Of a DNA stretch of 64,000 nt, positions 1-64,000 are shown piece by piece. The notes beneath the pieces were generated by a model, which had not been told where the DNA came from, made no database searches, and saw only the letters and a program-made list of their open reading frames with translations. The stretch is from contig JAOTVV010000002.1 in assembly GCA_029863245.1 (NCBI GenBank), forward strand, positions 192,242-256,241, read 5' to 3'. How positions within the stretch are numbered: the stretch's first letter is position 1; every line of letters starts with the position of its first letter. The DNA comes from Gemmatimonadota bacterium. Its GTDB lineage: Bacteria > Gemmatimonadota > Gemmatimonadetes > Gemmatimonadales > GWC2-71-9. Made by a program: the position numbers and the translations under genes.

Positions 1-299
1 TCCAGATCGCCCCCCGATAGCGTCAGGGTGCCGTTTCGGAGCGAGAAGTTATAGGCGAGCCATTCTCCCCCGATTGCCAGGTACACCGTATCTGACGCGA
101 TTCGCCAGCGCACGATCTCGTCACCGAAGCTCGCCGACGAATCGGGTCGGACGATGACCGTGATGGGGCCGTCCGGGGAGTCGGCTTGCCAGGTCCCCGA
201 CAGGTCGGGCAGCTTGGAGGCTGAAGGACCCTGGGCGGCAACGGGATAGGGCGTTGCCAACGCCAGAATCGCAGCGGCGACCAGCCAGGGAGCCTTCAT
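1..299 (-). CDS. hypothetical secreted protein, N-terminal part only (gene runs off the left edge)
   Basis: Absent from the ORF track because there is no stop in the window. My translation from the ATG at 299-297 gives MKAPWLVAAAILALATPYPVAAQGPSASKLPDLSGTWQADSPDG..., a signal-peptide-like N-terminus with GC3 about 75%. Divergent from the next gene. Confidence 0.5.
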   Translation of the reverse strand, partial: MKAPWLVAAAILALATPYPVAAQGPSASKLPDLSGTWQADSPDGPITVIVRPDSSASFGDEIVRWRIASDTVYLAIGGEWLAYNFSLRNGTLTLSGGDL

Positions 300-376
300 C
301 GAAACACCTTTCGCCACAGATGGTTACGCTCGACCCACACGCATGCGACCTAATATACACCCTGAGGAGGAGTTGG

Positions 377-1366
377 ATGCGTCTCACCGTCGTCTTGACC
401 GTCGCCCTCACCGCGCCGGCCCTCGCACAGGACTCGCCGGCCAGCCCCGTCCATACCTACTCCATCGTGGCCATGGATTCGGCGAGCGGCGAAATCGGCG
501 TGGCGGTGCAGTCCCACTGGTTCTCGGTCGGCAGTGTGGTCCCGTGGGCCGAGCCCGGGGTCGGCGCCGTGGCGACCCAGTCGTTCGTGAATCCCTCCTA
601 TGGTCCGCGGGGCCTGTATTTGATGCGGACGGGTACGCCGGCGCCTGAGGCGCTGGCCGCCCTGCTCCGCGCCGATCCGGACAGTCAGGTCCGTCAGGTC
701 GCGATGATCGATGCCGCCGGGCGCGTCGCGGCTCATACGGGATCGCGCGACATCCCTGCGGCCGGCCACTCCCAGGGTCGCCACTATTCGGTGCAGGCCA
801 ACCTCATGCGCAACGTGACGGTGTGGCCCGCAATGGCCCGCGCATTCGAGACGACCACGGGCGATCTGGCGGATCGCCTGTTGGCGGCGCTCGACGCGGG
901 CGAGGCTGCCGGGGGCGACATCCGCGGCAAGCAGTCGGCGGCACTCATGGTGGTGAGCGGCGACCCGACCGACCCGCCCTGGGAGCGGATCTTCGATCTC
1001 CGCGTGGAGGACCATCCGGATCCCCTGGGCGAACTGCGGCGCCTGTTGCGCGTCGCGCGCGCGTACCGGGCCGCAACGGACGGCGATAACTTCGTGGCCG
1101 CCGGCCAGATCGACCAGGCTCTCGAGAGCTACCGCCTGGCGTCCACCATCCTCCCCGACTCGGCGACGAATGGCGAGCTGATCTACTGGGTGGCCGTGAC
1201 CCTGGCCGATCTCGGCCGCGTGGACGAGGCCATCCCGCTGTTCCGTCGGTCCTTCCGCCAAGACGTCGGCTGGGCCGAGCTCCTGCCGCGCCTGCCAGGG
1301 GTTGGTCTGCTTCGGGCCGATCGGGCGACGATCGACCGGATCCTGCGCGAGGGTCGGCGCGAGTGA
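377..1366 (+). CDS. DUF1028 (Ntn-hydrolase-like) family protein with signal peptide and TPR-like C-terminus
   Basis: ORF 254..1366 trimmed to the ATG at 377, which is preceded by GAGGAGGAG. MRLTVVLTVALTAPALAQ is a signal peptide. The TYSIVAMD..GEIGVAVQS motif is typical of DUF1028. The longer start would overlap the divergent gene at 1-299. Confidence 0.75.
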   Translation: MRLTVVLTVALTAPALAQDSPASPVHTYSIVAMDSASGEIGVAVQSHWFSVGSVVPWAEPGVGAVATQSFVNPSYGPRGLYLMRTGTPAPEALAALLRADPDSQVRQVAMIDAAGRVAAHTGSRDIPAAGHSQGRHYSVQANLMRNVTVWPAMARAFETTTGDLADRLLAALDAGEAAGGDIRGKQSAALMVVSGDPTDPPWERIFDLRVEDHPDPLGELRRLLRVARAYRAATDGDNFVAAGQIDQALESYRLASTILPDSATNGELIYWVAVTLADLGRVDEAIPLFRRSFRQDVGWAELLPRLPGVGLLRADRATIDRILREGRRE

Positions 1367-1404
1367 GGGCGGTGGTCCCTTCGCCGCGGCATCCGAACGG
1401 AAAA

Positions 1405-1429
1405 GCGCCCCGGGGAGTCCCCGGGGCGC
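1405..1429. terminator. bidirectional intrinsic terminator between convergent DUF1028 gene and groEL
   Basis: Perfect 11-bp stem GCGCCCCGGGG-agt-CCCCGGGGCGC, flanked by AAAA (1401-1404) and a T-rich GTGTTCTTCC (1431-1440). Confidence 0.6.
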
Positions 1430-1465
1430 CGTGTTCTTCCCGCCAGTGCGTCCTGACGGTGCGGC

Positions 1466-3100
<1,635 letters not shown>

Positions 3101-3119
3101 GCGTGTTACCCCCTTAACG

Positions 3120-3434
3120 TCACTCGACTATGGCGAGGACGTCAGATTCCTTGATGATGAGATACTCGTCGTTGGCGATGCGCACTTCCGTGCCCGCATA
3201 CTTGCTGTACAGCACCTTCTGACCGGTGTGGAGCTCCATGGGAACCCGCTGGCCCTTCTCGATTCGGCCCGGGCCGGCGGCCAGCACCTCGCCTTGGAGC
3301 GGCTTCTCCTTCGCCGTGTCGGGGATGTACAGCCCGCCACGCATGTCCTCTGTCTCCTCGAGGGGCCGGATCAGGACCCGGTCGCCAAGAGGCTTGATGT
3401 TGAGCTTGGCCTTGGATTTCGTCGCGGTGGCCAT
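3120..3434 (-). CDS. groS: co-chaperonin GroES
   Basis: ORF 3120..3497 trimmed to the ATG at 3434 (GGAGG upstream). Sequence reads [18 protein letters not shown]...GEVLAAGPG. The longer start would lie inside the CIRCE operator. Confidence 0.95.
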
Positions 3435-3486
3435 GTGCACGTGCCTCCGATTCGTAAACGGTTGAACTGTAATGCGTTGTTGGCTT

Positions 3487-3513
3487 GTAGCACTCACTAC
3501 CGGAGAGTGCTAA
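3487..3513. promoter_or_regulatory. CIRCE operator (HrcA binding site) of groES-groEL
   Basis: gTAGCACTC-actaccgga-GAGTGCTAA versus the consensus TTAGCACTC-N9-GAGTGCTAA: 17/18 match with exact N9 spacing, 53 nt upstream of the groES start. Confidence 0.85.
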
Positions 3514-3521
3514 TGGCGGGA

Positions 3522-3549
3522 AAGATATGCACCGCGGCCGGGGTGTCAA
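3522..3549 (-). promoter_or_regulatory. sigma70-type promoter of groESL
   Basis: Minus strand reads TTGACA-N16-TATCTT, ending 8 nt before CIRCE. This is the classical promoter-then-CIRCE arrangement. Confidence 0.5.
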
Positions 3550-3796
3550 GTGGCGGAGAGGGTTTCTTGTGGAGTGCAGGACGGTGCCGGCGGGCGTCCC
3601 CCCCCCGTTACGGGCCCTGCTGAGCGGTCACGCCGGCCGGCACGGCGGCGCTCTTCAGCCATAGCTTCATGGGGGGCCGAGTCCTCGCTTCAATCGCTCT
3701 CGAGCTCTACCTCGAGGCCGTGCGCCGTTCGGTTCGGGCACCAACGCGATCTACGGCATCAGGCGACTGGCCGGGTCGACGTCGCTGTGGCGACCC

Positions 3797-4813
3797 TCAG
3801 TGGAGAATCCTCCGCGCCGCCACCCAGCGGTCGCGCCACCATCGCGCCTCGGGGTCACTCGCGTCCAGGCCGGAGAGCCGGACCCCCCCCGACGAGCTAT
3901 GGATGAACTGGCCGTCGCCGACATAGAGGCCCACATGGCTGACCCCGCCACCGCCCTCACTGAACGCGAGAATGTCTCCTAGGTTCAGTGCCGCCACCCT
4001 GCGCTCCACCTGGACCCCCTGGCGGGCCTGATCGCGGCTCATTCGCGGTAGGACGATGCCGTGCTCCCCATAGGCCCACTGGATCAGGCCAGAGCAGTCG
4101 TACCCAGTGGCATCGCTCCCTCCCCAGCGATACGGAGACCCCATCGCCTCGAGCGCCGTGCGGACCACGCTGGCCCCGACTCGAGCGACGTCGTCCGGCA
4201 CGCTTCCGTCCTCGACCGGGCGCACCTCCGGAACCGGACGCGGGGACGGGGGTGGGGGCATCGGCACCCCCCCGCTGCTGCGGGGCGTCCGGGATCGGCG
4301 CAGGCGTCCACCCACGACGACGCGACCCGCCAACGAGAACCCCCGTCTATCCAGAGGATCCAGTCTCCAAAACCCGCTCACCCCGGAGTCCTCGACACGG
4401 TACCGGCCCTCGAGGCCGATGGCGAAGAACGGGAGGATGGGGAACGTGTAGCCAATGCCCGCGCTCCACGACGCATCCGCATTCCCGTCGTCGTGATCGA
4501 TGCCCAGGCCGACACTGCCTAGCCCGTACCATCCGCGGCTCCGCTGCCCCACCGTGAGCACCAGCTCCGCACCGGTTTGCGTGCGGTCAATCGGGGCACC
4601 GCCGTCGTCGAGATAGAACCCGCCGAGACCGAATCCGAGAGGCCCGAACAGAGACCGATCGTAGGCAAACCCGTAGTGGACGCTCGTCTGGTCATGCCAC
4701 CAGGCACCGTAGGAAAGGCTCACGCTTCTTCCCTGCGCGACGAGGGAGGAAGGCCACAGGAGGGCGAGCACGGGTGTCAGCGCGAGGAGGCCGACGAGGC
4801 GGTAGCTGGGCAC
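3797..4813 (-). CDS. outer-membrane beta-barrel / NlpC-P60 peptidoglycan endopeptidase fusion protein
   Basis: Signal peptide, then about 170 aa of alternating aromatic/Gly strands (OmpA/OmpW-like barrel), then a Pro-rich linker. The C-terminal part is NlpC/P60 (YRWGGSDATGYDCSGL ... HVGLYVGDGQFIHS). Confidence 0.8.
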   Translation of the reverse strand: MPSYRLVGLLALTPVLALLWPSSLVAQGRSVSLSYGAWWHDQTSVHYGFAYDRSLFGPLGFGLGGFYLDDGGAPIDRTQTGAELVLTVGQRSRGWYGLGSVGLGIDHDDGNADASWSAGIGYTFPILPFFAIGLEGRYRVEDSGVSGFWRLDPLDRRGFSLAGRVVVGGRLRRSRTPRSSGGVPMPPPPSPRPVPEVRPVEDGSVPDDVARVGASVVRTALEAMGSPYRWGGSDATGYDCSGLIQWAYGEHGIVLPRMSRDQARQGVQVERRVAALNLGDILAFSEGGGGVSHVGLYVGDGQFIHSSSGGVRLSGLDASDPEARWWRDRWVAARRILH

Positions 4814-4878
4814 GATGGCGTAACTTACATAGTAGCAACATCATAGGTGAAGGTCAACGACGCTCGTCACGCCCGTGC

Positions 4879-4907
4879 TTGACGACGCTTCCGAGCCCCG
4901 CTTAACT
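4879..4907 (+). promoter_or_regulatory. putative sigma70-type promoter of queD (near-leaderless)
   Basis: TTGACG-N17-TTAACT. The -10 element ends 8 nt before the queD ATG and there is no Shine-Dalgarno. Confidence 0.35.
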
Positions 4908-4915
4908 ACCTCCCC

Positions 4916-5326
4916 ATGCCAACTCTCACCGTCACGCGTCGGGTACACTTCAATGCGGCGCACCGGCTTCATAACCCGAAGCTCTCCGATGCTGACAATC
5001 GCCGGGTTTTCGGACCGTGCAACAACCCGAACTACCACGGCCACAACTACGAGTTGGACGTCTCGGTTGAAGGCGAGGTGGATCCTACGACGGGATACGT
5101 TGCGGATCTGGGCGAGGTGAAGCGGATCGTAGAGGAGCTGGTCCTCAGCCGCTTCGACCACAAGAACCTGAACCTCGACGTCTCGGAGTTTCGGGAACGC
5201 AATCCGACCACCGAGAACCTGGTAGTCGCGATCTGGGAGATACTCGAAGGGCGTCTCCCCGGGAGGCTCACGCGTCTGATCCTCTGGGAGACGCCCCGCA
5301 ACTACGTGACGTACGAGGGCCGCTAA
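4916..5326 (+). CDS. queD: 6-carboxy-5,6,7,8-tetrahydropterin synthase (6-pyruvoyl-tetrahydropterin synthase family)
   Basis: 136 aa with the PTPS/QueD signature FNAAHRL...GPCNNPNYHGHNY...DHKNLN. Confidence 0.9.
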   Translation: MPTLTVTRRVHFNAAHRLHNPKLSDADNRRVFGPCNNPNYHGHNYELDVSVEGEVDPTTGYVADLGEVKRIVEELVLSRFDHKNLNLDVSEFRERNPTTENLVVAIWEILEGRLPGRLTRLILWETPRNYVTYEGR

Positions 5327-5342
5327 CGCGAATCGGCTGCCG

Positions 5343-5894
5343 CTAGGCGGGCCAGAGCCAGCCGAACATCCCTCCGGTCAGGCCGGCGTACACGAGCGAC
5401 TCGAACAGGAGTTTCCCGGTCGAGTTCCACGGCTTCCCAAACCAGATCGAATCGGGCACCGCCCCAAAGAAGTGCGCCGTCCATGCGGTCGCGCCGGCGA
5501 CCCGGAACACCGCCAGGTAGGGCGCGCCCGGGTCCAGCGTCCGGCTCGCGAGGTAGGCGACCACCACACCGATCACCACGTAGTGGAGTAGCGAAAGCAG
5601 CATCGCCTTCCCCATCCCGGGTCGTCCGGGCGGGAGGATCCGCACGAATCCCACCGGCCCCTCCTCGGTTCTTCGCACAAACTCGGGATCTTTGGCAGCG
5701 GCAGCCCCTTTGGCAAAGGGCAGCTGGTACTCCCCCGGTGGGGCCTTGAGCGCTTTCCGTGCCGCCTCCTCGTCGGGCAGCTCCTTGAACTCGGAGCGGC
5801 GATGCGGCATCACCGTCCACACAATCGCGCTGGCGATCCAGACCGCCACCGCCGAGAGGAGGATCGGCAGCCAGAGGGAGGGTATCGAGATCAT
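5343..5894 (-). CDS. hypothetical integral membrane protein
   Basis: Only the last 183 aa of track ORF 5343..6776 are credible; the rest is antisense to mdh. ATG at 5894 with GGAGAC upstream, 4 hydrophobic segments. Confidence 0.6.
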   Translation of the reverse strand: MISIPSLWLPILLSAVAVWIASAIVWTVMPHRRSEFKELPDEEAARKALKAPPGEYQLPFAKGAAAAKDPEFVRRTEEGPVGFVRILPPGRPGMGKAMLLSLLHYVVIGVVVAYLASRTLDPGAPYLAVFRVAGATAWTAHFFGAVPDSIWFGKPWNSTGKLLFESLVYAGLTGGMFGWLWPA

Positions 5895-5986
5895 GGGGTG
5901 TCTCCGGGAGGTGGGAAGTCGTGCAGGAAAATACGGCCTGGCGCTTGGGGCGCCAGGCCGTATCGATCGGTCCGGGCGGGCGTCGC

Positions 5987-6913
5987 CTACAACTCGACCA
6001 CGCTCATCGTCTCCCGCACCGCGTCGGCCGACTTGACGAGAGCAGCCTTCTCCTCGGCGCTGAGCTCGATCTCGACGATTCGCTCCACACCGCCCGCCCC
6101 GAGCAGGCATGGCACACCCACGAACACGTCTTTCATGCCGAACTCCCCTTCCAGCCATGCCGCACACGGCAGCAGCCGCTTCTTGTCTTTCACGATGGCC
6201 TCGACCATCTGCACGGCGCCTGACGACGGGGCGTAGTAGGCGGAGCCGGTCTTGAGTAGGCTCACGATCTCGCCCCCACCCTTGCGAGTGCGCTCCACGA
6301 TCGGATCGAGCGCGCTCTGCTTGATGAACTGCGTGATGGGGATGCCGGACACCGTCGTGTACGAGATGAGCGGCACCATCGAGTCGCCGTGTCCACCGAG
6401 CACCATGGCCTGAATGTCGTCGACCGACACGCCGATCGCTTGCGCCAGGAACGTGCGGAACCGTGCCGTGTCGAGGATCCCGGCCATGCCCATGACACGC
6501 TCGCGCGGGAACCCGGTCACCTTCTTCGCCACGTAGCACATCACGTCGAGCGGGTTCGACACGACGATGATCATTGCCTTGGGCGCCACTTTCTTGATCT
6601 CGGCGGCAACTGATTGCACGATCCCTGCATTCGTCTTCACGAGGTCGTCGCGGCTCATGCCGGGTTTGCGCGGAATGCCCGCGGTCACGACGAAGAGGTC
6701 GCTGCCCTTGGCCGGACCGTAGTCGTTGGCACCAATGATCCGGGTGTCGAACCCCTCCACCGGACCCGACTGCCACTGGTCGAGCGCCTTTCCCTGCGGA
6801 GTCCCTTCCAGGATGTCGACGAGGACGATCTCACGCGCCAGTTCCTTCTCTGCCAGGCGCTGCGCCGTCGTTGCGCCGACGTGACCCGCTCCCACTACCG
6901 TGATCTTGTTCAT
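5987..6913 (-). CDS. mdh: malate dehydrogenase (LDH-like, NAD-dependent)
   Basis: 308 aa: [17 protein letters not shown]...[15 protein letters not shown]...GGHGD. Confidence 0.95.
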
Positions 6914-7440
6914 GGTTCGTTCCCGTGTTGTGCACTGAGGTTGGCTGACGAATGGGGAGGGTCGGGACGCGCGCGGTCGATCGGAACGGCCATTTGTCGG
7001 ATCGCTTCGTACAGCACGATCCCGGCGGCCGTCGCCAGATTGAGGCTGCGGACGGCCGGACCCATCGGAATGCGGAAGATCTCGTCGGGGTGTTTGTCCA
7101 GAATCCGCCGCGGCATCCCGTCCGTCTCACTGCCGAACACCAGGACGCTGTTCGGCGAAAAGGGAGCGTTCAAATACGATCGCGTCCCGTGCGAAGAGAA
7201 ATATAGGCACCGCTCACGCGAGACGACATGACGGAACCCGCGCCAATGGGGGTGGACCCAGAGATCAACCTCATCCCAGTAGTCCAGGCCGGCGCGCCTG
7301 AGCTGCGCATCGTCGAGGCCGAAGCCCAGGGGCTCGATGAGGTGCAGCGCCGTATCGGTTGCGGCGCACATCCGGGCGATGTTGCCCGTGTTGGGGGGGA
7401 TCCGCGGTTCGATCAACGCGATCGACAGTCCCATCACCAC
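6910..7440 (-). CDS. trmL: tRNA (cytidine/uridine-2'-O-)-methyltransferase, SpoU/TrmL family
   Basis: 176 aa: [14 protein letters not shown]...LVFGSETDG...[16 protein letters not shown]. Its stop overlaps the mdh start by 4 nt. Confidence 0.85.
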
Positions 7441-7470
7441 ACCTCCAGCGGCCCGCTCCGTCGGCGTCGG

Positions 7471-7848
7471 TCAGGCGTCTCGCCACTGTGCGGTCCCGTC
7501 GTCGAACCGCTCGCGTTTCCACACCGGTAGCCGCCGCTTGGCTTCTTCGATCAGGAAGCGACCGGCCTCGAACGCCTGCGCTCGGTGTGGGGCAGCGGCC
7601 ACGATCCCAATACTGGCTTCTCCCGTCGGCACCGCCCCGAGGCGGTGTCGAGCCGCAAAACCCGCCTCCGGCCACCTCGCGCGCGCTTCCTCGATGATAC
7701 GATCGAACTCGGCGACGACCATCGCCTCGTAAGCCGTGTACTCGATGGCGGTCACGGGACCATCATCCGGCCCGCGGCGAACCGTCCCGAGAAATGCAAC
7801 CGCGCCCCCACGCTCCGGCGCCGAGACCTCCGCAAGGAGGGCAGCCAC
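7471..7848 (-). CDS. moaE: molybdopterin synthase catalytic subunit MoaE
   Basis: 125 aa, GTG start: GAVAFLGTVR...IEYTAYEAM...APHRAQAFEAGRFLIEEAK...PVWKRE. The homologous region seems to extend a few codons upstream (no ATG/GTG/TTG there), so the start is uncertain. Confidence 0.85.
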   Translation of the reverse strand: MAALLAEVSAPERGGAVAFLGTVRRGPDDGPVTAIEYTAYEAMVVAEFDRIIEEARARWPEAGFAARHRLGAVPTGEASIGIVAAAPHRAQAFEAGRFLIEEAKRRLPVWKRERFDDGTAQWRDA

Positions 7849-7879
7849 GTCGATCGGCTCCCGGGTAAGGTAGTCCAGA

Positions 7880-8164
7880 TCACCCCCCCGCCAGCGGTGG
7901 CAGCAGCGCCAGCTCGTCTCCGTCGCGAAGTTGTCGGTCCAATTGACTGTGCTCGAGATTGACGGCGGCGAGGGGGGCGGCCGGTAGCAGGTCGCCCTGC
8001 TCCAATCGACTGCGGAGGGTTGCGATCGCCTCTCCCACCGTTGCGGTTTCGGGAAGCGTCAACGTGAGCTGGTCCCGGCCCAGCAGCTCGGCATAGCGCG
8101 CAAACAAGCGGCACTCGATAGTGATCGACGCGCGCGGCGTTCGGGGGTCCGCAATGAGAGACAT
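7880..8164 (-). CDS. moaD: molybdopterin synthase sulfur-carrier subunit MoaD
   Basis: ORF 7880..8251 trimmed to the ATG at 8164. Ubiquitin-like protein of about 94 aa ending ...LALLPPLAGG (C-terminal GG), directly upstream of moaE. Confidence 0.8.
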   Translation of the reverse strand: MSLIADPRTPRASITIECRLFARYAELLGRDQLTLTLPETATVGEAIATLRSRLEQGDLLPAAPLAAVNLEHSQLDRQLRDGDELALLPPLAGG

Positions 8165-8250
8165 GGCTAAGCGGAATATAGCCCGTCCCCGATGCGTCGA
8201 GCAGGCCACCTTTCTTGGAGGCCGACGAATCTTGACACCGCTCGGCATCA
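8165..8250 (-). promoter_or_regulatory. candidate Moco-riboswitch-like leader of moaD-moaE (tentative)
   Basis: The minus-strand leader contains GCCGAGCGG...CGGCCUCCAAGAAAGGUGGCC...CCGCUUAGCC-AUG. The GCCUCC and GAAAGGUG blocks recall the Moco RNA motif, and the 5' GCCGAGCGG can pair with CCGCUUAGC abutting the AUG. There is no SD. Recalled from memory, not modelled. Confidence 0.25.
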
Positions 8251-8317
8251 CAACGAGCTTCCCAGTCCTCGCGGACGCAAATACGCTTCGTCAACCCCAT
8301 CAACAGAAGGACCGGAG

Positions 8318-10024
8318 ATGCTGAGAGCACGCGCTCGCTTTTTCTACGCCGCGGCGGCCGTGACGGTTGGAACTCTTCTGGCTCCTCGAACCGTCATCGC
8401 CCAGTTCACCGAGCCTCCGCCAGCACCGGCCTACGCGCTGACCGGGGTCACCCTGATTCGCCCCGATGGCAGCCGCCTGGCCAGTCAAACGATCGTCGTC
8501 CGGAACGGGTTCATCCAGACAATGGGAGCAGACGTGGCGGTGCCGCCTGATGCCGAGCTACTGGCCGGCGATTCGCTGATGGTCTTCCCAGGGATGATCG
8601 ATGCTCAAGGAGCAGCGAAGGTGGAGTTCCCCGAGGTGGAGATCAACCGTCAGGAAATCGAACCCTGGAATCCGCCCCGGGCCGTTCAGGGATTCATGCC
8701 GCATCGCCGGGTCGCGGATTTCCTCACGGCCACGGGGAAAGACCTCGAGAAGCAGCGCCTCGGGGGCGTCGTCGCGGGTGCCGTCCATCCCGACGGACCT
8801 GTGATGCCCGGTCGCGGCGCCGTGCTGGTCAACCGGAAGGGTGCCGACGTCCCGACTGGTCTGGTACTCAATCCAGAGCTGGGGCCCGTGTTTACGCTGC
8901 AGGGAGCGCGAGGGGCGTATCCGGGCACGCTGTTCGCGGTGGCGGCGTTCATTCGCCAGAGCCTCGAAGACGCCCGCCACCACGGGGCGCATGTGGCAGC
9001 CTACCGGCGCGATCCTCGCGGCGTGGCCGCACCGCCCTGGGATCCCGACTACGAAGTGCTTCGCACGGTGATGACCGGCCAAGTGCCGGTGTTCTTTGCC
9101 GCCGACAAGGCGGAGGACATTCGATTGGTGCTGCGGCTGGCCGAAGAGTACGGCTTTTCGCCCATCATCATGGGCGGAGACGAAGCATGGAAGGTTTCCG
9201 GCCCCCTGAAGCGGCGGAACGTCCCGGTGCTCGTATCCTTGGATTTCCCCGAGCCGAAGCAGTGGAAGCCCGAGAAGAAGAAGCCCGAGGCTGATCAGCC
9301 CGATTCGGTTGCCCCGCAGGCGCCGAAGCCGCTCGATGCCGCGGCCGAACGCGAGAAGCGGGATCTCGAGCAGCTGTACGCCAACCCGGGGAAACTCGCA
9401 GCGGCGGGGGTGCGGTTTGCGCTCACCAGCGGAGGCGGGAAGGCCGACCTGCGGGGAGGTGCGCGCAAAGCGATCGAGTACGGTCTGGGTGAGGCGGACG
9501 CGCTCCGCGCCCTCACCGTCACGCCGGCCGAACTCCTGGGTGCCCCATCCCTGACCCGGATCGAAAGCGGGCTACCGGCGACGTTCGTCGTGGCTGACGG
9601 TCCTCTCTTCGCCGAAGAGACCAAGATCGCGTACACATTCGTCGAAGGAGCACTGGATCGGGGCAAGCCGAGCGCCAAGCCGGGGAGCGGTGAGGCCCCC
9701 GCCGTCGACATGACGGGTACCTGGACGGTCGACATCGACGCGGGCGGCGAGGGCATGGGCGGCAGGATGACGCTCGAGCAGGACGGGGCCGAATTCAGCG
9801 GCACCCTGGTCATCGACATGGGGACCATGCAGATCCAGAGCGGCGCTGTCTCAGGCACGTCTTTCACGTGCACGTGGGTGCTGAGCGTAGGTGGCGAGAC
9901 GATGGAGTTCGACGTCAAGGGGACCGTCGAGGGAGACGAGGCATCAGGAACCGGCGGCGGCCCAATGGGTGACTTCTCATGGAAGGCACGGCGTACCGGC
10001 ACGCCCGAGAGGGGGAACGAATGA
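8318..10024 (+). CDS. secreted amidohydrolase-fold protein with degenerate metal site and a C-terminal beta-rich domain
   Basis: ORF 8192..10024 trimmed to the ATG at 8318 (GGAG upstream), with a signal peptide ...LLAPRTVIAQ. Amidohydrolase-like PGMID motif, but HxH is replaced (PGMIDAQGAAK). Paralogous to the C-terminal half of the next protein. Confidence 0.75.
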   Translation: MLRARARFFYAAAAVTVGTLLAPRTVIAQFTEPPPAPAYALTGVTLIRPDGSRLASQTIVVRNGFIQTMGADVAVPPDAELLAGDSLMVFPGMIDAQGAAKVEFPEVEINRQEIEPWNPPRAVQGFMPHRRVADFLTATGKDLEKQRLGGVVAGAVHPDGPVMPGRGAVLVNRKGADVPTGLVLNPELGPVFTLQGARGAYPGTLFAVAAFIRQSLEDARHHGAHVAAYRRDPRGVAAPPWDPDYEVLRTVMTGQVPVFFAADKAEDIRLVLRLAEEYGFSPIIMGGDEAWKVSGPLKRRNVPVLVSLDFPEPKQWKPEKKKPEADQPDSVAPQAPKPLDAAAEREKRDLEQLYANPGKLAAAGVRFALTSGGGKADLRGGARKAIEYGLGEADALRALTVTPAELLGAPSLTRIESGLPATFVVADGPLFAEETKIAYTFVEGALDRGKPSAKPGSGEAPAVDMTGTWTVDIDAGGEGMGGRMTLEQDGAEFSGTLVIDMGTMQIQSGAVSGTSFTCTWVLSVGGETMEFDVKGTVEGDEASGTGGGPMGDFSWKARRTGTPERGNE

Positions 10025-12699
10025 GCATCGCACGCACGCTCCTCACTGCCGCGCTCATGACGGCGGTCGTGACGCCGTCGGCGTCGGCGCAGTGGAAGGC
10101 GCAGATCGAGCCCGGCGCGGTGGCTGTGCCGCGCGGGGATCTGTTCGTTCGGAACCTCGACGCGGTGTGGACGGCAAATGACACGGTCCATCGCAACGTG
10201 TCGATCCTCATACGGGATGGAGCGATCCGCGCCATCGGGTCCGATCTCCCGGCCCCACGCGGTGTGCCTGTCGTCGATGGCAGCGGTCTGACGGCCATCC
10301 CCGGGCTGGTCGACGAGCATACGCACATCGGCATGCGCTCGACCAACGAGGGATCCGTGCCGATCTCGGCCGAGGTGCGCGTCATCGATGCGCTGGATCC
10401 GGAGGACTTCGGCATCTATCGTGCGCTGTCGGGCGGCGTCACTACCGCGCAGGTGCTGCATGGGAGCGCCAATCCCATCGGTGGCCAGAGCGCGATCATC
10501 AAGATGCGCTGGGGCATGGAGGACGGTCGCAAACTCCTGGTCGAGGGCGCGCCGCAGACGATCAAGTTCGCACTCGGCGAGAACGTCACCCGCAAGAACT
10601 TCGGAGGCCAGGGACAACAGCGCTTCCCCGCCAGCCGAGAGGGCGTCGAAGCGGTCTACGTCGGGGCCTTCTCCAGCGCGCAGGAGTACAAGAAGACCTG
10701 GGACGCATACCGGGCGAACCCCAGGGCATTCCGGGTGCCACCCCGGAGGGACCTGCGGTTGGAGGCGCTCGTCGATGTGATGGACGGCCGGATTCTCGTC
10801 ACGGCACACTCGTATCGCTCAGATGAGATCGTGATGCTGCTGCGCGTGGCCGAGCGGTTCGGGTTCAAGATCAACTCCTTCACGCACGTGCTCGAGGGCT
10901 ACAAGGTCGCCGACGAGATCGCGGCCCACGGCGCAGGAGCAGGCACGTTCAGCGATTGGTGGGCCTACAAGCTCGAGGCCTACGACGCAATCCCGTACAA
11001 CGCGGCCATCATGTACGAGCACGGCGTGAAGACGGCAATCAATTCCGATGACACTGGGAGCAATTTGAGCTCGTTCATGGCCTACGAGTTCAACAAGGCG
11101 GTGAAGTACGGCGGCGTCCCGAAAGAAGACGCCCTGCGCATGCTCACACGGTACCCTGCCGAGATCCTCCGTATCGACGACAAAGTGGGTACCCTCCAGG
11201 TTGGGAAACAGGCCGACATGGTGCTGTTGTCGGGCGACCCGTTCGACGCCTACAGCCGCGTGGAGAAGACGATCGTCGACGGCATCGTGTATTACGATCG
11301 CCTGCGGGAGGCCGAGACTCGGGGGGATCCGGTCCGGCCACCGCCGCAGACACCGGTGGTTCCTGACGCCGTGTCGCCGTCCATCTCTCCGGCTCCCTCG
11401 CAGCCCGACGCGCTGACGACCGAGCGCGGCGCCGCCACGCGGGGACCGAGCGCTGGAATCGACCTGCTGGGTACACCCCGACAGCAGGGTCAGGTGACGG
11501 CTCTCGTGGGAGCTACGGTGCACCCCGCATCACGCCCTCCGATTGAGAGCGGCGTGGTGTTAGTGGCCAGCGGGAGGATCCAGGCCGTCGGGTCAGCGGG
11601 CGAGGTCACCATTCCGGACGGCGCCACCGTGATCAACCTGGCCGGAAAGCACCTGTACCCGGGCATGATCGATCCGATGACCCAGCTGGGGATGGTGGAG
11701 ATCGGGCAGGTGGCGGCGAGTCGCGATGACCGGGAGGTCGGGCGCTACAACCCGCACATTCGCGCACTCACGGGTGTCCATCCGCACAGTGAAGCGATCC
11801 CGGTTGCCCGCGCCAACGGTATCCTGACCGTCCTCACGGCGCCCGCGAGTGGCGTCATCCGAGGCATGGGATCGGTGATTCAGCTCCACGGCGACACACC
11901 CGAACGGATGGCCATCCGGGACAGCGGTGCCCTAGTTGTGGCCTTCCCCAGTCCAAAGGGAGATCCGTGGGACGAGCCCAGCTTGGAGGGTGACAATCTC
12001 GAAGAGTTGGTTACCCTGTTCGAGCGGGCCGTTCTCTATGCCAAGGGTACGGCCACGCACGATGATCCCACGGCCCGCTTCGATCCGAACATCACGAATC
12101 GCCACCGCTTCCTGGTGGCATCCCTCGCGCCGGCCGTGACGGGCAGGATCCCGGTGCTCTTCATGGTGCGACGCGAGCGGGACATTCGATCGCTGCTGCT
12201 ATTCCTCGACAAGTTCCCGGAGATCCAGGCCGTCGTCGTGGGTGGCGATCAAGCGTTCCGGGTTGCCGGTGAGCTTGCCTCTCGCTCGATTCCGGTGATC
12301 GTGGGCTCGGCGCTCTCGCCGACAATGGATCGCGACGATCCGCTTACCGCCGGGTGGGAAAACGCTGCCTTTCTGCACGCCGCCGGTGTGCGAGTAGCGT
12401 TCGCGACGGATGACGTGAGCAACGTCCGCAACCTCCCCTATCACGCTGCCAAAGCCGTGGCCTTCGGTCTGCCTCAAGACGAGGCGCTCCGTGCCGTCAC
12501 ACTGAACCCGGCCGAGATCCTCGGTCTCGGGAGCGAGATGGGCAGCATCGACGTCGGCAAACGGGCGGACCTCATCGTCACCGATGGCGATCCGCTCCAA
12601 ATCGTGACGCAGGTGGAGCGGGCGTTCATTCAGGGGGTCGAGGTCTCGCTCGAGACCAAGCACACCCGGCTCTACGAGGCGTTCCGGAACCGGCACTGA
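10021..12699 (+). CDS. secreted two-domain amidohydrolase family protein
   Basis: ORF 9979..12699 trimmed to the ATG at 10021 (ATGA overlap with the upstream stop), with signal peptide ...VVTPSASAQ. Domain 1 has the canonical PGLVDEHTHIG motif; domain 2 has PGMIDPMTQLG and no HxH. Confidence 0.8.
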   Translation: MSIARTLLTAALMTAVVTPSASAQWKAQIEPGAVAVPRGDLFVRNLDAVWTANDTVHRNVSILIRDGAIRAIGSDLPAPRGVPVVDGSGLTAIPGLVDEHTHIGMRSTNEGSVPISAEVRVIDALDPEDFGIYRALSGGVTTAQVLHGSANPIGGQSAIIKMRWGMEDGRKLLVEGAPQTIKFALGENVTRKNFGGQGQQRFPASREGVEAVYVGAFSSAQEYKKTWDAYRANPRAFRVPPRRDLRLEALVDVMDGRILVTAHSYRSDEIVMLLRVAERFGFKINSFTHVLEGYKVADEIAAHGAGAGTFSDWWAYKLEAYDAIPYNAAIMYEHGVKTAINSDDTGSNLSSFMAYEFNKAVKYGGVPKEDALRMLTRYPAEILRIDDKVGTLQVGKQADMVLLSGDPFDAYSRVEKTIVDGIVYYDRLREAETRGDPVRPPPQTPVVPDAVSPSISPAPSQPDALTTERGAATRGPSAGIDLLGTPRQQGQVTALVGATVHPASRPPIESGVVLVASGRIQAVGSAGEVTIPDGATVINLAGKHLYPGMIDPMTQLGMVEIGQVAASRDDREVGRYNPHIRALTGVHPHSEAIPVARANGILTVLTAPASGVIRGMGSVIQLHGDTPERMAIRDSGALVVAFPSPKGDPWDEPSLEGDNLEELVTLFERAVLYAKGTATHDDPTARFDPNITNRHRFLVASLAPAVTGRIPVLFMVRRERDIRSLLLFLDKFPEIQAVVVGGDQAFRVAGELASRSIPVIVGSALSPTMDRDDPLTAGWENAAFLHAAGVRVAFATDDVSNVRNLPYHAAKAVAFGLPQDEALRAVTLNPAEILGLGSEMGSIDVGKRADLIVTDGDPLQIVTQVERAFIQGVEVSLETKHTRLYEAFRNRH

Positions 12700-12725
12700 A
12701 CAAAACCCGGGGACTCGGACGGCAA

Positions 12726-12757
12726 GCGGGGCGGTCACCTGTCGGCGACCGCCCCGC
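12726..12757. terminator. hairpin between convergent amidohydrolase and HU/IHF genes
   Basis: 11-bp stem GCGGGGCGGTC-N10-GACCGCCCCGC. No clean U-tract on either side. Confidence 0.4.
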
Positions 12758-12804
12758 GCTGTCGGCCCTGCTTGGGCCGGCGTTACCCCGACGTCCGTGC
12801 CCGA

Positions 12805-13134
12805 TCAGCCCCCCACCACCGTCGGCTCCCCATCGTCCTCCGAAGAGGCGACCATGCCGCGCAACTCCTTGGATGGCTTGAACACTGGCACGGGCCGCGC
12901 AGCAACCTCCACCGGATCACCCGTCCTAGGATTCCGCGCCATCCGCGTCTTGCGCCGTCGAATCTTGAAGGTTCCGAACCCGCGGATCTCGATGTTGTTC
13001 TGATCCGAGAGCGAGAGCTTGATAGCCTCGAGGAACGCGTCGACGACCCGCGCGCAGTCCTTCTTGGAGATCATCGGCCCGGCCGTCCGGGCTATGGTGG
13101 CCGTGACCTTCTCGACGAGATCCGCCTTGGTCAT
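12805..13134 (-). CDS. HU/IHF family DNA-binding protein
   Basis: ORF 12805..13188 trimmed to the ATG at 13134. MTKADLVEKV...IEIRGFGTFKIRRRKTRMARNPRTGDPVEV is the HU/IHF arm motif. Acidic C-terminal tail. Confidence 0.85.
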   Translation of the reverse strand: MTKADLVEKVTATIARTAGPMISKKDCARVVDAFLEAIKLSLSDQNNIEIRGFGTFKIRRRKTRMARNPRTGDPVEVAARPVPVFKPSKELRGMVASSEDDGEPTVVGG

Positions 13135-13203
13135 TGGTCCTCTCTCGATGAGCCCCGGGTGGCGGCCGCCATGCCCCGTCGGAAGCACGGCGTTGGGCCG
13201 ACA

Positions 13204-14322
13204 TTAATATCGGCTTAACCGTTGACTGTCAAGAGCTTGGACGAATTCCCTGAAGTGCCCTTGGGCGTCATGAGGGCCCGGAGAGGCCTCCGGATGGTAC
13301 TGCACACCGAACGCTGGCAGCTCGAGGTGTCTAACACCTTCCACCGTGTCATCATTGAGGTTACGGTGAGTCACCTCAAGTGCTTTGGTACCTGACACGA
13401 CCTTACTTGTTCCCCTGACTGCAAATCCGTGATTCTGGCTGGTAATCAGAACTCGCTCAGTCTGGAAGTCGCGAACGGGATGGTTTCCACCCCGATGGCC
13501 ATAGGGAAGCTTGTCGGTCTCGCCGCCGAAGGCCAGTGCGAGCAGTTGGTGACCGAGACAGATGCCGAACGTGGGCAGACCGGTGTCGGCGAGGTGCCTG
13601 ATCTCCGGCAGCACGTACCGGACAGCAGCGGGGTCGCCGGGACCGTTGGAAAGAAAGACCCCATCGGGACCGAGCTCCTGCACGCGGGCGGCTGGCGTGG
13701 TCGCGGGGACCACCGTGACTCGGCATCCGAGTGACGTGAGGATTCGCAGGATGTTGCGCTTCATCCCGAAGTCGTACGCCACCACATGGAACCGGGCCGA
13801 TCCGTCACCGACCTCCCGCTCGTCTGGGACGGTGGCTCGCGAGGCGAGGTCGAGACCTTCCATGCGGGGGCTCGCGTCCAGAGCGCGGCGCGCCTCGTCA
13901 CTCGGTTGCTCACCCAGGGCGACGATGCCACGCATCGCGCCCGCCGACCGGATGTGCCGCGTGAGGCGCCGGGTATCGATTCCCTCGATGATCGGGATCC
14001 CACGTTCGGCGAGCCACGCGTCCAACGCGCCCGTGGCACGCCAACTGGAGTGTTGGCGCGCCAGCTCGCGAACGACCACGGCCGTGACCTGAGGCCTGCC
14101 AGACTCCATGTCCTCGTCGTTCGTCCCGTAGTTGCCGATCATCGTCGCCGTCATGACGACGATCTGTCCCAGGTACGAGGGATCGGTGAAGACCTCCTGG
14201 TACCCGGTCAGGTTGGTGGTGAAGACCACTTCCCCGGGCGTATGGGGAAACGAATGGCGCGCGGTTCCGGGGAACCACGCGCCATCTTCGAGCAGCACGT
14301 AGGCGGGCTGCGTCGTCGCCAC
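13204..14322 (-). CDS. carA: carbamoyl-phosphate synthase small (glutaminase) subunit
   Basis: 372 aa, GTG start. GICLGHQLL catalytic Cys motif and the HGFAV..NLND..EG pattern. Confidence 0.95.
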
Positions 14323-14681
14323 TAGTTCTGGGGCTGCGGCGGTGTCGTCCCCGGGGATTGCTCGGGCTCCACGTTCAAGGGGAGCTGGGTCGGGGGAACG
14401 ATCGGGGCCGGTGCAACCGGCTCACTGTCCAGCACCGACCGGGGCATCGAGGTCCTCGTGCTCATGCCGGCCAGCAGAAGTGACAGACCGAGAAAGATCC
14501 CTCCGAGCCACCACGTCGCCTTTGTGAGAATCGTCGTCGCTTGCCGGCCACCGAGAAACGAATCGCTGGATGCGCCGCCGCCCATAGCCGCAAGGCCCCC
14601 GCCCGTTCCAGCCTGGAGCAGGATGGCCGTCACCATGGCAACGGCGACGAGAATCAGGATGATCAAGAACAGTGTGAACAT
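14322..14681 (-). CDS. secG: preprotein translocase subunit SecG
   Basis: 119 aa: N-terminal [12 protein letters not shown] motif, second TM, Pro-rich tail. Confidence 0.85.
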
Positions 14682-14726
14682 GCTTAGCTCGTATCGGGCC
14701 GCAAGATAGCCGGTTCAGCAGCCAAG

Positions 14727-15475
14727 TCAATCGAGCGGTGTCTGGACCATCGTGCCCCACGTCACCGGGTCCAGTGACGCTCCTCCGACCAAGACCCCGT
14801 CGATCTCCGACTCTCCAACGAGGTCCGCGATGTTGTCGGGCTTCACGCTCCCCCCATAGAGGATGCGCGTCTGACCCGGATCCGCCCCTTCCCTGCCCAT
14901 GAAGTCCCGGATGAACGCATGCACCTCCACCGCATCGGCCGGGGTGGCCGTCTTGCCGGTTCCGATGGCCCACACCGGCTCGTACGCGATCACCACTTTC
15001 GCCAACGCCCGCGCGTCGAGGTCTTCCAGCACGCCCAGATGTCGACCCACCACGGAGAGGGTCACCCCTGCCTCGCGCTGCTCGAGCTTCTCGCCCACGC
15101 AGAGCACGGGCGTGAGACCGTGCGCCAGGAGCGACCGGACCTTGCGGCCGGTCTCGGCATCGGTCTCGCCGAACACATGGCGGCGCTCGGAATGGCCGAC
15201 GAGCGCTGCCGTGGCGCCGGCATCGAGGATCATCGGGGCACTCACCTCACCGGTGAACGCCCCTTTTTCCTCCCAATGGACGTTTTGCGCCCCAACCGCG
15301 AGGTCGCCTCTGCCCCTGGCAGCCTCTGCCACAGCGTGGAGCGCGACCGCCGCCGGGAAGAACCACGCTTCTCGATCGTCGAGTAGCGGGACCCGAGCCA
15401 GAAACGTCTCCATGTAGCCGCGCGCGGCCTCGGGACCCAGGTGCATCTTCCAGTTTGCTGCGAAAATCAGTCGTT

Positions 15476-15479
<4 letters not shown>
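14727..15479 (-). CDS. tpiA: triosephosphate isomerase
   Basis: 250 aa: AANWKMH...VGHSERR...[12 protein letters not shown]...YGGSV. Confidence 0.95.
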
Positions 15480-18514
<3,035 letters not shown>

Positions 18515-18586
18515 GGAACACGTCCCGAGACACCGGTAGATCCCATCGGGATCTCTCTGCCGCCCGCGCCGGACCTACCCAGTATG

Positions 18587-19051
18587 CTACGCTTCATTCC
18601 CCTCTCGCTCGAGGCGATCGACGGCAGCCGTGATCATATCTTCGAGTTGCTCATAGGTCTCGCGGTACACCTCGATATCACTGCCAAAAGGGTCGGCGAC
18701 CTCGGCGCGATCGCCGCTCAGACCGACGTAGTCGCCCAGAAGGGTTGCTCGATTCCTCGCGCCGAGGTCTTCGGCACGGAGGCGATGGTGGCGGGCCATG
18801 GTGAGGATCAAGTCGGACTCCCCGACCCGCTCCCGCGTCAAGAGCCGCGCGCGGTGGCTCGACAGATCGAGATCGTGCTCGAGCCCCACCAGGTACGCGC
18901 CTTCGGAGGCGGGTGTTCCCTCCCACGCTCCCGTCCCGGCCGACGAGACGTCGATGCCGTCCAACCCGCGCCGATCCAACTCCCGTCTGAGAAGCGCTTC
19001 GGCGAGCGGGCTGCGGCAGATGTTGCCGGTGCACACGAAGAGGACGTGCAT
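18587..19051 (-). CDS. low-molecular-weight protein-tyrosine (or arginine) phosphatase
   Basis: 154 aa: VLFVCTGNICRSP (CX5RS P-loop) and the downstream D..DPFG motif. Confidence 0.85.
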   Translation of the reverse strand: MHVLFVCTGNICRSPLAEALLRRELDRRGLDGIDVSSAGTGAWEGTPASEGAYLVGLEHDLDLSSHRARLLTRERVGESDLILTMARHHRLRAEDLGARNRATLLGDYVGLSGDRAEVADPFGSDIEVYRETYEQLEDMITAAVDRLEREGNEA

Positions 19052-19704
19052 TACGGCGCGTAGCTCCCGGCGGCGCTCCGCAGCTCACGGAGCGGTATGG
19101 CACCTTCCCGGATGACGTGGGGGGTCCGCCCCGTGCAATCCAGGACCGTCGAAGGTGGGAGGTTGCCCAGGGTCCCGCCGTCCAGGACCACCAAGGTCCC
19201 GGCGCTCACCGCTTCGGCGAACGCCTCGACGATGGCCCCGGGTCCTGGTGCCGTCGCATGTCCGGGTCGGTTGGCCGAGGTCGAGGTGATCGGATATCCC
19301 AGCTCAGTGATCAGCCGCTGGAGGCCGGCGTGCGACGTCCACCGCACGGCGATCCCGCCCTCCGGCCCACGCAAGGCATCAGGGAGGTGACGCTCGCCGC
19401 CGGATAATACGAGCGTCAGCGGGCCGGGCCAATAGAGATCGGACAAGACGCGGGCTGCCTTCGTGAAGCGGAGCCCCTGCGCCTCTGCCATCGCTCGGCT
19501 GGACACCAACAGGAGGAAAGCCTTGCCGGCACGTCGGCCTTTGAGCTGCGATAGGGCGTTCACGTCCTCGCTCCTCGTTCGGGAGCCCAGGCCATAGACG
19601 GTCTCGGTGGGATAGGCGAGAAGTCCGCCCCGCTCGAGGTGCTCCCCCACGACGAGAACGGCCTCGCCGATCTGGGCCGCCGTGCGAAACGGCACGAGGC
19701 TCAT
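19051..19704 (-). CDS. tsaC: L-threonylcarbamoyladenylate synthase (YrdC/Sua5/TsaC family)
   Basis: 217 aa: LAYPTETVYGLG...WPGPLTLVL...ITSTSANRPG. Confidence 0.85.
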   Translation of the reverse strand: MSLVPFRTAAQIGEAVLVVGEHLERGGLLAYPTETVYGLGSRTRSEDVNALSQLKGRRAGKAFLLLVSSRAMAEAQGLRFTKAARVLSDLYWPGPLTLVLSGGERHLPDALRGPEGGIAVRWTSHAGLQRLITELGYPITSTSANRPGHATAPGPGAIVEAFAEAVSAGTLVVLDGGTLGNLPPSTVLDCTGRTPHVIREGAIPLRELRSAAGSYAP

Positions 19705-20414
19705 GGCGCGACGAGGTACTCCGCAAGGAGAAAGTCCTCCTCGGTGGTGACCTTGAGGTTGCCAACCCGATCGGGGACGATCTCCACCCGTCCACCGGTG
19801 GACTCGATCAGCGCCGCTTCATCCGTGTATGCCGCGCGAGCCGCCGGCTTTACTGAGGCAAATGCCGATTCCAGGACGGTGCGTGGGAACCCCTGGGGTG
19901 TCTGCGCCCGCCAGAGATCCGAGCGATCGACCGTCTCGAGCACCCGCGCCGTTCCCGGCTTGACCCGCTTCAAGGTGTCCCCCACCCTGACAGCCGGGAC
20001 CGCGGCCACTCCCGCCGCCGCGCGCTCGATCACGGCATCGATCGTCTCGACGGTGACGAACGGACGGGCAGCGTCGTGCACGAGCACGATCGCACACGCC
20101 GCGTCCAACACCGACATCGCGGCGTACACCGAATCCGCCCTGGTCCTACCGCCGGCAACGATCCTGAGACGCTCGCCGGCAACGTCGCGCAGCCAGGAAG
20201 GAGGCGCCGCAGCGGCGTCCTCCGGAAGTGCCACCACGATCTCCTTCACTCGCGGGTGCTGGGCAAAAGGCCGGACGGCGCGGAGCAGCATTGGCACACC
20301 CCGAATAGGACGAAACTGTTTGGGGATGCCGGGCCCCATTCGTTCCCCCATCCCGCCGGCAGCGATCAGCACGCCGGTATCAGGCGGCAATGCGCTTCCA
20401 GAGCTCGGACACAT
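19701..20414 (-). CDS. ispD: 2-C-methyl-D-erythritol 4-phosphate cytidylyltransferase
   Basis: 237 aa: VLIAAGGMGERMG..PKQF...VLVHDAARP. An alternative GTG start at 20372 would remove the 35-nt overlap with radA. Confidence 0.9.
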   Translation of the reverse strand: MCPSSGSALPPDTGVLIAAGGMGERMGPGIPKQFRPIRGVPMLLRAVRPFAQHPRVKEIVVALPEDAAAAPPSWLRDVAGERLRIVAGGRTRADSVYAAMSVLDAACAIVLVHDAARPFVTVETIDAVIERAAAGVAAVPAVRVGDTLKRVKPGTARVLETVDRSDLWRAQTPQGFPRTVLESAFASVKPAARAAYTDEAALIESTGGRVEIVPDRVGNLKVTTEEDFLLAEYLVAP

Positions 20415-21726
20415 GGTTGATGGACACGAGGTCGAGCGCGGTGGACGGACGACTGCGGCCGGGGAGAAAAACCTGCCGGAAACCCAAGCGCTCCGCCTCC
20501 GCTATGCGGCGCTCCACACCTCCGACGGGCCGCACTTCGCCACCGAGACCCACCTCACCCACGAACATCGCGTCGGCCGGAAGCGCGATGTCGTGTAGCG
20601 TCGAACTCAACGCTGCCACCACCGCGAGGTCCGAGGCTGTCTCGATGAGGCGCACGCCACCAGTCACGTTGACGAACACGTCGAGGTCGCGGAACACGAG
20701 ACCGGCGCGTCGCTCCAGCACGGCCAACAGCACCGCCAGTCGCCGGTGCTCCAGGCCGGTCGCCACTCGCTGAGGCGTGCCGAACCCGGTCTTGGACGCG
20801 AGCGCCTGAATCTCCACCAACACCGGCCGGGATCCCTCCATCAGGGCCGCCACCGCGGAGCCAGGGGTGTTTGTCTGACGACCCGACAGAAACGCCGCGG
20901 ACGGGTTCTCCACGGGTCGGAGTCCGGCCCCCGTCATCTCGAAGACACCCACCTCGTCAACAGAGCCGAACCGGTTCTTCACCGCGCGAAGAATCCGGAA
21001 ATCCGAGCCGCCGTCATCCTCGAAGTAGAGCACCGTGTCGACGATGTGCTCCAGCGTCTTCGGGCCCGCGATGATCCCCCCGCGCGTCACGTGGCCCACC
21101 AGCACGACCGCCGCTCCGCTCTCCTTGGCGAACCGCATCAGCCGCGCTGCACACTCGCGGACCTGGCCGACATTGCCCGGGGCACCCTCCAAGTCGTCGG
21201 TGTACATGGTCTGGATGGAGTCGACGAATACCACGCGGCTGTGGAGCGACGCGGCGCGACTCAGGATGGCGTCGACACGAACCTCCGGAAGGAGGTAAAC
21301 CGCGCCGGCCTCTTCCCCGATTCGGTCAGCCCGCAGCCGCACCTGCTCTGGCGATTCCTCGCCGGAGACGTACAGCACGGGGACGCCACCCGCCACCAGG
21401 CGCGCCGCGCATTGGAGCAGGAGCGTGGACTTGCCAATTCCGGGCTCGCCACCGACGAGCACGAGCGAGCCGGGTACCAGACCGCCTCCGACCGCGAAGT
21501 CGAACTCGGCGAGGCCCGTCGGCCACCGATGCAGTCTCTCCGAGGCGATGCGGGACAACAAGACGGGTTCGGCACCCGCCCCAAGTCGGTCACCAGATTT
21601 CCGCGCGCGCCGAACCGGCTCTTCAACCAGCGTATTCCACTCGCCGCAGGAGTCACACCTCCCTGCCCACCTCGGATGCTCCGCACCGCACTCCGCGCAG
21701 CGATACACGGAGCGGTTACGCGGCAT
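20380..21726 (-). CDS. radA: DNA repair protein RadA (Sms)
   Basis: ORF 20380..21858 trimmed to the ATG at 21726. YRCAECGAEHPRWAGRCDSCGEWNT zinc finger, GEPGIGKSTLLLQ Walker A, KNRFG, Lon-like C-terminus. Confidence 0.93.
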   Translation of the reverse strand: MPRNRSVYRCAECGAEHPRWAGRCDSCGEWNTLVEEPVRRARKSGDRLGAGAEPVLLSRIASERLHRWPTGLAEFDFAVGGGLVPGSLVLVGGEPGIGKSTLLLQCAARLVAGGVPVLYVSGEESPEQVRLRADRIGEEAGAVYLLPEVRVDAILSRAASLHSRVVFVDSIQTMYTDDLEGAPGNVGQVRECAARLMRFAKESGAAVVLVGHVTRGGIIAGPKTLEHIVDTVLYFEDDGGSDFRILRAVKNRFGSVDEVGVFEMTGAGLRPVENPSAAFLSGRQTNTPGSAVAALMEGSRPVLVEIQALASKTGFGTPQRVATGLEHRRLAVLLAVLERRAGLVFRDLDVFVNVTGGVRLIETASDLAVVAALSSTLHDIALPADAMFVGEVGLGGEVRPVGGVERRIAEAERLGFRQVFLPGRSRPSTALDLVSINHVSELWKRIAA

Positions 21727-23125
21727 CGAATCCTTGGGGAGCGCGCTCGCTGTAGTCGGCGAACCGCGTGCACTCCTTGCGGAACGCGAGGGTGATCGTG
21801 CCCGTCGGACCGTTCCGGTGCTTGGCGAGAATGATCTCTGCCGTGCCCTCGCGGGCATCGGCCTCCTTCTCCATCACCGATCTGTACATCTCCGCCCGGT
21901 AGATGAAGATCACGAGATCGGCATCCTGCTCGATCGCCCCGGAATCGCGGAGATCGGACAACATGGGCCGTCGGTCTTTGCCACGTTGCTCGGGCGCCCG
22001 CGAGAGCTGCGAGAGTGCCACGATCGGCGTCCGCAATTCCCGGGCGAGCGCTTTCAGCGAGCGAGAGATGAAGCTGATTTCGGCCTGACGGTTTTCCGAT
22101 TCTCTGGGAGCGTTCAGGAGCTGCATGTAGTCGATCACGAACATCCCGATGTCGTGTTCCGCCTTCAGACGGCGAGCCTTGGAGCGCAGCTCGAGCAGGT
22201 TCAAGGCGGGCGTGTCGTCGATCCAGATGGGCGCTTGCCCCAGGATGCCGACCGCGTAGGAGAGTTTGGAGAAATCCTCCTCGAGGAGCTTACCACGTCG
22301 GAACCGGTGCAGGTCCACCAGGCTCTCGGACGACAGCATTCGCTCCACCAGTTGATCCTTGGCCATCTCCAACGAGAACATCGCCACCGGGACCTTCGCT
22401 TCGATCGCGGCGTGCGTCGCCATGTTGAGGACCAGCGACGATTTCCCCATGGACGGACGTGCCGCCACGATGATGAGGTCGCTCGGCTGGAACCCGTTCG
22501 TGAGCACGTCCAAATCTTTGAACCCGCTGAGCACACCGTGTACCGATTCCTCTCCGTGATGGCGCGCTTCGATGCGCTCCATCGTGTCCCACACCAGCGT
22601 CTTGAGCCGTACCGCTTCGCGGATCGATCGCTGGAACGAGACATCGAACACGCGTTGTTCGGCCTGGTCGAGGAGGTCATCGACCTCATGCGGTCCCTCG
22701 TACGCCGCCTGTACGATGGAGGTCCCCGCCTCGATCAGCCGACGGCGCAACGCTCGGTCCCTGACGATGCGACAGTGGTACTCGACGTTGGCAGCGGTCG
22801 AGACGACGTCGAGGAGGTCAGCGATGTACTCGACACCACCGGCCGATTCGAGGTCGCCGCGGCGCTGGAGATGGTCGCGCAGGACGATGGGGTCGATGAC
22901 ATCGCCCTTTTCGAGCAACTGCATCATGGCGCGGAAGATCCGTCGGTGTGCATCTCGGTAGAACGCGGTGTCGCCCAGGAGTTGGGCCGCCTTGAGCGCG
23001 GCGTCCTGGTCTATGAGCATCGCCCCGAGGACGGCCTGTTCGGCCTCCTCACTCCAGGGGGTCTGCCGCGCGGCGTGAGCGTCAGCTGGACTGGGCGACG
23101 AGCTGGCGTGCGATACGGACGTCAT
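21716..23125 (-). CDS. dnaB: replicative DNA helicase DnaB
   Basis: ORF 21716..23284 trimmed to the ATG at 23125. AEQAVLGAML..., ARPSMGKSSLVLN Walker A, IDYMQLL, ALSQLSR. Overlaps the udg 3' end by 44 nt. Confidence 0.93.
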   Translation of the reverse strand: MTSVSHASSSPSPADAHAARQTPWSEEAEQAVLGAMLIDQDAALKAAQLLGDTAFYRDAHRRIFRAMMQLLEKGDVIDPIVLRDHLQRRGDLESAGGVEYIADLLDVVSTAANVEYHCRIVRDRALRRRLIEAGTSIVQAAYEGPHEVDDLLDQAEQRVFDVSFQRSIREAVRLKTLVWDTMERIEARHHGEESVHGVLSGFKDLDVLTNGFQPSDLIIVAARPSMGKSSLVLNMATHAAIEAKVPVAMFSLEMAKDQLVERMLSSESLVDLHRFRRGKLLEEDFSKLSYAVGILGQAPIWIDDTPALNLLELRSKARRLKAEHDIGMFVIDYMQLLNAPRESENRQAEISFISRSLKALARELRTPIVALSQLSRAPEQRGKDRRPMLSDLRDSGAIEQDADLVIFIYRAEMYRSVMEKEADAREGTAEIILAKHRNGPTGTITLAFRKECTRFADYSERAPQGFDAA

Positions 23126-23873
23126 CCCACGTGGGCTTCTTCCAATGGGGGTTGCGGAGCAGCGCCGCCGGATGGTAGGTGACCACCAGCGGGATACCTC
23201 GGAAGTCGTGCACCTTCTTGCGCATGGCGCCGAGCGGCTGTCGAATGCCGAGCAGCGTCTCCGCTGCCGTCCCTCCCATAGCAAGTATCACCGCTGGCCG
23301 CAGGAATTCAAGTTGGCGGTACAGGTAGGGAACACATGCCTCGATTTCGCTCGGATTCGGCTTGCGGTTGGCCGGCGGACGGCACTTGACCACGTTGCAG
23401 ATGTACACCTGCTCCCGCGGAAGATCGATTGCGGACAAAATTTCCGTGAGCAGCTCGCCGGCCCGACCCACGAACGGCCGGCCGGTTTCGTCCTCGGTCG
23501 CCCCGGGGCCTTCGCCCACCACCGCGAGCCGCGCGTCCACCGGCCCCTCGCCCGGCACGGCATGGGTCCGGGACTCACACAGGGGGCAGAGTCGGCAGGT
23601 CCGGATGCGCTGCGCCAGTGCATCCAGGTCGAGTTGTGCCAGGGGATCGGCGTTGAACAGATCCCGTGGCGGGGCCGGCACCACCATTCCCCGCTGCGGG
23701 ATCGGCGGGGCATCCCGCAGCCAACGCGGTGGTGGCTGGTCGCTGGGCAGTCCGGCCTGCACGGCACCCACTGGGGGTACGTCCGGCGCTGCCCCGTCGA
23801 AGAACAAGGGCGGATCGGCGAGCTCCATGCGCTGCCGCAGATATCGTGCGAAGAGCGACCGCGGGTCCGTCAC
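23082..23873 (-). CDS. uracil-DNA glycosylase, family 4
   Basis: 263 aa: CRLCPLC...VVGEGPGATED..GRPFVG.AG.LL...NVVKCRPP.NR.P...HPAALLRNP. Confidence 0.88.
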   Translation of the reverse strand: MTDPRSLFARYLRQRMELADPPLFFDGAAPDVPPVGAVQAGLPSDQPPPRWLRDAPPIPQRGMVVPAPPRDLFNADPLAQLDLDALAQRIRTCRLCPLCESRTHAVPGEGPVDARLAVVGEGPGATEDETGRPFVGRAGELLTEILSAIDLPREQVYICNVVKCRPPANRKPNPSEIEACVPYLYRQLEFLRPAVILAMGGTAAETLLGIRQPLGAMRKKVHDFRGIPLVVTYHPAALLRNPHWKKPTWDDVRIARQLVAQSS

Positions 23874-25063
23874 AGCAACCGTTCGACCGCGTCGAGGATG
23901 CGATCTGCTACCTCGGGCTTGGGCAACAGTTCGAGCGGCGTCTCGCCGTGCTCCCCGATCAAGGTCACGCGGTTGGTGTCCACCTCGAAGCCGCTGCCCA
24001 ACTCGTCGGCGCGATTGAGGACGATGAGATCCAGACCCTTCCGATCCCGCTTGCTCCGGGCTCGCTCCGTCGCGGTTCCGGTTTCCAGCGCGAAGCCCAC
24101 GGTGACCGCCCCAGGCTTGCGCCGCGCCGTGGTCAGCTCCAGAACGTCGGGTGTGGGCACGAGATCCAGGTTGAAACCGCCGTCCGAGCGCGACGGCTTG
24201 CCGTCAGCCACGACGCGCGGGGCAAAATCCGCGGGCGCAGCCGCCATGATCAGCACGTCCGCATCCGGCAGCCGCTGTTCCACGGCTTGGAGCAACTCCG
24301 CGGTGGTCGTGATCCGAACCACCTCGGGTCCGTACGGTGGCGGCAGGGTGGTTGGCCCGGCTATGAGAATCACCTCGGCCCCGCGCGCAAAGGCTCTCGC
24401 CGCGAGGCTGTAGCCCATCTTTCCGCTTGACGGATTGGTGAGGACTCGGACCGCATCGAGCGGCTCTCTCGTCGGTCCCGCTGTGACCAGCACCCGCCGA
24501 CCGCTGAGGCGGCTGTCGGCGCCGACGATCAGCCGTTCCACCTCGGCCAGGATGTCCTCCGGCTCCGCCATTCTGCCGGGACGCTCGCTCGGCCCCTCGG
24601 CGAGCGCACCGATCGCCGGCCCGACGACGGCCCAACCACGCTCGCGAACCATTGCCAGACTCCGCTGGGTCGCAGCGTTGGCGTACATCTCGTCGTTCAT
24701 GCTGGGCGCCACGAGCACCGGGGCCCGCGTGGCGAGGAGCACGGCGGTCAGCAGATCGTCTGCAAGACCCTGCGCCGCCCGGGAAAGGAGATTGGCCGTC
24801 GCCGGTGCGACGACGATGACATCCGGTGTGCGGGCGAGATCGATGTGGGCGAGGGCTCGGTCCCGGTCCCAGAGAGAGGTATGGACCGGTCGTCGCGTGA
24901 GCGCTTCGAAGGTGAGCGGCCGCACAAACTCCGTCGCGGCCGCCGTGAGGATGACGTCAACCGCCGCGCCGCACTCCGTCAGCCGCCGGGCGAGGATGCA
25001 TGACTTATAACAGGCGATCCCCCCCGACACGCCGAGGACGACGCGCCGGCCGGCGAGGCTCAC
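23870..25063 (-). CDS. coaBC: bifunctional phosphopantothenoylcysteine decarboxylase / phosphopantothenate-cysteine ligase
   Basis: ORF 23870..25399 trimmed to the GTG at 25063 (GTGA overlap with the rpoZ stop). VVLGVSGGIACYK...PAMN..M...ITAGPTREPLDPVR..N.SSGKMG pattern. Confidence 0.92.
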   Translation of the reverse strand: MSLAGRRVVLGVSGGIACYKSCILARRLTECGAAVDVILTAAATEFVRPLTFEALTRRPVHTSLWDRDRALAHIDLARTPDVIVVAPATANLLSRAAQGLADDLLTAVLLATRAPVLVAPSMNDEMYANAATQRSLAMVRERGWAVVGPAIGALAEGPSERPGRMAEPEDILAEVERLIVGADSRLSGRRVLVTAGPTREPLDAVRVLTNPSSGKMGYSLAARAFARGAEVILIAGPTTLPPPYGPEVVRITTTAELLQAVEQRLPDADVLIMAAAPADFAPRVVADGKPSRSDGGFNLDLVPTPDVLELTTARRKPGAVTVGFALETGTATERARSKRDRKGLDLIVLNRADELGSGFEVDTNRVTLIGEHGETPLELLPKPEVADRILDAVERLL

Positions 25064-25269
25064 GTCTCGTGACGACGGCGCCGAACCAGGCGGAAGTTGA
25101 GCGCTCCCGATACCAGGCTCTCGAGGGCTTGGGTGGTGAGTTTCTTCTCGTCGAGCGACCGATCCCGCGGGAAGTCGTTGACAAAACGTGCGAACTTCGC
25201 CGCAGCCAGCACCCCCAAGTACTTGGTGCCCGCGCGATCGGCCAAGTCTTCCGGCGTGAATACGTACAT
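25060..25269 (-). CDS. rpoZ: DNA-directed RNA polymerase subunit omega
   Basis: 69 aa. TKYLGVLAAAKFARFV matches the omega N-terminal helix motif. Conserved gmk-rpoZ synteny. Confidence 0.8.
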   Translation of the reverse strand: MYVFTPEDLADRAGTKYLGVLAAAKFARFVNDFPRDRSLDEKKLTTQALESLVSGALNFRLVRRRRHET

Positions 25270-25277
25270 CTGCTCCT

Positions 25278-25937
25278 CTAGACCTGACGCGTTCCTGAGT
25301 TCGTGTTCTCTTGACGGTACCGGGCGAGGTCGCGCCGCAACGTCCGGACCCGTGCTTCGACGTCGGGCAGGCGTTGCGCCCGAACCCCACCCCCGTCAAT
25401 GATCTCGGCTATCTCTTCGAGCGCTCGGTCCAACCGCTCGTTCACCACGACGTGATCGAAATTGGGTGCCGCCTGCAACTCCTCGTCGGCCCGAGCCAGC
25501 CGACGCTGCACCTCTTCGGGGGATTCCGAGCCCCGGCCCCTGAGCCGCGCGATCAGCACCTCGGCCGACGGCGGGAGCACGAAGATCGCCACCGCATCGC
25601 GACGGCTCGCGCGCACCTGCCAGGCACCCTGGATCTCGATGTCGAGGAGCACGTGGCGTCCTCGCCCCAGCTCCCGTTCGACTTCAGCGTTGAGCGTGCC
25701 GTACAGGTGACCGCTGTACTCCGCCCACTCGAGAAACTCGCCGGCATCACGCCGCCGGCAGAATTCCTCCCAGGTGTAGAAATAGTAATCTACACCGGGG
25801 CGCTCGTTTTCGCGCGGTGGGCGGGTGGTCGCCGACACGCTGAACCCGACATCCGTCCGCGACGTCACGAGACGCCTGGCGAGCGTCGTCTTACCCGCTC
25901 CCGACGGAGAGCAGAGAATGAGCAGGCTGGGCGTCAC
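25278..25937 (-). CDS. gmk: guanylate kinase
   Basis: 219 aa: SPSGAGKTTL...TTRPPRENE..GVDYYF. Confidence 0.93.
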   Translation of the reverse strand: MTPSLLILCSPSGAGKTTLARRLVTSRTDVGFSVSATTRPPRENERPGVDYYFYTWEEFCRRRDAGEFLEWAEYSGHLYGTLNAEVERELGRGRHVLLDIEIQGAWQVRASRRDAVAIFVLPPSAEVLIARLRGRGSESPEEVQRRLARADEELQAAPNFDHVVVNERLDRALEEIAEIIDGGGVRAQRLPDVEARVRTLRRDLARYRQENTNSGTRQV

Positions 25938-26809
25938 TCCAGATTCTCCACCTGCTCCCGCACCTTCTCGAGCTCGGCCTTGAGGTCAATGGCGGCAGCC
26001 GTGATGACGGCGTCGTTCGCCTTCGAGCCGATGGTATTCACCTCGCGAAGCATCTCCTGCCCGAGAAACGCCAGGCGCCGGCCCACCGCGCTCCGGGAGG
26101 CGAGAGCCTCCCGAAACGCGCCAACGTGGGTCCGCAACCGTACGATCTCTTCGGTGATGTCCATCTTGTCTGCCAAGAACGCGATCTCCTGAGCGAGCCG
26201 GTTTTCGTCCGCGGCACGCCCATCCAACAGCTCGGTGACGGCCTGCCGGAGTCGGTCCCGCTCCGCGACCAGGCGCTCGGGCGCTTGCGCTCCGATGTCG
26301 CCGAGGCGGGACTCGATGGTCGTCAGGCGTTCGTCGAGATCGGTGGCCAGTGACGACCCCTCGCGCTCCCGCGTCTCGACCACCTGAGACGCAACGGCGT
26401 CCAGGAGCGCTAGGAGCGGTGTGGCATCCGTTTCCGCGACCTCGGCCTCGGCGAAGGTGAGCACTTCGGGCTGACGCGCGATGAAGCCCAAGTCGACGTC
26501 ACCCTGAAGCCCGAGCACCCGCTTGAGCTCCTCGAGCGCCGCCAACACGCTCCGAGCGCGATCCAGGTCCAACTGCACGCTCACCGGGCTAACCGGTGAT
26601 GCCGTCCATCGAACCAACAGGGTGGCGTGGCCCCTCTCCATGTGCAGACGGAGACGCTCGCGCAGATCGGCCTCCAGCCGCTGCAGCTCTGACGGCAGCC
26701 GGCACTGCACGCTGAAGTGCCGGTGGTTGACCGTACGCAGCTCCACCATGACCCGTCCACCCGCGAACGGGCCCTCGGCCGTCCCGAATCCGGTCATCGA
26801 TCTGGGCAC
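25934..26809 (-). CDS. yicC: YicC family stress-induced protein (putative endoribonuclease)
   Basis: 291 aa: SMTGFG...ELRTVNHR... and C-terminal REVNTIGSKAND...KAELEKVREQVENLE. Confidence 0.85.
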   Translation of the reverse strand: MPRSMTGFGTAEGPFAGGRVMVELRTVNHRHFSVQCRLPSELQRLEADLRERLRLHMERGHATLLVRWTASPVSPVSVQLDLDRARSVLAALEELKRVLGLQGDVDLGFIARQPEVLTFAEAEVAETDATPLLALLDAVASQVVETREREGSSLATDLDERLTTIESRLGDIGAQAPERLVAERDRLRQAVTELLDGRAADENRLAQEIAFLADKMDITEEIVRLRTHVGAFREALASRSAVGRRLAFLGQEMLREVNTIGSKANDAVITAAAIDLKAELEKVREQVENLE

Positions 26810-26879
26810 GGATTCTCCCCTCTCGTCAGCGTGCGACGGGCACCGGCGTCCGGCGGCCCGTCACCGCAACGAAGCTGAG

Positions 26880-28676
26880 TCAATTTCCGAACGTCCATGA
26901 CACCCCGAAATACTGTGCATTGACCGGATAGGCGAGGCCCGGGACGTATTCCGCGTCCGTGAGACGCGCATTCCTGAGGGCCCAGAACGCGGTGAAATCC
27001 ACCAACTGGAACTCGATCTGGGTCTCCCAGAAGGTCGCTTCGGGGAGTGCGATCACGCTGCCGTCCGCGCGGGCGCCCGCTGTCCCAGCACCCCAGGTCT
27101 CGATCGCCACCTGCGCCTTGAGATCGAACGCGCCGGAGCGGAACGTCCTCCAGTATTTGGAGCGCCAGGTGAGGGCCGCGCGCACATGCTGCGGCGGTTG
27201 CAGCCCGGCCGGCGTCCCCGAGAGGGGATCGGAGTACCAACCCGAGAGCGTCAGCGCCTTCCAGGGCCGGAGCGTCGCCTCGACCCTCAGGTACGTCGTC
27301 TCGCCCGCCGCGCCCAGGGACGGGACGATCGGGAGGTCGGCGTAGGGACGCGGTTGAAACGCGTCCTGCCTGGCAAGCGTCACCGTTCCCGACAGCCAAC
27401 GGGTGTCGAGACCGGCCCGGGCGGCGAGGTCGCGAGTCGGGATGACCGAATCGTCGACGAGCGCCGGCGCTTGCACCGCCTCTCGGAGGGTCGCTTCACC
27501 CGCAAGCGTGACCGGACCGAGGTACACCCCGACCGCCCCGCGAACCCACTGTGAGTGCCGGTCTCCACGATGCCGCCGATACCCACCATCGGCGGCAAGC
27601 ACGATGCCGCGGACCGGCACCCAGCCGATCCGTCCCTCCACGCCGACCGGGGTCCGGGCGTCTGCCACTCGGCCCACTGCATCCACCGTCCAACTGGGAC
27701 GCCGATACCGTACGCCCAGATGCGCCTGCCGGACACCGTGATCGCTCAGCACTGCACCGGAGTCGGCCGACCACACGCTCGAAGCCAGTCCCGTTTCCAC
27801 TCTGAGGCCCAGACCGTCGGGGCGGGTCGCCGCTGAGAGGGTGATCAGCATGTCGGTGCGAGCACCGTTGCGCGTGGGTACGGACGTTCCAGCTCCGGAG
27901 GGAAGACCATCCCGGTCCACATCCTGGCGTCGGATCTGATAGCTCGCCCCCACGCGACCGTCCGGCATCCATGACACTCGAGCCCACACGTCGAATAGGT
28001 CCGCCCCGGCGGCACCGCCGGGGCCGTCGGTGCCGGCATAGTTGGCGGCCAAGTCGAGCTCGATCCCCGAGGCCGTGCGCTTCTGGAACAGCGCCGCATA
28101 CTGGGCCGACTTGAATGCCCCCGATTGCACATGGATCTTCGAACGCACAACGGGCGTCTCGTGTCGCTCCGTCACGAGGTACGCTCGCAGCATCCCGGGA
28201 AGCACTTCGATGTCGACGCGACGAAAGTAGGTCAACGGGAAATCGCCGGGATCCACGAACACGGTGTCGCCCCCAAGCGGCTCCCAGCGCATGCCATCCC
28301 AGAACACCTCTAGCGCCGCGCCACCGCGCCCGCCGTACTGCACGTACTCCGGCTGTCCAATGAACCCGGCGCGGGCCACGTAGACGCCGGGGATCCGGGC
28401 CAGCAGATCGGCGAGGGTGAGTGCACCGGCCCAGAGGAGGGAATCGCGCGTGAACGTGTAGCGACTTCCGGGCGGCAGGGGCCCTGGTGGAACTTCCGGC
28501 TCGAACATTGGGAGCGTGCGCCCGTGCGCGAACGGGTCATGTGGGATCTGGGAGTCGGGTGCCGCTCCAGGAAGGCTGTCCGCGCGCACCCGTGTCGTGT
28601 CCTGCCCTGCCGCGGTCGGTGCCGCAACGAGCGTGATGACGGCGAGCGCCGCCGCGACCCGCCTGGCGGCGGTCAC
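26880..28676 (-). CDS. outer-membrane beta-barrel protein with TonB-dependent-receptor plug-like N-terminal domain
   Basis: ORF 26880..28832 trimmed to the GTG at 28676 (GTGA overlap with the pepA stop). Signal peptide VAAALAVITLVAAPTAAGQD, plug-like LADLLARIPGVYV...GGRGG..EVFWDG, then about 400 aa of beta-strand-like repeats. Confidence 0.65.
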   Translation of the reverse strand: MTAARRVAAALAVITLVAAPTAAGQDTTRVRADSLPGAAPDSQIPHDPFAHGRTLPMFEPEVPPGPLPPGSRYTFTRDSLLWAGALTLADLLARIPGVYVARAGFIGQPEYVQYGGRGGAALEVFWDGMRWEPLGGDTVFVDPGDFPLTYFRRVDIEVLPGMLRAYLVTERHETPVVRSKIHVQSGAFKSAQYAALFQKRTASGIELDLAANYAGTDGPGGAAGADLFDVWARVSWMPDGRVGASYQIRRQDVDRDGLPSGAGTSVPTRNGARTDMLITLSAATRPDGLGLRVETGLASSVWSADSGAVLSDHGVRQAHLGVRYRRPSWTVDAVGRVADARTPVGVEGRIGWVPVRGIVLAADGGYRRHRGDRHSQWVRGAVGVYLGPVTLAGEATLREAVQAPALVDDSVIPTRDLAARAGLDTRWLSGTVTLARQDAFQPRPYADLPIVPSLGAAGETTYLRVEATLRPWKALTLSGWYSDPLSGTPAGLQPPQHVRAALTWRSKYWRTFRSGAFDLKAQVAIETWGAGTAGARADGSVIALPEATFWETQIEFQLVDFTAFWALRNARLTDAEYVPGLAYPVNAQYFGVSWTFGN

Positions 28677-30166
28677 CCCCCTGCGCGCCCCAGCACCAGC
28701 TCGGTGAAGAGCCGAACACCCATCCCGGTGGGCCCTTTCGCCAAATCGGGTCGGTCGGTCTCGGTCCACGCGGTGCCGGCGATATCGAGATGCGCCCACG
28801 GGAACTGATCGACGAACTCGCGCAGGAACCATCCGGCCGTGATGGTGCCGGCCGCCCGACCGCCGACGTTCTTCACGTCAGCGAAGTCCGACTTGATCTG
28901 CTCCCGGTACTCGTCCCACAGCGGAAGCGGCCAACACCGCTCGCCCGCCAAGTCGCCCGCCTGCCGCACCTCGTCGACGAGCTGGTCGTCGTTTCCCATG
29001 AGGCCGGTTGCATGGTGCCCGAGCGCGATCACCACCGACCCGGTCAGCGTCGCCGCATCGACGACGCAGGCCGGTTTGAACTTCCGGGCGTACGACAACG
29101 CGTCACTCAGCAGGAGCCGGCCTTCCGCGTCGGTATTGACGATCTCGATGGTCTTACCGAGGTGGCCGCGCACGATGTCGCCGGGCTTGATGGCGGTCCC
29201 GGAGGGGAGATTCTCGGAGGCTGGAATGATGCCGACCACATTGATCTTCGGCTTGAGGTGACCCAGCGTCTCGAACATGCCGAGCACGGCGGCGGCGCCC
29301 GACATGTCGTACTTCATCTCCTCCATCTTTTCCGGGGGCTTGAGGGAGATCCCGCCGGAGTCAAAGGTGACCCCCTTCCCGACGAAGCAGAGCGGCGCAC
29401 TCCGGGCACCGGCCCCGCGATATTCCAGCGTGATGAGCTGCGGGTCCTGCGCCGTGCCCTGCGCCACCGCAAGCAGCGCCCCCAACTCCCCCTGTGCTAT
29501 GTCCTCCCTGCCCAGGACCGTGACCCGATAACCATAGGCCTTGCCAAGCTTGCGCGCGACGCCCGTGAGGTAGCGCGGGGTGCACACGTTCCCCGGGAGA
29601 GCCTGGAGATTGCGCGCCAGGACATGCCCGTCGGCGATGGCCGCCCCGATCCGTCGGCCCCGCTCCAGATCCGCCCGTTCCTCCCGGCCCGCTACGATCT
29701 CGAGACTGCCGAGCTTCGGCGTGTCGTCTTTCGCCTTGAACGCATCGAACCGCCACGCCCCCTGGGCGATGCCCTCGACGACGACTTGGCCCACGGTCTG
29801 CTGGGCCACGCCCCCACGCGCCTCGGGAATCACGTGGAACGCCATGGCCTCGGCGCGCAGGGCGAGTGCGCGCTTCGCCGCCACAGCCGCCGCGCGCCGG
29901 ATGGCGCCCCGAGTGATTTCTCCGTGGGCGCCCATGCCCACCAACAGCACCCGCGTGGGCCGCTTGGCGGGATAGAGCGTCGCCACCTGGTCGCGCGTGC
30001 CGCTAAAGTCCCCAGTCGCCAAGAGACGGCCGATGGCCCCGCCAGTGTGCGAATCCAGGGACAAGAGGGAGGTCGGGACCTTACGCGATGTCAGCTCGTC
30101 GACGGCAATGGCGAGCAGTGGCAGACTCACGCGCTCGAGTGGAACGACTTTGACAGAGGAATTCAC
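28673..30166 (-). CDS. pepA: leucyl aminopeptidase (M17)
   Basis: ORF 28673..30271. VGKGVTFDSGGISLKP, NTDAEGRL and GAATLTG-type motifs. Start placed at the GTG at 30166 (497 aa, typical M17 length); the ATG at 30271 is possible. Confidence 0.9.
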   Translation of the reverse strand: MNSSVKVVPLERVSLPLLAIAVDELTSRKVPTSLLSLDSHTGGAIGRLLATGDFSGTRDQVATLYPAKRPTRVLLVGMGAHGEITRGAIRRAAAVAAKRALALRAEAMAFHVIPEARGGVAQQTVGQVVVEGIAQGAWRFDAFKAKDDTPKLGSLEIVAGREERADLERGRRIGAAIADGHVLARNLQALPGNVCTPRYLTGVARKLGKAYGYRVTVLGREDIAQGELGALLAVAQGTAQDPQLITLEYRGAGARSAPLCFVGKGVTFDSGGISLKPPEKMEEMKYDMSGAAAVLGMFETLGHLKPKINVVGIIPASENLPSGTAIKPGDIVRGHLGKTIEIVNTDAEGRLLLSDALSYARKFKPACVVDAATLTGSVVIALGHHATGLMGNDDQLVDEVRQAGDLAGERCWPLPLWDEYREQIKSDFADVKNVGGRAAGTITAGWFLREFVDQFPWAHLDIAGTAWTETDRPDLAKGPTGMGVRLFTELVLGRAGG

Positions 30167-30414
30167 GTGCTGTACCGGAGTTGACGTGGATGCGGGTCGG
30201 AAACCGTGGATCGAGCGGCATCGATGCCGCAAGGTGGCCTGAAGGTTAGCCGAAGCCCGAAACGACGGCAAGTTGGGGCTCTTGGACGGCGGAGGCTCTC
30301 GAAGCGCAATCAGCTGACGAGCTGCTCACCGCTGGACATCGACTTGCTGAGTGCGGGCGCGGGAGTGCGGTAGGCCCCGCACTCGGTGACACCGCCGCAG
30401 GCGGTGCGACACGG

Positions 30415-30849
30415 TCAGAGATGCACGCGGCCCTTCGTCACCTCCCAGTTCTCCCAGAATCGGATGTAGTAGTAGCGCGACCGATCTTGCGGCACGCGCC
30501 ACCATGGATGCTCTGCATCGTCGATCGGTCGCAGCACGGTCGCCTCGGCGACCGACGTGCGCTTACCGCAGAATGGGCAGAGTATCGACTCGACGTCGGG
30601 GGCGACCCACCAGATGTACGGTGCCTTGGCGGCCTCCACCCACGCGGCGCAGCCGTGCACCGTGGGGACGTGCTGGATTGGCGACCCGCCGACCATTTGG
30701 GTAAAACCGCAGAACCGGCACTGCCGATAGCGTCGTTCGGTCGGATCGATACGGGGCCCGTAGAATCCGGTCCGCTTGCAGTCCGGGCACGGCTGGGGGT
30801 CGCGCCCTTCCCCGAACGCCTCGAAGCACTCGTTGTCCCAGTCGTCCAT
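30415..30849 (-). CDS. hypothetical Trp/Cys-rich protein with two CxxC pairs (zinc-ribbon-like)
   Basis: ORF 30415..30954. GC3 becomes high only from the ATG at 30849 (MDDWDNECFEAF...). Motifs CPDC-x18-CRFC and C-x21-CPFC, 8 Trp. No family recognised. Confidence 0.5.
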   Translation of the reverse strand: MDDWDNECFEAFGEGRDPQPCPDCKRTGFYGPRIDPTERRYRQCRFCGFTQMVGGSPIQHVPTVHGCAAWVEAAKAPYIWWVAPDVESILCPFCGKRTSVAEATVLRPIDDAEHPWWRVPQDRSRYYYIRFWENWEVTKGRVHL

Positions 30850-31190
30850 CGTGTACGCCACCTGCCCCCCGGAATCCAGTTGCTCGGAGCTCGGTGGTTG
30901 CACGGGACGCTTGCCCTCCCGGGACCAGCTCGTTCTCGATCGTGTGGGACTCATGGCATCTATCGATCCGGCCTGTCGAGACCTGGAGCATATCGAGCCA
31001 CCCCACCCGCTGCTGTGCCTTCCCGCACAAAATGTATTTCAAAACCGCGCTAGGGCCAGCCGGCGCCGTGGTGGCGCCCTGGACCGACCTGTTAGAATAC
31101 GCGTCATCGACAACTTCCCACGCGGCAGCGAACCTCGAAGGCCTCGCAGCGCGTGTCCCGGATTTCGACGAGATGCAGTGAACGGACAAG

Positions 31191-31469
31191 ATGCCGAAGA
31201 AGACCGGGCGCCTCATCGCCCTCGTGGTCGCCCTGGTGGTGCTCGGGGCCGCACTCATCCTGGGTAGCCGCGCCCTGGTGCAGACGGAGTGCGAGCTGTG
31301 TGTGACGTTCAGGGGGGTCACCACCTGCCGCCGCGGGTCCGGATCCGACCAGCGGGAGGCGATTCAGGCCGCCCAAAAGGCCGCGTGCGCCGTAATGGCC
31401 GGGGGCATGAACGAAAGCATCGCCTGCGGCAATACGCCCCCTGCCAACGTGCAGTGCACCGGCAACTGA
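31191..31469 (+). CDS. hypothetical membrane-anchored/secreted six-Cys small protein
   Basis: 92 aa, GC3 about 90%. N-terminal TM/signal RLIALVVALVVLGAALIL, then CELC..C...C...C...C. Confidence 0.5.
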   Translation: MPKKTGRLIALVVALVVLGAALILGSRALVQTECELCVTFRGVTTCRRGSGSDQREAIQAAQKAACAVMAGGMNESIACGNTPPANVQCTGN

Positions 31470-31485
31470 CGACGGAACGGGTCCT

Positions 31486-32568
31486 ATGAGCGCCTTCCTG
31501 CAACGCGGGATCCTCGGCAACTCCGTCGAGTCGTGGACCGTCGCCGTAGCCATCGCCCTCGGCGTCTTCATCGTCCTCAAGATCGCCGTCCGGGGGATCC
31601 ACCGGCGGGTTGCCTCTCTAGTAGCACAGACCACGTCCACGGTCGACGACGTACTGGCCGACGTGTTCGGCCGCACCAAGGGCTTCTTCCTGCTCGGCCT
31701 GGGGGCGTATCTCGGGGCACGCACGCTGGAGTTCCCCGACGAGGTGTGGTCCGCCTTCACCCAATTCATTGTGGTGATCGGGTTGATCCAGGGCGGCCTG
31801 TGGGCCGGTGCCGCGGTGTGGTCGCTACTGGAAACCTACCGCCGCGACCGGCTGGCCGACGACCCGGCGGCGGCGACCACCGTTGGCGCCATGAACTTCC
31901 TGCTGCGAGTCGTGGTCTGGGCCGTGGTGCTGGTGCTGGTGCTCGACAACCTCGGCGTCGACATCACGGCGCTGATCACGGGCCTTGGCATCGGCGGCAT
32001 CGCCATCGCCTTGGCGGTGCAAAACGTCCTCGGCGACCTCTTTGCGTCGTTGTCGATCGTGCTGGACAAGCCGTTCGTCATCGGAGACACGCTGGGGATC
32101 GACGAGCACATCGGCAAAGTCGAGCACGTCGGGCTCAAGACGACGCGCATCCGCAGCCTCTCGGGCGAGCAGCTGATCATCTCGAACGGCGATCTCCTGA
32201 AGAGCCGTATCCGCAACTTCGGGCGGCTGTTCGAACGGAGGATGCTGTTCACGATCGGCGTGACGTATCAGACGCCGCGCCACAAGCTGGAAAGGATCCC
32301 CACCATCCTGCGCGAGATCATCGAGCGCCAGGAGCACATACGGTTCGACCGAGCCCACTTCAAGACCTACGGCGATTCCTCACTCAACTTCGAGACCGTC
32401 TTCTACGTCACGGTGCCGGACTTTCGGGTTGCCATGGATATCCAACAGGCCGTGAACTTCGAGATCTACCGGCGGTTCGAGGAGGAAGGGCTGGAGTTCG
32501 CGTACCCGACCCGCACCCTGTATGTGGTCGGCCAATCGACGCAGAGTCCACCTAACCGGCAGGACTGA
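31486..32568 (+). CDS. mechanosensitive ion channel family protein (MscS-like)
   Basis: 360 aa, 4-5 TM plus the MscS core GLGIGGIAIALAVQNVLGDLFASL...PFVIGD...G.VE.VGLKTTRIR..GE...I.N. Confidence 0.88.
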   Translation: MSAFLQRGILGNSVESWTVAVAIALGVFIVLKIAVRGIHRRVASLVAQTTSTVDDVLADVFGRTKGFFLLGLGAYLGARTLEFPDEVWSAFTQFIVVIGLIQGGLWAGAAVWSLLETYRRDRLADDPAAATTVGAMNFLLRVVVWAVVLVLVLDNLGVDITALITGLGIGGIAIALAVQNVLGDLFASLSIVLDKPFVIGDTLGIDEHIGKVEHVGLKTTRIRSLSGEQLIISNGDLLKSRIRNFGRLFERRMLFTIGVTYQTPRHKLERIPTILREIIERQEHIRFDRAHFKTYGDSSLNFETVFYVTVPDFRVAMDIQQAVNFEIYRRFEEEGLEFAYPTRTLYVVGQSTQSPPNRQD

Positions 32569-32861
32569 TGCCGGCCGATCGGCCTCGGGTGGGCCCGTGG
32601 CTCAGACGATATTCGGAGCGGGAGCAACCGAGTCGCAAGGAGCGGGTTCAGGAGATCGCGCTGGGGGCTGGGGTGGGGACCATCTTCCTCGTGCTTCTCG
32701 TCGCGGTGCTTCTCGTCTTCCTGCGCTCCCCGTTGCCCACGCTTGCCGGCCTCGTGGCGTTGTGGGCGATCGGATTCGTGACCCTCACGTTCAAACGGCG
32801 GCGCGCCGAGCGACGCGAGCGCGCTCTCCGCCGATCCATTGACGAGCACGTCGACCGCTGA
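32568..32861 (+). CDS. hypothetical small membrane protein
   Basis: 97 aa, 2 TM, GC3 about 80%. Start overlaps the MscS stop (TGATG). Confidence 0.5.
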   Translation: MPADRPRVGPWLRRYSEREQPSRKERVQEIALGAGVGTIFLVLLVAVLLVFLRSPLPTLAGLVALWAIGFVTLTFKRRRAERRERALRRSIDEHVDR

Positions 32862-32876
32862 TCGCCGCCGCCCGTT

Positions 32877-33155
32877 CTAGCGCTCCCCAACGACGAGGCG
32901 CTCGACCCACTTCAGCAGCGCCAAGCTCAGGAGCGCGAATCCCAGCACCCCGGCAAATGGGATCACGACGATCGCGACGAATCCGGCCATCAGCTTCCGA
33001 CCGACGGCGGTCGCGGGATCGAGCACGGCAGCGTTGTTCGACACGATCCAGAACGGCACCACCACCTGAAGCCAGGCAATGTTGATCACCAACCACACCC
33101 ACACGTAGGGACGCGGCCAGATCGACTGGTGGCCTGATTCGGATCGACGAGGCAT
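32877..33155 (-). CDS. hypothetical small membrane protein
   Basis: 92 aa, 2-3 TM, GC3 about 80%. Confidence 0.5.
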   Translation of the reverse strand: MPRRSESGHQSIWPRPYVWVWLVINIAWLQVVVPFWIVSNNAAVLDPATAVGRKLMAGFVAIVVIPFAGVLGFALLSLALLKWVERLVVGER

Positions 33156-33275
33156 GCCTGACTCGTTTGGTGGCGCACGAAATGTAGTGGGGAATCGACC
33201 CTGCGGTTGTTCTGTGGTGCCGCGACCGTGCCCGTGATCGCCGCTTGTCGCGCATCGAGATACGAGGGAGGTGCC

Positions 33276-34286
33276 TTAGGGAGCGCGGGAGTGAGCGAGG
33301 CCGGCGGTGAGCTTGCGGAGCTTGGCCCCCTCGGCCTCTGCGCCGAGCCGCTCGTATCCCCTGATCGCCTCCGCCGCGATCTCAATGGCCTCGTCGATAC
33401 GCCCGCTGTCTGCCAGTACCCGCGCGAGGTCACGGCGGGAATTCGCCGCCAGCAAGGGCCGGCCACGCTCCTCGGCGATCGCCGCAACTTCGCGAAGCGT
33501 CGTTTCGGCCTCGCTGGGGTTCCCTGCGGCTGCCAGGGTTCCAGCCCACACGCGACGGTCCTCGGCCTCCCCGACCACATCTCCGATCTTGCGGCGCAGT
33601 TCCATCACCTGCTCGATCTCCCGCCGCGCGACCGCCGCCTCTCCCGCTGCCAGCCTGATCTCGGCCCGCCCGCCCCGTGCCAGCGCCGTAAGCCGTCGGT
33701 CGCCGGAGGCCTGTGCCTCCTCGACCGCACGGTCAGCGCTCTCCAGTCCCTTGGCGAAATCCCCCTGATCGCGGTAGGTGATCGCGAGGTTGTGCAGCGC
33801 CTCTGCGGCACCTGCCTTGAGGCCGGCGCGCTGAAATGCCGCCAGCGCCGACGTGTACGACCCGATCGCCCGTCCGAAGTCCCCCTGCATGTTGGCAATG
33901 ATGCCGAGGTTGTTGGAACACCGTCCGACCGTGGCGTGGTCACCGACCCGTTCCGCCTCGGCGAGGGCGAGGGCCACGAAACGCGCAGCGTCGTCCACCC
34001 GCCCGCGCTCCAGTGCCAACGCACCCGAGACATTGAGCGCACGCATCTCGGTTGCCCGGTCCCCTCGCGCCCGCGCCTCCCGCAACGCCACTTCGATCCA
34101 GCATTCCGCCGTCGCGTTCTCGCCCAGCCGTGCGTAGGCGATCCCCGACAGCAGCGCCAGGCTTGGCGAGCGCTCCGTCTCCTCCGCCGGCTGCGCGCCG
34201 AGCAAAGCCACGACCGCAGCATGCTGTCCAGTCGCCGCGAGCGACTGCGCTTTCCTCAACAACTGAAGTGAGTCACCGGCGCTCAT
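33276..34286 (-). CDS. tetratricopeptide-repeat protein
   Basis: ORF 33276..34394 trimmed to the ATG at 34286 (1 nt after the upstream stop). About 8 TPR-like units (repeated A..L.NLG/A..Y...G....A pattern). Confidence 0.7.
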   Translation of the reverse strand: MSAGDSLQLLRKAQSLAATGQHAAVVALLGAQPAEETERSPSLALLSGIAYARLGENATAECWIEVALREARARGDRATEMRALNVSGALALERGRVDDAARFVALALAEAERVGDHATVGRCSNNLGIIANMQGDFGRAIGSYTSALAAFQRAGLKAGAAEALHNLAITYRDQGDFAKGLESADRAVEEAQASGDRRLTALARGGRAEIRLAAGEAAVARREIEQVMELRRKIGDVVGEAEDRRVWAGTLAAAGNPSEAETTLREVAAIAEERGRPLLAANSRRDLARVLADSGRIDEAIEIAAEAIRGYERLGAEAEGAKLRKLTAGLAHSRAP

Positions 34287-34287
34287 G

Positions 34288-35007
34288 TCAATACGAAACG
34301 GCGTACCCGGAGTACGAGACGGCATATCCCGAGTAACTCGCCTCTCCGAACAGATCCACAATGAACCGCTTCTCCTCCACCGACTGCGTGTCATCGAGAG
34401 TCACCCACGGGTCGAACGGCTTCGGCCGCGTCCAGACGTGCAGGCCTTCTCGCTCGATCGTGTCGTCGAGTAGGTCGATGCGTCCATCCCGATTCAGGTC
34501 GGGATCAGCTCCCGAGTACCAGAGCGTGAGCAGAGCCGGGTCCCGGGGGTTGAAGATGAGTCCGCTGGGTCCGACGTGGACCCGGAGCTCGACCGTATCG
34601 ACCCGCACCGTGATGAGGACCCGATCGCCCGACTCACCGTCCGGCCATGCGACCAGGGATGTCTCGTTCAGCGCGAGATCGAGGAACGGCAACCACGTGT
34701 CGTCGGTTGACCGATAGTTGATCCGCACCGAGGTCGCCGTGCCCTGGGTCGCCCAGAACGAGACTTCGGGACGATCGAGGGGCGGGACGGTGACCGGCGA
34801 GGGGAGAACCACGTCGTCGGGACCGGACACCGCCGTGAACTGCAGCGGCAGCGATGGGTCCCACCGGAGCATGTGAAACGTTGCTCTGTTGCCCCCCTGG
34901 TCCGCAGGATCAAAAGGCGGAGGGATGGGAGGGCCGGTCGAGTCGGCGCAGGCGAGGAGGATCGCGACTCCCGCGCTCAGCGCGACGAGAAGCTTCCGGG
35001 AACGCAT
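34288..35007 (-). CDS. hypothetical lipoprotein with EF-hand/dockerin-like Ca-binding loop and C-terminal (YSGYAVS)x2 repeat
   Basis: ORF 34288..35091 trimmed to the ATG at 35007 (GGAGGT upstream). Lipobox VAILLAC, then the DLNRDGRIDLLD loop. Ends ...EAS-YSGYAVS-YSGYAVS-Y. Confidence 0.65.
   Translation of the reverse strand: MRSRKLLVALSAGVAILLACADSTGPPIPPPFDPADQGGNRATFHMLRWDPSLPLQFTAVSGPDDVVLPSPVTVPPLDRPEVSFWATQGTATSVRINYRSTDDTWLPFLDLALNETSLVAWPDGESGDRVLITVRVDTVELRVHVGPSGLIFNPRDPALLTLWYSGADPDLNRDGRIDLLDDTIEREGLHVWTRPKPFDPWVTLDDTQSVEEKRFIVDLFGEASYSGYAVSYSGYAVSY
34294..34335 (-). repeat. 21-nt tandem duplication inside the lipoprotein 3' end
   Basis: TACTCGGGATATGCCGTCTCG / TACTCCGGGTACGCCGTTTCG: 4 differences, all at synonymous third positions. 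Confidence 0.9.
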
Positions 35008-35212
35008 GATGGCACCTCCGTTTCGTCCTGGGCTTCCAGACGGCGCACACCTTCCGTCTGGACGCAGGGGCCCGACCACGTCACGCCGCATACCACGTAC
35101 CCGCGAGCCGATTCCTCTAACTTATTGTAATATAACATGTTAGCGGACGTGATTCCGGGTTCACCCCTGGGGCGGCCGGGACCACCTGGGTCGTTCCGCA
35201 CCAGAGGCGTGG

Positions 35213-36601
35213 CTAGCCGTCCTGGCCCCCCATCGAGAGCAGTCGGCGAAGCCGCTTGCGCGAGATCCCGAGGCGGCGAGCCGCCTCGCTCCGGTTCCCG
35301 TCGCAGTACTTCAGGGTGGCGTCTGCTACCGCCGACTCGATGGCGTCCAGGGTGGCAGGAAACGGGAACCGGCCCTCGCCCACGACCACCGGTTTTCGCT
35401 CCGGGATCAGCTCATCGATCGCGAGCGTGCCCTCGGGCGACAATAGCAGTGCCCGCTCGACGGCGTTGCGAAGCTCGCGGACGTTGCCGGGCCACCCGTG
35501 CTCCCGCAGCGCCCGTCTCGCGACCTCGTCCAACGGGGGTTCCGGCAGCTCGTGCTGGAGGGCGGCCCGGCGAAGCAGTTCGTTGGCGATCAGAACCACG
35601 TCGTCCCCCCGCTCACGCAGTGGCGGAAGGCGCAGCACCACCACGCTCAGACGGAAATAGAGGTCTTCACGGAATTCCCCGGTGCGGACACGTTCTTCCA
35701 GCCGTTCATTGGTGGCGGCGAGGATCCGAACATTGGCGAAGCGCCACTTCGTGCCCCCAACCCGCCGCACCTGCTTGTCTTCGAAAACGCGCAGCAACTT
35801 GGCCTGTGCATCCACAGGGAGCGTTCCGATCTCGTCGAGGAACAGCGTTCCCCCCTCGGCGAGCTCGAACAACCCAGGCTTGGCCGCGTGTGCGTCGGTG
35901 AACGCCCCGCGCTCGTGCCCGAACAGCTCCGACTCCACGAGCCGCTCCGGAAGCGCGGCGCAGTTGACCGCCACGAACGGTGCCCGCCGGCGGGGCCCTC
36001 CCTCGTGGATGGCGCGCGCGAGCAGTTCCTTCCCTGTCCCCGTGTCACCTACGATGAGGGCGGTCGCCTCGCCGTGCGGTAGCAGTCGCCCCGCTCGGGT
36101 CAGCGTCGCCTTGAGGGCTGTGCTCTCCCCGACGATGGTGCTGAACGCCTCAGGCTTCACGTCGCCAACGCCGTTGTCCCGCTGGCGGCCAGCGCGATGC
36201 CGAGCTACCGCCTCGTCGGTGGCGTTGTGCAGGACTTCCAGATCCTCTGGGAGTGCGAAGTAGTCGGTGGCCCCGCGCCGGACCGTCGCCGCGGCTATCC
36301 GGCGGCCCGGGTCGGCGCCGACGGCAAGCACGGGAATTGGCGGCGGGACGGCATGGCGATCGAGCCAATCGAGCGCGGCCATTTCGTCCCCGCCTGCCGC
36401 GAGTACGACTGCGGCAACCTCGGGCGGAACAAGCCCGACATCGTCGGGACCCACCACCCGCAAGTCCACGCCCAGATCCCGGCTCAGCTGCCCCCAGAAC
36501 TCCCCGAACGAAGTCGACAGCTGGACAACGAGCAGCGTGACCGACCCAACACGCGGAGTCAGGGGCTCGTACTGAACACGGTCTGGGGCGGATCGCCCCA
36601 T
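35213..36601 (-). CDS. sigma54-dependent transcriptional activator (bEBP) with degenerate receiver domain
   Basis: Only the last 462 aa of track ORF 35213..37627 are used, from the ATG at 36601. AAA+ core GDTGTGKELLA, GAFTDA loop, LFLDEIG. C-terminal Fis-type HTH (NRSEAARRLGISRKRLRRLL). The N-terminal receiver-like fold lacks the acidic pocket, Asp and Lys. Confidence 0.9.
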   Translation of the reverse strand: MGRSAPDRVQYEPLTPRVGSVTLLVVQLSTSFGEFWGQLSRDLGVDLRVVGPDDVGLVPPEVAAVVLAAGGDEMAALDWLDRHAVPPPIPVLAVGADPGRRIAAATVRRGATDYFALPEDLEVLHNATDEAVARHRAGRQRDNGVGDVKPEAFSTIVGESTALKATLTRAGRLLPHGEATALIVGDTGTGKELLARAIHEGGPRRRAPFVAVNCAALPERLVESELFGHERGAFTDAHAAKPGLFELAEGGTLFLDEIGTLPVDAQAKLLRVFEDKQVRRVGGTKWRFANVRILAATNERLEERVRTGEFREDLYFRLSVVVLRLPPLRERGDDVVLIANELLRRAALQHELPEPPLDEVARRALREHGWPGNVRELRNAVERALLLSPEGTLAIDELIPERKPVVVGEGRFPFPATLDAIESAVADATLKYCDGNRSEAARRLGISRKRLRRLLSMGGQDG

Positions 36602-36817
36602 TTGCGTGCGATCACTCACGCACGGCTCCAGGTTGGTGCCATTTGAACCAAGGAGTACGAAACGTACCACCTGACGTCGGCCCGTCAATACTCCGTAACG
36701 CTCTGCCGTAAAAATGTTTACACCGACGAATGTCAGGGGTCTCATGTTTGCGACATTACGGGTCGCAGCGCAGAAGCCACGAAGTGACGCCCAATCCCAT
36801 CGGTCCCGGAGGACTCC

Positions 36818-38140
36818 ATGGCGCTCGCCGTTTCGCCAGGCGCGAAATTGTCGACCCTGGCGAAAGCCGCCGGCCGCAGCAACGGCGCCATGCTGGCCCG
36901 ACGGCGAGTGTATTGGGAAACGGGCCCGATCGAAGAGCGCCCGGGAGACGCGTTCGGTGACACCGCGCGGGCCATCGCCGAGGCCGTATCGGCCAAGGAT
37001 GGGTACACACGCGCGCACTCGCGTCGCGTTGCCCGCTATGCCGCGGCATTGGCCAGCGAGCTGGGAGTGGGGAGTCGCAGCGTCAGGGAGATCGGGTTCT
37101 GTGGGCTCCTGCACGACGTGGGAAAGATCGGCATCCCAGACACTGTGCTGTGCAAGATGGGACCCTTGTGCGATCAGGAGCTGCGCCGAATCAGGCGACA
37201 CCCCGTCATTGGCGAGCGCATCCTCGGGCCGCTGCTGCGCACCCATCCGCGGATCCTCGCGGCGGTTCGCTGGCACCATGAACGGTTTGACGGCAGTGGC
37301 TTTCCCGACGGCCTTGGCGGCGAGGAGATTCCACTCGAGGCGCGGATCGTGGCGGTCGCCGACGCATACGACGCCATGACGTCCGAACGGCCGTACCGCC
37401 CTGCGCTCCCCGTGCGGCGCGCCGTACTCGAGCTGCGTCGCTGCAGCGGCAGTCAGTTCGACCCGACGTGCGTGGCGGCGTTTTTGAGACTGCTCGAGAG
37501 GATTCGTCGTACCGGGTGTCAGGCACGGCGACGGGCTGCCCGTCGCTGGCGGGTCGTTGCCCGGCGCGGAGAACGGCCGGGGGCACGTCGACCGGCGGCA
37601 GGCACCACTGTACGCCGACACTCCCACCGGGTACGCGTCGCCGGCAAGGCAACCTCTCCGGAAATCGGCTCATCCTATCGACCGCCGGCAGCATCTGAGA
37701 GAAAGGTGCGCCCCCGAGCGCCTCCCCCGGGACGGAGGAATCAGCACGACCCTTCCATCAGCCAAGGGGACCGCCATGCGGGCCGTGTATGCGTGCGGGT
37801 GCATTTTCTCCGGCACCGATTGCGAGACCGGCGCCGTGGAAATCACCATGCAGTTCTGTCCGATCCACGAGGCGCACCAGACCTGCATCGCCCAGCGCCC
37901 AGACCCGGCACCGCACGTCCGTCGGTGCTGGTCGCCTACCGGAGGGCCCGGAATCAGTCCTCAACTCGCAGCGGCGGCGTCCGAAGCCCGAAGGTCGCCG
38001 GACCTCCAGCCAACGTCGTTCTGAGTTCAGACGACCTCTTAGATGTACTGGCTTATCGTATTATACAGCAAGGGTTTACAAAGACCACCTCAAGTATTGA
38101 CTGGGCTCCGGAAGCTTGGCCGATGCCAGGGGTAGCCTGA
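36818..38140 (+). CDS. HD-GYP domain protein (cyclic-di-GMP phosphodiesterase family) with an unconserved ~200-aa Arg/Pro-rich tail
   Basis: ATG at 36818 with GGAGGA upstream. The domain spans about 36940-37500 (YTRAHSRRV...LLHDVGKIGIPD...HHERFDGSGFPDGL...DAMTSERPYR). After about 37500 the frame looks non-coding (GC3 about 61%), but the first in-frame stop is at 38140. Confidence 0.75.
   Translation: MALAVSPGAKLSTLAKAAGRSNGAMLARRRVYWETGPIEERPGDAFGDTARAIAEAVSAKDGYTRAHSRRVARYAAALASELGVGSRSVREIGFCGLLHDVGKIGIPDTVLCKMGPLCDQELRRIRRHPVIGERILGPLLRTHPRILAAVRWHHERFDGSGFPDGLGGEEIPLEARIVAVADAYDAMTSERPYRPALPVRRAVLELRRCSGSQFDPTCVAAFLRLLERIRRTGCQARRRAARRWRVVARRGERPGARRPAAGTTVRRHSHRVRVAGKATSPEIGSSYRPPAASERKVRPRAPPPGRRNQHDPSISQGDRHAGRVCVRVHFLRHRLRDRRRGNHHAVLSDPRGAPDLHRPAPRPGTARPSVLVAYRRARNQSSTRSGGVRSPKVAGPPANVVLSSDDLLDVLAYRIIQQGFTKTTSSIDWAPEAWPMPGVA
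37776..38024 (+). CDS. candidate Cys/His-rich small protein (alternative frame inside the HD-GYP tail)
   Basis: ATG at 37776 preceded by AAGGGGA. MRAVYACGCIFSGTDCETGAVEITMQFCPIHEAHQTCIAQ...; the first 40 codons have GC3 about 87%. Same frame as track ORF 37557..38024. Confidence 0.35.
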   Translation: MRAVYACGCIFSGTDCETGAVEITMQFCPIHEAHQTCIAQRPDPAPHVRRCWSPTGGPGISPQLAAAASEARRSPDLQPTSF

Positions 38141-38203
38141 CCGGGTGCCTGGCCTGTGGCCCGCCCCACGGAGCATGCCGGCGCCTGCGGTATGAAAACG
38201 GAA

Positions 38204-38232
38204 GAGCCCTGCACGTCATCAGTGCAGGGCTC
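38204..38232 (-). terminator. intrinsic terminator downstream of tRNA-Leu
   Basis: 11-bp stem GAGCCCTGCAC-N7-GTGCAGGGCTC, followed on the minus strand by TTCCGTTTTC. It also sits 64 nt after the HD-GYP ORF stop on the plus strand. Confidence 0.6.
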
Positions 38233-38237
38233 CTGAG

Positions 38238-38321
38238 TGCCCGAGGACGGAGTCGAACCGTCACCCCGTTGCCGGGACGGGATTTTGAGTCCCGCGCGTC
38301 TACCAGTTCCACCACTCGGGC
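38238..38321 (-). tRNA. tRNA-Leu (anticodon CAA)
   Basis: Folded by hand. Acceptor GCCCGAG/CTCGGGC, 3-bp D stem, anticodon stem CGGGA/TCCCG with loop CUCAAAA, long variable arm (CCCG/CGGG), T arm GACGG-TTCGACT-CCGTC, discriminator A. No encoded CCA. Confidence 0.95.
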
Positions 38322-38370
38322 TGTAGCGCAAATATAGCGGGACTGGGTCGTGGCTGCGGAAACCGGAACC

Positions 38371-38856
38371 TTACATCCCCGGCCCTCCCGGCCCCCGCCC
38401 TTGCCCTCCACGCACGCGCTCGATCTGCATCTGCAGCCGGCGCCACGCGAGGGTCAACTGCGCGCGCTGTACCGGACTGAGGAAACTGGCGAATTCGCGT
38501 TGCTCGGTTCGCGCGCGTTCCACGCGCTCGGTCTCCAAAGCGAGCAGGTCGTCGATCAGCTTGGCCACGCTGTCGGCATTGGCCGCCATACCGGGACGCA
38601 TCTGCCCCTCGAGCGCAAACCACAGGTTCCGTTCACGGAGGGCCAGCGTGGTTCGGGCCTCGAACGATTGGCGCGTTATGTCCTCCAGCCGGCGATACTG
38701 CTCGTCGGTGAGGCCGGCCTGCGCCCGGTAGTTGGCCATGAACCGCTCCACGACTTGCTGCTGCAGCACCTGGCGCCGAACTTGGGGGTTCTGGGCCGCC
38801 AGCGGTCCGACCTGCACCGCGAGCAGCGTCGCCAATACGATCGCTCCGCGCATCAT
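38371..38856 (-). CDS. periplasmic LTXXQ-motif protein (Spy/CpxP-like)
   Basis: Last 161 aa of ORF 38371..39123, from the ATG at 38856 (ATGA overlap with the anti-sigma stop, GGAGGG upstream). Signal peptide, LTDEQ and LSPVQ motifs, helical, Gly-rich tail. Confidence 0.7.
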   Translation of the reverse strand: MMRGAIVLATLLAVQVGPLAAQNPQVRRQVLQQQVVERFMANYRAQAGLTDEQYRRLEDITRQSFEARTTLALRERNLWFALEGQMRPGMAANADSVAKLIDDLLALETERVERARTEQREFASFLSPVQRAQLTLAWRRLQMQIERVRGGQGRGPGGPGM

Positions 38857-39275
38857 CCCTCCATGCTCTTCAACAACTGAGTCAGCTCGTTCTCGTCCAG
38901 GTCGTCCAGCCCAACGGGGACCAGATCCGACACCGGAGCATCCATCCGGAGCGAATCCAGCACCTCGCTCAACTCGGCCACCGCAAGTTCTTGGATCTCC
39001 ACTGGAACGGCGCCAGCTTGCCTCCCGTCCGACGGCCGGGCGAGTTCCCGGATCCCGAACCCGACGGCGAGCACCACCGCGGCAGCCGCCGCAAGCTGCA
39101 CCAGCCTCGCGCGCTGCCACCACTGGCGCCGCACCGGCCTGGCCCTGAGACGAGCCGTCACCGCCGCGGCAACGTGCTCGGCGTCGATGCGGTCGGCCGC
39201 CTCTGCCCCGAGTCGCGGGGCGAGCTGCTCCAGCATCTGCTCGCGTTCGTCCATCATCGTCGTCCTCCGGCTCAC
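38853..39275 (-). CDS. putative anti-sigma factor (single-pass membrane protein)
   Basis: 140 aa, immediately downstream of and overlapping the ECF sigma stop. One TM (LVQLAAAAAVVLAVGFGI). Start is either the GTG at 39275 or the ATG at 39257 (GGAGGA upstream). Call rests on context only. Confidence 0.55.
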   Translation of the reverse strand: MSRRTTMMDEREQMLEQLAPRLGAEAADRIDAEHVAAAVTARLRARPVRRQWWQRARLVQLAAAAAVVLAVGFGIRELARPSDGRQAGAVPVEIQELAVAELSEVLDSLRMDAPVSDLVPVGLDDLDENELTQLLKSMEG

Positions 39276-39820
39276 TCCAGGGCGACTTTCAGCCGCCTGA
39301 CCGCGTGATGGTAGTGCACCCGCGCCGCTCCCACCGACGTCCCCAGCGCCGCAGCGATATCTGCGTACTCGGCACCGTGCTGCGCCCGCATGAGAAACAC
39401 GTTCCGCTGCATCGTCGGAAGCTGGGATACCGCCTCGCCGAGCCGCTCCAGTAGCTCCCGACCCACAACCTGCTCATGCGGACCATGCCGTACATCCGGA
39501 ACATCCCGGTCTTCGATCGACAACACCTTTGCACGTGTTCGCCGGCGGCCAAGATCCTTCAATGCGTTCGATCCGATAGCGAACAGCCACGTGCGGAAAC
39601 TGGACTTCCCCCGAAAACTCTCGATTCGGTCAAACGCTCGAAAGAACGTCTCCTGCACGACATCATCCAGATCCTCTTCGGCGCCGGCTGCAGCAAGGAA
39701 CCGGGCAAGCGGCCGGGTGTGGCGGGCGACCAGCGCTGCGGCCGCCGCTTGGTCTCCCCCTCGCCACGCCGCTACCAGGTCGGCGTCAGAATCACCTCGA
39801 GCATCCACGGCCGCCGTCAC
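39272..39820 (-). CDS. ECF-type RNA polymerase sigma factor
   Basis: 182 aa. Region 2 is DDVVQETFFRAFDRIESFRG.S.FRTWLFAI; region 4 is LPTMQRNVFLMR...YADIAAALGTSVGAARVHYHHAVRRL. Confidence 0.9.
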   Translation of the reverse strand: MTAAVDARGDSDADLVAAWRGGDQAAAAALVARHTRPLARFLAAAGAEEDLDDVVQETFFRAFDRIESFRGKSSFRTWLFAIGSNALKDLGRRRTRAKVLSIEDRDVPDVRHGPHEQVVGRELLERLGEAVSQLPTMQRNVFLMRAQHGAEYADIAAALGTSVGAARVHYHHAVRRLKVALE

Positions 39821-39952
39821 ACCTCGTTTGACGAATCGGTGACGAGGAAGTTAATACGGGACGAGCAGCTCTCTCGTGTAGCTGAACCGTCGCCAACCGA
39901 CACCGTTCGCGCGACAGCGGCGCGGGATTCGGCCAACAAGGAACTCTCAGCG

Positions 39953-39980
39953 TTGACAAACCCGAACCGCGCTCTAGGTT
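39953..39980 (+). promoter_or_regulatory. putative sigma70-type promoter of the TetR gene / paa-like operon
   Basis: TTGACA-N16-TAGGTT, 26 nt upstream of the TetR ATG. Confidence 0.45.
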
Positions 39981-39985
39981 TTATC

Positions 39986-40001
39986 TCGAACGAACGTTCG
40001 A
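39986..40001. promoter_or_regulatory. palindromic operator candidate (TetR autoregulation)
   Basis: TCGAACG-AA-CGTTCGA (contains the perfect 10-mer CGAACGTTCG), between the -10 element and the ATG at 40006. Confidence 0.45.
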
Positions 40002-40005
40002 AAAG

Positions 40006-40605
40006 ATGATGACCTACGACGAGCGCCTCGAGCACCTCTTGGCCACCGCGGCCAACATCTTCGCCGCCCATGGCTTCCATTCCACGACCATGCGAGACCT
40101 CTCGCGGGCCACCGGAATGAGCCTGGCCGGCATGTATTACTACGTGGAAGGCAAGGACGAGCTGCTGTTCCTCATCCAGGAACGGTGTTTCACAGAGGTC
40201 CTGACTGGCGCGCGGGCGGCGATCGCGGCGGAGACGGACCCGCTGGAGCGCTTGCGGCGGTTCATCCGCCACCATGTCGGGTTCTTTACGGCGCACATGG
40301 CGGAGATGAAAGTGCTGTCGCATGAGGCGGAGAGCTTGAGCGGTGAGCGGTGGGAGACAGTCAATCGGCTCAAGCGCACCTACGTCGACCTGCTGCTGTC
40401 GGTGTTGGACAGCGCCCGTCCCGAGGCCGACTCGTCGATCGATGCTCGCGTGGCCGCGTTTGCGCTGTTTGGCATGATGAACTGGATCTACACTTGGTAC
40501 GATACGGAGGGACCGGTCCCTCCGGACCGGCTCGCCGATCAGTTGGCCGAGTTGTTCATGCTCGGGCTCGTGCCCTCGACCGTGCCGGCCGCCCAACAGG
40601 GATGA
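40006..40605 (+). CDS. TetR/AcrR family transcriptional regulator
   Basis: 199 aa. N-terminal HTH: AANIFAAHGFHSTTMRDLSRATGMSLAGMYYYV.GKDELL. Confidence 0.9.
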   Translation: MMTYDERLEHLLATAANIFAAHGFHSTTMRDLSRATGMSLAGMYYYVEGKDELLFLIQERCFTEVLTGARAAIAAETDPLERLRRFIRHHVGFFTAHMAEMKVLSHEAESLSGERWETVNRLKRTYVDLLLSVLDSARPEADSSIDARVAAFALFGMMNWIYTWYDTEGPVPPDRLADQLAELFMLGLVPSTVPAAQQG

Positions 40606-40639
40606 CGGACATGACGGCGATGACCGCAAGGAGTGGAAT

Positions 40640-41581
40640 GTGACCCCCAAGCCGCTCGACCCCGCGGAGCAGGCTCTCATCGCCCGGATCAACGACGGGC
40701 TCATGATCGAGACCGTAGCAGACATGACCCCGGGATACAAGAAGGCGCTCCTGACGCAGCTGACCGTTCAGGGCGATACGGAGCTGATGAGCGCCCCCGC
40801 CTACTACTTAGCGGCCAGGGATGCCCCCACCATCAACAGCCGGATCGCGGTCACGGCCATCGTGCATGATGAGTTGGGCCACGCGAACATCGCCTATCGC
40901 ATCATGGAAGATCTGGGCGCCGACAAGCGTCAGCTCGTGTACGGTCGACAGCCCCACGAGTTCAAGCACCCGTACGGATTCGACCAACCACTGGAGAACT
41001 GGGCGGAGATGGTCGTAGCCAATGGCTTCTTCGACCGGGCGGGGATCACGCTCCTCTCCGACGTGCACCAAAACACGAGCTACGGCCCACTCAAACGCGC
41101 CCTCGTGAAGGTGGATCGTGAGGAGGTGCTGCACCTTCGCCACGGCGAGTCGTGGATGAAGAGGCTGGCCAAAGCCGGCGGCGAGGCACGAGACGCCCTG
41201 CAACGCACCGTGGATTGGATGTTCCCGATGACGCTCGAGTGGTTTGGCCTCCCCGACGATCTCAAGCGCCACAGCGGGCAGCTGGCGTATCGTCTCAAGG
41301 GTCTCACCAACGATCAGCTGCGGCAGACCTGGATGGCGGCCACGGTGCCATTGTGCGAGGGGATTGGTGTCGAGGTCCCGGCACACTTCGATGAGGCGAC
41401 CGACGCGTACGTCATCGACTTCCCCTTCCCCTGCCAGTACGACCCGAACGCCAAGCGCTGGCTGTTCGACGAGCCGCTCACGTGGGATCAGGTGTTCGAC
41501 CGCTGGAAGGCCCGTGGCCCGATGAACGAGCGCTATGTCGAGATGATCCAAGGCACCTTTGGGAGCGTCGTTGCCAACTGA
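40640..41581 (+). CDS. paaA: 1,2-phenylacetyl-CoA epoxidase subunit A-like di-iron oxygenase
   Basis: 313 aa, GTG start. Ferritin-like E..H motifs (HDELGHANIAY; DREEVLHLRHGESW). Followed by paaB/paaC/paaD homologues. Confidence 0.8.
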   Translation: MTPKPLDPAEQALIARINDGLMIETVADMTPGYKKALLTQLTVQGDTELMSAPAYYLAARDAPTINSRIAVTAIVHDELGHANIAYRIMEDLGADKRQLVYGRQPHEFKHPYGFDQPLENWAEMVVANGFFDRAGITLLSDVHQNTSYGPLKRALVKVDREEVLHLRHGESWMKRLAKAGGEARDALQRTVDWMFPMTLEWFGLPDDLKRHSGQLAYRLKGLTNDQLRQTWMAATVPLCEGIGVEVPAHFDEATDAYVIDFPFPCQYDPNAKRWLFDEPLTWDQVFDRWKARGPMNERYVEMIQGTFGSVVAN

Positions 41582-41882
41582 TCGACAGGTCTGGGATGCG
41601 CTCGGCGGAGTGACGGATCCGGAGTTCCCGCTGAGCATCGTCGATCTGGGCATGGTGTACGGGGTGCAGGTCGAGGCCACCCGGACCCGGGTGACCATGA
41701 CCTTCACCTCGATCGGATGCCCGGCCATTGACATGCTGGTTGCCGATGTGCGAGAGGCCGTCGGAGCGCTGCCGGGCGTCGATGAGGTCGACGTAGAAAT
41801 CGTCTGGGATCCACCGTGGACCCGAGACCGGATCAGCGACCGCGGGCGGCGGGTGCTGGCCATGTACGGCGTCGTCGGATGA
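41559..41882 (+). CDS. paaD: DUF59/MIP18-family protein = N-terminal domain of PaaD
   Basis: 107 aa: V.DPEFPLSIVDLGMVY.V......V.MTFTS.GCPA...L. Stops before the Zn-ribbon that full-length PaaD carries. Start (TTG at 41559 or 41571) is uncertain. Confidence 0.7.
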   Translation: MGASLPTDRQVWDALGGVTDPEFPLSIVDLGMVYGVQVEATRTRVTMTFTSIGCPAIDMLVADVREAVGALPGVDEVDVEIVWDPPWTRDRISDRGRRVLAMYGVVG

Positions 41883-41895
41883 GCGGAGGAGATGC

Positions 41896-42111
41896 ATGAG
41901 CTCAGGAAGGGTGTATGAGGTGTTTGCGCGAAAGAACCACGATGAGGAGCTGAAGCACGTCGGGAGCGTCAACGCCACCGACGACGACCTCGCCAAAGCA
42001 TACGCGTGGACCCTCTACGACGAGGAGCGCTGGGTCGAGATGTGTGTCGTGCCGCGAAGCGCCATCGTATCGATCACGAACGAGGGACCGCTCCCCGTAT
42101 GGGGGAACTAG
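41896..42111 (+). CDS. paaB: 1,2-phenylacetyl-CoA epoxidase subunit B
   Basis: 71 aa. VYEVFARKNHDEELKHVGSVNA...A...A...Y.ER.W.EM.VVP...I is PaaB-like. Confidence 0.8.
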   Translation: MSSGRVYEVFARKNHDEELKHVGSVNATDDDLAKAYAWTLYDEERWVEMCVVPRSAIVSITNEGPLPVWGN

Positions 42112-42165
42112 GGTGAACGACGGTCAGGCGACATCCCAGAGGCGAACGAGGATTCACGAGAGCAC

Positions 42166-42987
42166 ATGAGCATCGCGACGACACCCGCATTCGAGTCCAC
42201 CGAGGGCATGAGCGAGCCCTGCGCGCGGGGTCTCCGCCAGATCCTGCTGGCCTGCGCCGACACCAAACTCCTGCTTGGCTACCACTACGGTGAGTGGACC
42301 TTCGGGACGCCCGAACTGGAAGCGGCCGTGGCCAGTTGCTCGCTGGCGCAAGGGGAATTGGGCCACGTGCGGTTGCTGCACGCCCTGTTGAGCAAGCATT
42401 TCGGCGACGATCCCGACGCGCTCATGGACAAACGAGCGGCCACGGACTTCGCCAACGTCGGCTTTCTGGATCGGACCGTGGTCGACTGGGCCGGGTTCGT
42501 GGCGATGAACTACGTGGTGGACCTCGCGGTCACGCGGGTGCTCCACTCTATGCAGGGCTCCACGTTCAAGCCGATCCACATGAGCGTCGACAAGATGCTC
42601 GACGAGGAGCGCTACCACCTGCATCATGGACGCGGCTGGTTCCGCACGCTGGCGACACGAGGTGGTGAGACGAAGACTGCCCTGGAGCGTCAGGCAGAAC
42701 TGGCCCTACGGTCGGTCGCGGAGTGGCTCGGACCGGCCGACGACCACGACGATCGCGCCCTGGTGTCGGCGGGGGTGAAGCGCGCCGACAATCAGACCAT
42801 CTACCGCGCGCTGTGTGACGACGTCGAGCGCCTGGCTGCGGCAGTGGGAACTCGGGTGCAGGCCCCTGCCCCGACCAATTTCTCGGGATGGACTTCGGCA
42901 AACCGGCGCATTGGCGGCGGCGGTCCGGACGAGGAGATTCTCTTCCACCTACGCGGCACCAAGAACGAGGTATTCAAGCTGAACTGA
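42166..42987 (+). CDS. paaC: 1,2-phenylacetyl-CoA epoxidase subunit C-like protein
   Basis: 273 aa. ADTKLLLGYHYGEWTFG.PELE..VA..SLAQ.ELGH.RLL is the PaaC pattern. Confidence 0.75.
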   Translation: MSIATTPAFESTEGMSEPCARGLRQILLACADTKLLLGYHYGEWTFGTPELEAAVASCSLAQGELGHVRLLHALLSKHFGDDPDALMDKRAATDFANVGFLDRTVVDWAGFVAMNYVVDLAVTRVLHSMQGSTFKPIHMSVDKMLDEERYHLHHGRGWFRTLATRGGETKTALERQAELALRSVAEWLGPADDHDDRALVSAGVKRADNQTIYRALCDDVERLAAAVGTRVQAPAPTNFSGWTSANRRIGGGGPDEEILFHLRGTKNEVFKLN

Positions 42988-43172
42988 TGGCCGAGCCCCT
43001 AGTGCCCTGCCCATTCTGCAGATCCACCGAGACCGAGAAGCGATCGGATTTCGGGACGTCCCTCATGGTACGGCTCCATTACTGCCGGGATTGCCACTCC
43101 CATTTCGAGGCCATCAAGTGGGGTGACCGTGCGGCGAAGCTCGATCTGCCGCAGTTCCTCGAGGAGCGGTGA
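42987..43172 (+). CDS. stand-alone PaaD-type zinc-ribbon protein
   Basis: Last 61 aa of ORF 42888..43172, from the ATG at 42987 overlapping the paaC stop (TGATG). VPCPFCRSTETEKRSDFGTSLMVRLHYCRDCHSHFEAIKW resembles the C-terminal CPxC...SEFGST...YxCxxCxxPFxxFK ribbon of PaaD (from memory). Confidence 0.6.
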   Translation: MAEPLVPCPFCRSTETEKRSDFGTSLMVRLHYCRDCHSHFEAIKWGDRAAKLDLPQFLEER

Positions 43173-43248
43173 CGGCACCCACCCACTTGGCGGCCCCGAG
43201 ACGAACCCTGCACCGTCAGCACCTTTCATTCACGGAGGACCGACACCG

Positions 43249-44058
43249 ATGACCGATTGGGCAGCCCCGACCAAGAAGACGCTTGTGGAGTATCGAGTGG
43301 AGGACGGGATCGCCATCCTGACCCTCAACGATCCCCCAGCGAATACCTACACGTACAACATGATGCAGCAGCTGGACCGGGCCATTGTCACGGCGCGCAT
43401 GGACGATGACGCCCACGTGATCGTCCTCCGCGGTCAGGGCGAGAAGTTCTTCTCCGCCGGGGCCAACATCCAGATGCTGAACGAGGTCACTCCCCGGTTC
43501 AAATACTTCTTCTGTCTCCACGCCAACGAGACACTCAATCGTTTGGAGCACACCCCGAAGCTGGTGATCGGGGCTCTCAACGGCCACACCGTGGGCGGTG
43601 GTCTCGAGATCGCCCTCGCGTGCGACATCCGCGTTGCCGCCAAAGATGCCGGAAAGATCGGCTTGCCCGAAGTGAACCTGGGCGTTTTGCCCGGGACCGG
43701 TGGCACCCAGCGTCTATCTCGCATCCTCGGCAAGTCGCAGTCGATTGAGATGATGGCGACGGGAACCCTCTTTTCGTTCGAAGAGGCCAAGCAGTGGGGC
43801 CTCGTGAACCGGATCTTTCCCAAAGCGACGTTCTGGGATGAGTTCATGAAGTACGCGCGCCAGTTCGTGCCGCCCAACAAGGCCGCGAAGGCCGTCGGCG
43901 CTATCAAGCGCGCGGTCTGCTCCGGGTGCGAGGTCCCCTTCGAGAGCGGTCTGGCCATCGAGCGCGAGTTGCAGCAGCAGCTCTTCCAGAGTCAGGACGC
44001 CAAAGAGGGGCTCGCCGCGTACGTCGAGAAGCGTACCCCCAACTTCACGGGCGCGTAG
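43249..44058 (+). CDS. enoyl-CoA hydratase/isomerase family protein (crotonase 1)
   Basis: ORF 43123..44058 trimmed to the ATG at 43249 (GGAGGA upstream). ILTLNDPPAN...FFSAGANI...NGHTVGGGLEIALACDIRV. Confidence 0.88.
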   Translation: MTDWAAPTKKTLVEYRVEDGIAILTLNDPPANTYTYNMMQQLDRAIVTARMDDDAHVIVLRGQGEKFFSAGANIQMLNEVTPRFKYFFCLHANETLNRLEHTPKLVIGALNGHTVGGGLEIALACDIRVAAKDAGKIGLPEVNLGVLPGTGGTQRLSRILGKSQSIEMMATGTLFSFEEAKQWGLVNRIFPKATFWDEFMKYARQFVPPNKAAKAVGAIKRAVCSGCEVPFESGLAIERELQQQLFQSQDAKEGLAAYVEKRTPNFTGA

Positions 44059-45492
44059 GTGCAGACGCGACTGTTCATCGGGAACGAATGGCGGGAGGCC
44101 ACCTCGGGCGCGACGCTCGAGGTGGTCAATCCGGCCACCGAGGAGCTCCTCGCTACGGTCCACGCCGCCGGTGAAGCCGACGTGGATGCCGCGGTCACGG
44201 CGGCGCGCGCCTGCTTCGAGTCGGATCCTTGGCGAGCCTTCTCGGGCCGTAAACGCGGCGCCTTGCTCCACCGCGCAGCCCAGCTTCTTCACGAGCGCGG
44301 CGACGAGCTGGCCGAGATGGAGACACGGCAGAACGGCAAGCCGCTGTTCGAGTCAAAGATCGATGTGGCGTCCACGGTGGAGACACTGACCTACTACGCG
44401 GGGTGGGCCGACAAGCTGGCCGGTGACGTGCTGCCTGTCGATGGGCCGGACTTCGTCTTCACCCAGCGGGAGCCGATCGGCGTGGTCGGCGCGATCGTCC
44501 CGTGGAACTTCCCGCTCAACTTGGCGAGCTGGAAGGTCGCACCCGCGCTCGCCGTGGGGTGCACGGTGGTGCTCAAACCCGCACCCGAGACGCCGCTCAC
44601 GGCGCTGGCACTCGCCGAGATTATGCTGGAAGCGGGGTTCCCCCCCGGGGCGATCAACGTGATCCCCGGGGATGGTCCCACCACCGGGGCAGCGCTGGTG
44701 CGCCATCCCGGCGTCGACAAGATCGCGTTCACGGGCTCCACCCCGGTGGGGCGGCAAGTCATGCGGGATGCTGCCGGCACGCTGAAGCGGGTGACCCTGG
44801 AGCTCGGTGGCAAGAGTCCGAACATCGTGTTTGCGGATGCCGACTTGAAGGCCGCCGTGCGCGGGGCGCAGACCGGCATCTTCTACGGCAAGGGCGAGGT
44901 GTGCGCTGCGGGGTCCCGCCTCTTGGTCGAGCGCTCGGTGCACGACCACGTCGTCGAGGAGCTCGTCGCGCGGGCAGCGAAGCTCGCCCCCGGCGACCCA
45001 TTCGACAAGGACACGCGCATCGGTGCGCTGGCGTCGAGGCGGCAATTCGACAAAGTGATGTCGTACGTCGAGGCGGGGAAACGTGAGGCGAAGCTCGTGA
45101 CCGGCGGGACGGCGACCAAGGTGAATGGCAAGGGTTATTTCGTCGAGGCGACCGTTTTCGACGACGCAGAGCCAGGAATGAAGATCGTGGAGGAAGAGAT
45201 CTTCGGTCCGGTGCTCGCCGTGTTGACGTTCGACGACGTAGACGAGGCCGTGCAGCTCGCCAACAGGACGATCTACGGATTGGCGGCAGGCGTCTGGACG
45301 AAAGACATCAAAAAGGCCTTCACCGTGGCCCGCGCCGTGCGCGCCGGCACGGTTTGGGTCAACAGCTACAACCTGTACGACTCGGCCGCCCCGTTCGGCG
45401 GATTCAAGGGAAGTGGCTTTGGCCGCGACCTGGGCCGTGAGGCGCTGGACGGCTACACGGACGTCAAGACGGTGTGGGTCGGCCTGCGGTGA
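44059..45492 (+). CDS. NAD(P)-dependent aldehyde dehydrogenase
   Basis: 477 aa, GTG start directly after the upstream TAG. VPWNFPL, FTGST.VG, ELGGKSP, EVCAAGSR (catalytic Cys), EEIFGPV. Confidence 0.93.
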   Translation: MQTRLFIGNEWREATSGATLEVVNPATEELLATVHAAGEADVDAAVTAARACFESDPWRAFSGRKRGALLHRAAQLLHERGDELAEMETRQNGKPLFESKIDVASTVETLTYYAGWADKLAGDVLPVDGPDFVFTQREPIGVVGAIVPWNFPLNLASWKVAPALAVGCTVVLKPAPETPLTALALAEIMLEAGFPPGAINVIPGDGPTTGAALVRHPGVDKIAFTGSTPVGRQVMRDAAGTLKRVTLELGGKSPNIVFADADLKAAVRGAQTGIFYGKGEVCAAGSRLLVERSVHDHVVEELVARAAKLAPGDPFDKDTRIGALASRRQFDKVMSYVEAGKREAKLVTGGTATKVNGKGYFVEATVFDDAEPGMKIVEEEIFGPVLAVLTFDDVDEAVQLANRTIYGLAAGVWTKDIKKAFTVARAVRAGTVWVNSYNLYDSAAPFGGFKGSGFGRDLGREALDGYTDVKTVWVGLR

Positions 45493-46307
45493 CCGGCCGA
45501 TCGACCGACGGGGGCGATCTCGAGAACGTCCTCGTCGAGGTGAAGAATGGCATCGGCACGATCACGCTCAATCGTCCCGAGAAGCTGAACGCGTTCGCTG
45601 GCCGCATGCGCGACGACGCTGCGTTGGCCGTGGAGCAGCTGGCCTCCGATCCCGCCGTGCGTGTCCTGGTGCTCACGGGCGCCGGGCGGGCCTTCTCGGC
45701 GGGTGCCGATGTCGCCTACATGCGCGACCTCCTCGCCAACGACGACACCGACGGCTTCACCGCCCTCGTGGAGTCCGGCAGAGCAGTCGTGACCCGGATC
45801 CGCGCCACGCCCAAACCCGTGATCGCCAGCGTCAACGGTCCCGCGGCAGGAGGAGGTGCAAACCTCGCTCTGGCCTGCGACATCCGGGTCGCCTCGGATC
45901 GAGCGTCCATCGGACAGACCTTCAATCGCATCGGCCTTCATCCCGATTGGGGCGGGACCTATTTCCTGCCGCGACTGGTAGGGCAATCCAAGGCATTGGA
46001 ACTCATCTTCACGGGGGAGATGGTGGGGGCGACCGAGGCCTTGCGTATCGGACTGTTCGATCGTGTGGTCCCTCACGACGAGCTGGCGTCGGCCACGACG
46101 ACTCTGGCCGCGTTGCTCGCGGCCAAGCCACCGCTGGCCCTGGCCCTGGCAAAACGCGCCATCTACCAGAGCCTCGATGGAACCATGGACGAAGTGTTGG
46201 ACCGAGAACTCGCCCACCAGCTCGAATGCTTCTCGTCCGACGACACGCGCGAGGGTCTTCGCGCCTTCCTGGAGAAGCGCGAGCCCCGGTTTCGGGGAAC
46301 GCAATGA
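45489..46307 (+). CDS. enoyl-CoA hydratase/isomerase family protein (crotonase 2)
   Basis: ORF 45474..46307. The GTG at 45489 gives a GTGA overlap with the ALDH stop. ITLNRPEKLNAF...LTGAGRAFSAGADV...NGPAAGGGANLALACDIRV. Confidence 0.88.
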   Translation: MTGRSTDGGDLENVLVEVKNGIGTITLNRPEKLNAFAGRMRDDAALAVEQLASDPAVRVLVLTGAGRAFSAGADVAYMRDLLANDDTDGFTALVESGRAVVTRIRATPKPVIASVNGPAAGGGANLALACDIRVASDRASIGQTFNRIGLHPDWGGTYFLPRLVGQSKALELIFTGEMVGATEALRIGLFDRVVPHDELASATTTLAALLAAKPPLALALAKRAIYQSLDGTMDEVLDRELAHQLECFSSDDTREGLRAFLEKREPRFRGTQ

Positions 46308-46975
46308 CCTTAGTCGTCGCCCATCGGGGTGCTTCGGCGTACGAAGTCGAGAACTCGCTGTCGGCCTTTCGGTTGGCCCACGCCATGGGCGCCGAAGGGA
46401 TCGAGCTGGATGTGCACGTGACGGCCGACGGCGTCCCGATCGTTCACCACGATCCGGTGGTAGACGGTCATCCCATCTGGCACACACCCTGGCCCGCACT
46501 CGAGGAGCATACGCTCTCAAACGGGGAATCGATGCCCACCCTGGCCGAGGCGCTGGAAGCGATCGATCCGTCGCTCCAGGTGTTTGTCGAGGTGAAATCA
46601 CTGTCGCCGCGGGATGACGTGAATCTCCTCTCGGTCATCGACCGTGGTCCGGCCCCATCCCAATACCAGGTGCACGCGTTCGATCACCGCATCGTCCGTC
46701 GGCTGCGCGCGCACCGGCCCACGCTCGAGGCTGGCGTGCTGTCCGCATCCTACCCCGTCAGGCCACTGGCCGCCGCACTGGAGGCGGGCGCCGCGGTGCT
46801 CTGGCAGGAAGAGACGCTGGTCGATGGAGACCTGATCGACCTCGCGCATGCAGAGCAGATCCAGGTCTTCGCCTGGACCGTGGACGACCGTGCCCGCATG
46901 CAGGTGCTCTCGAGCCTGGGGATCGACGCGCTCTGCACCAATCGCCCGGATGTGGCTCGGGAGGTGCTCGGGTGA
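46304..46975 (+). CDS. glycerophosphodiester phosphodiesterase family protein
   Basis: Last 223 aa of track ORF 45413..46975, from the ATG at 46304 (ATGA overlap). VVAHRGAS..EVENSLSAFRLA...GAEGIELDVH.T.DG.PIV.HD. Confidence 0.85.
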   Translation: MTLVVAHRGASAYEVENSLSAFRLAHAMGAEGIELDVHVTADGVPIVHHDPVVDGHPIWHTPWPALEEHTLSNGESMPTLAEALEAIDPSLQVFVEVKSLSPRDDVNLLSVIDRGPAPSQYQVHAFDHRIVRRLRAHRPTLEAGVLSASYPVRPLAAALEAGAAVLWQEETLVDGDLIDLAHAEQIQVFAWTVDDRARMQVLSSLGIDALCTNRPDVAREVLG

Positions 46976-47832
46976 CCCGGGTGTGCGTGATCGGCGCCGG
47001 CACCATGGGCCACGGCATCGCACAGATGGCCGCACTCGCGGGCTACGACACGGCCCTCACCGACGCCCGCGCCGAGGCGCTGCCGCAGGCCAAAGAGCGT
47101 ATCGACGCAAACCTCGAAGGGGGCATTGCACGCGGCAAGCTCTCCCGCGAGGCGGCGGATGCGGCCCGACAGCACCTGGCATTCAGCGAGCACTTGCGGG
47201 ATGCCGCCGCGGGAGCCGACCTGGTCATCGAAGCCATCGTCGAAGACCTCGACGCCAAGCGGAGCCTGATCGGCGAGGTCGACACACTGGTGTCGCCGCA
47301 GTGTGTCCTTGCCACCAACACGTCGTCGCTGTCGGTCGCACGCATCGCTGCTGCGTCTTCCGCGCCCGAACGCGTGATCGGCATGCACTTCTTCAACCCC
47401 GTGCACATCATGAGACTGGTCGAGCTGGTAGTCCACGACGGCACCAGCGCGCCGACGGTGGCCATTGCGCGGACCGTCGCCGAACGTCTGGGCAAGGTGC
47501 CCATCGTGGCCAAGGATCGGCCCGGGTTTGCGTCATCACGGCTCGGTGTGGTGCTCGGGCTTGAGGCCATGCGCATGGTGGAAGAGGGGGTCGCATCACC
47601 GGAAGACATCGACACCGCCATGGAGCTTGGCTACGGACACCCGATGGGGCCGCTCAAGGTGAGTGATCTGGTGGGGCTCGACGTACGGCTCGCGATAGCG
47701 GATTATCTACACCGCGAACTCAAAGGTCCATGGTATGCTCCGCCCGACATCCTGCGACGGAAAGTCGCAGCGGGGGAGCTGGGGAAGAAATCAGGGAGGG
47801 GGTTCTACGAATGGCCGACCAAGTCGTCGTAG
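46972..47832 (+). CDS. 3-hydroxyacyl-CoA (3-hydroxybutyryl/3-hydroxyadipyl-CoA) dehydrogenase
   Basis: 286 aa, GTGA overlap. VIGAGTMGHGIAQ...EAIVEDL..K......NTSSLS...GMHFFNP......DRPGF...R. PaaH/Hbd-like. Confidence 0.93.
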   Translation: MTRVCVIGAGTMGHGIAQMAALAGYDTALTDARAEALPQAKERIDANLEGGIARGKLSREAADAARQHLAFSEHLRDAAAGADLVIEAIVEDLDAKRSLIGEVDTLVSPQCVLATNTSSLSVARIAAASSAPERVIGMHFFNPVHIMRLVELVVHDGTSAPTVAIARTVAERLGKVPIVAKDRPGFASSRLGVVLGLEAMRMVEEGVASPEDIDTAMELGYGHPMGPLKVSDLVGLDVRLAIADYLHRELKGPWYAPPDILRRKVAAGELGKKSGRGFYEWPTKSS

Positions 47833-48590
47833 TCGACATCCAAGGGCGCGTCGCGACCGTCACCATCAATCGGCCCGACAAGCTCAACGCGCTGAACGCC
47901 CAGGTTCGTCATGACTTCGTGGCGGCCCTGGAAGACCTCGCGCGGAACGAAGCGGTCCGGGTGGTCATCGTCACGGGCTCCGGTGACAAGGCGTTCGTCG
48001 CCGGAGCGGACATCAAGGAATTCGCCGGTCGCACAGGCTACGATCAGTTCCGCGTCACCAAGAGCTTCGGGATCTTCGAAGCGCCGGAACGGTGTCCCAA
48101 GCCCGTGATCGCCGCGGTCAACGGTTTTGCACTCGGCGGCGGGTGCGAGCTGGCCATGGCGTGCGACGTCCGGATCGCGTCCCACACGGCGAAGCTCGGG
48201 CAGCCCGAGATCAACCTGGGCATTCTGCCGGGCGGTGGCGGCACGCAACGGCTTCCACGCCTGGTGGGTCTCGGCACGGCCTACAAGCTCCTCTACACTG
48301 GCGAGCTGGTGGGTGCTGAGGAGGCGCTCAGGATCGGTCTGGTGGACGAGGTTGTTCCGCACGAACGCCTCATGACGCGCGTGCAGGAGCTGGCCGGACA
48401 GATGGCTGAGAAGAGCCCTGCGGCGCTCCAGTTCATCAAAGAGGCTGTGCGGGCCAGCGTCCGGATGCCGCTCGACGAGGGCGTGCGGCTCGAGACTGCG
48501 CTGTTCGGCTTGGCGTTCTCCACCCACGACAAGGAAGAGGGCGTCCACGCCTTTCTCGAAAAGCGCAAAGCCGACTTCAAGGGCACGTGA
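47811..48590 (+). CDS. enoyl-CoA hydratase (crotonase 3, short-chain type)
   Basis: ORF 47730..48590 trimmed to the ATG at 47811. ATVTINRPDKLNAL...TGSGDKAFVAGADI...NGFALGGGCELAMACDVRI. Confidence 0.9.
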   Translation: MADQVVVVDIQGRVATVTINRPDKLNALNAQVRHDFVAALEDLARNEAVRVVIVTGSGDKAFVAGADIKEFAGRTGYDQFRVTKSFGIFEAPERCPKPVIAAVNGFALGGGCELAMACDVRIASHTAKLGQPEINLGILPGGGGTQRLPRLVGLGTAYKLLYTGELVGAEEALRIGLVDEVVPHERLMTRVQELAGQMAEKSPAALQFIKEAVRASVRMPLDEGVRLETALFGLAFSTHDKEEGVHAFLEKRKADFKGT

Positions 48591-49471
48591 GCGCGGAGGC
48601 CAATGCGGTGAGTGCCACGGCGCTCCCCGGGGTGACAGACTTGCACGTCCACATCCAGCCGTGGAGCCAGCTGAAGCCCGAGGTGGCCGCCGCGATGCGG
48701 CGCGGCAAGGAAGACCACTGGGAGCGCCTGCTCTCCTTGATGGAGGACCCCACGGCACTCCTCGAGGTCCTCGACACGAGCGGCATTTGGCGTGTCGGGC
48801 TCGTCAACTATCCCAGCCAAGACCTGATGGGATTTACCGACGACACAAACCTGTTTGCGGCGCAGTACGCATCGGCGGCACCCCAACGGCTCCTTCCCTA
48901 CGGAGGCGTTCATCCGCGGTTCACGACCGACCCTGAAGGGCAGGTGGAGGAGTTGCTGCGGCTGGGGATCCGTTGCCTCAAGATCCACCCACCGCACCAA
49001 GTCTTCCCCGCCAACGCCTACACTATGGGACTCGAGGCACTGGGGAAGATCTATCGCCGGTGTGAGGAGCGGGGTCTTCCGGTCATGATCCACACCGGCA
49101 CCAGCATCTTTCCCGGTGCGCGCAGCAAGTATGGCCGGCCCATGGAACTCGACGACGTCGCGATCGATTTCCCCGATCTCACCATCCTCATGGCCCACGG
49201 CGGACGGCCATTGTGGATGGACGAGGCCTTTTTCATTCTGCGGCGGCATCGGAACGTGTATCTGGAGCTGTCGGGCATTCCGCCAAAGAAGCTCCTGGAG
49301 TACTTCCCCCGTCTCGAAGAGATCGGCGATCGGGTCGTGTGGGGTACGGATTGGCCGAGTCCCGGGGTGAACGATCTCCGGCAGAACCTCGACCAGTTCA
49401 GGGCGTTGCCGCTGCCCGCTGCGCTCAAAGACAGCATCACGCGGACCACTCCCCTCCGGCTGTTCCCGTGA
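48587..49471 (+). CDS. amidohydrolase-2 (TIM-barrel metal-dependent hydrolase/decarboxylase) family protein
   Basis: 294 aa, GTGA overlap. DLHVHIQP...IKIHPPHQ...VMIHTG...LMAHGG...WGTDWP. Confidence 0.8.
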   Translation: MSAEANAVSATALPGVTDLHVHIQPWSQLKPEVAAAMRRGKEDHWERLLSLMEDPTALLEVLDTSGIWRVGLVNYPSQDLMGFTDDTNLFAAQYASAAPQRLLPYGGVHPRFTTDPEGQVEELLRLGIRCLKIHPPHQVFPANAYTMGLEALGKIYRRCEERGLPVMIHTGTSIFPGARSKYGRPMELDDVAIDFPDLTILMAHGGRPLWMDEAFFILRRHRNVYLELSGIPPKKLLEYFPRLEEIGDRVVWGTDWPSPGVNDLRQNLDQFRALPLPAALKDSITRTTPLRLFP

Positions 49472-50898
49472 AGTCCATCCGCTGGCTGCCGCTGGTCATC
49501 GGTCCCGCGCTGTGTGTCGGTGCCGTGGTCGTCCCTGCCCCCACCGGCATCACCGAGCCGGCGTGGCGCGTCGCCGGCGCAGCGAGCTGGATGGCCGTGT
49601 GGTGGCTCACCGCCGTTGTGCCGCTCGAGGCGACGTCGTTGCTCCCGATCGTGCTCCTCCCCGTCTTGCGTATCTCACCCGTGGGAGACGTGACACCCGC
49701 ATACGCCGACCCGATCATCTTCTTGTTCATGGGGGGCTTCTTCCTCGCAGCGACCCTGGAGCGGTGGGGACTGCACAAGCGGTTTGCGCTGGCCACGGTG
49801 CGCGCCATCGGGACCAGCGCCCCGAAGGTGGTGCTCGCGTTCATGATCGCGTCCGGCGTGGCGAGCATGTGGATCTCGAACACGGCCACCGCGGTCATGA
49901 TGTTGCCGATTGCCATGGCGGTAGTCGGAGCGAAGGGACAGGACTCCCCGCACGACGGATTCCCCACGGCGCTCCTGCTCGGCATTGCATACGGCGCGTC
50001 AATCGGAGGCGTCGCTACGCTGATCGGCACACCGCCCAATGCGATTTTTGCCGGCGCGGCCCGCGAGCTCCTGGGCATCGACGTGGGCTTCGCGGAGTGG
50101 ATGGCCATCGGTGTCCCCATCGCCATCCCGATGATGCTCGGGTGCTGGCTGCTGCTCGTGTGGATGTTCCAGGTGCGCGGCACGATTCCGGGGTTGGCAG
50201 CCGAAGTCGACCGCGAGCACGCCGACCTCGGTCCCATGCGAGGCGGCGAGCGCTTCGTGTTGTTCGTCTTCTTCTTCACGGCTGCCGCATGGATCCTGCG
50301 CTCGCCCAAGCTCATTGGCTCGGTACACATACCAGGCCTCGCCGACCTGGTCCCCGGGATCTCCGACGCCTCCATCGCGATCGGCGCAGCACTGGTGTTG
50401 TTCGTGGTGCCGCTCTGGCGCCAGCGGTTTGCCACCGCACTCGATTGGCAGACCGCGCGGCGCATCCCGTGGGGCGTGCTGCTGCTGTTCGGCGGCGGCC
50501 TCGCGCTCGCCCGGGCGTTCGAGGTATCGGGCCTCACGGAATGGCTCGGTGGCCAACTGGTCGGGCTGCGCGGTGTCCCCTTCCCAATTGTCATTGGCAC
50601 CACGGCCCTGCTGTTCGTCTTTCTCACCGAGCTCACCAGCAACACGGCCACGGCGGCGATCGGCATGCCGCTCATGGCGGGGGTGGCCGAGGGACTCGGC
50701 GTGGCGGCGCTTCCGCTCTTGACCACGGCCGCCCTGGCGGCCTCCATGGCGTTCATGCTGCCGGTAGCGACACCGCCCAATGCGATCGTGTTTGGCTCGG
50801 GTGCCGTGTCGCCGCGCGAGATGGCGCGGGCTGGACTACGGCTCAACTTTCTCTCGGTGACTATTATTACCGTGGTCCTGTGGCTGCGACTGGCGTGA
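49468..50898 (+). CDS. DASS/SLC13 family di-/tricarboxylate (anion):cation symporter
   Basis: ORF 49213..50898 trimmed to the GTG at 49468 (GTGA overlap). About 12 TM, with two hairpin motifs: SNTAT (twice) and GTPPNAI / ATPPNAIVFGSG. Confidence 0.85.
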   Translation: MKSIRWLPLVIGPALCVGAVVVPAPTGITEPAWRVAGAASWMAVWWLTAVVPLEATSLLPIVLLPVLRISPVGDVTPAYADPIIFLFMGGFFLAATLERWGLHKRFALATVRAIGTSAPKVVLAFMIASGVASMWISNTATAVMMLPIAMAVVGAKGQDSPHDGFPTALLLGIAYGASIGGVATLIGTPPNAIFAGAARELLGIDVGFAEWMAIGVPIAIPMMLGCWLLLVWMFQVRGTIPGLAAEVDREHADLGPMRGGERFVLFVFFFTAAAWILRSPKLIGSVHIPGLADLVPGISDASIAIGAALVLFVVPLWRQRFATALDWQTARRIPWGVLLLFGGGLALARAFEVSGLTEWLGGQLVGLRGVPFPIVIGTTALLFVFLTELTSNTATAAIGMPLMAGVAEGLGVAALPLLTTAALAASMAFMLPVATPPNAIVFGSGAVSPREMARAGLRLNFLSVTIITVVLWLRLA

Positions 50899-50932
50899 CA
50901 GCCCTGAGCATGAACCGTGTGGAGCACCGGAG

Positions 50933-51310
50933 ATGACAGCAGATCGCCTGTTGGTTGCGCTGGGAAGTGTGTCCGCGCTCTCGAGCGTGGCTGCCGGGGC
51001 GTTCGGTGCCCACGCGCTGCGGACCCGCCTCTCGGCCGATCTCCTCGAAGTTTTCGAAACGGCGGCGCGCTATCAGATGTATCACGCCCTGGCGATCTTC
51101 GTGGTGGTGTACGCCCACGGTCGGTGGGCCGGCGGCACGCTGGCAGCGGGGTGGCTCTTCGTCGCCGGAACGGTCATCTTCTCGGGGAGCCTGTATGCGT
51201 TGGCGTTGACCGGCACTCGGTGGCTCGGTGCCGTGACCCCGGTGGGCGGCGTGTGCTTCCTCGCCGGATGGACGGTGTTGGCGTGGTCGGTGCTCACTGC
51301 GCGACCCTGA
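50933..51310 (+). CDS. DUF423 (YgdD-like) membrane protein
   Basis: 125 aa, 4 TM: AAGAFGAHAL...A.RYQMYHALA...GSLY.LAL. Confidence 0.8.
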   Translation: MTADRLLVALGSVSALSSVAAGAFGAHALRTRLSADLLEVFETAARYQMYHALAIFVVVYAHGRWAGGTLAAGWLFVAGTVIFSGSLYALALTGTRWLGAVTPVGGVCFLAGWTVLAWSVLTARP

Positions 51311-51454
51311 ATACCTGCGCTCCCCCCCAAATGCTACGGCCGTGTTGACGGTGACTGTGGAGGGGTGGGGTCACGACGGTCGAGGAGCCGGCCAACAGCT
51401 TCAGAGTGTTCAGCCTCGGCCTGGGTGTGGACGGGACACGCGGGATGTGACAGC

Positions 51455-52294
51455 ATGCGTATGACGGTCTACTTGAACGGCGCCTACCTGCCCAAGGAAG
51501 AGGCGCACCTTTCCCCCGACGATCGCGGATTCCTGTTTGCGGACGGCATCTACGAGGTCGTGCGGAGCTACGGCGGGACCCTATTCGGCCTGGAACCGCA
51601 CCTCGACCGGATGGCCGACGGCCTCGCGGCCCTGCGCATTACCGGGGTCGACGTCGCCGAGCTGGCCACGGTCTGCCATGAGTTGCTCAAGCGGAATGAG
51701 CTCGACCGCAGCGACGCGCTCGTCTATCTGCAGATTACGCGAGGGGCGGCACCGCGTACGCACTTCTTCCCCGATCCACCGACCTCGCCCACTGTATACG
51801 CCACCACGATGCGGTTTCAGCCCAAGGGGGACCCCGCGTTGGGCGTGAAGGTGATTACCGCACCGGACCAGCGGTGGACGCGCTGCGACATCAAGTCGGT
51901 CGCGCTCTTGCCCAACTGCCTCGCCGCACAGACAGCGCGAGAGGCCGGAGTCTCCGAGGCGCTCCTGGTCCGCGACGGCGTCGTCCTCGAGGGAACGCAC
52001 ACCAGCTTCCTTGCCGTGATCGACGGCGTGGTGAGAACGGCCCCACTCTCCAACTACATCTTGCCCAGCATTACGCGGCAAGCAGCGCTGGATCTGTGCG
52101 AGCGCCACGGCATTCCGGCACTTCCCGCTCCGGTGTTCCTGCACGACCTCGCGGCAGCAGACGAGCTGTTCCTCGCCGGAACCACCATGGAGATCATGCC
52201 CATCGTCGAGGTGGACGGCCACCCCGTTGGCAGCGGAAACCCAGGCCCCGTGGCGGCGCGCCTCCTCGCGTTGTTCAGGAAACTCACCGGGTGA
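51455..52294 (+). CDS. class IV aminotransferase (D-amino-acid / branched-chain type)
   Basis: ORF 51365..52294 trimmed to the ATG at 51455. DRGFLFADGIYEVVRSY, catalytic Lys in CDIKSVALLPN, EGTHTSF, ITR. Confidence 0.88.
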   Translation: MRMTVYLNGAYLPKEEAHLSPDDRGFLFADGIYEVVRSYGGTLFGLEPHLDRMADGLAALRITGVDVAELATVCHELLKRNELDRSDALVYLQITRGAAPRTHFFPDPPTSPTVYATTMRFQPKGDPALGVKVITAPDQRWTRCDIKSVALLPNCLAAQTAREAGVSEALLVRDGVVLEGTHTSFLAVIDGVVRTAPLSNYILPSITRQAALDLCERHGIPALPAPVFLHDLAAADELFLAGTTMEIMPIVEVDGHPVGSGNPGPVAARLLALFRKLTG

Positions 52295-52333
52295 CTGGAA
52301 CCCGTTTGCTCGTCGTGTCGTAGTGGCAACTGC

Positions 52334-52813
52334 ATGAGTCGTCTCGAGCGCTGCGAACGCTGCGGTCATTCGCTCGACCTTCTTCGGAAGCCGCTCCGGC
52401 GCCTCCGGTGGAGCCGTTACTGGTGGGAAGGAGCGAAGAGCCTGCTCACCGGTCCGCTCTGGGTGTGTTCTCAGTGCGGCGCCATGTACTCCACTGAGGG
52501 CGACTTGGTTGCCGCTGGAGCCATCGAGACGGATGCCGAACGTCGACTCGACGTGTATCGCAAGGACATGGCCTACCTGCGGGACAGTTTCGGAGGGCTG
52601 ATCATTGCCGCCGAGTTGGTCGCGCTCTGGCTGGGGCTGGGGCCGTCAGGGGCAGATATCCTGCAGGTGGTGATCGCGGGATCCGTGGGCGCCGTCTCGT
52701 TCGTGCCGTTCACCTACTTCGGACAGAAGGCCAGGACCGCCAAGCGGGATCTCAAGCGGCTCAGGCAGGCTCGGCGCTCGGGCGAGATCCTCCGCTCAGG
52801 AACGACGCCGTAG
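52334..52813 (+). CDS. hypothetical zinc-ribbon membrane protein
   Basis: 159 aa. CERCG-x33-CSQCG, then two TM segments and a basic tail. Confidence 0.5.
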
Positions 52814-52845
52814 CCGGTCCCGTCACGAATTCGGTAGCTAGAGAA

Positions 52846-52872
52846 AGAGCGGCGGAATCGATCCGCCGCTCT
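52846..52872. terminator. bidirectional intrinsic terminator (hypothetical gene / rpmA)
   Basis: 11-bp stem AGAGCGGCGGA-atcga-TCCGCCGCTCT, with TTTCTCT after it on the minus strand and TCGCGTATT on the plus strand. Confidence 0.65.
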
Positions 52873-52907
52873 TCGCGTATTGGAGAGGCACGTCGGAGCC
52901 CGACGCC

Positions 52908-53177
52908 TCAGGACGCGGCCGCCTCCAGTGGATACACGCTCACGCGCATACGCCGCTTGTCCTGGTGCTCGAACTTCACCACGCCATCGACCACGCTGAA
53001 CAGGGTATCGTCCCTCCCGCGGCGCACGTTGCGACCCGGATGGACCTTGGTACCGCGCTGGCGGATCAGGATATTCCCTGCCCGCACGTGCTCGCCACCG
53101 AAGCGCTTCACGCCGAGGTACTTGGGCTGCGAGTCCCGGCCATTGCGGCTCGATCCGACGCCCTTCTTATGAGCCAT
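52908..53177 (-). CDS. rpmA: 50S ribosomal protein L27
   Basis: 89 aa: [25 protein letters not shown]. Confidence 0.97.
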
Positions 53178-53183
53178 GGTCGC

Positions 53184-53498
53184 TCACCCCTTCACATCCG
53201 TGATCCGAATCTCCGTGAAATCCTGCCGATGCCCGGTCTTCTTCCGGTAGTTCTTCCGCCGCTTGAACCGGAACACGATGATCTTCTTGTCTCGGGCATG
53301 GCGGACGATCTCGCCCACCACCTTGGCACCCTTCACGACGGGCGCGCCGGCCTTCACCGTATCGTCACGTGAGGAGAGCAGCACTTCGTCGAACGTGACC
53401 TTGTCTCCAGGTTCTCCCTGGAGCCGCGGCACCCGCAGCATCGCGCCCTTTTCGGCCCGAAACTGCTGGCCGGCAGCCTTGAAAATCGCGTAGGTCAT
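53184..53498 (-). CDS. rplU: 50S ribosomal protein L21
   Basis: 104 aa: MYAIF..GG.Q pattern (MTYAIFKAAGQQF), ...FRFKRRKNYRKK.GHRQ. Confidence 0.95.
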   Translation of the reverse strand: MTYAIFKAAGQQFRAEKGAMLRVPRLQGEPGDKVTFDEVLLSSRDDTVKAGAPVVKGAKVVGEIVRHARDKKIIVFRFKRRKNYRKKTGHRQDFTEIRITDVKG

Positions 53499-53625
53499 AG
53501 ACGACGAAGGTTATATGAGCGTTGAAGTTGGGTCAAGTGGCCCGCGACCCTCCCAAATCCTCCACATCCCGACCCCACCAGACCCTACACCCTGCACGCC
53601 GCACCGTGCTCGCTGCTCGCGCCGT

Positions 53626-55155
53626 TCAGGCCACCGCATAATGCTGCGTGACGTCCCGTCCCGCCGGCTGCGCCATCAACCGGAACTGGTCGACCTGGAT
53701 GATCGGATCGTCCCGCAGCTCCAAATCCATGCCGGTTTCCTTGATCCGCTGCTTCAAGAACAAGGGCTCCACTTCCATCAGGTACAGCGCCACCTCCGGA
53801 TGGACACGCACCGTGAGCCGCGTCTCCTTCCGCTCGGCCGCAACCCGCCGCAGCGCCCGTTCCAGCCGCCGCACGACCACGCCGGGGCGGAACACCCGCC
53901 CCACACCATCACACGCCGGGCACGGACCCGCCATCGTGTCAAACAGCGACGGCCGAACCCGCTGCCGCGTCATCTCCACCAGGCCAAGCTCCGACAGGTG
54001 AAAAGCCCTGGTCCGCGCCCGGTCGCGAGCGAGGTGCGATCGCAACTCGTGCATCACCTTGTCGCGGTTCTCCGCCACGTCCATGTCGATGAAGTCGATA
54101 ACGATGATGCCGCCGAGGTCGCGGAGCCGGACCTGCCGCGCGATCTCGCGAGTCGCCTCCATGTTGGTGCGGAGAATCGTCTTCTCCGGGTCCTTCTGCC
54201 CCGTGTACCGCCCGGTGTTCACATCGATCGAGACCAGCGCCTCGGTGGGCTCGATGATCACGTACCCACCGGTCGGCAGGTCGACGCGCCGGTCGAACAG
54301 GCTCTGGATCTCGGTCTCGATATCGAACTCGTCGAACAGCGGCTCGGACCCCTTGGCCAAGCTCAGGCGATCGATCAGCTCCGGCTCCACATTCCGCAGA
54401 TACCCCTTGATCTCCTTCAGGAGCTCCTTGGAATCCACGATCACCCGATCGACTTTGTCACTGAAGACGTCACGAATGATGCCGCTGGTGAGCGACGTTT
54501 CCCGATAGACGGGCGCGGGAGCTTTCAGCCGAACGAAGTGCGCTTTCCGCTTGATCTTCTTCCACTGATCCAACAGGGACTTCAGTTCGACCTTGACCTT
54601 CTTGTCCGTCAGGTCTTCGGCGACGGTGCGTACGATGACGCCGCCGGAGTCCTTCGGGAGCAGCCCACCGACCATCTCGCGCAGGCGCTGCCGCTCCTCC
54701 CGTGCACCGATCTTGCGGCTGACCCCGATCTTGGAGGCATACGGCATGTAGACCAGGAACCGGCCAGCCAGGGAGATCTGCCGGGTGACACGTGGGCCCT
54801 TGGTTCCGATGGGCTCCTTGGTCACCTGTACCAGCAGGGACTCGCCCCGCTTCATATGATCCTGGATGTTGGGGAGCCGGCGCCCGTTGCGGCGCGGGCG
54901 GCCGTTCTCGTCCTCGTCGTCCTCGTCCGGTTCGATCAGGTCGGAGGCATGGAGGAACGCGGACTTGCCCGTCCCGATGTCCACGAACGCCGCCTGCATT
55001 CCCGGCAGGACGGCCTCGACCTTCCCTAGATAGATGTTTCCGACCGTGCGCCGGATGTCCGGACGGTCATGAAGGACTTCGACGAGGCGATCGTCCTCCA
55101 GAATGGCCACGCGCGTTTCGCGCGGGCCGGCATTGATGAGAATTTCGCGTTTCAA
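53626..55155 (-). CDS. rng: ribonuclease G / E family endoribonuclease
   Basis: 509 aa. N-terminal S1 domain (GNIYLGKVEAVLPGMQAAFVDIG), DNase-I-like IVIDFIDM, and the Zn-link CPACDGVG. Confidence 0.92.
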   Translation of the reverse strand: MKREILINAGPRETRVAILEDDRLVEVLHDRPDIRRTVGNIYLGKVEAVLPGMQAAFVDIGTGKSAFLHASDLIEPDEDDEDENGRPRRNGRRLPNIQDHMKRGESLLVQVTKEPIGTKGPRVTRQISLAGRFLVYMPYASKIGVSRKIGAREERQRLREMVGGLLPKDSGGVIVRTVAEDLTDKKVKVELKSLLDQWKKIKRKAHFVRLKAPAPVYRETSLTSGIIRDVFSDKVDRVIVDSKELLKEIKGYLRNVEPELIDRLSLAKGSEPLFDEFDIETEIQSLFDRRVDLPTGGYVIIEPTEALVSIDVNTGRYTGQKDPEKTILRTNMEATREIARQVRLRDLGGIIVIDFIDMDVAENRDKVMHELRSHLARDRARTRAFHLSELGLVEMTRQRVRPSLFDTMAGPCPACDGVGRVFRPGVVVRRLERALRRVAAERKETRLTVRVHPEVALYLMEVEPLFLKQRIKETGMDLELRDDPIIQVDQFRLMAQPAGRDVTQHYAVA

Positions 55156-55416
55156 ATGTTCCTACCTCGACCCGCGTGCCGAGGCCGTCGCGCGTCGTTC
55201 GCGCGGCGGCCGCCGTCACCCCGGGCCAATCAACAGTGTGAAGCCGACCATGACACCGATTCGTGCCAGGTCGGTCTATGGCTGTACTCCGAAAAGGACG
55301 CGTCCAGTTGCGCGCGCGAACCACTGGGAGGCTCGACCCTCCGGTGGCACCCGTCGCCCCATTGGGCGCGTCATTCACCTGACAGAGGTGAAGCACGTTG
55401 CGAAGCATGTTCTGGA

Positions 55417-55445
55417 ACTTTAAGCAATATAGAGAGTTACGTCAA
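55417..55445 (-). promoter_or_regulatory. putative promoter of rng with ~255-nt leader
   Basis: Minus strand reads TTGACG-N17-TAAAGT inside the only AT-rich patch of the 335-nt intergenic region. Confidence 0.35.
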
Positions 55446-55490
55446 CTGGTCGAGGATGGGTCCGGCCGGGGTGTTGGCTAGCCAGAGCCA

Positions 55491-55808
55491 CTAGGTCCCG
55501 GGCTTCGGGGCTGCATTCACGTACTGGATCCTGAGCTGGGTGAGCACCGATTCGAGCAGGTCCTGTTCCTCCTTCGAGAGGTTGCCCTTGGTCTTCCGCT
55601 CCAGCATGCCCAGAGTGTCGATCAGGTGTCGCGCGGTCTCCAGTCCCACCCGGCGGCGCTCCGCCAACTCGTCAGCGGAGACCGGCGCCTGTTCTCCCGC
55701 CCCACCGGACGGATCGGGGTTCTCACCTGGGTGCACTTGCGCCAGGGCCGTGGCGGCGCCGGCGGCGAGGCTCGCCACCAGGCTGCTGAAATCGGTGCTC
55801 GGCTTCAT
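55491..55808 (-). CDS. DUF1844 domain protein
   Basis: 105 aa. FSSLVASLA...A...L....L..A...IDTLGMLE.KTKGNL..EE..LLE..L..LR..YV pattern. Confidence 0.7.
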   Translation of the reverse strand: MKPSTDFSSLVASLAAGAATALAQVHPGENPDPSGGAGEQAPVSADELAERRRVGLETARHLIDTLGMLERKTKGNLSKEEQDLLESVLTQLRIQYVNAAPKPGT

Positions 55809-55818
55809 CGCTCCGCCC

Positions 55819-57051
55819 CTATCCCGTCACCGCCACCACATCGCCAAGCAACTCGCGCGCAATCACGATCCGCTGGATCTCGCTGGTCCCCTCGCCGATC
55901 TCCCCGACCTTGGCGTCGCGCATCATTCGCTCCACCGGATACTCGGTCGTGTATCCGTACCCCCCATGCAGCTGCACCGCCTTGATGGTGGCCCGCGTGG
56001 CCAGCTCCGACGCGAACAGCTTGGCCATGGCCGCCGCCTTCTTGTACGGCTTGCCGTTCTGCCGCAGCCATCCCGCGTAGTACACGAGGTGCCGCGCGGC
56101 CTCGATCTCGGTAGCCATGTCCGCCAGCGCGAAGTGCACCGCCTGAAACGATGCGATCGGTCGCCCGAATTGCTGCCGCTCGGCCGTGTACTTGAGGCAC
56201 TCGTCCAGCGCCCCTTGGGCTAGCCCGAGCGAGAGTGCGCCCACCCCGATACGTCCGTCGTCCAGTGTCTTGAGGAAGTTCACGAATCCCATCCCCGGTT
56301 CTCCGAGGACGTTCTCTTTCGGAACGATCGCTTCTTGGAGGATCAGCTCGCGGGTGTCCGAGGCTCTCCATCCGAGCTTGTCCTCTTTCTTTGCGGCTTT
56401 CACCCCCGGCGTCTTCGGCAGGTCCGGTGCGTGACCGATACCCACCGCGGTGCACGTATCCACGTCCACCGTGTCCTTGGTGACGATGAACGATGTGATG
56501 CCTCTGCCACTCCGCGCCGATGTGGGATCCGTGCGGGCCGTGACCACAAAGATCTCTCCCACGCCGGCATGCGTGATGAAGATCTTCGAGCCGGTGAGCA
56601 CGTAGTGGTCTCCCTTTTCGACGGCCACCGTCTGCGTCCCACCGGCGTCAGACCCGGCACCGGGCTCCGTCAACCCAAACCCGCCCAAGACGCGACCGCT
56701 GGCCAGCAGCGGCACGAACCGCTGCTTCTGCTCCTCCGTGCCGAAGTTCACGATCGGCGACGTTCCCAGCGTGGTGTGGGCCGACACGGTGATGGAGTGG
56801 CTGGCGTCGACCCGAGCGAGCTCCTCGACCACGATGACGTACGACAGGTAGTCCATGCCCGCCCCCTCCAGCTCGACCGGCCACGGCGCTCCCATGAACC
56901 CCAGCTCGCCCATCTGCTTCACGGTCGCCCAGGGGAACCGCGCTTCGCGATCGAGGTCACGCGCCACGGGGCGGATCTCACGTTCCGCAAAACCGCGGGC
57001 GATCTCTCGGACCTGGTGTTGCTGGTCGGTCAGATAGGGGATATCGATCAT
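55819..57051 (-). CDS. acyl-CoA dehydrogenase
   Basis: 410 aa: [10 protein letters not shown]...GSKIFIT...QFG.PI..FQ......DM......A...Y...GGYGY..EYP.ER..RDAK...I.EGT.EIQ. Confidence 0.93.
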
Positions 57052-57075
57052 GCAATGTCAGCCGACCGGACCGGC

Positions 57076-57612
57076 CTACTCCATTCCCTTCGGCTGTGAG
57101 AAGATCGCGGTCCAGATCATGGCGTCGCGCGCCGTCTTGGGTGTGAGGCGGTACAGGTGTCGCGCCCGCCTCGCGGACGGGTCCGCGACCGGCACGTCGG
57201 GGTACCGCTCGTGGAATGTCTTGTGGCTCGCCTCACCCGTCGCTTCCAGCGTCTCGAGTGATGCTGCCTCTTCGGTGAACACCTCCGCTTCCGGAGCCCC
57301 GAACTCGTACGGCTCGGGTTCCGGTTCCGGGACTCGCGTGACATCGGGCAGTTCCCCCTTCAATACGTCTCGGAGGAGGTCGGCAAGCGTCTCGGGCTGC
57401 CGCTGCGCTGTCGGTGGCGGCCGTTGCGTCGGGACTCGGGATCGAGTCGTCGGCGCGCCTGCGGCCGCGGTCGGCCGCGGCTGCGCCCGGACCTGGGGAC
57501 TCTTCTGCTGCGGACGCTGCTGCGGGCGCTGCGTCTTCTTCTTCTTCCCGGTCCCGAGCAGCCAAATCAGGATGAAGCCGACGAAGATGGCGAACTGGAC
57601 GAGATCTTCCAC
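57076..57612 (-). CDS. hypothetical membrane-anchored protein (third gene of the nfeD-floA operon)
   Basis: 178 aa, non-ATG start. One N-terminal TM, a KKKK stop-transfer, a long Pro/Gln/Arg-rich linker, and a conserved-looking C-terminus LTPKTARDAMIWTAIFSQPKG. Confidence 0.5.
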   Translation of the reverse strand: MEDLVQFAIFVGFILIWLLGTGKKKKTQRPQQRPQQKSPQVRAQPRPTAAAGAPTTRSRVPTQRPPPTAQRQPETLADLLRDVLKGELPDVTRVPEPEPEPYEFGAPEAEVFTEEAASLETLEATGEASHKTFHERYPDVPVADPSARRARHLYRLTPKTARDAMIWTAIFSQPKGME

Positions 57613-57615
57613 GGA

Positions 57616-58620
57616 CTAGTTCCCCGCCGGTTCCCCACCCTTGGTCTCACCCTTGGCGATACTGTTCCGCATCCCGGTGTCGCTCTCGATATTCTTGTAC
57701 CGCACGAAGTCCATCACGCCCAGCTGTCCCTTGCGGAACGCCTCGGCGATGGCGAGCGGCACTTGGGCCTCGGCCTCGACAACGCGGGCCCGCATCTCCT
57801 GCACCTTGGCCGTCATTTCCTGCTCCAGCGCGACGGCCATCGCGCGGCGCTCCTCCGCCTTGGCCTGGGCGATCCGCTTGTCGGCTTCCGCCTGGTCGGT
57901 CTGCAGCTCGGCGCCGATGTTCTTGCCCACGTCCACGTCGGCGATGTCGATGGACAGGATCTCGAATGCCGTACCGCTGTCGAGTCCCTTCGCCAACACG
58001 GTCTTCGAGATGTTGTCGGGATTCTCCAGCACCGCCTTGTGGGAGGTCGACGAGCCGATGGTCGAGACGATACCCTCACCGACACGCGCGAGGATGGTCT
58101 CCTCCCCTGCGCCACCGACCAGCCGCTCGATGTTGGCCCGCACGGTGACCCGCGCCAATGCGATGAGCTGAATGCCGTCCTTGGCCATCGCGGCGACCCG
58201 CGGGGTCTGAATCACCTTCGGCGTCACTGACACCTGGACCGCTTCGAACACATCCCGTCCCGCGAGATCGATGGCGGCCGCGCGCTGGAACCCCAGGTCG
58301 ATCCCGGCCTTGTCGGCCGAGATGAGCGCTTTGACGACCCGATCCACGTTGCCGCCGGCGAGGTAGTGCGCCTCGAGCGCGTCCACCTTGAGCACCAATC
58401 CCGCCATGGTGGCAGCGATGAGGGGCCGGACGACCGCCGCGGGATTCACCTTTCGGAGGCGCATACCCACCAGCGTGCCCAGTCCGATCCGCACGGTCGC
58501 CGCGGCCGCCTCGATCCACAGCCGGACGGGAATGAAATTGAGGAGGAGCATCAACAGCATCGCGCCGACGATGACGCTGATGATCACGATCCAAGAACCG
58601 AGCTGTGCAATTTCTGGCAT
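57616..58620 (-). CDS. floA: flotillin-like protein FloA (SPFH domain, UPF0365/YqfA)
   Basis: 334 aa: N-terminal membrane hairpin, ...[35 protein letters not shown]...V.PKVI. Confidence 0.9.
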
Positions 58621-58637
58621 GGTCTATTCCTATTCCG

Positions 58638-59966
58638 TTACGCGCCGGCGCCGCCGTCCAGCGGCTCGACGACGTGGCGATAGCTCTCGGTCCGAATGAT
58701 GCGCACCGGCGTGCCCTTGGACACGAAGCCGACGTCAGAGACCACGTCGAGCCGCTCGGCCCCCACCCTGATGGTACCGGCCGGTCGCAGATCGGTGATG
58801 GCGACACCCTGGTGTCCCACGAGGTCCTCACGGAGGGAGCCGGCAATGTCGCCGGCCGCCCTCGACGTCGCCGCCTGGAGGAAGATCCCCCGGGTCCCGC
58901 GACGGGCCGGCAGCTGCCGCACGAGGAGATACACAGCAGCCACGATGATGAGCGCAGCGGCAAACAGCACCCCGCTGGCCCGCGTCACGTCGGCCCAGGT
59001 CGGCAGGTTCCCGATGAGGGCGAGGAACACCGACGACCCGATGCAGAGCATGGCGATCACGCCGGCAATCCCGAATCCCGGCACGACGAACACCTCGATG
59101 CCCAGGGCGATCAGTCCGGCGCCGAGCAGGATCAACTCCTCCCAGCCGGCGAGCCCGACGATCAGATGGCTGCCGAAAAACGCGGCGAGCGAAGCCACGC
59201 CCACCGCGCCGGCGATGCCGAACGACGGCGTCTTGATCTCGATCAAGATGCCCAACGTGCCGATAGAGAGCAGCAGCGGCGCCACGAACGGATTGGACAG
59301 GAAGCGCACCAGCTGCTCGGCCCAGTTGATCCCGACGGTGACCACCTCAGCTCCCGCGAGCCCGAGCCGATCCAGCAGTCCGTCGAGGTTCTCCACCTCG
59401 GCAGCAGCCAACCCCAGATCGACCGCCTCCAGTGCCGTGAGCGTGAGCAGTTTCCCTTCGGCGATAACGCCCGGGATGGCCACTTCTTCGTCCACCATCG
59501 CTTCCGCGATCCGAGGATCGAGTCCACGGCGCTCGGCGAGCGCACGCATCTCACTCCGCATCGCGCTCACAATCTTCTCCGGTGCCTTCTCGCCCGCCCC
59601 TGTGACGGGTGTCGCCGCCCCGATGGACGACGCCGGGACCATGTAGATGGAATCGGTGGCGAGCGCGATGATCGCCCCCGCGCTCCACGCATGCGTGTTC
59701 ACCAACGTGTAGATGGGAACCGTGCTCTCCGTTGCGGACTTGACGATCTGCTGCGCCGCGTCGATCCGGCCGCCGGGCGTATCGATGTCGAGAATGACCG
59801 CCGCCGCCCCTGCTTCGGCCGCCTCCGCAATGCCGCGAGCCACGTACGGGGCCAGCCCCAACTCGATCACGCCCGTCACCGGTATTCGGTACACAACGCC
59901 CTGCGCACCGGCCACGGCCGGAGCGGCGACGAGCAACGCGAGCATTGCGATAGACCTGCGGTTCAC
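58638..59966 (-). CDS. nfeD: NfeD family membrane-bound ClpP-class serine protease
   Basis: ORF 58638..59996. Start placed at the GTG at 59966 (GGGGGA upstream). ILDIDTPGGRIDAA...AWSAGAIIALA, 4-5 TM, and a C-terminal OB-fold (G.A.TDLRP.G...V.G...DVVS.G.F...G..V....). Confidence 0.88.
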   Translation of the reverse strand: MNRRSIAMLALLVAAPAVAGAQGVVYRIPVTGVIELGLAPYVARGIAEAAEAGAAAVILDIDTPGGRIDAAQQIVKSATESTVPIYTLVNTHAWSAGAIIALATDSIYMVPASSIGAATPVTGAGEKAPEKIVSAMRSEMRALAERRGLDPRIAEAMVDEEVAIPGVIAEGKLLTLTALEAVDLGLAAAEVENLDGLLDRLGLAGAEVVTVGINWAEQLVRFLSNPFVAPLLLSIGTLGILIEIKTPSFGIAGAVGVASLAAFFGSHLIVGLAGWEELILLGAGLIALGIEVFVVPGFGIAGVIAMLCIGSSVFLALIGNLPTWADVTRASGVLFAAALIIVAAVYLLVRQLPARRGTRGIFLQAATSRAAGDIAGSLREDLVGHQGVAITDLRPAGTIRVGAERLDVVSDVGFVSKGTPVRIIRTESYRHVVEPLDGGAGA

Positions 59967-60094
59967 GATGTCCCCCAGGGTGGGTCCACTCTTCAAGTTA
60001 GGAGACAGCGCAGGGTTGCGGTAGCTCGGCGTGATCGGGATGGCTGGTCGAGCGAGCTGATCGTGTGACGTCGACCGGAGGAGCGCAGTATTGA

Positions 60095-60200
60095 AAGGTA
60101 GAAAAGACGCTGCGGCTGCTGAGCCCGGGCTTGCGTGGTCCCGCTCGTCCCCTCCCGACGAGGTTCCTTGTCTGGCGACAAGACGCTCAGCAGACCGCAG
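60095..60200 (-). other. candidate structured RNA element (three-way junction + U-tract) in the nfeD leader
   Basis: Minus strand: P1 CTGCGGtCTGCTGAGC (60200-60185) pairs with GCTCAGCAGCCGCAG (60124-60110). It encloses hairpins CTTGTC-gcca-GACAAG and CTCGTC-N7-GACGAG, and is followed by CGTCTTTTCTACCTTTC. Confidence 0.3.
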
Positions 60201-60219
60201 TGTTTGCTACCCCTCCAAG

Positions 60220-60235
60220 TGAAAGTTGCGTGCCA
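60220..60235 (-). promoter_or_regulatory. sigma54-like promoter (-24/-12) upstream of nfeD-floA
   Basis: Minus strand reads TGGCACG-caac-TTTCA versus the consensus TGGCACG-N4-TTGCW: 11/12 match with exact spacing. The single mismatch is the normally conserved -13 G. Confidence 0.35.
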
Positions 60236-60349
60236 CCGTTTCAGCAGACCCAAGTTGTTATTTGACAACGACTTGAGTTGACATGACGATCCGCCACACG
60301 CCGCATTTTGCCCTGTGTCTGGTACGTCGAGTCTCCGGAAGAGGACAGA

Positions 60350-61666
60350 TCAATGCACACCCTCGCCCGTGCCGGGTCTCGGGCCGCGAAGTGCCTGACC
60401 GCTCCCGCAGCGATCGCACCCGGTACAGCCGCGCACCGTCTCGCCGAGGTATCTGAGGAGCACGCGACGACGGCACCCGCGGGTGGTGAGGTACCGGCGC
60501 ATGGCGGCAAGGCCGAGCCGCCTCGCCTCGCCCAGGCGCCTCGCGGCCGGCTCGCCGACGTCGAGGCCCGCCAGCTTCGATGCAAGGGTGAGGTCACCGT
60601 TCGTCCACAGCACCTCGCATCGGGACGGTAACCCGTCTCGGCCGGCGCGGCCCGCTTCCTGGAAATACGACTCTGGCCGAGGCGGCACGCCGAGGTGGAG
60701 CACCAGTCGCACGTCCGGCTTGTCGATCCCCATGCCGAACGCGCTCGTCGCCACCATGACCCGGCAGCGCCCATCCAGGAACCGCGCGAGCAGCTCGCGT
60801 CGAGCGCGGCCTGGGAGGCCGGCGTGATAGGGAAGCGCCGAAAGCCCCCATTGTCGCAGCACGGTGGCCACGCCGTCGGTCCGGTCGTGCGTGGGGACGT
60901 ACACGATGGCCGTCCCGTTCACGTGGACGAGCAGCGACGCCGCCTCCCGCACCCGGTCCCGCTCGCGCCGGAACCGGCGTGCTGCCAGGAACAGATTCGG
61001 GCGATCGTGGGAACGGACCACGCGCACCGGCGTGCGGAGTCCGAGCACCCGTAGGATGTCTTGCCGGGTCGCGGGCGTCGCCGTTCCGGTCACGGCGATG
61101 GTGCGCGGTTCCCCGAGGAGGCGACGATACCGACCGATGGCCCGGTAGTGCGGCCTGAAGTCGTGGCCCCACTCGCTGATGCAGTGCGCCTCGTCCACCG
61201 CCAGGAGCGCGATCCGGAGCTGCGCCACGTCCGCGGACAGGGACGGCAGGCGCTCCGGCGCCACGTACAGGAGCCGCACTCTTCCCTCGATGACGGCGTC
61301 CCTCACGGCGTGCCGGCGTCGCGGCGTTTGCGTGCTGCTCAGGTAGGCAGCGGGTACGTCTCGCTGCCGCAACGCGCGCACTTGATCCTGCATGAGGGAG
61401 ATCAGCGGCGACACTACCAGGGTGAGCCCCGGCAAGAGCAGGCCAGGCACCTGATAACAGATCGACTTCCCGCCCCCGGTAGGAAGCACCGCCAGGCAAT
61501 CTCGGCCCTGGAGCGCGGCGAGCACCGCCTTCCGCTGGTAGTAGCGAAAATCGGCGTAGCCCCAATAGCGGCGGAGCACCTCGTGGGCGTCGGCGAGGGT
61601 CGGGATGCTCATCGCCGCCGCGGGACGCACAGGGAGCGCGGAATGCAGCGGAGGAGGAGCGGACAC
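60350..61666 (-). CDS. recQ: RecQ-family ATP-dependent DNA helicase (short form: helicase core + Zn-binding subdomain, no RQC-WH/HRDC)
   Basis: 438 aa: F..YQ......L.GRD.L.V.PTGGGKS.CYQ.P, DEAHCISEWGHDFRP.Y, ATATP, and C-terminal CRR..LL.YLGE....C.GCD.C. An alternative ATG lies at 61612. Confidence 0.88.
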   Translation of the reverse strand: MSAPPPLHSALPVRPAAAMSIPTLADAHEVLRRYWGYADFRYYQRKAVLAALQGRDCLAVLPTGGGKSICYQVPGLLLPGLTLVVSPLISLMQDQVRALRQRDVPAAYLSSTQTPRRRHAVRDAVIEGRVRLLYVAPERLPSLSADVAQLRIALLAVDEAHCISEWGHDFRPHYRAIGRYRRLLGEPRTIAVTGTATPATRQDILRVLGLRTPVRVVRSHDRPNLFLAARRFRRERDRVREAASLLVHVNGTAIVYVPTHDRTDGVATVLRQWGLSALPYHAGLPGRARRELLARFLDGRCRVMVATSAFGMGIDKPDVRLVLHLGVPPRPESYFQEAGRAGRDGLPSRCEVLWTNGDLTLASKLAGLDVGEPAARRLGEARRLGLAAMRRYLTTRGCRRRVLLRYLGETVRGCTGCDRCGSGQALRGPRPGTGEGVH

Positions 61667-61880
61667 GCAAGATCAGCATGATCGGAGGTTGTGGAGGAGA
61701 ATGGGGCGCCACCCCGGCGGAACGAGACTCTAAATCACTACGTGATTGGGCGAAAATGCGCCTCAGCCGTCGTCCGAGACTCCGCGCGCGCGTGTGACGG
61801 TGTAAGGAAACACGTCCTGCGCGTCGTCGCCGAGATTCGGGAAGAACAGATACCGTTCCAGCCGGCCCTTGGAGCGTGCC

Positions 61881-62216
61881 GCACGCCGCCAGGAGCGACG
61901 CGAACCTGACATGAAGCGCGCCACTCGACGCCTCGAGCGAGCCATTCGAAGCTTGAATCGCGCCATTCCGAGCTTCGAGTGAGGCGCTCGAACCCTGGCG
62001 CCCGTCGTCTGGAAGCTCGGATGAACCGTTCCAAGCTTCGATCGGTCCGTTCGAAGTCCCGGACCGCGCTTCGGAAGTTTCGCGTGAGCCGGACCACGCT
62101 TCGAGCGACGCGGTCGACGCTTGAAATGAGGCAGGCGAAGCTTGGAGCGGGTCGTTCGAAGCGTGAAATGCGGCATTCCAAGCTTCGAGTGAGGCGCTCG
62201 AAACGGGCCCTCGGGG
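61881..62216. repeat. degenerate 21-nt tandem repeat array (~14-16 units) with palindromic AAGCTT-centred cores
   Basis: Minus-strand unit consensus is GSC TCR CTC GAA GCT TSG AAY. AAGCTT occurs at 61949, 62033, 62138 and 62180 (spacings 84, 105 and 42, all multiples of 21). The 28-mer at 61965-61992 recurs at 62175-62202 with 1 mismatch, 210 nt away. Confidence 0.75.
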
Positions 62217-62368
62217 GCCGAACCTCAGCGCCGGCTGGGACTTACGGCCGCGGCTACTCATGAATGGCCGCCGCGAGGAGGAAGCGCGCCCACACGCGCC
62301 CGCAAGAGTCGCTGCACCGCCGTAATCCGAGTCTTCTGTCAGGTTTGACACTGAGCGCAAAGGAGAAG

Positions 62369-62397
62369 CCCCGAACGCCGCGTGACGCTCGGGGCTG
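62369..62397. repeat. 29-bp direct repeat, copy 1 (hairpin)
   Basis: CCCCGAACGCCGCGTGACGCTCGGGGCTG, identical to 62840-62868. Forms the stem AGCCCCGA/TCGGGGCT. On the minus strand it is followed by CTTCTCCTTTG. Confidence 0.85.
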
Positions 62398-62406
62398 CTG
62401 AAGGTC

Positions 62407-62736
62407 GTGTTGAAGGATTGGCTGCTACCCAGCGCACCCAAAGTCAGCCATCACCGCTTGTGCAAGATCGATGAGTTGTGGTGGTGGTGCGAGGAGTGGG
62501 TTCGACCGTTTCAGGAGTACACGCGCATTGCGTTGTTCAACGTGACGGGATTACAGCCGCACAAATCGGAGCAGTGGCGCGTCCTACGCTGTCAGGATTG
62601 CGGGCACCTGGAGTGGTTCGTGGTGGGATTGTTGGAGAATAAGCGGCCCCGTCACACCGAGGCGGGGCCGCTGCGTCGGGGGCTCTCCTTATGGATGCTA
62701 TTATGGAGCCTCGTCCTGACGCACTGGCCAAGGTAG
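62407..62736 (+). CDS. hypothetical Trp/Cys-rich small protein with hydrophobic tail (low-GC cassette)
   Basis: 109 aa, GTG/TTG start. GC3 about 80% although the local GC is about 56%. CKIDELWWWCEEW...LRCQDCGHLEWF, with C-terminal LSLWMLLWSLVLTHW. An internal 9-bp-stem hairpin lies at 62641-62672. Confidence 0.4.
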   Translation: MLKDWLLPSAPKVSHHRLCKIDELWWWCEEWVRPFQEYTRIALFNVTGLQPHKSEQWRVLRCQDCGHLEWFVVGLLENKRPRHTEAGPLRRGLSLWMLLWSLVLTHWPR

Positions 62737-62839
62737 GACATACCGTCAGCCGGTGCAAGCGGGACCAGAACGCTCTGTCTATCGCGGCGGTGCTCGCTAC
62801 CCCGTGAACAACAACAACCCGGCGCGGGGCACGAGAAAA

Positions 62840-62868
62840 CCCCGAACGCCGCGTGACGCTCGGGGCTG
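62840..62868. repeat. 29-bp direct repeat, copy 2 = intrinsic terminator of the alpha/beta-hydrolase gene
   Basis: Same 29-mer as 62369-62397. On the minus strand the hairpin is followed by TTTTCTCGTG, 55 nt after the stop at 62923. Confidence 0.8.
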
Positions 62869-62922
62869 GCCAGGGCAGCCGGTTTGTCCGGCTAGACGCT
62901 TGGGCCGATCAGGGAGATCACC

Positions 62923-64000
62923 TCAGTATTGCCACCTCCAAGGGATACCGACCCGCTCCACGGGTGGCCGGCCGGTCGGGTCCTTCTCTGCCGTGGCGGT
63001 TAGAGTCTTCTGCGCCTTGGATGTGGCCTTGCCCGGTTGGTGCATGTGATAAGTGAACACGTCAGGCCATTCTTCGTCGATCGAGTGCGGATTCCGCTTT
63101 TCGGTTACAAAGACCTCGATGTCCGGTTCACGTGTAATTGCCTGTCCCGGGGTAAGGATGTTCTGTTGGTGCGTCAGCATTGCGAGCATGTACTTGGTGA
63201 CGAGGCGATGTATCTCATACGAAGGGATGAGATCGGGTCCGCATATGAGGTCCAGGTAGAAGGCCACCAAGTCGTCATCGATGATCCCATGATCGCGCAA
63301 CACCTGAACGCTCTCGCAGATGTTGGCGAAAGACAGATGGATGGACCTGTTCACGTCTACACGGTAGCTGGGATGTCCTAGAAACGCCGCATGTTGCCGA
63401 GCTTGCCAGCTCCCTGCCGTGCTCCATTCCTGCCCCATGCCCATCGCCGGAACCTTCACTCGGGCCAGCTCCTGGAAGTGAAGCAGTTGGTTCGAGCCGT
63501 CCAGCGGAATGATCATCTTGATGCGGGCGTCCGGGAAGCTCGGTGCACAGGTCCAGGATGGGATCGGCTCGAAAATTGGGTCAATGAGATCACACACCAA
63601 GTCGTCGCCAGCCGCCAGGACCATCGACGCGTACCCCCCGAGAGACCACCCGGAAGCGACGATCATGCTCTGGTCAATGACTCCGCTGAGTAGGTCCAGC
63701 GCGACCACTGCGTCCAGTGCTGCGGATACGTCCCTCGGACGGTTGAAGCTGGCGACCGCCAGATGATCGAATGGCTCGTTGGGGTTGGCAGTCGTGCCAT
63801 CGCCAAAGTGAGTCACCACAGCAACGACGAACCCGTGCTGGGCAAGGCTCGTGCCCACATACGTGTGGTCGTAAGCCGCTGCTCCCCATCCGGGCGAGAA
63901 CATCACCAGGGGGAACGCACCGTTCGAGGCCGGCGTAGGCTCTTGGTAGGCCCCGTAGAGGCCGTACAGCTCAAAGTCGCCGGATGTTGCGACCGGGAGA
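62923..64000 (-). CDS. alpha/beta hydrolase (PAF-acetylhydrolase / lipase-like), N-terminus beyond the right edge
   Basis: Track ORF 62923..63906, but the frame stays open to 64000 (...GDFELYGLYGAYQEPTPASNGAFPLVMFSPGWG...). Nucleophile elbow GWSLGG. Gene GC is about 52-55%. Confidence 0.75.
   Translation of the reverse strand, partial: LPVATSGDFELYGLYGAYQEPTPASNGAFPLVMFSPGWGAAAYDHTYVGTSLAQHGFVVAVVTHFGDGTTANPNEPFDHLAVASFNRPRDVSAALDAVVALDLLSGVIDQSMIVASGWSLGGYASMVLAAGDDLVCDLIDPIFEPIPSWTCAPSFPDARIKMIIPLDGSNQLLHFQELARVKVPAMGMGQEWSTAGSWQARQHAAFLGHPSYRVDVNRSIHLSFANICESVQVLRDHGIIDDDLVAFYLDLICGPDLIPSYEIHRLVTKYMLAMLTHQQNILTPGQAITREPDIEVFVTEKRNPHSIDEEWPDVFTYHMHQPGKATSKAQKTLTATAEKDPTGRPPVERVGIPWRWQY

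Follow-up and report, generated by a model that had tools for sequence, protein, structure and literature searches.

The tandem array of 21-nt units that lies upstream of recQ in the window (the whole 64,000-nt stretch of Gemmatimonadota DNA analyzed here) is the middle module of a larger, ~450-nt non-coding modular element. This modular repeat element is previously undescribed. Comparison of its copies suggests, with a probability of about 0.5, that the array is the central module of an element whose intact form would serve as the leader or control region of a gene encoding a fibronectin-III (fn3) domain protein, the window copy being an orphaned relic of that arrangement.

The array and the element that contains it

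The array is made of 16 phased 21-nt units that run in register for 336 bases on the minus strand, from 62195 to 61860. Its autocorrelation gives the strongest 21-nt signal within the 64-kb window, with values of 0.52 at lag 21 and 0.57 at lag 42 (the window-wide mean at lag 21 is 0.307 ± 0.030), and TRF reports periods of 21 and 42. Autocorrelation, TRF, and the register of the units thus agree that the 21-nt tandem array described in the initial annotation is present. Its AAGCTT sites were placed exactly (61949, 62033, 62138, and 62180), and the 28-mer at 61965-61992 does recur, at 62175-62202 with one mismatch. The 21-nt period is real, but a 42-nt super-period is stronger. Phase had been called strict, which holds for 9 of the 10 cores with at most one mismatch; the remaining core is out of the common phase. 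The conserved element exceeds the interval first given for the array, 61881-62216. Four frames are open across the array, all three of the minus strand and one of the plus strand, and the heptad translations listed earlier match those of the open frames. A 21-nt period with semi-conserved 7-nt spacers, none of them unique, does not make the window array a CRISPR. The suggested likeness of its TTCGAA motif to a TetR-operator candidate near 39986 is coincidental, since TTCGAA occurs three times in the window copy and 0-1 times in relatives and is therefore not a family feature.

In order, the element comprises a 5' module, 21-nt units that are doubly palindromic and vary in number, and a 3' module with a GC hairpin. 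The block common to the window and other copies extends from ~62301 or 62260 to 61868, with weak similarity continuing to ~61825; by BLAST, homology begins at 62258-62301 and stops at 61868-61870. The 5' module (62196..62301, minus strand) consists of CCATTCATGAGTAGCC, the box CCGTAAGTC (62247 to 62239), a 31-nt variable stretch that contains a small covarying hairpin, and CCCGTTTCGAG (62207 to 62197); the invariant parts across the family are CCGTAAGTC-N31-CCCGTTTCGAG. A profile built from fifteen 5' modules matches window positions 62268-62173 with E = 2.9e-24, and the type I profile aligns gap-free to two other array types. The family unit is CTCGAAGCTTCGAG plus TGCCTCA, that is, a 14-nt palindrome and a 7-nt spacer with the consensus TGCCTCA/CGCCNCR, and in the window 16 such units fill positions 61860..62195 (minus strand). 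Alignments to relatives place a degenerate remnant of the 3' module, CTGGAACGGTATCTGTTCTTCCCGAATCTCGG, at 61825..61859 on the same strand. Short GCCGCGGC-type palindromes occur at both ends of the element, beyond which neither terminal inverted repeats nor target duplications were found.

The window element has a hydrolase gene and recQ as neighbors. The latter encodes a 420-aa RecQ-family helicase (60350..61612, minus strand), is co-oriented, lies outside the element, and has its ATG ~250 nt downstream of the array. The proximity to recQ stressed in the initial annotation appears to be incidental, because no other family copy adjoins recQ. A recQ-anchored genome scan for the array was swamped by generic RecQ matches (best identity 52%, no synteny), and apparent 21-nt periodicities upstream of other recQ genes proved to be acidic coding repeats, runs of N, or short repeats with no relation to the array. 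An independently assembled version of the locus has no gene call between 61613 and 62922. Upstream, a terminator-like GC hairpin (62367..62396, minus strand) stands in the flank ~65 nt from the 5' boundary at 62301 and is the end of the upstream transcription unit. A 26-mer identical to the hairpin region is repeated at 62840-62865. Downstream, a 49-aa ORF (61763..61912, minus strand), listed as hypothetical protein OEO20_12765 in public MAGs, covers the last three units and a unique tail. Searches with this ORF returned its exact match and no homologue beyond the species, and its 96-nt tail has a coding-like GC pattern (0.69/0.44/0.78) at a length too short for judgement. The ORF is regarded neither as part of the element nor as an established gene. 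A remnant of a conserved gene was also considered for the frame-2 tail (ERYLFFPNLGDDAQ...) and rejected, its sole match being the species' own 49-aa ORF.

The 21-mer family does occur elsewhere. Fifteen further metagenomic loci carry the element in ~10 distinct sequence versions that are 70-90% identical, and their gene neighborhoods are unrelated to one another. The number of units varies between copies by 21, 42, or 147 nt, with the 5' and 3' modules conserved, and 3' breakpoints fall at ~+380 (window and L085), +436, +462-468, and ~+510. In locus L083, a paralogous (type II) element follows 590 nt downstream of the first, so that two elements stand in tandem, and L086 has a third array type; the 5' modules of both align gap-free to type I. 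Five diverged array types, namely type I, type II of L083, type III of L086, the array upstream of the latter, and that of L103, all have a period of exactly 21 nt, and arrays neighboring element arrays have periods of 10, 20, and 40 nt. The 6-nt palindromic core differs by array type (AAGCTT, AGGCCT, or TCCGGA), and an asymmetric GCCTCA motif forms a direct repeat in three types. Most copies hold the core phase over ~340 bp, with shifts of 1-2 bp tolerated.

Among 1.84 billion cluster representatives in public data, 22 matched the ORFs, about half of them true family members, and a metagenome DNA scan yielded eight true matches. One metagenome match, L097, was a chance pattern match, and heptad "homologues" of the P0013 kind proved to be an unrelated 21-nt satellite in a low-GC contig. 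The 64-kb window has a single copy, L083 has two, sample Ga0255055 holds two distinct loci, and 80 other loci have none. Viral contigs, 72,556 plasmids, and 50,697 phages gave no match to the element, and the best Rfam matches at a permissive threshold (14.8-17.4 bits, E 4.9-8.9) are far below gathering scores.

The fn3 gene and the decay of the window copy

Outside the window, the element is linked to a gene for a conserved 203-aa protein of Gemmatimonadales with a coiled coil and an fn3 domain. Co-oriented repeats lie directly upstream of this gene in L084, L095, L096/98, L094, and L103, and in the first four the RBS and ATG of the gene come directly after the 3' module. A conserved GC hairpin without a U tract separates repeats and gene, and a terminator scan found no terminator there. 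The N-terminal extensions of P0034 and P0048 are translated element. An fn3 homologue that is 62% identical also has an array 200 nt upstream, in this case a diverged one of twelve 21-nt units. Well-preserved copies such as L082 and L088 lack the fn3 gene as well, so the element may also persist independently of it.

The element remains recognizable at a divergence that brings synonymous sites close to saturation. In the comparison of L096 with L094, identity is 0.50 at 4-fold sites (against a random floor of 0.42) and 0.69-0.74 in the three modules, although identity is inflated in the tandem repeats because any unit matches any other at ~70%, and the argument for selection therefore comes mainly from the non-repeat modules. 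The fn3 protein itself belongs to an uncharacterized family of 382 homologues. It matches only fn3 in Pfam and nothing in PADLOC or NCBIfam, and its AF2 model consists of helices plus fn3, with fn3 domains as the only Foldseek matches and no clue to nucleic-acid binding in the model or those matches.

The window copy is decaying, as evidenced by fewer cores and an excess of private substitutions in the array and the 3' module. It retains four exact AAGCTT cores, compared with ten in each of L082, L088, and L096, and has accumulated 20 private substitutions in the array (2-10 in relatives) and 17 in the 3' module (0-4 in relatives). The 5' module, with three private substitutions, is like those of relatives. 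The array is 87% identical to that of L096, the 3' module only 51-64% identical to those of relatives; the window 3' module has neither the GC hairpin GGGGGCGGCCGCCCCC nor the sequence downstream of it, both present in intact copies, and no fn3 homologue is encoded in the 64-kb window. This copy is read as an orphaned, worn relic that has lost the fn3 gene and most of the 3' module. Apart from being a structured, hairpin-prone stretch upstream of recQ, its array is probably without much function, if any.

Proposed function and competing readings

Sequence comparison favors a role for the intact element as a cis-acting hairpin-array leader; a phased DNA-binding array ranks close behind. The units of an intact copy would work by self-complementarity as a row of stem-loops, most likely in a transcribed leader. 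Along with the GC hairpin that immediately precedes the RBS, these stem-loops might set the expression level of the downstream gene through attenuation, stability, or protein binding.

Self-complementarity is supported by folding z-scores of -3 to -9 for the element and by 12 pairs changed on both sides, compared with 7.4 ± 1.5 in shuffles, of which 2 in 500 gave as many as 12. Compensatory changes are mostly specific to subfamilies and thus amount to few independent events. The two strands fold equally well, the consensus structure having -101.9 kcal/mol on the antisense strand versus -90.4 kcal/mol, and no strand asymmetry was found in MFE z-scores, in counts of G.U versus A.C, or by RNAalifold on both strands. 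Mismatches of the G.U and A.C kinds occur equally often (63 versus 53), and many units have a conserved C.C mismatch. This mismatch pattern suits DNA-level symmetry as well as RNA, and an RNA model does not call for a period of exactly 21 nt in all the diverged types. Scans of three loci for sigma-70 promoters and intrinsic terminators detected none in the element. A long-range helix that would close the array was considered and dropped, being strong only in L094 and not conserved elsewhere.

A DNA-level explanation is possible, if tentative. The array would present dyad centers every 10.5 bp to a dimeric or filament-forming protein encoded elsewhere, which would assemble on one helix face upstream of the fn3 gene; the array could then be an operator array, an iteron- or centromere-like scaffold, or a nucleation site for a nucleoid protein. 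The argument from two helical turns made in the initial annotation gains some weight because the five diverged array types keep exactly 21 nt. The 10-, 20-, and 40-nt periods of adjacent arrays, the tolerant but long-range phase of the cores, the full symmetry of the strands in folding and mismatch types, and the asymmetric GCCTCA direct repeat all fit such a role. However, no DNA-binding gene is consistently linked, and the protein that is linked combines a long helix with fn3 and has neither an HTH nor an RHH fold. The differing palindromic cores would require co-evolving proteins, 12-16 sites are far more than in known operators, and long-range compensatory changes are unexpected for protein sites.

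Plasmid iterons, R1 parC, pSK41 parC (20-bp repeats), and F sopC (12 x 43 bp) are likewise phased repeats beside a gene. The element shares with them many phased repeats of ~20 or ~42 bp and inverted-repeat cores at multiples of a helical turn, but it is chromosomal, has no plasmid or phage match, has no rep or par gene nearby (Rep, ParA, ParB, or ParR), and has no noted AT-rich unwinding region. A more doubtful proposal joins the two parts: the arrays and the 203-aa fn3 protein may constitute an unrecognized two-part module of Gemmatimonadota, built either around a repeat RNA that the protein binds or processes or around a DNA scaffold for filament assembly, and travelling as one piece between genomic islands; the window would hold a relic of it.

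It is unlikely that the element is a selfish or neutral interspersed repeat of the BOX, MITE, or minisatellite kind, without host function and linked to the fn3 gene by hitchhiking. This reading would account for the unrelated gene contexts, in which integrase fragments, toxin-antitoxin genes, and a tRNA occur nearby, and for the modular build, variable unit number, variable 3' breakpoints, and tandem pair in L083. In L082, moreover, the element supplies the stop codon of the PEMT gene upstream, and spurious ORFs arise from it as they do from BOX (PMC3049150). BOX of Streptococcus has the composition boxA - n x boxB - boxC with predicted stem-loop folding, produces spurious ORFs on both strands, sometimes contributes a stop codon to the gene upstream, and can influence neighboring genes (PMC3049150). 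The element is similarly an intergenic composite with conserved 5' and 3' modules around variable tandem units, predicted stem-loops, spurious ORFs on both strands, and an occasional stop codon for the upstream gene. BOX differs in its 45-nt boxB, in having terminal inverted repeats, and in exceeding 100 copies per genome, whereas the element has doubly palindromic 21-nt units, no terminal inverted repeats that could be found, an apparently low copy number, and a long-standing link to one particular downstream gene.

Mycobacterial interspersed repetitive units (MIRU-VNTR) are dispersed intergenic minisatellites of strain-variable unit number, with a period that is a multiple of three, so that ORFs stay open. 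The element resembles them in its dispersed intergenic placement, variable unit number, and period; MIRU units differ in being 46-101 bp long, in lying between operon genes, and in not being palindromic. REP/BIME-2 clusters and REPINs, the subject of a review (PMC3184786), resemble the element. The resemblance lies in alternating inverted GC-rich palindromic arms with two linker classes, in tandem and intergenic. REP units are ~35 nt long, number hundreds per genome, and are paired with a RAYT transposase, features not seen for the element. Against a selfish repeat stand the missing terminal inverted repeats and target duplications, the rarity in public data and in the window and 80 other loci, and co-divergence of element and fn3 gene to protein identities as low as 62-72%.

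Improbable, by analogy with type III toxin-antitoxin systems, is a repeat-RNA and protein module in which array RNA, processed into 21- or 42-nt pieces, would bind or neutralize the fn3 protein and the GC hairpin would curb read-through. In type III systems, a tandem array of short repeats is followed by a hairpin and a small protein gene on the same strand, within mobile or defense neighborhoods, and the repeat units of toxI, cptI, and tenpI are 34-45 nt long. Like toxI-toxN, cptIN, and tenpIN, the element, in copies that have the fn3 gene, places its repeats directly upstream of a small gene with a hairpin between them, in the order array, GC hairpin, RBS, and gene on one strand. The 42-nt super-period falls inside the range of those units, the neighborhoods are rich in HipA, HEPN/nucleotidyltransferase, and HicB genes, and an orphan array decays where the gene is lost. 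Yet arrays are well preserved without the gene in L082 and L088, and the fn3 protein is unlike ToxN, AbiQ, CptN, and TenpN, has no PADLOC or Pfam match beyond fn3, and has no nuclease-like fold in its model. The element also has 12-16 units rather than 2-6, its units are palindromic and not pseudoknot-forming, and it lacks a U-rich terminator tract.

Non-coding status and implications

The array is non-coding, and tests of codon-position GC, codon phase, six-frame identity, frame, start, and stop bear out the initial annotation on this point. GC is flat across codon positions (0.63/0.64/0.64), compared with a GC3 of 0.84-0.85 in recQ and the NfeD gene. Variability among homologues is 0.118/0.096/0.109 by codon phase, with no third-position excess, and the six frames do not differ in amino-acid identity across 556 codon differences (0.64-0.70 for the window versus L082). 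Frames are broken by a 40-nt indel in L083 and a 1-nt phase shift in L094/L090, the ORFs P0007, P0012, and P0016 change frame inside the array, and the frame of the array relative to the downstream gene varies among loci. Pfam gave no match for any of the four ORF translations of the window array. A conserved homologous heptad protein, which the initial annotation took as the sign of a coding repeat, was not found; the apparent homologues are ORFs predicted by gene callers, and their frame, start, and stop vary.

These data leave only a slim chance, already largely refuted, that the array is a heptad-repeat protein gene (MSSRGRKS...ASLEAWN x 16), possibly frameshifted to end at 61763. In its favor, same-frame ORFs with 54-66% identity are called in other metagenomes, 6 of 8 copies have an ATG or GTG, the synonymous fraction is slightly higher in its frame (0.284 versus 0.19-0.24), type I and type III unit consensus sequences differ there by synonymous or conservative changes, and the L096 frame reads into the fn3 gene with no stop. 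Besides the flat third positions, the equal conservation of six frames, the frame-breaking indels, and the blank Pfam result, however, the start codon is absent in L082, no stop is conserved, C-termini are unrelated, and the independent assembly of the locus has no gene call here.

Gene callers currently make "hypothetical proteins" of the element, such as P0001-P0012 and the 49-aa OEO20_12765 ORF, and recognizing it as non-coding would remove false genes from Gemmatimonadota annotations. For the window itself the message is modest, namely a decaying remnant that is probably uninformative about recQ. The family provides a clean case for comparing copies of a long non-coding array, whose period of exactly two helical turns persists while its sequence turns over and which stays tied to one conserved, uncharacterized protein family. 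If the arrays and the fn3 protein do form a two-part module, its RNA form would be a new type III-like toxin-antitoxin or ribonucleoprotein system. The family thus offers a concrete, testable way into gene control, or into a new RNA- or DNA-protein module, in a phylum almost without molecular genetics.

An array of phased 21-nt units

On the minus strand, 16 back-to-back 21-nt units run in strict register from window position 62195 to 61860. This array gives the strongest 21-nt signal anywhere in the 64-kb window, with a self-similarity of 0.57 at lag 42 and 0.52 at lag 21 against a window-wide lag-21 mean of 0.307 +/- 0.030. The 42-nt super-period is stronger than the 21-nt period, and TRF reports both. 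Register, self-similarity and TRF bear out the phased array of the initial annotation, whose four AAGCTT sites (84, 105 and 42 nt apart) and 28-mer recurring 210 nt away with one mismatch agree exactly with the sequence. The low GC3 relative to neighboring genes is likewise real (array GC 0.63/0.64/0.64 by codon position; GC3 0.84-0.85 in the adjoining helicase gene recQ and the NfeD gene), and the heptad translations are seen, all three minus-strand frames and one plus-strand frame being open. The resemblance of TTCGAA to a TetR-operator candidate, the palindrome TCGAACGAACGTTCGA present at 39986-40001, is coincidental, because TTCGAA is not conserved in the repeat family, occurring only 0-1 times per copy in relatives.

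The array is non-coding, as the initial annotation had preferred. Pfam has no match in any of its frames. In an independent assembly of the window locus (L001, 99.86% identical, with no differences in the array), no gene is called between the hydrolase (62923) and recQ (61612). Searched as a protein, the ASLEAWN-frame translation retrieves ORFs in other metagenomes (54-66% identity), and these matches led to the DNA of related copies. On the resulting alignments, a protein-coding heptad gene fails four tests. First, column variability at codon positions 1, 2 and 3 is 0.118/0.096/0.109, hence without third-position excess. Second, amino-acid identity is alike in all six frames (for example, 0.64-0.70 for the window versus the L082 copy); the candidate frame exceeds the others only slightly in its synonymous fraction (0.284 versus 0.19-0.24). 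Third, frame-breaking indels occur, namely 40 nt in L083 and a 1-nt shift in L094/L090 visible as jumps in core phase, and the called ORFs P0007, P0012 and P0016 change frame mid-array. Fourth, the L082 copy has no start codon, the C-termini of called array ORFs are unrelated to each other, and the array frame relative to that of the following gene varies by locus.

A 49-aa hypothetical protein from public Gemmatimonadota bacterium MAGs (OEO20_12765, 61763-61912, minus strand) overlaps the last three repeat units. No homologues were found outside the window's species, and the 96-nt non-repeat tail of its ORF has a coding-like GC pattern. A separate 21-nt satellite, CTCTAATGGGTCGATAGAGGC (L099 529-1179, ~31 copies, AGAGGCCTCT palindrome), fills a low-GC 1.2-kb contig; it was found only through a translation mimicking a GSIEASN heptad, and its called ORF requires a non-standard code.

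A modular element and its linked gene

The conserved DNA block exceeds the interval initially delimited, extending from ~62301/62260 to 61868. Across this block, identity of the window copy is 84% with L082, 81% with L088, 85% with L096 and 73-77% with L083-L085. A metagenome pattern scan adds eight true loci, including the window's own (L091), and searches of viral contigs, plasmids, phages and Rfam with the element gave no match. The 5' module (~75-110 nt) carries invariant boxes, CCGTAAGTC and CCCGTTTCGAG, separated by exactly 31 nt, with compensatory changes in a small hairpin around the first. The consensus array unit, CGCCTCA-CTCCAAGCTTCGAG, joins a 7-nt spacer to a 14-nt near-perfect palindrome, so that dyad centers fall every 10.5 nt; stem-loops of 10-15 bp could form in either of two registers, and array lengths differ between copies by 21, 42 or 147 nt. 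The 3' module (~100-130 nt) has two hairpins, the GC hairpin GGGGGCGGCCGCCCCC and CCGCGGCG...CGCCGCGG, as well as the motif CTTCTCCCGGTACAC(G/T)CGAGCG.

The 5' modules of two other array types can be aligned gap-free to that of the window-like type. One, TTCAGGGAGCCTGCCTCACGC x 13.8 (L083 7040-7380), is paralogous and lies 590 nt downstream of that locus's first element on the same strand; the other, GCCTCATTCCAGGCCTCGACT with an AGGCCT core (L086 683-1000), lies upstream of a PadR-family regulator gene. All types retain the 21-nt period and a (C)TGCC(T/G)CA motif but differ in the 6-nt palindromic core (AAGCTT, AGGCCT or TCCGGA). The L086 array is the third of three stacked upstream of the PadR gene, after 234-417 (21 nt) and 533-593 (20 nt), and is the one that carries the family 5' module. 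L095 has further arrays at 218-375 and 383-431 (periods 40 nt, x 4, and 10/20 nt), just upstream of its element and downstream of an ECF sigma-factor gene.

In L084, L095, L096/L098 and L094, a gene for a 203-aa protein beginning M(Q/E)YP(S/T)REA(E/D)IL comes after the 3' module, with its ribosome-binding site and ATG lying within 40-110 nt. Across differently flanked loci, homology begins at the element 5' end and stops at the stop codon of that gene (L084 versus L096, -13 to +1037). Pfam places an fn3 domain at the C-terminus of the protein (E = 6e-12), which has 382 homologues, nearly all of 201-204 aa and mostly on short contigs, one named as from Gemmatimonadales. Its AlphaFold model (pLDDT 86) comprises a helix, a 53-residue helix and the fn3 domain; every Foldseek match is an fn3 domain, and the model shows no HTH, RHH or nuclease fold. 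PADLOC and NCBIfam gave no match to the gene. The N-terminal extensions of two fn3 gene calls (P0034, P0048) translate the same upstream element. In L084, fn3 codon 5 is TGA (1648-1662) rather than the TCA of L095 and L096, possibly marking a pseudogene or a sequencing error. Upstream of a homologue with 62% identity (L100-L109, a single locus seen in many samples) is an 880-nt gene-free gap with 12 copies of a different, doubly palindromic 21-nt unit, GCATTCCGGAGCCGAAATGCC, then a GC hairpin and a motif resembling TCTCCC..GG.AC.GCGAGCG.

L096 and L094 encode fn3 proteins 72% identical, and their 4-fold sites are 0.50 identical, with a composition floor of 0.42. Identity is 0.72 in the 5' module, 0.69 in the 3' module and 0.74 in the array, the last inflated by repeat-to-repeat similarity, which leaves the end-module figures unaffected. 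At the shorter L096-L084 distance, the element changes at about the 4-fold rate (0.71-0.86 versus 0.74). From these alignments, the element as a whole is inferred to be under purifying selection of weak to moderate strength.

The window copy and its surroundings

The window copy is concluded to be orphaned and decaying. No fn3 homologue was found in the window, and homology to other copies stops at 61868-61870, beyond which only a faint, rearranged 3'-module remnant follows. Exact AAGCTT cores number 4, versus 10 in L082, L088 and L096. Private substitutions reach 20 in the array and 17 in the 3' module, versus 2-10 and 0-4 in the closest relatives; the 5' module, with 3, is on par with them. 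Other gene-less copies break at ~+383 (L085), +436 (L088) and +462-468 (L082/L083), and L087 breaks after fn3 codon 4; L084 and L085 share 1.2 kb upstream and differ downstream. The varied breakpoints and this upstream-only sharing fit repeated loss or replacement of the fn3 gene by rearrangement.

Flanking genes differ at nearly every locus: hydrolase and recQ in the window, PEMT and tRNA-Leu in L082, histidine kinase and GDSL lipase in L083, an integrase fragment in L084 and L085, HipA and nucleotidyltransferase in L096, an XRE regulator in L090, an ECF sigma factor in L092 and L095, and a HEPN gene in L087. No copy other than the window's adjoins recQ, and the position of the array 250 nt upstream of that gene is concluded to be incidental. 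Short 21-nt tandem repeats (4-5 copies) also directly precede recQ in a Pyrinomonadaceae MAG (L010 5422-5505) and a Bacteroidetes MAG (L019 5805-5909); they are unrelated, and their placement is probably coincidence. In L082, the upstream PEMT stop codon falls within the element's 5' edge, and the tRNA-Leu gene (6543-6625) lies on the opposite strand ~100 nt past its 3' end. The L084 "integrase" (290-889) is a mere C-terminal fragment of the catalytic domain.

Near the window array are two directly oriented copies of a 32-nt GC hairpin, AAGCCCCGAACGCCGCGTGACGCTCGGGGCTG, 471 nt apart (62366-62397 and 62837-62868), with 26 nt identical; one copy scores as a minus-strand terminator. Between them lies a 109-aa plus-strand ORF (62407-62736) matching nothing in Pfam, PHROGs, NCBIfam or PADLOC. 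The arrangement suggests duplication of a terminator on either side of an inserted segment.

Possible modes of action of intact copies

Self-complementarity of the element is clearly maintained. Folding z-scores are -3 to -9, and 12 predicted pairs are changed on both sides versus 7.4 +/- 1.5 in shuffles (2/500 reach 12), with far fewer in slid controls. The two strands are indistinguishable by these means: the antisense folds as well as the sense or better, G.U and A.C mismatches are about equally frequent (63 versus 53), units hold a conserved C.C mismatch (CTCC...CGAG), and scans of the element found no consensus promoter or terminator.

The element is co-oriented with the following gene in every case, and a GC hairpin stands directly ahead of the fn3 ribosome-binding site; both favor the reading that an intact element would be a transcribed hairpin-array leader of the downstream gene. 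This is tentatively the best single mechanism (probability about 0.35), and counting in a type-III-like variant brings it to somewhat under an even chance. A rather unlikely alternative is that the repeats form a phased DNA-binding array, as the strand symmetry, the directly repeated GCCTCA motif and retention of exactly 21 nt even as the unit sequence turned over completely would suggest; however, no binding protein is linked, and the modeled fn3 protein lacks a DNA-binding fold. A purely selfish BOX-like repeat would share the modular build, variable contexts and spurious ORFs (PMC3049150), but is improbable for an element that is rare, lacks terminal repeats and has long co-diverged with one gene.

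Among known systems, BOX elements are closest in architecture but have the terminal repeats missing here. Type III toxin-antitoxin loci come close in their order of array, hairpin and gene, but the linked protein matches no toxin family of these systems; iteron and centromere arrays share the phasing, whereas rep and par genes are absent; BIME-2 clusters have similar alternating palindromic arms. The element matches no Rfam model. Since at least one defining feature of each compared family is missing, it is best filed under a general kind, as a modular non-coding tandem-repeat element unusual in its fixed link to one protein family. Interest in the window copy itself is modest; the element family merits follow-up.
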